From Vermamoeba vermiformis (lineage: Eukaryota): a DNA stretch of 20,000 nucleotides. The notes beneath the pieces are model-generated. The model was not told where the DNA came from, did not search any database, and saw nothing but the letters and a program-made list of their open reading frames with translations. Made by a program: the position numbers and the translations under genes. The number at the start of each line of letters is the position of its first letter. Positions within the stretch are counted from its first letter, which is position 1. The DNA lies in the NCBI GenBank assembly GCA_045837725.1, contig JBEWZL010000084.1:557737-577736 (forward strand), written 5' to 3'. Shown here in pieces: positions 1 to 20,000 of the stretch.

Positions 1-59
1 AGATCCTCACTCGCATGCCAGGGGTAAGTTTAGTTTGTGTGTTGGTGGCTACATCAGTG

Positions 60-405
60 AAGGTAATTGACTCGTAAAAATCCCGATGAATTTTTTTTGC
101 TCCAAGGTCAATTGATTGGTTGGCATAAACACATTGCTCCACCTTTTTCTTCTTTGGTAATTTCTCTTTTGCCTTGGTTGGATTTTTTTGCTCACTTGCA
201 ACATTTTGTTGGATTCGACTTCAGATGAGCATGTTCAGCCATTATTTGGCTTGGATCAATAGGGCCTTCATCAACATCGAGGCAAAGAATTTCATTAAGT
301 TTTTTGGGTGACTCTGCAGGTTTTTCTATGTTGTTGTTAGGTGCTGAAGCTCCTTTCTTTGGTCTTCCTTTTTTGGATGCTGATCAGATGGCTATTTTTT
401 TCCAT
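60..405 (-). pseudogene. Degenerate Lys/Pro-rich ORF fragment with an AT-hook-like KGRPKKG motif, divergent from the transposase remnant; probably transposon-derived
   Basis: Minus strand reads KGRPKKGASAPNNNIEKPAESPKKLNEILCLDVDEGP..., then stops and frameshifts; no other recognisable domain. Confidence 0.3.
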
Positions 406-449
406 GATACCAACAGCTAAATAAATATCTGGTGCTTCTTTTTCAAATG

Positions 450-2590
450 AAATGCATTAAGAAGGTCGAGAGCAGGAAGGATTGATGAAGATTGAAAAGA
501 AGAAAGACTTTGAAAAATTGATCTCCGAAAGAATGTTGCTCAAAATCACCAACTAGCCGTTACAAATATGCTAGGCTGTAATAAAATGCACATTATCTTT
601 ATAGCGATGATGGAAGCCCCAAAAAAGCGTTATTACCCAAAAAATTATGAAAAGACTCTCATGGGAGTGTTGGAAGCTCTTGCATCCAAAGTTTTGACGG
701 ATCTTAGCTCAAATCAGTGGCAAAGTGTTAGAAAAGCAGCTGGACTTCCAATCTATCGCAACGAACTATCAAAAGCATTCAATAGAACCCTTAGTGATAA
801 TTCTTCCATCGTTTGAGATTTTGTAATGGGGCTTTTTTTGAGCCTGAATTTTTAATTTTGGAGATTTTGGATCTGTACACTCAAAAACAAGCATTCAAAC
901 CTCCAGAAAAAAATGATATCAGCGTCAAGCTATCCTGGGACAATAGGAACATTTATAACAACAAGAAGACAAATGGATCAGTAGTTTTTAGCTTTCCAAA
1001 TGTGGCCAAATCTCAAAGCTCATCCAACGTACATGAATTGCAATTGCTGCAATTCCAGAGGACTCTAGCAACCTAAGAATGCTGTTAAGAGAAGTAGAGT
1101 TGGATGAATTCATAGCAGAATATAATAACAAAATTGTGAATGTTAATGGAAAGGAGTATAAAATTATTTTGTTCACATCCACGGATTGGATGGCATTAAT
1201 TGCCAAACTTGATGATATAGCTCTTCCAAATACAAGGAGCTTGGATGATCTCATATGCCCATTCTGTGGTTGTAACAAGCACTACTTAAGATTTGGTTGG
1301 CATGAGGAGCCATTCAAGCTTGGAGATATTTCATTGGAAATTGATGATTTTCCAAAAGCAGCTCTACCCTCTCTTTTATTAAAATCTCTGCATGGAGTTA
1401 CAAATATGCTTTCAAATGTCCTTGTTCTCCTCTTTAACCTGATACCCAAGAACTCAGGCTGTCGTACTCAGTTCAAGGTACTGTAACCTGCCAAATAACT
1501 CGGAATTTTTCGCTGAATTTTCCCGAGCGGATCGCGAACGAAATCAGTTACTTGGTCGAACGATTGATTAATTTAATTATATATATACATAATACACCAA
1601 ATTTAAGGCAAGCCAGCACTAATTGGCAAAAATTTTCAAACCAAATCCAAAATTAAACTAACGCGAATCCAAAATGTACAACGAATTTTGGCTTTCCTTG
1701 GGTACAAATCAACTAAAAATAATATTTTAAACCAACTTTGCGTGGTTTTGTGCAAAGCTTACCCAAAAATCAAAACCAAATCCAACTTCAATCCAACCGA
1801 ATCCAAAATAACGACCGAATTTCAATGTGATAACCAAGAATTAGGTTGTTTATGATTATAAACACCTATTCTTGTTGTGCCAAGGCCAAAATTTTGTTGT
1901 GTATGCCTAATTTTTATCGAACTACCAACGCGCGAACCGAAAAAAAAATAAAAATTCTATTTGTGTACGGCTGGATTCGAACTTGGAAAATTTACGAGTT
2001 ATTACGCAGTTTACAGTAATTCTTCAAAAAAACCTTAGTGGATGGGATGTGAAACAAAGCATGACTCCAATGCTCATGGATCCACATTTTTGGTGTTGGA
2101 TTCAGTACGAGTATTTAATAATTTTGAATACAAAGAGTGCCCCAAAAAACAAGACTTTGATGTCTTGTGAACTGCAAGACAAGCATTCATCAGTGTCTAC
2201 CATGGAAACCTTTGGTGGTTGACTGTGACTCAACATTTTATGACAAATGAAGCTTTGAGATTTGCTCAGATTGACAACGAAGCATACAATACTTTGCAGG
2301 AAGGTGTAGAACATGCTCATTTGGACGATAACAAGAGCTCTAATGTCACTTTCAAGGGTGGTAATTCGAATGCAACTGGTACCAACTGCTGGCAACAGAT
2401 CCCCAACAAGCAGCACATTAGATGAGAGTTAAACAAAAGATATCTGGCTCCAGAAGGCACTTTGCCCCTTCATTATAGATTTATAACTCAGAAGACAATG
2501 CTGGTGACTTGGAGTATCCCAAATATGCCCCTTCTCAACTAAAATGGATTAGCACTTGGTTCAAGAATGACCCAATGGACCAGTAGATGT
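450..2590 (+). mobile_element. Decayed Transib/RAG1-like DDE transposase gene (frameshifted, split by a MITE)
   Basis: Motifs across ORFs 568-816, 813-1076, 1079-1486 and 2019-2425 occur in the same order as the RAG1/Transib core: VKLSWD (first Asp), FTSTDWMAL (second Asp), CPFC (CxxC), LHG (DxxH; copy at 11.9 kb reads YDLMCGVTN), TVTQHFMTNE (cf. RAG1 TNYFHKTLAH), LQEGVEHAHLDDNK (cf. ASEGNESGNK). Several stops, frameshifts and a deletion. Confidence 0.7.
1481..2016. mobile_element. 536-bp MITE with a TA target-site duplication (Tc1/mariner-type)
   Basis: Imperfect ~31-bp TIRs: left CTGTAACCTGCCAAATAACTCGGAATTTTTC vs reverse complement of right CTGTAAACTGCGTAATAACTCGTAAATTTTC. TA flanks both ends (1479-80, 2017-18). 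Removing it restores the transposase frame (FKV|ILQKNLSGWDVKQ). Internal AAACCAAATCCAA repeats. Confidence 0.85.
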
Positions 2591-2746
2591 AAAAAATTAA
2601 ATAAAATATTTGATAGCTTACTAACTGATTGTAAAATACAGCCTTTGCTTACACCAACTTAATACCTTAATAGAAGTCAATATCCTGAGTCAAGGTTATT
2701 ATTCGGTTGGGTGGTTAATTTTTGTTTATTTTTTCATTATTTTTTT

Positions 2747-2763
2747 GGATGTGATAGTCTTGA
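2747..2763 (+). promoter_or_regulatory. Candidate shared cis-element GGATGTGATAGTCTTGA upstream of the P450
   Basis: Exact 17-bp match to 10314-10330; both copies follow TTCAT plus a T-tract and lie 50-130 bp upstream of a start codon. Confidence 0.4.
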
Positions 2764-2892
2764 ACATTGCAAGATATAATAAATAATGCCATCGGTGCCA
2801 CTTATTGAAAAGAATTGTTTTTTTTTTATTATTTCGGAACTAAGAAGAGGTCTATTGTTAAATTCAATCTGTATTCAAGGCTAAAGTGGGCC

Positions 2893-4870
2893 ATGGTAAC
2901 AATTTTAATCTTATTGTTTGTCTTCATATTTCTGCTATCTCTAGTGTACTCCAATTGGGTAAGTTGTGAATATGCACTAATTATAAGTACTAATAGATTT
3001 CTACTTAAGTACCCTGCATCATACCCTAAAGGGCCGCTGCGGCTTCCTCTCTTGGGAAATGCAGCCAACTTATTGTTCTCCAAGGAAAAACATTTTCACA
3101 AGTAACAATTACATTTTCATATGAAAGCTCACTTTTTATCACTGTTTGTAGGAAGCTGAAGGAGATGGTATCTCAATATGGTAATCATTTGGGGTTTGCT
3201 ATGCTTTATTAATTTCAACCATATTAAGGGACTTTCTTCAGTCTTACAATTGGTCAGAGTGAAATGGTAGTGTTGGCAGATGCTAATTTGTGCTATGAAG
3301 TATTGGTCAATCAAGGTTGTAATCACAGGAAATCAAATCAGCTTTTAACGCATTGATTTCAGGATCCAAGACATTGGGCAGGAGATTGACATTTGCACAT
3401 TACATTTATCAGTAAGTTAGTTATTTCAGTTACGGATAATGTCTGACAAAAGAAAAACAGAGGTTTTTTGGAGGATTGGGACAAAAAACGGTAAATACAT
3501 GTTAATACAGATTGTAGTATGACCATTATCAGACCAGAGGAATCGCGAGGCATTGCCTCTTCAAGTCCTCCTAAATGGCAAGCTGCAAGAAGTCTGGTTG
3601 CCTCTACTCTTCTTAAAGTTGACATGTTTGCCAAATTTGAGAGCATTTTGAACGAAGAAGCTCAATTCTTGGTGGATGCTATTGGTTACTTCTCTTCCAC
3701 GGCTGATAAGGTGAAGATAAAACAAATCTCATGTTTCTTAACTCTTACAGGTGGATATATGCACGCTGCTCCAGTTGACAACGTTAAATACAATGATGAG
3801 AGTTATCTGCAGCGTAAGGCTTGGAAAAATTGGGAACGAAGATTTGGTTTCAGAAGATGGCATAAGCATTTTAGCAGCAATCAACAATATTTTTGATTAT
3901 TTTTCAGCCAGTAATTTGGAATTGAGCTTACCAAAGCTGAGATATCTGCCCCATAGTAGATATACAGCATTTGTAAGCTCAGTTAAGCTACTTAGGACCC
4001 TTTTTAATAGGGCAATATCTGAAACTCCTCCTTCTTCTCTATTAGCAGAGATTTGTGAACTTACAGGTGAAAATGATCGGGAGGAGGTAATTACAATTTG
4101 CGAAGATCTGCTCTTGGCAGGCTCAGACACAACAGTAAGTTACTCTTTTCAAAGAACTTACAAGTAAAATGTTTACAGGCAAACACAATTGCATATTGTG
4201 TGAGGCAATTGGCAAATGATAGAAGCATCCAAACAAGACTGAAAAGAGAATTGCAGTTGAACCCTTCTGATAATGCCTTCCTACGCTCAATTGTTAAAGA
4301 GGTTTGGTTTGGGTGCTATGAATTTTGATGGTAATTGCTTAAGTAGACACTTCGTTTGTACCCTACTGCTCCAATCGGGATCCCTCATAAAGTGTTAGAG
4401 ACAGTTAGAATAGGATCTACAGAGATTCCCCCAGGGGTAAAGATTAAATTAAAAATCCAATAAGAATCTGACTACTTTTGAGGTTGTTATCCTCCCTTGC
4501 ATTTATGCTCTTCATACTTCCCAGAAGTGCTGGAAAAACGCTGAGGAATTCAATCCAGAAAGATTTTTGGAAGTGACATCAACTCAATGGTTCATCCCTT
4601 TTTCTGCAGGTGGCAAAGAAAATAATTTAATTTAATATTTACATTTATGTAGGACCTAGGATGTGTATTGGAAAAAAGCTTGCTGAACAGGAGATCACAG
4701 TTATTTTGAAAAGCATATTTCAAAAATATTCTCTGCATTTGGTTGGAGAAGTAGCGTGGACTGACGGTATAGTTGCCTGTCCAAAATTAACATTTTAATG
4801 TTTTCTTCTAGATGCAAAATTTACTGTTGGGCCTACCAAATTTTCAGTTTATGCTAAAACAACTGACTAA
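2893..4870 (+). CDS. Cytochrome P450 monooxygenase, ER-anchored type, ~12 short introns
   Basis: Spliced reading gives an N-terminal hydrophobic anchor (MVTILILLFVFIFLLSLVY), PKGPLRLPLLGN hinge, WQAAR, I-helix LLLAGSDTT, K-helix E|TLR, FNPERF and haem loop FSA|GPRMCIG. GT-AG introns of ~40-50 bp restore the frame; stop TAA at 4868-4870. Confidence 0.95.
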
Positions 4871-5014
4871 CCACGCTTACAATACTGAAAAGCAAATCTG
4901 CACACAATGCCAGCTTGATAGTCATGTAAAAAATTCTTAATTTTTGAAAATACCTTTAAATAAAATTTATTCATTGTTTTTTGTGATATTTTCCATACAA
5001 TCAGGGTGAAGACA

Positions 5015-5709
5015 ATGGAGATATTCACTATTCTTGAAAGCTCTGAACCCAGTGAGCAGGCTAGGGTCAAAGCTCTTATAAAAAATATACAAGAAATTGG
5101 AATAAAGAAACAAATACACGTATTATGCAACAAGCCTATTTCAGGGCTTAATGGACATTGTATTTCAGTTCCTAGCATTCAACCACAATACTTGAAGCTG
5201 TACTTGTGGAGTTTTGTTCAATTTAAGCGAGTTCTTTTCATTCAACCAGGTAGGAATATTGATATAGTCAACATTGGCTAAGTTTGACAGGGATTCTGGT
5301 TTTGCAAGACTTTTCTGTTTTGGAAAAATACTCAGAAACTTTTCAGGCAGCTCCAATGTATGATGCTCCTGACATATTTAGCAGTGCAGTAATGCTATTG
5401 ACCCCATGTACAAGAACCTTCAACATGCTTCTATGGCGATACAGTCGGCATTTAGGGGCCATGAATAATGTCGACTTATTTCTCAATGAAGCCTTTCCTG
5501 AGTGGGAGACAAATTCATCACAGCGCCTCTCTACCAGTTTTAATATGCCTTTGCCCGTTTGCAAGATTAAACCTGCTTATTGGAAGCAAAAGGCAGAGAA
5601 GGAAGGAATATATTTAATTAATTTCCAAAAGATTTCTACTGCCAAATCTGAAACTGATACTCCAGAAATAGCATATTTCAAAGAGAAGTACCTTGTGTTG
5701 ATGGAGTAA
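5015..5709 (+). CDS. Glycogenin-like GT8 family protein lacking the canonical catalytic motifs (putative pseudoenzyme)
   Basis: Two exons (5015-5249, 5291-5709; 41-bp intron). Aligns by eye to GT8 (KLYLW..FKRVLFI, AAP..PDIFSSAVMLLTP, FLNEAFPEW..LSTSFNM), but DxD reads QPG and the C-terminal HF reads NF. Confidence 0.8.
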
Positions 5710-5837
5710 TAACAGTCTGTCTGATTACTATGAATTCCCTGTATCTGTGCAGACCCATTTGTTAAACTGCTTGACACTGTGTTAAATTTGGTAGTGCTTG
5801 CCATAATTAATAAATAATTATGCAATTATTATGCAGG

Positions 5838-6035
5838 GTAGCAAGGGGCTTGCATTGGGCATTGATGACAGAGTGGAATTCATCAGGAGGCATAAAACTT
5901 GCATTGATTTCTCATCCTCCTGAGACTCATTGATTAATGGTGGGGCAAGCGGGACTCAAGTTTGCAGTACATTTCTACAAGAAAATAGAAAAACAGGGTA
6001 TGATGTGGCTTTGAAAATAGCACATCCTCTTAATG
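5838..6035 (+). pseudogene. Protein kinase N-lobe exon fragment
   Basis: AG...GT-bounded segment reading ...SS*DSLINGGASGTQVCSTFLQENRKTGYDVALKIAHP, i.e. a Gly-rich loop plus VALK; one in-frame TGA; no downstream kinase subdomains seen. Confidence 0.45.
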
Positions 6036-6272
6036 GTATGTCAATAAACTATCATATAAGGTCACCTTTCTCCAACCGCTTCACTACCAAATGTAAAACC
6101 GAAAATCACACCTGTGATTTTTATCACAAATCATGGAGAATCTTGTGTGATTAAAATTTATCACTATGAGATTCTAGTCACACTGTGATGACCGTATTGC
6201 TAGCAATACATACTACGGGATTATTCTATACTTAATAAAACACTAGCAGAATTTTGTAATTGGATAACTTTA

Positions 6273-6513
6273 TCAAAAAAACCTTGGTGGGTGGGATGTG
6301 AAACAAAGTATGACTCCAGTGCTCATGGATCCACATTTTTGGTGTTGGATTCAGTACGAGTATTTAATAATTTTGAATACAAAGAGATCCCAAAAAAACA
6401 AGACTTTGATGCCTTGTGGACTGCATTCATCAGTGTCTACCATGGAAACCTTTGGTGGTTGACTGTGACTCAACGTTTTATGACAAATGAGCTTTGAGAT
6501 TTGCTCAGATTGA
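6273..6513 (+). mobile_element. Second fragment of the Transib/RAG1-like transposase
   Basis: Near-identical to 2024-2274 (GSTFLVLDSVRVFNNFEYKE...LWWLTVTQ). Confidence 0.9.
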
Positions 6514-7457
6514 GGGAGGAACTTTTAATGTGTGGAAAAATTGGCAAAGTCCATTTTTGTCTGGAAACACGTAATTATTGTACCAAAAACTCTAACAGAA
6601 TGTACAAAAAATGAGAGTGGATGGTATGACAGGTTGGTTTTAAAAAAATAATTGGGAGTACGTCCTAATGCGATGGCAAGTATGCTGAAGTGCATTTTGT
6701 AGTATGCTCAAAAAATAAAATAGCTTTTGGTTTGTAATTCTGTGCTAGAAATTTGCACAATTGTGGAGAGTTAACTGCAGGTTCCACATGGATTTGGCAA
6801 AGAGATTTATAGCAATATGTTACTGATCAGGAACTGCCAATGACTCCAACTTGAGTGAATCTCCTAAACATTGCCGTAGCAAAGAAGTGCATTTCTCTGG
6901 TTTCTTCTTCTTTTGCAGGTTGCTTTTGTTGCTGAATTCTCTCATGGAAGGAGAGATGGTCTGGGCTTATTGATCTTCAGCTTAGGGAGGTGGCACCTAA
7001 TTTTGTTAGATTAAAGTCAACAAATTGAGAAGTCTAATTAGACTAAACATATTCATACCTATGAAGGTTAATAGTGCCATTCTTCATAATTTTGATTTTT
7101 AATCTGGTTTTATTTTACCGGATTAAATCTGTAAATTGAGATTTGTAAAAATGTGAATTTAGTTGCCAATTGAACTGGTCAACTAGCATGTTATAAATTA
7201 GAATATTCTGAACACTTTCATGTTATTCTCATGTTTATAGATGTTCTGCAGCAAGAGATATAAATTGAGTTTTGTGAATCCCGTCTAGGAGAAATTTGAA
7301 AATCCATTTTTTCATATTAACTAGGCTACCTGTAATAATTTTTTGTGATTGTATAGGTATTCTGTGGCAGCAAGTACCAGGTCCACTAAGATTTGGGTCA
7401 GTAAAATGAGTTATAAAAGAGATAAAGCTAAATCCAGTTTAGCTTTTCCTGATCGAG

Positions 7458-7539
7458 AGATGAGAGTTAAACCGTTCATTATAGATTTATAAACTCAGAA
7501 GACAATGCTGGTGATTTGTAGTATCCTAAATATGCCCCT
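7458..7539 (+). mobile_element. Third fragment (3' tail) of the same transposase element
   Basis: Matches 2420-2532 (AGATGAGAGTTAAAC...TTCATTATAGATTTATAA-CTCAGAAGACAATGCTGGTGA...AAATATGCCCCT) with a short deletion. Confidence 0.85.
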
Positions 7540-7739
7540 GCAGCTTGTAGAATAAGAATATTATTTTTTTATCATTACTGGAAGGCTTGAAAGCCCAGCA
7601 TGGTTGTGTCAATCCAAGCAATTTGAAATCATTTGGTAAATCTCCAATTTAATTTCAAACAACTCAGCCAGCATCTAAATCTACATGGACACATTGAAAG
7701 GGCAGTAAATTGAGTATATAAAAAATTCAGTATAGATTT

Positions 7740-9000
7740 AAGACGATGGTAGGACTTTGCTTACAAGTTATTTCACTGCAGTGGACAATCCTCTTCTCTT
7801 AATATCAGTGCAAAATTGATCTATATTTGAATAATTTTTGTTTGGAGTTGTGCAGTTTCAATCTGGCTGAAATGATCTTGCCATTTTGTTGACAGGTTTC
7901 ACAGTTTTGAAGTGGCACTAACAACAAGTGCATCTCTGACATCAATGAGCAATTCTAATGCAATAGTCAAATTGAACATTGGTTTTCTCATAGACTCCTG
8001 GTCTATGTCGTTTAAGGAAGCATTTAACCAGCTTCCCACTAATTTAGCAGAAGATTTCAATTTTACAAGATCTTTAGATGTTATTAACAATTTGGATAGA
8101 AAGAACAATCATAAGCATAGAGCAAGTTCATACAAGCACTATGATTCTTCACCTAGTGCAGGAGCACCAATCTTTCTATAAGGAGGAGGAATGTAATGAG
8201 TAGAGCACAATCTACTGTAGCTCATATCCTGTAACATAAATAGTTTGTCTATCACAACACCTGTCAAGTAACTTCAATTGTTACACAAGCCCGCTACAGC
8301 ACAGGAAATTTCATTGGAGACTTTTGATACACTCCTTGCATGTTATAAAATATATATAAAGCGTTCTACGATAAAATAAAAAAATTTACTTTTCAGCGAA
8401 AGTTCCTACGAAGTTGGAAGCAACTTGTACCAAAAATAGAATTTTTTTAACGGCAGTATTTTGAGCTGGCGACTTCCGTTGCAGTGTCCGTGTCAGTGGT
8501 ATTACTGCAAGCCGTTGGCGCGAACTCCGCAGCTCTTCGTGGAAGCTCGCACGGAAGTTACCTACGAAAGTTCCTGCTGCAGTGCAACTTCGTAGCAACT
8601 TTGAAACAGCAAAAAAACACCTCCGTTCAAGCTAGAACCAGTGGATAGTAGTGTACACAGCACCCCTCCACTGCTATCCACTTGATTCAGCTACGAAGAA
8701 GTGCGAGGAAGCTCGCCAGAACAAGTCGGTAACAACTTGCTACCAACTTGGTACCAAAAATAGCAACTTCGCAAAAAAGCAAATTTTTTTAAATTACCAT
8801 AGAGCACTTTATATATAAATATGAATATGGAGGACTCTACTTACTCATTATGCTGTCTACAGCACTGCATAGCTACATTGTCATTTCGATTGGTGCCAAA
8901 GGGTACAAAAATTTCACTAGCAATTACATGCTGAGATCACTGAGAGAATATAATCTTGGCGAGTTTCCATGTCCTACTTTTGGTAGTGTTGAGATTTCAT
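7740..9000 (-). pseudogene. Spliced pseudogene of unknown family, interrupted by a MITE
   Basis: Exon-like frame from ~8228 to ~7740 (DMSYSRLCSTHYIPPPYRKIGAPALGEES*CLYELALCL*LFFLSKLL...) with scattered stops, preceded by a CAG acceptor. An upstream exon-like piece at ~8845-9000 ends in a GTAAGT donor. Confidence 0.4.
8351..8817. mobile_element. ~470-bp MITE with ~50-bp imperfect TIRs in a TA-rich site
   Basis: Left TATATATAAAGCGTTCTACGATAAAATAAAAAAATTTACTTTTCAGCGAA vs reverse complement of right TATATATAAAGTGCTCTATGGTAATTTAAAAAAATTTGCTTTTTTGCGAA. Interior is CpG-rich with repeated GAAGTT/CAACTT motifs. Confidence 0.8.
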
Positions 9001-9084
9001 CTATTTGAAAAATATATCACTGAAATGAATGCTCTAAGACTTGTTTGAGAATTTATATTTATGGATTGAAGTCAAATTGCATTC

Positions 9085-10182
9085 TTACTCATTGTAAGCA
9101 GAAGCCAAAATGGCAAAAATATATTCTATCACATCAAAAGGTAACTCCAAAGATACACGAAAGCAACGATGATCTGGATTTGCTCCAAATGCACTCCCAG
9201 GAATAATTATAATATTTTTCTTTTCTTTCAGAGAGGCAGCTATATCCATGTCTTTCAAATTCCCAGGAAAATCTTTAAGTTGTACCCAAACAAAGCATAG
9301 TATCTTATTTTTGAATATCTGTATTTTAGGATAGAGAAGTGCCATTTTGTCTATCAAAACTGATCTTTGTTTACACAAGTCATCCAGCTGCTTTCTCCAT
9401 TGCTGGTAAGCATCAAGACGAGTCAAATTCACATCTGTTATTACAGAAATTACTTCTGTTAAAGCATTGGATATGTTTCCTTGAGTATGAAAGGCTAGGG
9501 TTTTGATACTCTCTGCCTCTAGTGCTGAGGGGCAGAGAAGCACTCCCAAACGGAGGTTAGGACAAGATAAAACAAATTTACCAAAGCTTATTGCTGTATA
9601 CACTCCTTGTTTGATATTGTGTATGTATGAGTTATCTTTGAAGTGCCAACAGTAAGTTGCATCAGCAATCACTTTGACATCCTCCAAGCAATTACCAATC
9701 ATTTTTAGTTCTTTTTCAGAAAATTTTTTCCCTGTTGGATTGTGGGGATCATTAAAAATGAATACATCTGGGCTGGCTTTCTGTAAGTGAGATATAGTGG
9801 TTGCATCTATTTCCCCAGCAGAATTTAATGGTATTGTGACAAAGTTGCAATTTAAGGCAGAAGCTTGAGTTTGAAACATTGGGAAAAAAGGTGATAAAGC
9901 AGCAACTTTCAACGTTCTCTTTTTTTCAATAAAGATGTGAAGAAGAGTTAAATGTATAGCATTTGTTGCACCATAAGTAATTACAATAGATGATGGATCA
10001 ATAATCCCCAGAAAATTTAAATACTGTGAAAGCTGAGCCTGTAGATTGGGGTAATGAATAACTCCTTTTTCTCTTTCAGGGTTTGAAAAAAGATGCTTCC
10101 AGTTTTTGATTAGCTGCTCTGTCAACAACAAAGGAGAGGGACAGGCAGTAGGAACTACATAGCCTGCATCAATAGGATCCAT
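9085..10182 (-). CDS. PLP-dependent aminotransferase class I/II (fold type I), intronless, 365 aa
   Basis: Motifs ITYGATNAI, SPFFPMF, NDPHNPTG, DATY, SFGK(PLP Lys)..PNLRLG and IPGSAFG..FRVS in one uninterrupted ORF. Confidence 0.93.
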   Translation of the reverse strand: MDPIDAGYVVPTACPSPLLLTEQLIKNWKHLFSNPEREKGVIHYPNLQAQLSQYLNFLGIIDPSSIVITYGATNAIHLTLLHIFIEKKRTLKVAALSPFFPMFQTQASALNCNFVTIPLNSAGEIDATTISHLQKASPDVFIFNDPHNPTGKKFSEKELKMIGNCLEDVKVIADATYCWHFKDNSYIHNIKQGVYTAISFGKFVLSCPNLRLGVLLCPSALEAESIKTLAFHTQGNISNALTEVISVITDVNLTRLDAYQQWRKQLDDLCKQRSVLIDKMALLYPKIQIFKNKILCFVWVQLKDFPGNLKDMDIAASLKEKKNIIIIPGSAFGANPDHRCFRVSLELPFDVIEYIFAILASAYNE

Positions 10183-10313
10183 TATGGTTGACCAATAGAA
10201 TTTATATTAGTCTGTTACTTCCAGCACAAGCCAAAACGAAAATACAATATTACTACTTACTATATTTTTAAGAGTGTGTTTGTAATTCTAAATATAATTT
10301 TTATTCATTTTTG

Positions 10314-10330
10314 GGATGTGATAGTCTTGA
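10314..10330 (+). promoter_or_regulatory. Second copy of GGATGTGATAGTCTTGA in the ~200-bp divergent promoter of the aminotransferase and GT8
   Basis: Exact match to 2747-2763; lies between the ATGs at 10182 (-) and 10380 (+). Confidence 0.4.
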
Positions 10331-10379
10331 TAGTTTTGTTGACGATTACCGAACAGTGAACCATTTATTTTTCATAGCC

Positions 10380-11152
10380 ATGTTTGCATATGTTACTTTC
10401 GTTGGTACAAACAATGAATACATTGACTATGTTATAGTATTGCAGAGATCTTTGCATAGGCATTTGAATAAGTACCCTTTGCTATGTGTAATTACCAAAA
10501 CTGTTAGTGAAGAAAACATTCTGAAACTGGCATCTGAGAACATCAAAACAAAGGTGTTAGAAAAAGATGTAGAGTTTTCTACAAGTACCAAGCACAACCT
10601 CAGAGGTCCGGTAGTTTTCAATAAGCTACAATTGTGGACTTTTCTGGAATACTCAAAGTTAGTGTATTTGGATTCAGGTATGAAAGAAGAAGTTGAAGTG
10701 CAAGTCTAACATTTGTAGATACAATTGTATGTCAAAATATTGACCACCTTTTTGATCTGAATGTGGATTTTGCTGCCTGCCCTTCATCAGTTTCACCTGA
10801 TTTGTTTAGTACAGGAGTGTTTGTTTTCAAGCCTAGCATGGACCGCTATAACGAGGTGATGGACCTCTTACAAAAGAGCTCTGAGCTTAATGGAGATGGA
10901 TTTCTGCTGAATTCCATCTTTCCTGCTTGGAATGATTCTTCAAATGGCAAATTGCCCTTTGGTTACAACATGAGCATTTCTGCTTCGTGGGATTTCCCTG
11001 AATACTGGAATTGGAGGCTTAAGCAAAACCGCATATTTGTAGTTCATTTTGTAGATAGATGGAAACCTGACAGACCAATGCCCTCTGCAAATAACTTAAC
11101 AAAACAAATTCTTGAATATTGGATGGAGCTCAAACAATTGAAACACAATTAA
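10380..11152 (+). CDS. Glycogenin/galactinol-synthase-like GT8 glycosyltransferase
   Basis: Two exons (10380-10677, 10719-11152; 41-bp intron). AYVTFVGTNNEY, FNKLQLW..EYSKLVYLDS|DTIVCQNIDHLF (DxD intact), FSTGVFVFKPS, LPFGYN, VVHFVDRWKP. Confidence 0.93.
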
Positions 11153-11172
11153 TTCCTGTAATTTAGTAATGG

Positions 11173-11745
11173 TTATTCAATAAATAGAGGAAAGAGTTTA
11201 TTAAATGGAAAGAGATTTCTGTCATACTTTGCATTGAGGTTACAGAACGCTGCATAGTCTGGTCCTTCAATAGCATTACACTGCTCTTCTGTAGATGTTA
11301 CAAAACTGTAGTTATATGGTAATTGTATGCATGTCATCAGGCAGTTTTCCACCTGAAATATTTGAAGAAAGAAAGAAACAGAATAGCCCAAAACTCATAT
11401 TCTGCAAATTGGCCCCTCCAGGGGCATAATGTGAAGGATTCTTAGCCTGTAAGGGAATACCAGATAAATTGCAGTCACATTGTTATCATGGAATAAATAT
11501 TCCTTGATGGTTTCCAAGCTGGTATGAGAAAAAAGCAGAAAAAGAGTCAAATTAATAAAAGAAAGGCTTGATAAACAACTTCTCCAGCAGTTCTAACCTC
11601 CACTTCTTTTGCTTGCGGTCAAAAACAGACCATTTAGGTATACTGAAAATCCAAAAAATTGCAATTCATGAAAAAAATTGTTTCATGAAACAATAACCAG
11701 CTCTGGTAGTGTCATTGCATTTGTGATAATGACAGATCCAAACAT
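11173..11745 (-). pseudogene. Possible decayed spliced gene fragment, unidentified
   Basis: Short exon-like frames separated by pyrimidine-rich AG acceptors; no continuous reading frame or known motif could be assembled. Confidence 0.2.
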
Positions 11746-11909
11746 GTTTGATCAAGGAGGACATTCAAAACGTAAGTTTATTTTAACTAAAACAAAATGT
11801 GAATGCTTTTAAATGGCTGTTACTGCACTTTTAACACCCCTCCAATAACAGTAATCATAATGCATCAATATGAGCTCTATTTATCGTGGAGCATAATTGA
11901 GCGACAACC

Positions 11910-12177
11910 TTATTAAAATCTCAATGCTATGATTTGATGTGTGGAGTTACAAATATGCTTTCAAATGTCCTTGTTCTCCTCTTCAACCTGATACCCAAAA
12001 CTTTTGTAGGTGGGATATGAAACAAAGTATGACTCCAGCACTCATGATAAAGTTCTTTTCCCATAACTTACATTCACAACTGAGTGAGTTTTTTATTTGA
12101 TCAAATGAACAAATGGCCTGAAGCTCCTGTGAATTTTAACTTGCCCAGAGTCAGATCCACAGTCTAGTGTTGGATTC
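11910..12177 (+). mobile_element. Fourth fragment of the Transib/RAG1-like transposase, retaining segments deleted in the other copies
   Basis: Matches 1377-1449 and 2040-2103; reads LLKSQCYDLMCGVTNMLSNVLVLLFNLIPK and has ~105 extra bp between CTCATG and GATCCAC. Confidence 0.85.
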
Positions 12178-13293
12178 ACCATTGAGAAGCAGTTGCAACA
12201 AACAGTTTGCATGCTGACAAAGTTGTATTGAAGAGATAAGCACAAAAACTTATTCAAAATATTATCTGGAAGTTTATTTGAATATCAAATCATTTCTTGA
12301 TTTCTGTAAACACCACCTCAAAACCTATCAATTATTTAATTTTAGCCAGATTGAAAGTCATTGATCTGTACAGCACTTACAGACTGACTACATTTCTCAT
12401 TGATACTTGTTATCCAATCATAACGACTGAAAGATGTTATAATCAAAAGTTTTGTGTGCAGTTGCCCATTAATTTTGGGAGAATGGTTGTTAAAATTAAA
12501 ACAAAAATGTATCATTAAGGTATTTTATCAAGGGTAAATTGATTTTCTGCGTTAGGAAAAACCAAAAACGTGAAAGCCCAAAAATCTCAGTAGTGTTTTC
12601 ACATTATCCAATGGACAGCAACTCCTCTCCTCAGTCTTCTATAGATTACATGACAAGCCCACGTTATGCCTCCCCTCCACCAATCAAAAGTAGTGGCCAA
12701 GAACTTGGAAGATATGCTGAACAATCTGTAATTTCACCTTCAATTAATGAAACAACAAATAAATAAACTCTGTACCCAATTGCATGAAATGCAGTGCCTT
12801 GTTTTTTTAATGCTGGCTACCCTATCTTAGTCTCCATAGTCATTGCTTTTGTGAAATTGAAAAACTTGAAAATAAATGTTTTAATGCATTTCATTGTTGT
12901 TAATTTGAAAAGCAAATGTTTCTAATTATACCTTCCAAAATATTTGCTACTTCACATTAAAATTCTCCATCCAATAAGCTACGCAATATGTTGTGGCTTG
13001 TTCAAAAGTACAGGGAGCCATTTAATTTGAATGATAAAGGTGTTGAATTTCAAATAAAGAAAAAGCAATTTTACATTTTAATTAAAGAATTATGATAAAA
13101 AATAGTTTATTCATGAAAAATCTTGGTTCATGAATCTATGCCATCCAAAAATGAATTTTATTATAGTAGGTTTCTGGGTTATAAAAACCCCAACATCAGT
13201 GGAAGGGCGATTTTTCAAAATAATCGATTTTGCATTTATTATAAATAAAATTCTTTATAATCTAATGTTTAGCAGACTCCTGGAGTTGTTGAA

Positions 13294-13580
13294 TCAAAGA
13301 TTTGTCTTACAATGTCCAGTCCTGCTTCTTTGGCCATTCCACTGTACCAGCAATTTGTCTCCTTGCTTGTCATGAATTTTCTGCACAGTGTTGCACAATT
13401 TCACTTGCCCTTTAAATTTCTTCAATAACTCTTGTGCACCAACAAGTTGTTCATCAGTAAACCATTCATCATATTTGTCATTTGAAATATTCTCAACAGC
13501 AGTATCTTTGAATTTGACTTTGTATTCCTTGTTTCCATTTTGAATGCACACATCAACAATCTGTTGAATGTCGTAAAGTC
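13294..13580 (-). pseudogene. Tandem chromodomain-coding fragment
   Basis: YDIQQIVDVCIQNGNKEYKVKFKD...YDEWFTDEQLVGAQELLKKF fits the chromodomain pattern; it is followed by a second partial unit TVQKIHDKQGDKLLVQWNG. Upstream frame is closed by stops. Confidence 0.7.
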
Positions 13581-13834
13581 AACTGTTTGCATTCTCTCAT
13601 TGTTTTGAGATGGTCTTTGGACAATGGGATCAAGCAGAACTTGGGGAGTTCACTGACTATGAAATTCAGGTCTCCTTTAGTTTTTTGTAGTTGAAAAGGT
13701 TGGCTCCATTCACTTTGTTCACAACTTGATTTGATACGAACACAACCTTTGTGATACTTTGAGAACTATATATTATATAGGATTTAGGGCTGGGGCTAGG
13801 ATTTTTGTTGACAAAAAAAAATTCACCCCTTCGA

Positions 13835-14262
13835 ACTTTGGTGTACAGCGCCTCGCACCAGTGTACACCTAAGTGTATGCCCCTTTGCACCCATACACTT
13901 TAGTGTACGCCTCTTCGCACCCATACACTTTGGTGTACGCCTCTTCGCACCTGTGTACACCTAAGTGTATGCCCCTTCGCACCCATACACTTTAGTGTAC
14001 GCCCCTTCGCACCTGTGTACACCTAAGTGTATGCCCATTCGCACCATACACTTTAGTGTACGCATCTTCGCACCCATACACTTTGGTGTACGCCCCTTCG
14101 CATCCATACACTTTAGTGTACACCTCTTCGCACCTGTGTACACTTTAGTGTATGCCCCTTCGCACCTGTGTACACCTAAGTGTACGCCCCTTCGCACCCA
14201 TACACTTTGGTGTATGCCTCTTCACACCAGTGTACACTTTGGTGTACCTTCACACCCATGCA
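13835..14262. repeat. Minisatellite of ~13-14 mixed 30/32-bp units with a TACAC-N4-GTGTA hairpin core
   Basis: Units CCATACACTTTAGTGTACGCCCCTTCGCAC and CTGTGTACACCTAAGTGTATGCCCCTTCGCAC. Confidence 0.95.
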
Positions 14263-14425
14263 CTTCAAGTAAACACTCATTCTGGGGTATTGACAACACA
14301 GAGGTAATATTTTTTATAAATAAATCAAATTAATTATGTTGATCACACAAACCATGCTATCTACCAGGTGAGCAGTTCTAGACAGAATTGTTAAAGTCAA
14401 TTACAACTGGAGTAACAAAAAACTT

Positions 14426-15150
14426 ATGCTTACCACACAGCAAGGACCCGCAGAGGTGGGCTACTTCATCATCAAGCAGCTCAGCCACTCTACAAACAGA
14501 TGGCTTGCCAAAGAGGAGCACAGTGCACTGCCAAGCAGCAGCAAGCACGTGATAGCAACACTGAGCAGTTCTGCGAGTGCTCTCAAGACCCCCATGAAGA
14601 ATGTGTGGACACTGCCACCCAAGCCCATGTCAATTGCGAGCACAATCAGCGAGAAGAGTGCCAAGCCCCTAAGTGCCTCGGTGAGCGTCAAGCCAGCCAG
14701 CAAGCCTGAGCCCGTGCTGTTCACGTCACCCAAGCCCAGCAGCAGTGTGGCACTCCCGCCCAGTCCGTCTTTCTCTAGAGTGTGGCACTGAACACGAGTG
14801 AGTGACCAGATCTGCTCAAGGCCAGTGCCGTCAATGGCAAGGACGGTGAGCAGCCTGTGAGTGAAGAGGAGGAGGTGGAGCGTGTTGTGGAGCCTGCGAG
14901 CAAGAAGAAGAAGGGTGCCAAGCACAATGCCACTAGCACTAGCAGCGCGACAAGTACTAGCAGCAGTGCCAGCACCAGCAGGTTGAGTGCCAGTCTGTGT
15001 GCCTTGCCTGCGACAGCACTCTGGGCCAAGAAACAGAAGCACAAGCTCACTGCCTGCTCTGACAGCATGCCTGCCAGTCCTGCCACCACCAACGGCAACG
15101 ATTGTTGTTTGGGGGATCGCCAGCTTCACACTTTATTAGTCCAATCATGA
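14426..15150 (+). pseudogene. GC-rich low-complexity Ser/Pro/Ala/Lys coding remnant, probably transposon-derived
   Basis: Broken + strand frames (14426-14791, 14857-15150) with KP/SS-rich text, EEEEE and KKKK runs; GC content clearly above the flanks. Confidence 0.4.
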
Positions 15151-15652
15151 ATACGCTAATTTATCGGGTGTTAATATCCACCACGTACTAACTTGTATAT
15201 TATTTTACTTACACCTGCGGCCGTTCGCGTTCAAGGTCTAGCCTCGCGGAGATGCATCGCACTTTGAAATGCACCAATGAACAATCTGAATGTTAAATGA
15301 GTTAGTAATTATTGTATTGAGTAGTTGATAACTTACCTGTAATCAAGATATGCCGTTGGATCGCACCATTTATATGAGAAATATCAAAAAACATCGGGGT
15401 TAGGGTTGTGAAAGCTGTTTTCGAAAGACAATCCTTCTTTGGCTCAAGAAGGGAATTCAAGAAGAAAGACAGGCAGTGATGAAAATCCCTTCCCCTACTA
15501 GGCAATCCCTCCCTGAGACAGGAAGGGATTTCGAAAGAACAAAGGGAAAAATGAAGGAAATTTATATATATAACAAGGCTTGGCCATATAGGGGCTAGCC
15601 CAGTTATGACCATCTTGAACACAGGGTTAACTGAAGTTCTGAGGCAGCAAAC

Positions 15653-15870
15653 CAAGTTCCGAGGCTGTCGAAGCAAGTCCCGAGGCTGTCGAAGCAAGTT
15701 CCGAGACTGTCGAAGCAAGTTCCGAGGCTGTCAAAGCAAGTTCCGAGGCTGTCGAAGCAAGTTCCGAGGCTGTCGAAGCAAGTTCCGAGACTGTCGAAGC
15801 AAGTTCCGAGGCTGTTCAAGCAAGTTCCGAGGCTGTCGAAGCAAGTTCCGAGGCTGTCGAAGCAAGTTCA
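15653..15870. repeat. 21-bp tandem repeat CAAGTTCCGAGGCTGTCGAAG, ~10 copies
   Basis: Directly visible near-perfect array with degenerate flanking units. Confidence 0.97.
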
Positions 15871-16059
15871 ATGGTGATTGAACAAGTTCCAAGGCAATTG
15901 AACCATATTCAAAACACCTGCAAAGTTCACTAACCCAAAGAATAGTTAACAAGTAAATGAACATTTATTAAAACTCATTAGTCACAAGTATAGTGCAGTC
16001 ACAAAGTAAAATTGAACTAAGTCAAACACTCATGACAGTGCATAAACCTACTTAAAACA

Positions 16060-16695
16060 TACTGTGACTGCACTGCAAAAATTCATCCAAGTCCAACATT
16101 CGTGACCGCACTGGTCGCAAAGTAAAAATGACACGAAGTTCAACATTGTGACCATGCTGGTCACGAAGCGAAAATTCATCCAAGTCCAACAGTCGTGACC
16201 GCGCTGGTCACAAAGTAAACTGATGCGAAGTTCAGCACGTCACAAAGCAAAAACCAATCCAAGTCCAACGTCATGACCCCACTGGTCACAAAGTAAACTG
16301 GCGTGAAGTTCAACATTGTGACCATGCTGGTCACGAAACGAAAATTCATCCAAGTCCAACAGTCGTGACCACGCTGGTCACAAAGTAAACTGATGCTAAG
16401 TCAACCAATCGTGACCACGCTGGTCACGAAGCAAAAATTCATCCAAGTCCAACAGTCGTGACCGCGCTGGTCACAAAATAAACTGACACGAAGTTCAACA
16501 TCGTGACCGTGCTGGTCACAAAGCAACAACCAATCCAAGTCCAACGGTCATGAGTCTGAGCAAATGTTAATCAAGGCAAACTCTCGTGACCGTTCAGTTC
16601 ACGAAGCTAATGAACCAGATCCAACCCGTGAACGCACTGGTCAAAAACCTATTCAATTAAAGTGAAATGCTCACGACCGCTCCGGTCACGAAAGA
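16060..16695. repeat. Higher-order tandem array of ~43-47-bp units with palindromic core GTGACC-N5-GGTCAC
   Basis: About 13-15 cores separated by two alternating linker types (AAAATTCATCCAAGTCCAAC and AAAGTAAACTGA..AAGTTCAAC); decays at both ends. Confidence 0.92.
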
Positions 16696-16847
16696 CACAA
16701 ATAAGGGACGTACCAGTTACTAAGCTGGTCTCTAGTAAACAGAATAATTATTTGAGTGCGTACAAACCAGTCAAAACCATCAGGGCGGTGTGGCTAATTA
16801 TTCATTTATTACGGATGTAATTCCGATCCGAGCTGGCCAAGCCAACA

Positions 16848-17490
16848 ATGGGAAGCAAAAAAAGGAAGCGCAAGCAGGCGCAACCGCGACAAGAAGTTGC
16901 TTCTGCTCCGGAAACGGCACCTGCTTGGAAATTCGATGAGCTTGGCTTCATTGAAGGTTTTACTGGGATCGGAGAAGAATGGTTTCATCAAGAGTCGTTC
17001 ACTCGCCGCGATTCTGTACTTTCGCCGAAGAGGAAGCGGGTCGAGGAGGAACACAAGCCTCAAAAGAAGCCGCGCTTAATTGTAGAGGATCAATTAAATG
17101 ATATCGACGTGCTTTCTGTGAAATCTCGTGGAAACTCTTCCCTAGCAAGAGTGGATATGGATTCACCTTCTTTTAGTCCTTTTCGAAACCCCGAGCCCGC
17201 GTTGGTAAGATCAGACCCATGATCTAAAACGAATATCGGTAACAAATTTTTTTTAGGACTCTCCTGCCATTTCAATCAACGAGGGCAGTGAAGTGGATAT
17301 TCTTCCCAGGACTGAAGGTGAGAGAGATACGCAAGCTGGATCGGGAATTAATTTTTTTTCAGTTTTAGATCTAAGCGTCAAAGCTTACGATTGGGAGCCA
17401 ATTCTTTGGAATGTTGGGGAGGAGCCTATCCTCTCGAAGAATGCGGTCATTAGTATACTATGTAGGGCTAACTTCTACTTTAGGGTTTAA
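16848..17490 (+). CDS. Spliced gene of unknown function with basic NLS-like clusters, possibly 3'-truncated
   Basis: MGSKKRKRK...PKRKR...KKPR; introns 17205-17256 and 17318-17362 (GT-AG) join the frames PAL|DSPAISINEG...RTE|VLDLSVKAYDWEP; ends immediately before the 50-bp array. Confidence 0.55.
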
Positions 17491-17507
17491 CTTTTAACTT
17501 TTTTTAC

Positions 17508-17808
17508 AGGGGCGTCCCCGTGACGCGGACGGGGGTCTGGTCAAACTTGGTCAACAAGGGGGCGTCCCCATGGCGCGGACGGGGGTCTGGTCAAACTTGG
17601 TCAACAAGGGGGCGTCCCCGTGGCGCGGACGGGGGCTGGTCAAACTTGGTCAACAAGGGGGCGTCCCCGTGGCGTGGATGGGGGTCTGGTCAAACTTGGT
17701 CAACAAGGGAGCGTCCCTGTGGTGTGGATGGGGGTCTGGTCAACAACAAGTGTTCCCACGGCACAGATCAGGGTCTGGTAAAATTGGTCAACAGGAGGCG
17801 TTCCTGTC
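17508..17808. repeat. 50-bp GC-rich tandem repeat, ~5 copies plus a decayed one, hairpin-forming
   Basis: Unit GGGGGCGTCCCCGTGGCGCGGACGGGGGTCTGGTCAAACTTGGTCAACAA; CGTCC...GGACG inverted repeat in each unit. Confidence 0.95.
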
Positions 17809-17908
17809 ACATTAAACATCATGTAGAGGGCTTGTATTGACTTCATTTAAGTGTAAAATAAAGATTTCATGTGCCAATACAAAGCGAGTGTTTTTTTAAG
17901 TAATCAAA

Positions 17909-17965
17909 TTTATGGCCAGCCATAAAGCTAAACAGACTGAGGATACAAATTATGGCCAGCCATAA
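17909..17965. repeat. Pair of near-palindromes TTATGGCCAGCCATAA
   Basis: At 17909-17926 and 17950-17965; related to perfect copies at 19869-19890 and 19969-19982. Confidence 0.85.
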
Positions 17966-18098
17966 AAAAAAAGGAAACTGGATGAACTCTACCTTTAAGG
18001 TGAGGCAGACAAGTTCTTGAGACAATTTTACCCAAAATAAAAGAGCAAGATGTCAAAGTACAAGTCACATTTACCAAAAGACGTTTTTTATTGAAAAT

Positions 18099-19276
18099 TT
18101 ACAAGGAGTAAATGTCTAAATTAATGAAAGAATACATTTGTTTAATTTGAGCAATTTTTTTGGCACCGTTGCCTTGAAGAACCATTTTGATGAGAACAGT
18201 GACAGATACAGGAGAGGTCGGGTCATTGATGTCAAAATTAGAAGAGCAATCAAGAAGCAATAATTTCTTGCCATTTTTAATCATATCTTGCAACAATCTA
18301 AGGCATGCAGGCTTCGCAGTTTCTAAAACCCATAGATAAGGCAAAATGAAGAACAAGTCATGTGCCATGGAAGGAGTGATAATGATGGCGCTCGTTTCCC
18401 CCTATTATGACAATTAGATAAGAATTATTGAATGCAAATAGTAAACTTACCAATTGCCAGCCTAAAAGTTCTTTTGACGGTTCCTTGCGGTGAATTTTTT
18501 CTTGCAACTGCAACATTGTTGTGTTGATTGTAGGATTGCTTTTGAATAGTTTGAAGCATTCATAAATGCCTTGAACTGTAATTGAGTTCCTGGATGAATT
18601 GATAACCTACTTGAATGGTTAATATGTAAAGGCAAGTGAAACAAAGGGCACGTACCGGAATATGGGAAATAGCTGGTTGAAAATGAGCTTGCAAGGTGTA
18701 GAATACTTTGGTAGTATCTCTAATTACAATCTTGGTGTTAGAAGACAATAAAATGCCAGAAAAAACAACTTACGTAATATCAATAACCTCTAAGTCCAAA
18801 TGTCGTTGTCTTAACAAGGAGATTGTTTTGGTGTCGCTGACCTTTGCGCAAAAAATTGAAGGGGGTTGGGCTGGTAGTGAAGGAGGCTGAAAGTTTGTTG
18901 TTGCCTCGCAGTCATCGCTCTCAAGGGCCGTTGCAGGACAACCATTTGGAGAGAAGCGCTCAAGTACTTCAGGTTCGGAGCTTGTGTCTGCAAAACTAAT
19001 GAGCTTGTGAAGGGCAAAAGAAGTAAGGGAACAAACCATCTTCGGATTGAATCTTCTGTTTGCCCATATTGTGCACTCTTTGTACTGTAAAAACTATCAG
19101 TAAATTATAAAAATAATTATGATATAACTTACTTTCTTCTGCCGTTGGTTTGTAGCCAGCAGGTTTTCCTATTTTGCGTGCCAGATGTCAGTCAGTCACT
19201 TGTCACGAAAAAAAAGAAATGATAATAGTTACAACTTACCAGCATAAAGAAGCATTATTTTATCAGCAAGGTTCAT
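18099..19276 (-). CDS. Seven-exon gene of unknown function (~285 aa)
   Basis: Six ~48-71-bp GT-AG introns give an open frame MNLADKIMLLYA|GKPAGYKPTAEE|IQRVHNMG...|DTSSEPEV...DIT|DTTKVFY...HIP|VINSSRNS...GWQL|GETSAIIITPSMAHDLFF...DIYSL*; no family recognised. Confidence 0.65.
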
Positions 19277-19564
19277 TTATTCAGTGATTTCTAAATTTTC
19301 TACAAAATAATTAAATAATTGGATGCGGATTTAAAGCACCAGTGAATTTGGGTAGCTGGCTTATGTACATAAATTAATAATGTAAAAATGGTTTACTTAC
19401 TTTAAGTCTTTCAGGTAGAATGGCCTTCGTGGTTGTGGTACCTCGTGGAAAAAATTTTGATCTAGACCAGAGTTTTTTTTTTGTTTTGCTTTATTTTAAC
19501 TTGTAAACCCAAGTAATACCTCTTGTGGCATTTAAAAAACCAAGCCCTCACCACCGGAATTGCA

Positions 19565-19627
19565 ATGGAAGACGTGGTAAAAGCGCGCGAGATCGTACAA
19601 CAAAATCTGCCAGAATTGCCCAGTGAA
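19565..19627 (+). CDS. Possible first exon of a divergent gene
   Basis: ATG...MEDVVKAREIVQQNLPELPSE followed by a phase-0 GTAAGT donor; no second exon found. Confidence 0.25.
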
Positions 19628-19868
19628 GTAAGTTAAAATACTAAATTTACCTGGCAAATAATTATATATTATACCTTGCAACCAATAAACTGGTTTGCCT
19701 TGGTTTTAACTGCTTTTTTTTTTTTTAATCCGCATCCGGATCTTTTTTTTTAAATTAAATTCTTGCCTGGCTTCAATTAGTACACCAATTATATTATTAT
19801 AATTAGAATTTTAAAATTTTAGCTTAAATTAAACCAAACTGCTGGACAAAGGAACTTACGCACCTTAC

Positions 19869-19982
19869 ATTTTATGGCCGGCCATAAAATTTTTACCAGG
19901 ACTAAGTCCAAAAATGCCTCAAAGGCGCAGGTTCGAATCCGGGTGGGGGCAATTTTTTTTATTTTCTTTATGGCCGGCCATA
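19869..19982 (+). other. tRNA-like B-box remnant bracketed by two TATGGCCGGCCATA palindromes
   Basis: GGTTCGAATCC at 19930-19940, GGGGGCA end and T8 run at 19953-19960; 22-bp perfect palindrome at 19869-19890 and a 14-bp copy at 19969-19982. Confidence 0.55.
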
Positions 19983-20000
19983 GAGTCCTGCTATATTGCC

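Follow-up and report, generated by a model that had tools for sequence, protein, structure and literature searches.

The window, the 20,000-nt stretch of Vermamoeba vermiformis DNA analysed here, contains between positions 2893 and 11152 four open, spliceable enzyme genes that form two tight pairs (Table 1). A P450 gene is followed in tandem by a small gene of GT8 glycosyltransferase descent (GT8_1), and a PLP enzyme gene diverges from a second GT8 gene (GT8_2). The initial annotation had reported four intact genes at this locus, a gap of 145 bp between P450 and GT8, and a divergent PLP/GT8 promoter of ~200 bp. Four such frames could indeed be modelled, the two distances are 144 nt and, from ATG to ATG, 197 nt, and the second pair is divergent. 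Exons 1-6 of the P450 gene were modelled by eye and have no RNA support. The spacer of the tandem pair carries an AATAAA ~93 nt past the P450 stop codon and an acceptor-like pyrimidine tract with CAG that ends 11 nt before the GT8_1 ATG. Similarly, an acceptor-like TTTTTCATAG in the divergent region stops 2 nt short of the GT8_2 ATG. For P450 and GT8_1 we infer, with due reserve, that an operon-like or trans-splicing arrangement may exist. A tandem spacing of this size with an acceptor-like site and so short a divergent region are found in co-transcribed or co-regulated genes, and in this respect the layout speaks against four functionally unrelated neighbours.

Table 1. Genes, intergenic regions and repeats at the locus (positions counted from the first nucleotide of the window).
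Feature	Position	Strand	Details
P450 gene	2893..4870	+	13 exons, 12 GT..AG introns of 40-51 nt, 475 aa
P450 exons 1-7	2893-2958, 3010-3101, 3152-3180, 3229-3315, 3363-3411, 3461-3490, 3533-3710	+	
P450 exons 8-13	3751-4134, 4179-4301, 4347-4436, 4483-4609, 4653-4766, 4812-4870	+	
GT8_1	5015..5709	+	exons 5015-5249, 5291-5709; one 41-nt intron; 217 aa
PLP enzyme gene, class I/II (fold type I)	9085..10182	-	intronless, 365 aa; ORF 9088-10182, stop 9085-9087
GT8_2	10380..11152	+	exons 10380-10677, 10719-11152; one 41-nt intron; 243 aa
Spacer, P450 stop to GT8_1 ATG	4871..5014	+	144 nt
Divergent intergenic region, PLP gene/GT8_2	10183..10379		197 nt ATG to ATG; contains upstream element copy 2
Upstream element copy 1	2731..2763	+	ends 130 nt before P450 ATG; core GGATGTGATAGTCTTGA
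Upstream element copy 2	10298..10330	+	inside the PLP/GT8_2 divergent region; ends 50 nt before GT8_2 ATG
Decayed dispersed repeat, middle copy	6273..7539		between the two gene pairs; no protein domain recognised (Pfam)
Repeat match	6273-6513 vs 2024-2274		92%
Repeat match	7472-7539 vs 2466-2532		93%
Repeat match	1393-1454 vs 11942-12002		third fragment 11942-12046

The openness of the four frames exceeds chance. They comprise 1,300 codons without a stop, while 7% of random codons in the same DNA are stops, and the probability of finding such frames by chance ranges from 1e-7 to 5e-16 per gene. The 14 introns have a GC content of 0.29 compared to 0.36-0.40 in the exons. All 28 splice-site dinucleotides are intact, and a YTNAY site is present 5-30 nt from the 3' end of every intron (14/14, compared to 48% of control windows). 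With all frames, the 28 dinucleotides and, in three of the genes, the catalytic motifs intact, neutral evolution of the four genes is unlikely. A tblastn search of the window with the four gene models yielded no extra copies or fragments, and the other 19 of the 26 ORFs scanned between 2809 and 11592 (at least 55 aa) had no Pfam match at E<=0.01.

The P450 was assigned by Pfam family PF00067, which matched four ORF pieces with E values of 7.7e-5, 5.7e-5, 2.8e-10 and 1.7e-7. On single pieces, two bit scores (40.0 and 30.9) lie above the cut-off of 22.8 and two (22.1 and 22.5) just below it. P450s are defined by the K-helix ExxR, the PERF and the I-helix (A/G)GxD/ETT motifs. The translation contains AGSDTT in the I-helix, ETLR in the K-helix and PERF, and the Cys-ligand loop FxxGxRxCxG reads FSAGPRMCIG in the spliced protein; the ORFs that carry it are those scoring 2.8e-10 and 1.7e-7. 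With these motifs and an N-terminal hydrophobic anchor followed by a Pro-rich hinge, the protein resembles the microsomal (class II) enzymes of the animal CYP2, CYP17 and CYP3 type. Exon 11 is nearest in the PDB to CYP17A2, CYP2R1, CYP17A1 and CYP3A5 (E 4.8e-4 to 4e-3). Unlike in these enzymes, exon 8 (128 aa) found no PDB match at E<=0.01 and none in an index of 5.8 billion clusters, and, compared by exon pieces, the protein could be placed in no CYP family. It would be an ER-anchored class-II monooxygenase that requires P450 reductase.

The PLP enzyme is well defined at the level of the fold and poorly at the level of the reaction. Pfam family PF00155 matches it with 78.4 bits (cut-off 19.7, E 7.9e-22). 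In aspartate aminotransferase, a Lys forms the Schiff base, an Asp contacts the pyridine N, Asn and Tyr contact the PLP O3', and an Arg binds the alpha-carboxylate. The protein encoded here keeps Asn148-Pro-x-Gly151, Asp174, Tyr177, Lys202 for the Schiff base, Arg211 and Arg342 for carboxylate binding, and in an alignment of 28 sequences these residues, N148, D174, Y177, K202 and R342 among them, are invariant columns. Its AlphaFold model (pLDDT 86.5, pTM 0.88) predicts the same architecture as in fold type I enzymes, with all PLP-binding and alpha-carboxylate residues. Foldseek retrieved with this model at least 500 PDB chains at E<=0.001, headed by ACC synthase, PatB C-S lyases and kynurenine and aspartate aminotransferases (TM 0.7-0.8, E ~1e-18), a set of neighbours that is undifferentiated. 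PatB-type C-S lyases appear as neighbours both by sequence and by fold.

Every curated NCBIfam cut-off, those of GntC, HisC, PatB, VioD and AspAT, is missed widely: the best family, GntC, reaches 73.1 bits compared to a cut-off of 415 (E 1.9e-20), hisC 61.4 compared to 276.6, PatB 51.5 compared to 340, and VioD an E value of 4.5e-12. The best match among 1.84 billion representatives is 25% identical, and identity to everything compared is 15-29%. With 365 aa, the protein resembles the short class-I PLP enzymes GntC, VioD and HisC in size, and this length agrees with the 356 positions of the GntC profile. By contrast, the N-terminal Glu and the Ser-Ser described for GntC were not noticed when the sequence was read without alignment. 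Since it retains the Schiff-base Lys, the pyridine-N Asp and the Arg for the carboxylate, the enzyme is proposed to bind an alpha-amino acid; it could be of the transaminase, C-S lyase or gamma-lyase type.

The GT8 pair is composed of two unequal members. GT8_2 has a Pfam match in exon 1 (PF01501, 27.6 bits, cut-off 24.3). In phmmer searches of the PDB, its exon 2 found Gat1 from Pythium (6mw5, 5.3e-16) and glycogenin-1 (6.7e-15) and its exon 1 glycogenin-2 (1.3e-4). It can be aligned to Gat1 and to glycogenin-1 (3t7m) across the whole catalytic domain; since its scores for Gat1 and glycogenin are equally good, it was assigned to neither. An intronless relative on a metagenome contig (L001; 31% identity, 220 columns, E 1e-28) also aligns to the spliced protein, unbroken where the exons join. 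Identity to this nearest relative found is ~31% over the whole model and 36% in the best segment. In Gat1, the Mn ligands are Asp117, Asp119 and His231 (10.1101/764241). The DxD motif of GT8_2, a DSD at the exon junction, lines up with Asp117-x-Asp119, and its conserved His with His231 and with the glycogenin His. Like PuGat1, GT8_2 consists of the catalytic domain only (243 compared to 266 aa), and neither a signal peptide nor a membrane anchor was seen in its sequence. Unlike glycogenin, it has no glycogen-synthase-binding tail, and its HxxGxxKPW motif takes the form H-F-V-D-R-W-K-P-D. GT8_2 would act in the cytosol as a retaining, Mn-dependent GT8 like glycogenin and Gat1, and would transfer an alpha-hexose from a UDP-sugar.

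GT8_1 has no Pfam match at E<=0.01 and is recognisable through its paralogy with GT8_2 (blastp, 24% identity, 178 columns, E 5e-19) and through PDB phmmer matches of its exon 2 to Gat1 (6mw5, 2.6e-5) and glycogenin (1.2e-3). In both genes the intron is in phase 1 and falls at the same DxD codon. In their gap-free alignment, IQPG stands opposite LDSD and LINF opposite VVHF; GT8_1 has QPG in the place of DxD and Asn in the place of the Mn-binding His. Judged by sequence, GT8_1 is a descendant of the GT8 family and not a demonstrable enzyme of it. A conventional transferase was considered for GT8_1 and ruled out by the loss of DxD and His, i.e. of all three Mn ligands. Lacking these, GT8_1 would therefore be a pseudoenzyme or a non-catalytic partner and no second transferase. 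The family names given initially are correct for the P450, the PLP enzyme and GT8_2, and half right for GT8_1. The two GT8 genes are old local paralogues, and therefore the locus holds three families instead of four recruits. An active GT8 beside a paralogue with possibly only a structural role is reminiscent of plant GAUT1 with GAUT5 and GAUT7 (PMC7533613). According to the same source, DxD and HxxGxxKPW are kept in all GAUT1-family proteins, whereas GT8_1 lacks DxD and His, and any interaction with GT8_2 would be putative. Furthermore, GAUTs are Golgi type-II proteins, while the GT8 proteins encoded here look cytosolic.

The two gene pairs are embedded in repeats. One dispersed repeat has left decayed copies upstream of the P450 gene, between the pairs and downstream of GT8_2, and the locus adjoins ~4 kb of satellites. 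Lineage-specific genes commonly gather in such repeat-rich compartments. The DNA between the genes had been described as decayed transposon or pseudogene sequence; dispersed repeats are present as stated, and a transposon protein domain was not recognised inside 2893-11152. In addition, a 33-nt element (repeat family D13) is found in the same orientation upstream of both gene pairs. Its two copies are 88% identical and contain a 23-nt stretch at 95.7%, and its 17-mer core occurs exactly twice in the window (0.04 expected). Since contigs from a metagenome run (X3) place the element between different flanking sequences (joint 2763>10289; loose ends at 2696 and 2755), it is probably a short dispersed repeat. 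It could also be a shared cis-element, and as such it would be the sole hint of co-regulation of the two pairs. An exact 17-nt element upstream of both pairs is not what independent accessory genes would lead one to expect.

Close homologues of any of the four genes were not found in metagenome, viral and prokaryote collections, and all four are strongly diverged from known proteins. Intact genes without close relatives would also fit fast-evolving specialised metabolism, which is a point against a mere assembly of accessory genes. Transcription was surveyed in three RNA-seq runs from two samples with the same species label (~13 million records each). In the region 2401-11600, 19, 23 and 11 reads were found; 52 of these 53 matched the region only partly, in T-rich sequence, and were located at 2719-2834. 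No specific read fell on the four coding regions in these runs, for which a positive control is missing and whose strain or organism may differ. Absence of expression had been named beforehand as an argument against a cluster. Reads on the genes are indeed absent, and the argument is weakened by the lack of a positive control and by the fact that silence is usual for inducible gene clusters.

Among 107 ORFs scanned over 20 kb, no PKS, NRPS, terpene synthase or similar enzyme was detected, although genes with short exons may be missed; the initial annotation had likewise listed no PKS/NRPS backbone gene. The same Pfam scan (26 + 81 ORFs) gave no sign of a scaffold-forming enzyme, a transporter or a regulator; what it returned beyond the named genes was a chromodomain, DUF6939, artefacts from repeats and chance matches below threshold. 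Gene clusters are commonly delimited by at least three non-homologous adjacent enzyme genes, and P450, PLP enzyme and GT8 lie within 8.3 kb. The trio of P450, PLP enzyme and glycosyltransferase is in itself improbable, but this argument is post hoc: any run of enzyme genes would be flagged.

Taken together, the balance tips slightly towards an accessory-gene neighbourhood, in which the genes are unrelated in function and do not constitute a dedicated pathway. Two tight gene pairs sit amid decayed copies of one repeat in an AT-rich genome with introns of ~45 nt. Each gene is real and intact, has diverged strongly within its large family and most likely has a substrate of its own. None of the three families could be tied to a known pathway subfamily, and the repeat and satellite setting as well as the lack of specific RNA-seq reads point in the same direction. 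The argument from enzyme enrichment is weakened because the GT8 genes are local paralogues and because the scan recognised no scaffold enzyme, transporter or regulator; the local GT8 duplication, indicated by the blastp score and the common intron, accounts for half of the enrichment seen at first sight.

Very improbable is the view of the genes as relics, recently dead or dying, i.e. non-functional open frames in a silenced heterochromatic region. The lack of RNA signal, the lost metal ligands of GT8_1, the extreme divergence of all four genes and the decayed repeats and satellites around them would fit such relics. They are countered by the long stop-free frames, the introns that all keep GT..AG and a branch-site-like motif, and the retention of the invariant PLP residues, of the motifs of the P450 and of DxD and His in GT8_2. 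Moreover, a copy drifting neutrally to an identity as low as that between GT8_1 and GT8_2 would carry stops. Horizontal acquisition of an island is unlikely, too. At least the intronless PLP gene would have come from a prokaryote or virus, and the genes around it would be residents unrelated to it or further arrivals. Introns are absent from the PLP gene but number 12 in the P450 gene and one in each GT8 gene, bacterial enzymes give the top PDB and NCBIfam matches of the PLP enzyme, and the context is rich in repeats. The nearest Atlas clusters of the PLP enzyme are bacterial, with one from a phage, but the Atlas itself warns that rows from other domains are no sign of transfer. Furthermore, no donor lineage can be named with a best match of only 25% identity, and in codon usage (cosine 0.87-0.90) and GC the PLP gene is similar to the genes around it.

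Compared to the accessory-gene neighbourhood, a silent specialised-metabolism cluster is rather doubtful, though less so than relics or an acquired island. In such a cluster, the PLP enzyme and the P450 would modify an amino acid or amine, GT8_2 would add an alpha-linked hexose, GT8_1 would serve as a non-catalytic partner and the upstream element would co-regulate the pairs. P450s are paired with class-I PLP lyases in gliotoxin (GliC/GliI) and glucosinolate (CYP83/SUR1) biosynthesis. The locus recalls these systems in having a P450 near a class-I PLP enzyme and departs from them in lacking an NRPS, CYP79, GST or GT1 partner and in having a GT8 as sugar enzyme. Three enzyme families in 8.3 kb, arranged in two tight pairs with an exact 17-nt element upstream of each, argue for a cluster, as do the intact catalytic motifs of P450, PLP enzyme and GT8_2 and the lineage-specific nature of the genes. 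Among the NCBIfam families that score best, below threshold, for the PLP enzyme are the natural-product enzymes GntC and VioD, but both stay far under their cut-offs, with hisC and aspartate aminotransferase at similar scores. Linkage in other genomes is unsupported, as no relatives were found; no gene attracted reads in the three RNA-seq runs; a backbone enzyme, transporter or regulator was not recognised; and the element, whose flanks differ in metagenome contigs, may be a dispersed repeat. One pathway is deduced because of adjacency alone. Glycogenin-type GT8s are not known to be natural-product transferases; galactinol synthase is the small-molecule exception. A still more speculative cluster, silent, lineage-restricted and non-canonical, can be envisaged for an aquatic eukaryote, in which the ER P450 and the short orphan PLP enzyme would reshape an amino acid, GT8_2 would cap it with an alpha-hexose with the metal-site-dead GT8_1 as partner subunit, and the pairs would be switched on via GGATGTGATAGTCTTGA. 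If this proved true, GT8s of the glycogenin/Gat1 type would be an enzyme class new to natural-product pathways.

Every gene in this locus adds a new and very distant member to an established family, namely P450, class-I PLP enzymes or glycogenin/Gat1-type glycosyltransferase family 8 (GT8). Throughout the window, ORFs are short from stop to stop and Pfam matches are fragmented, which argues for eukaryotic genes with small introns. In the four gene models, the GC content of exons is 0.36-0.40 versus 0.29 in the 14 introns, whose mean length is 45 nt. The motif YTNAY is located 5-30 nt from the acceptor in all 14 introns, compared to 48% of 2,000 control windows. TAA serves as stop codon of all four genes, and AATAAA follows within ~100 nt, replaced by ATAAA in the case of the PLP gene. 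The window contains no second copy, whole or fragmentary, of any of the four genes, and neither an Rfam family nor a tRNA. One telomere-like repeat that was looked for is absent, and the Atlas taxa were uninformative. An origin from a bdelloid rotifer, nematode, fungus or protist was weighed on the basis of intron size and context and dropped, as nothing favours any of these. Short contigs from X3, an aquifer metagenome run of another study, cover parts of the P450 gene, GT8_1 and GT8_2 within 2401-11000 and do not differ from them at any position. As these contigs match pieces of three genes exactly, the locus DNA is not an assembly artefact. No X3 contig lies on the PLP gene, which carries no weight at a depth of 2-3. 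Small shares of the locus words were also encountered in X4, X5 and X7, which are water or aquifer metagenomes. The initial annotation had listed four intact enzyme genes. This was largely confirmed, with the amendments that GT8_1 is devoid of metal ligands and that the two GT8 genes are local paralogues.

Gene models, acceptor-like sites, repeat matches and satellites with their positions in the window
Feature	Position	Strand	Description
P450	2893-4870	+	13 exons, 12 introns of 40-51 nt, 475 aa
Acceptor-like site	5004-5014		strong; pyrimidine tract + CAG; ends 11 nt before GT8_1 ATG
GT8_1	5015-5249 + 5291-5709	+	217 aa
PLP enzyme (P0001)	9088-10182	-	single ORF, 365 codons
Acceptor-like site TTTTTCATAG	10369-10379		ends 2 nt before GT8_2 ATG
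GT8_2	10380-10677 + 10719-11152	+	243 aa
Repeat match	2024-2274 = 6273-6513		92%
Repeat match	2466-2532 = 7472-7539		
Repeat match	1393-1454 = 11942-12002		
Satellite	13853-14247		30/62-nt units
Satellite	15634-15869		21-nt unit, 11 copies, 92%
Satellite	16085-16553		46/92/170-nt units
Satellite	17509-17743		50-nt unit

The P450 model is composed of GT..AG borders that preserve the frame; its small exons 1-6 are a tentative placement by eye. The translation product begins with a hydrophobic anchor followed by a Pro-rich hinge and contains the well-established P450 motifs AGSDTT, ETLR and PERF as well as the Cys-ligand loop FSAGPRMCIG. PF00067 matches four of the ORF pieces with E-values from 7.7e-5 to 2.8e-10. 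The closest PDB entries for exon 11 are CYP17A2, CYP2R1, CYP17A1 and CYP3A5, all of them weak (E 4.8e-4 and worse), and exon 8 (128 aa) has no match in the PDB or the word-indexed protein collection. A P450-GT8_1 fusion generated by exon skipping was rejected, since working through it by hand revealed incompatible phases and a subsequent stop.

The PLP enzyme reaches 78.4 bits with PF00155 (cut-off 19.7). When P0001 was aligned with 27 of the 150 library matches listed, Asn148, Pro149, Gly151, Asp174, Tyr177, Lys202 and Arg342 proved to be invariant and Arg211 nearly so. These columns comprise the residues with which class-I enzymes bind PLP and the alpha-carboxylate. AlphaFold models the protein with confidence (pLDDT 86.5, pTM 0.88). 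Foldseek retrieved ACC synthase, PatB C-S lyases and kynurenine, aspartate and prephenate aminotransferases, with TM 0.7-0.8 and 15-20% identity; on the predicted fold, these neighbours do not discriminate among the types of PLP enzymes. The best NCBIfam match is GntC with 73 bits against a cut-off of 415, and the enzyme likewise remains far below every NCBIfam cut-off for hisC, an aspartate aminotransferase, PatB, CobD and VioD. NCBIfam searches with 12 of its best library matches gave mixed generic aminotransferases; among the matches listed, none reaches the cut-off of its best family. A subfamily assignment was dropped because the NCBIfam results are mixed and below cut-off and Foldseek is indiscriminate. 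The protein may be a transaminase or a lyase; sequence and fold do not choose between them.

A full HMMER search among 1.84 billion representatives yielded 689 matches for the PLP enzyme at E<=1e-3 and 4 at E<=1e-10, the top one at 5e-12 with 25% identity. Therefore, this intact enzyme has no ortholog among these representatives. Its word-indexed search provided one match (27% identity), and none was found in metagenome contigs. The spliced genes were queried remotely as single exons only. For exon 2 of GT8_2, one 1,379-bp metagenome contig lacking flanks was retrieved, and nothing among longer proteins, viral contigs or prokaryote genomes. The word-indexed searches are insensitive, since this exon found nothing in them in spite of matching PDB glycogenins at 1e-15. 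Given this and the single-exon queries, the absence of homologues can be relied on for the PLP enzyme alone, which went through the full HMMER search. The searches gave no close relative in which linkage of the genes could be compared.

Exon 1 of GT8_2 passes PF01501 (27.6 bits, cut-off 24.3) and matches glycogenin-2 in the PDB, and exon 2 matches Pythium Gat1 (6mw5) with 5.3e-16 and glycogenin-1 with 6.7e-15. According to the Gat1 preprint, the Mn ligands of this enzyme are Asp117, Asp119 and His231 (10.1101/764241). GT8_2 carries DSD at the position of Asp117-x-Asp119 and a His at that of His231. An intronless relative on the metagenome contig L001 can be aligned with spliced GT8_2 over 220 columns (31% identity, E 1e-28) without a break at the exon junction, which supports the GT8_2 intron.

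By sequence comparison, GT8_1, which has no Pfam match, is a clear paralogue of GT8_2: The proteins are 24% identical in an alignment of 178 columns (E 5e-19), and a phase-1 intron of 41 nt interrupts both genes at an equivalent codon. In addition, GT8_1 matches Gat1 with an E-value of 2.6e-5. In the ungapped part of the alignment of both proteins, IQPG in GT8_1 is found opposite LDSD and LINF opposite VVHF. This means that all three metal ligands have been lost. The GT8_1 frame is open for 217 codons (chance probability 1e-7), while a neutral copy at 24% identity would have decayed. For this reason, we read GT8_1 as a retained protein, putatively non-catalytic or otherwise altered, and not as a second glycosyltransferase. 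The nearest precedent for a GT8 with a dead metal site are the putative structural-partner GT8 paralogues of GAUT1. The parallel is a loose one because DxD is described as kept in all GAUT1-family proteins (PMC7533613). GAUT7 was discarded as an example of a GT8 without DxD, since the same source contradicts it.

The genes form two pairs. A spacer of 144 nt, with AATAAA ~93 nt after the stop, leads from the P450 stop to the GT8_1 ATG, and 197 nt separate the ATGs of the divergently oriented PLP gene and GT8_2, in agreement with the 145 bp and the ~200-bp divergent promoter estimated initially. The acceptor-like sites upstream of the two GT8 genes would fit 5'-UTR introns or, alternatively, spliced-leader trans-splicing with an operon-like first pair. 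Copies of one decayed dispersed repeat are located 5' of the P450 gene, between the pairs and 3' of GT8_2. The earlier view that decayed transposon or pseudogene DNA fills the space between the genes is borne out only as far as dispersed repeats; no transposon domain was detected within 2893-11152. The ORF 1037-1486 (+) encodes 149 aa with a Cys-Pro-Phe-Cys-Gly-Cys stretch and belongs to no Pfam family. Its 3' part recurs at 97% downstream of GT8_2 (11942-12002), and the ORF probably represents what is left of the coding part of this dispersed repeat. Between GT8_1 and the PLP gene, an imperfect inverted repeat (8351-8428 / 8732-8817; 74% over 87 nt) surrounds a GC-richer 300 nt and resembles a small element of the foldback or MITE type.

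Up to ~13.5 kb, the window has an AT-rich composition (GC content 0.32-0.39). It is followed by a block of 0.43-0.51 that is full of tandem satellites, four different ones within 13853-17743. Pfam matches to HALZ and collagen-like families in this block are repeat artefacts. An ORF at 13297-13578 (-) encodes a chromodomain (PF00385, 26.7 bits, cut-off 25.1), which may be the end of an integrase from a chromovirus-type retroelement; further retroelement domains were not detected. The ORF 18102-18401 (-) corresponds to the C-terminal third of the DUF6939 family (PF22075; 30 bits, cut-off 27). It is situated amid several short minus-strand ORFs (17870-19190), which may constitute one multi-exon gene.

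Exactly two copies of GGATGTGATAGTCTTGA are present in the 20 kb, both on the plus strand, with ~0.04 expected even when 3 mismatches are permitted. Copy 1 lies in front of the P450 gene, with its end 130 nt from the ATG, and copy 2, inside the divergent region of the PLP gene and GT8_2, stops 50 nt short of the ATG of GT8_2. The likeness extends over 33 nt at 88%, or 23 nt at 95.7%, and not beyond. This shared element is the sole positive hint of co-regulation. In X3 contigs, however, the element is bordered by different sequence and is also arranged in tandem (joint 2763>10289, loose ends 2696 and 2755), so that it may be a short dispersed repeat. Co-expression, which had been proposed as a check, was examined in three RNA-seq runs from two samples of the same species label (~13 million records each, 46-48% of the run). 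Only 19, 23 and 11 reads could be placed, 52 of the 53 just partly on the examined stretch; they are confined to the T-rich region 2719-2834, and their loose ends are poly-T. RNA depth is 0 in every bin of GT8_1, the PLP gene and GT8_2 and effectively 0 in the P450 coding exons. Consequently, either the locus was silent in these three runs, or the RNA originated from a strain or organism that does not carry it.

Taken together, we lean towards functionally independent accessory genes that would reside in a repeat-rich compartment. The close spacing within the pairs, the shared element, the intactness of the genes and their extreme lineage-specificity still speak for a true silent cluster, which is nevertheless unlikely: Four adjacent enzyme genes are a weak prior, and two of them are local paralogues, one without an active site. 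The closest conceptual parallels to such a cluster are the P450 and C-S-lyase pairs of the gliotoxin and glucosinolate pathways. None of the 107 ORFs scanned in the 20 kb could be identified as a scaffold enzyme, transporter or regulator, although genes with very short exons could escape such a scan; the lack of a PKS/NRPS backbone gene noted initially is borne out to this extent. Within the collection of papers searched, none joins biosynthetic gene cluster, glycosyltransferase family 8, cytochrome P450 and aminotransferase, and glycogenin is not mentioned in the 15 papers that a further search listed. That 'tailoring' enzymes lie side by side in a repeat-rich setting, a pattern half of which is due to local duplication, does not suffice to call a cluster. 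Slightly less probable again is a scenario dominated by horizontal gene acquisition, involving at least the PLP gene. Least probable is that the genes are relics.

Should the four genes form one pathway, it would represent a metabolic cluster without a backbone gene in a group other than plants, fungi or bacteria, and would assign a small-molecule role to glycogenin-type GT8 enzymes. If true, both points would concern those who mine eukaryotic genomes for new chemistry; short of synteny or induction data, their appeal is modest. As matters stand, GT8_1 provides a clear case of a GT8 paralogue whose frame has been preserved past the loss of its metal site. The three intact enzymes, the PLP enzyme above all, are about as distant from known sequences as recognisable members of their families get.

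Follow-up and report, generated by a model that had tools for sequence, protein, structure and literature searches.

An apparently disarmed GT8-fold protein beside a DxD-bearing paralogue in an AT-rich gene cluster of Vermamoeba vermiformis

Results

Genes and features of the locus

The window analysed here is a stretch of 20,000 nucleotides, the last 20 kb of contig C84 in a 43-Mb assembly of Vermamoeba vermiformis. Table 1 summarizes its features together with those of related regions of the genome. Part of the window belongs to an AT-rich biosynthetic cluster, whose block has about 36% GC compared with 42-56% in the flank. Within the window, the cluster genes follow in the order P450, GT8 gene A, aminotransferase and GT8 gene B. 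Upstream of the window, the cluster holds a FAD monooxygenase, an intronless Trp-DMATS, a beta-propeller gene and a half ABC transporter; a small Cys-rich membrane gene and a predicted multi-pass membrane gene also belong to it. Gene A stands directly behind the P450 gene, with 144 nt between the end of the one and the start of the other, and 4.7 kb from gene B.

Table 1. Features of the window and of related islands. Positions without a contig name are those of the window; names beginning with C are contigs of the assembly.
Feature	Position	Strand	Description
AT-rich biosynthetic cluster	C84:544967-568888 (window 2893-11152 is part of it)
Decayed 3.3-kb DNA transposon	C84:557160-560498 (most of it at 1..2762)		Inverted termini, broken transposase-like frames
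Cytochrome P450 gene	2893..4870	+	475 aa, 12 introns of 40-51 bp, open frame, heme Cys motif
Decayed copy of transposon left end	4949..4988	+	27 nt ahead of the gene A ATG
Gene A	5015..5709	+	217 aa; joined exons 5015-5249 and 5291-5709
Gene A, exon 1	5015..5249	+	N-terminal strand-helix-strand-strand of the GT-A fold; ends Q-P-G at the DxD site; helix 2 and putative lid loop about 25 residues shorter; K61 retained
Gene A, intron	5250..5290	+	41 bp, phase 1, GT-AG, branch-like CTAA
Gene A, exon 2	5291..5709	+	C-terminal half, glycogenin/Gat1-like
AATAAA	5809..5814	+	100 nt past the gene A stop; possible polyadenylation signal (putative function)
Further transposon sites in the window	6273-6490, 7492-7539, 11942-12046
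Separate MITE-like element	8351-8817		467 bp, 50-nt inverted ends
Class I/II PLP aminotransferase-fold gene	9085..10182	-	Intronless; head to head with gene B
Transposon terminal-repeat motif	10314..10329	+	Last part of a left-end fragment; the gene B ATG follows after about 50 nt
Gene B	10380..11152	+	GT8 paralogue, 243 aa; exons 10380-10677 and 10719-11152
Gene B, intron	10678-10718	+	41 bp, phase 1, GT-AG
Chromo domain frame	13294-13578	-	PF00385, E 5e-6
Tandem repeats	about 13960-14250 and 15600-15880		Repetitive frames on several strands
DUF6939 fragment	18099-18401	-	E 5e-7
Further transposon sites elsewhere	C84:546533-546975; C238:6378, 6439, 11159, 11221, 26077; C73:182456; C242:7-26
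Second island	C238:6600-32000		Trp-DMATS, UGT, two GMC oxidoreductases, ABC, FAD oxidase, P450, GT7, canonical GT8 gene C, GT32 directly upstream of C, FMO, pyruvyl transferase
Third island	C73:147500-185000		Trp-DMATS, FAD oxidase, two DUF6875, GT25, UGT, intronless GT8, GT7, ABC genes, pyruvyl transferase, methyltransferases, P450, GH3, sugar epimerase/decarboxylase
Fourth Trp-DMATS	C152:267094-268039		Adjoins a flavin oxidoreductase

Four DMATS loci were found in the genome, three of which (C84, C238 and C73) lie in AT-rich islands; at the fourth, on C152, no such island was evident in 50 kb. By its gene families the host resembles an amoebozoan. The Trp-DMATS of C84 is closest to the structures of bacterial 5/6-DMATS and PriB. 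Each of the other two islands has several glycosyltransferase genes, one of them a GT8, besides ABC, P450 and oxidase genes, and no second disarmed GT8 was seen in the 17 genome stretches scanned. All three islands reach, or come close to, the ends of their contigs; together with the 6.8-kb contig C242, they may be pieces of one or a few larger regions broken by repeats.

From three RNA runs, which share only the species label, 48 partial reads were obtained, nearly all of them on T-rich stretches near 2714-2834. There was no read depth in these runs over genes A and B and the aminotransferase, and next to none over the P450 gene. The cluster may be silent in the three runs, or the runs may come from another organism. 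The missing depth does not separate gene A from the rest, because its intact neighbours are equally without it.

The ends of the island DNA transposon read CAAGACTATCACATCC. An exact 20-mer of this end has 7 copies in the genome, on C73, C84, C238 and C242, and pairs of ends bound elements of 443 bp and 3.3 kb. The ends often lie 30-150 nt ahead of island genes. The decayed left end before gene A has a score reached by none of 1000 shuffles, and among 328 AT-rich windows that of gene A alone reaches it without an intact motif; the AATAAA inside this end may serve the P450 gene. A shared promoter element upstream of genes A and B was considered and rejected, since copies occur in both orientations, some face the 3' ends of genes, and pairs bound elements. 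The ends near genes A and B may be co-opted promoters or no more than insertion marks. Judged by their motifs, the transposase fragments presumably resemble RAG1/Transib-type DDE enzymes, and a Pfam search of them gave no match. A related, less broken transposase-like frame was seen on C266.

Gene structure and splicing

The initial annotation had placed a 41-bp phase-1 intron at the same codon of both GT8 genes, and our analysis agrees (Table 1). All open splice choices were enumerated, 17 for gene A and 9 for gene B, and those were chosen that leave the conserved strands intact on either side and use the canonical cag/GTA donor and the CTAA branch-like site. The intron then splits the third residue of Q77-P78-G79 in gene A and of D98-S99-D100 in gene B. 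Alternative splicing as a way of restoring the DxD in gene A was rejected: none of the 17 open choices does so, and the one that yields Q-P-D removes the following strand. Gene A had also been described as an open, spliceable ORF despite its divergence. This was borne out, as its 217 codons and canonical GT-AG intron carry no stop, frameshift or broken splice site of the kind that marks a pseudogene; the frames of the nearby transposons, unlike that of gene A, are already broken. Gene A has no hydrophobic segment, so its protein is likely cytosolic.

The position of the shared intron bears out the common descent that was read from it, but the site is not private to genes A and B, as the D-A-D of a third GT8 gene, C (contig C238), is interrupted by a phase-1 intron of 43 bp. 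Little can be read from the equal length of the two introns, which is unremarkable next to a P450 gene with 12 introns of 40-51 bp. Three other GT8 genes were found in the genome (C73, C109 and C294), a count that is a lower bound, and their DxD is uninterrupted.

Family membership

Gene A belongs by descent to the glycogenin/Gat1-like subfamily of GT8. When compared with each other, the A and B proteins are identical at 42 of 178 positions (24%, E 3e-19), and their local alignment score is 173 against a mean of 33 and a maximum of 53 in 500 shuffles. No similarity between the two genes was found at the DNA level (best blastn E 0.44), and the duplication is therefore old. Gene A scored 72.5 bits on a family profile built without A, B and C, and hhalign aligned it with the family at a probability of 98.9% over 214 columns. 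When Pfam GT8 (PF01501) was searched exon by exon, neither exon of gene A matched. A search of its own genome with exon 2 of gene A returned only gene B, and with exon 1 only gene A.

Relatives were collected with exon 2 of gene B (698 found), and the best 150, one of them being B itself, were examined. The family alignment consists of the 112 of the 149 hits that have a DxD-type motif and at least 70 residues ahead of it; the other 37 were left out. Conservation of the DxD in this alignment is partly circular, because the motif was a selection criterion. According to motif class, 102 of the aligned relatives are glycogenin-like (PD.GWPD), 4 are Gat1-like and 6 are other. For exon 2 of both genes, the best match among solved structures is Pythium Gat1 (6mw5; E 2.6e-5 for A and 5e-16 for B), and glycogenins are also among the best relatives. 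The best matches of gene A are 24-32% identical across the aligned part. Its top BLAST score is a glycogenin-like hit with 71.6 bits; gene B is lower with 69.3 bits. The model of exon 2 of gene A (pLDDT 81) was built with the family alignment and so is not independent of the family; Foldseek returned Gat1 and glycogenins first for it, with 6mw5 on top (E 3e-5). The exon 1 model has the order strand-helix-strand-strand-helix (pLDDT 79), and when used by itself in a fold search it had no hit at the cut-off of E<=0.001. A search of the ESM Atlas yielded generic nucleotide-sugar transferase look-alikes and nothing else.

The branch of gene A is the longest in both trees (3.9 under LG+G4 and about 10 under a mixture model). 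A clade of A and B was recovered by no tree and is unrejected (p-AU 0.66). Both genes fall outside the glycogenin clade and the supported four-member Gat1-like clade, the position of gene A being unsure with such a long branch. Genes A and B have a Ser in common at a site occupied by Asn in all 112 aligned relatives, a residue state that favours their sisterhood; some rare residue states are common to A and C.

Residues lost and kept in gene A

Residues were mapped by hand to Gat1 numbering through alignments with 6mw5 and the structure section of bioRxiv 10.1101/764241, where D117, D119, H231, N149 and T180 are the residues through which Pythium Gat1 contacts Mn and the donor. The initial annotation had claimed the loss of the DxD and of the C-terminal His, and both losses were found again: the DxD site is Q77-P78-G79, and the metal His is gone, with N189 in its place by one alignment and Y186 by another, and no His within the last strand. 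Gene A is thus without all three Mn ligands (the equivalents of D117, D119 and H231). The KPW lysine is missing as well. In the donor pocket, N149, D176 and T180 of Gat1 are replaced by S109, N137 and L141; the FN.G motif has S109 and A111, and S13 takes the place of the uracil-loop Tyr. The gene is short by about 25 residues in helix 2 and the loop ahead of K61, a loop that we take to be the donor-covering lid of glycogenin. The acceptor-groove residues that Gat1 supplies from the same subunit, D141 and F143, are M101 and D103 in gene A. Gene A has none of the sequence marks of an active GT8 that were looked for (DxD, His, KPW Lys, donor-pocket Asn and Gln/Thr). At the 69 columns conserved to at least 85%, gene A matches 23, compared with 41 for B, 45 for C and at least 42 for each of the 112 relatives. 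Judged by its residues, gene A encodes a catalytically disarmed protein of the GT8 fold.

What exon 2 has retained includes D106, D140, N144, W150 and P173-x-Y175-W176. Of the columns at which gene B has the family consensus, gene A agrees in 19 of the 41 that are highly conserved and in 6 of the 39 others (Fisher p=0.004). Such preferential keeping points to selection after the divergence, since neutral decay favours no such columns. It carries a hydrophobic residue at 65 of the 81 hydrophobic columns, against 21 of the 97 polar columns. As every ligand residue is lost while the hydrophobic core is kept, the gene was under selection after its disarming and before any release. In simulated neutral drift (substitutions only, 3000 runs per step), the frame was open in 4.3% of the runs at 80% identity and in 0.4% at 65%, levels well above the 24-32% identity between gene A and its best matches. 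These signs indicate that gene A evolved under selection for its fold after it was disarmed, which is past selection and not proof of present selection.

No orthologue of gene A was found among 283 longer candidates or among 93 metagenome pattern matches. A search of 11 candidates with gene A gave one match, a near-identical 82-aa piece of A itself, and this fragment contains the one variant of A seen in another dataset (V to I). The clusters that hold the two near-identical A fragments have one member apiece, and one indexed run contains two 151-nt pieces identical to A, while no RNA dataset was listed as containing the gene. Of 206 candidates, a search with the A/B pattern returned one, an ordinary DxD-bearing Gat1-like gene. 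This metagenome gene has in-frame TAG codons, suggesting a ciliate-type code, and is related to A only through the family. As these searches gave no orthologue from which to derive dN/dS, present-day selection on gene A is unproven.

Gene B

Gene B retains the DxD, H209, K82, D159 and K215, that is, all three Mn ligands and both lysines. In its donor pocket, S130, N157 and G160 stand where Asn, Asp and Gln/Thr are expected. The Asn of FN[SATG]G occurs in 149 of 149 of the best hits from the 698 relatives, and the Gln/Thr of GD[QT]G in 148 of 149; gene B has neither. The description of gene B as a DxD-bearing neighbour therefore stands for the DxD itself, but the near-invariant donor-pocket residues are missing. 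By these residues gene B is non-canonical, and it may have reduced activity or altered donor specificity. Between Gat1 and glycogenin, the Gln/Thr site differs with donor choice (bioRxiv 10.1101/764241, structure section), so the changes in gene B may merely shift specificity. Complex prediction for the exon 2 pair of A and B scored 0.15 and 0.18, where the mark was 0.34; it used half-domains, without alignments or folded controls, and was counted neither for nor against a complex.

Discussion

The explanation that we prefer, tentatively and as a possible rather than a probable one, is that gene A is a non-catalytic partner subunit of gene B in a small-molecule pathway. Both Gat1 and glycogenin form dimers with the acceptor groove between the subunits (bioRxiv 10.1101/764241), and in a docking model of Gat1 (a docked pose, the complex being unsolved) this groove is lined by Y220 from the opposite subunit and by W221. 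The matching residues are Y175 and W176 in gene A and Y195 and W196 in gene B, although only 4% of the 112 aligned relatives have a Trp at this column. In the proposed mechanism, A would be a soluble, disarmed GT8 that selection kept folded, and it would pair with B through the conserved dimer face. B would bind the metal and the nucleotide sugar, while the other half of the cross-dimer acceptor groove would come from A, or A would stabilise B. The pathway might proceed from a tryptophan core that is prenylated, oxidised by the P450 and the FAD monooxygenase, transaminated, glycosylated and exported by the ABC transporter. We infer here the expression, the A:B dimer, the activity of B, the pathway and its product. 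Several points weigh against a partner role. The groove residues of its own subunit (D141 and F143 in Gat1) are lost in A, its long branch would also fit relaxed constraint, its top BLAST score is not gene B and no tree joined the two, gene B may itself be impaired, and C238 has one canonical GT8 with no disarmed copy in its scanned part, so that a cluster of this kind can do without a partner. Of the pseudoenzyme reading in the initial annotation, the GT8 fold stripped of metal and donor residues and the signs of purifying selection hold up. The heterodimer and the acceptor-binding role stay conjectural, no result points to self-resistance, and gene B as the supposed partner itself departs from the canon.

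A more far-reaching form of this partner reading, which we regard as unlikely, is an obligate asymmetric A/B heterodimer derived from a glycogenin/Gat1 homodimer. Here the groove of A would take a prenylated-indole aglycone and B would have a rewired donor pocket, and the cluster would represent an undescribed, transposon-assembled family of prenyl-tryptophan glycoside clusters in a free-living protist.

Catalytic loss together with selection for the fold would also fit a stand-alone binder, whose old acceptor pocket holds, chaperones or sequesters a pathway intermediate or product with no contact to B. The place of gene A right after the P450 gene and 4.7 kb off B, and its likely cytosolic protein, agree with this; the replacement of the same-subunit acceptor residues does not, and we think such a role rather improbable. 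About the same holds for a once-constrained duplicate that was recently released and is now drifting or silent, its open frame reflecting the short time. The longest branch in both trees, the 23 of 69 conserved columns kept against a minimum of 42 among the relatives, the transposon-rich setting with a decayed element end beside the start codon, the amino-acid change V to I as the sole variant seen, and the lack of RNA depth over A in the runs of the species label all point that way. Nevertheless, the splice signals are canonical, the frame is open and an AATAAA lies downstream; the loss of the ligand residues with the core kept must predate the release; and the RNA absence holds for intact neighbours too.

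A rewired enzyme, acting as a metal-independent transferase or as a hydrolase through K61, D106, D140 and the C-terminal lysines, is less likely still. According to passages of PMC7185993, GT14 and bacterial GT6 enzymes have lost the DxD and are active without metal, GT14 through basic side chains, and gene A does have K61 and D140, with K192 and K197 near the former His site. However, A has also lost the Asn, Gln/Thr and Gly of the donor pocket, the Tyr of the uracil loop and the lid. We consider it least likely, indeed very improbable, that A and B are both impaired and that any glycosylation comes from the glycosyltransferase-rich C238 and C73 islands. The UGT, GT7, GT8, GT25 and GT32 genes of those islands could serve, and B lacks two residues that are near-invariant among the best hits, but it has its three Mn ligands plus K82, D159 and K215, and the site of the missing Gln/Thr varies with donor choice.

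Disarmed glycosyltransferase partners are an already known kind. When compared to Gat1, the Skp1 alpha-galactosyltransferase (6mw5), the likeness lies in the single cytosolic domain, the P-x-Y-W motif and, for the proposed A:B pair, a dimer with an inter-subunit groove; the differences are the lost equivalents of D117, D119, H231, N149 and T180 in A, and the context, which is a small-molecule cluster for A and B and Skp1 modification for Gat1. Glycogenin-1/2 has the same fold as A and B, and most aligned relatives are of the glycogenin type. However, A (217 aa) and B (243 aa) end after the catalytic domain, with neither a glycogen-synthase-binding tail nor a YSYLPA-type segment, and the metal site is absent in A.

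Passages of PMC7185993 describe COSMC (C1GALT1C1), a paralogue of the T-synthase that has lost the DxD and the activity and is scaffold or chaperone of the active copy. A and COSMC are both DxD-less paralogues, but COSMC is a secretory GT31 protein with a demonstrated partnership, while that of A is our proposal. In plants, the GT8 proteins GAUT7 and GAUT1 form a heterocomplex; one member serves as the anchor of the other and may lengthen the acceptor groove (passages of PMC11820401). Both are type II membrane proteins of the Golgi that make pectin and belong to a different GT8 subfamily, whereas A and B have no membrane segment. AknT and EryCII of Streptomyces are cluster-encoded dead enzymes with Cys-less P450 folds that activate GT1 (GT-B) glycosyltransferases (passages of PMC10054333). 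A dead helper encoded in the cluster is what A would have in common with these systems; as such a candidate, A is eukaryotic and a GT-A paralogue of the very enzyme that it would help. No disarmed glycogenin-like GT8 and no protist DMATS-glycosyltransferase cluster were reported in the literature that we searched, mostly at the level of abstracts and with few subscription journals.

Should gene A be a drifting duplicate and nothing more, it is in itself ordinary, and the useful lead that remains lies in the clusters. What the islands suggest is that a protist has tryptophan metabolites carrying prenyl and sugar groups, made with bacterial-type prenyltransferases, and the cluster genes are all small and directly expressible. 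If gene A is a working partner, it is a case of a homodimeric glycogenin-like enzyme that has parted into one catalytic and one disarmed subunit, and a failure of gene B when expressed alone would be explained.
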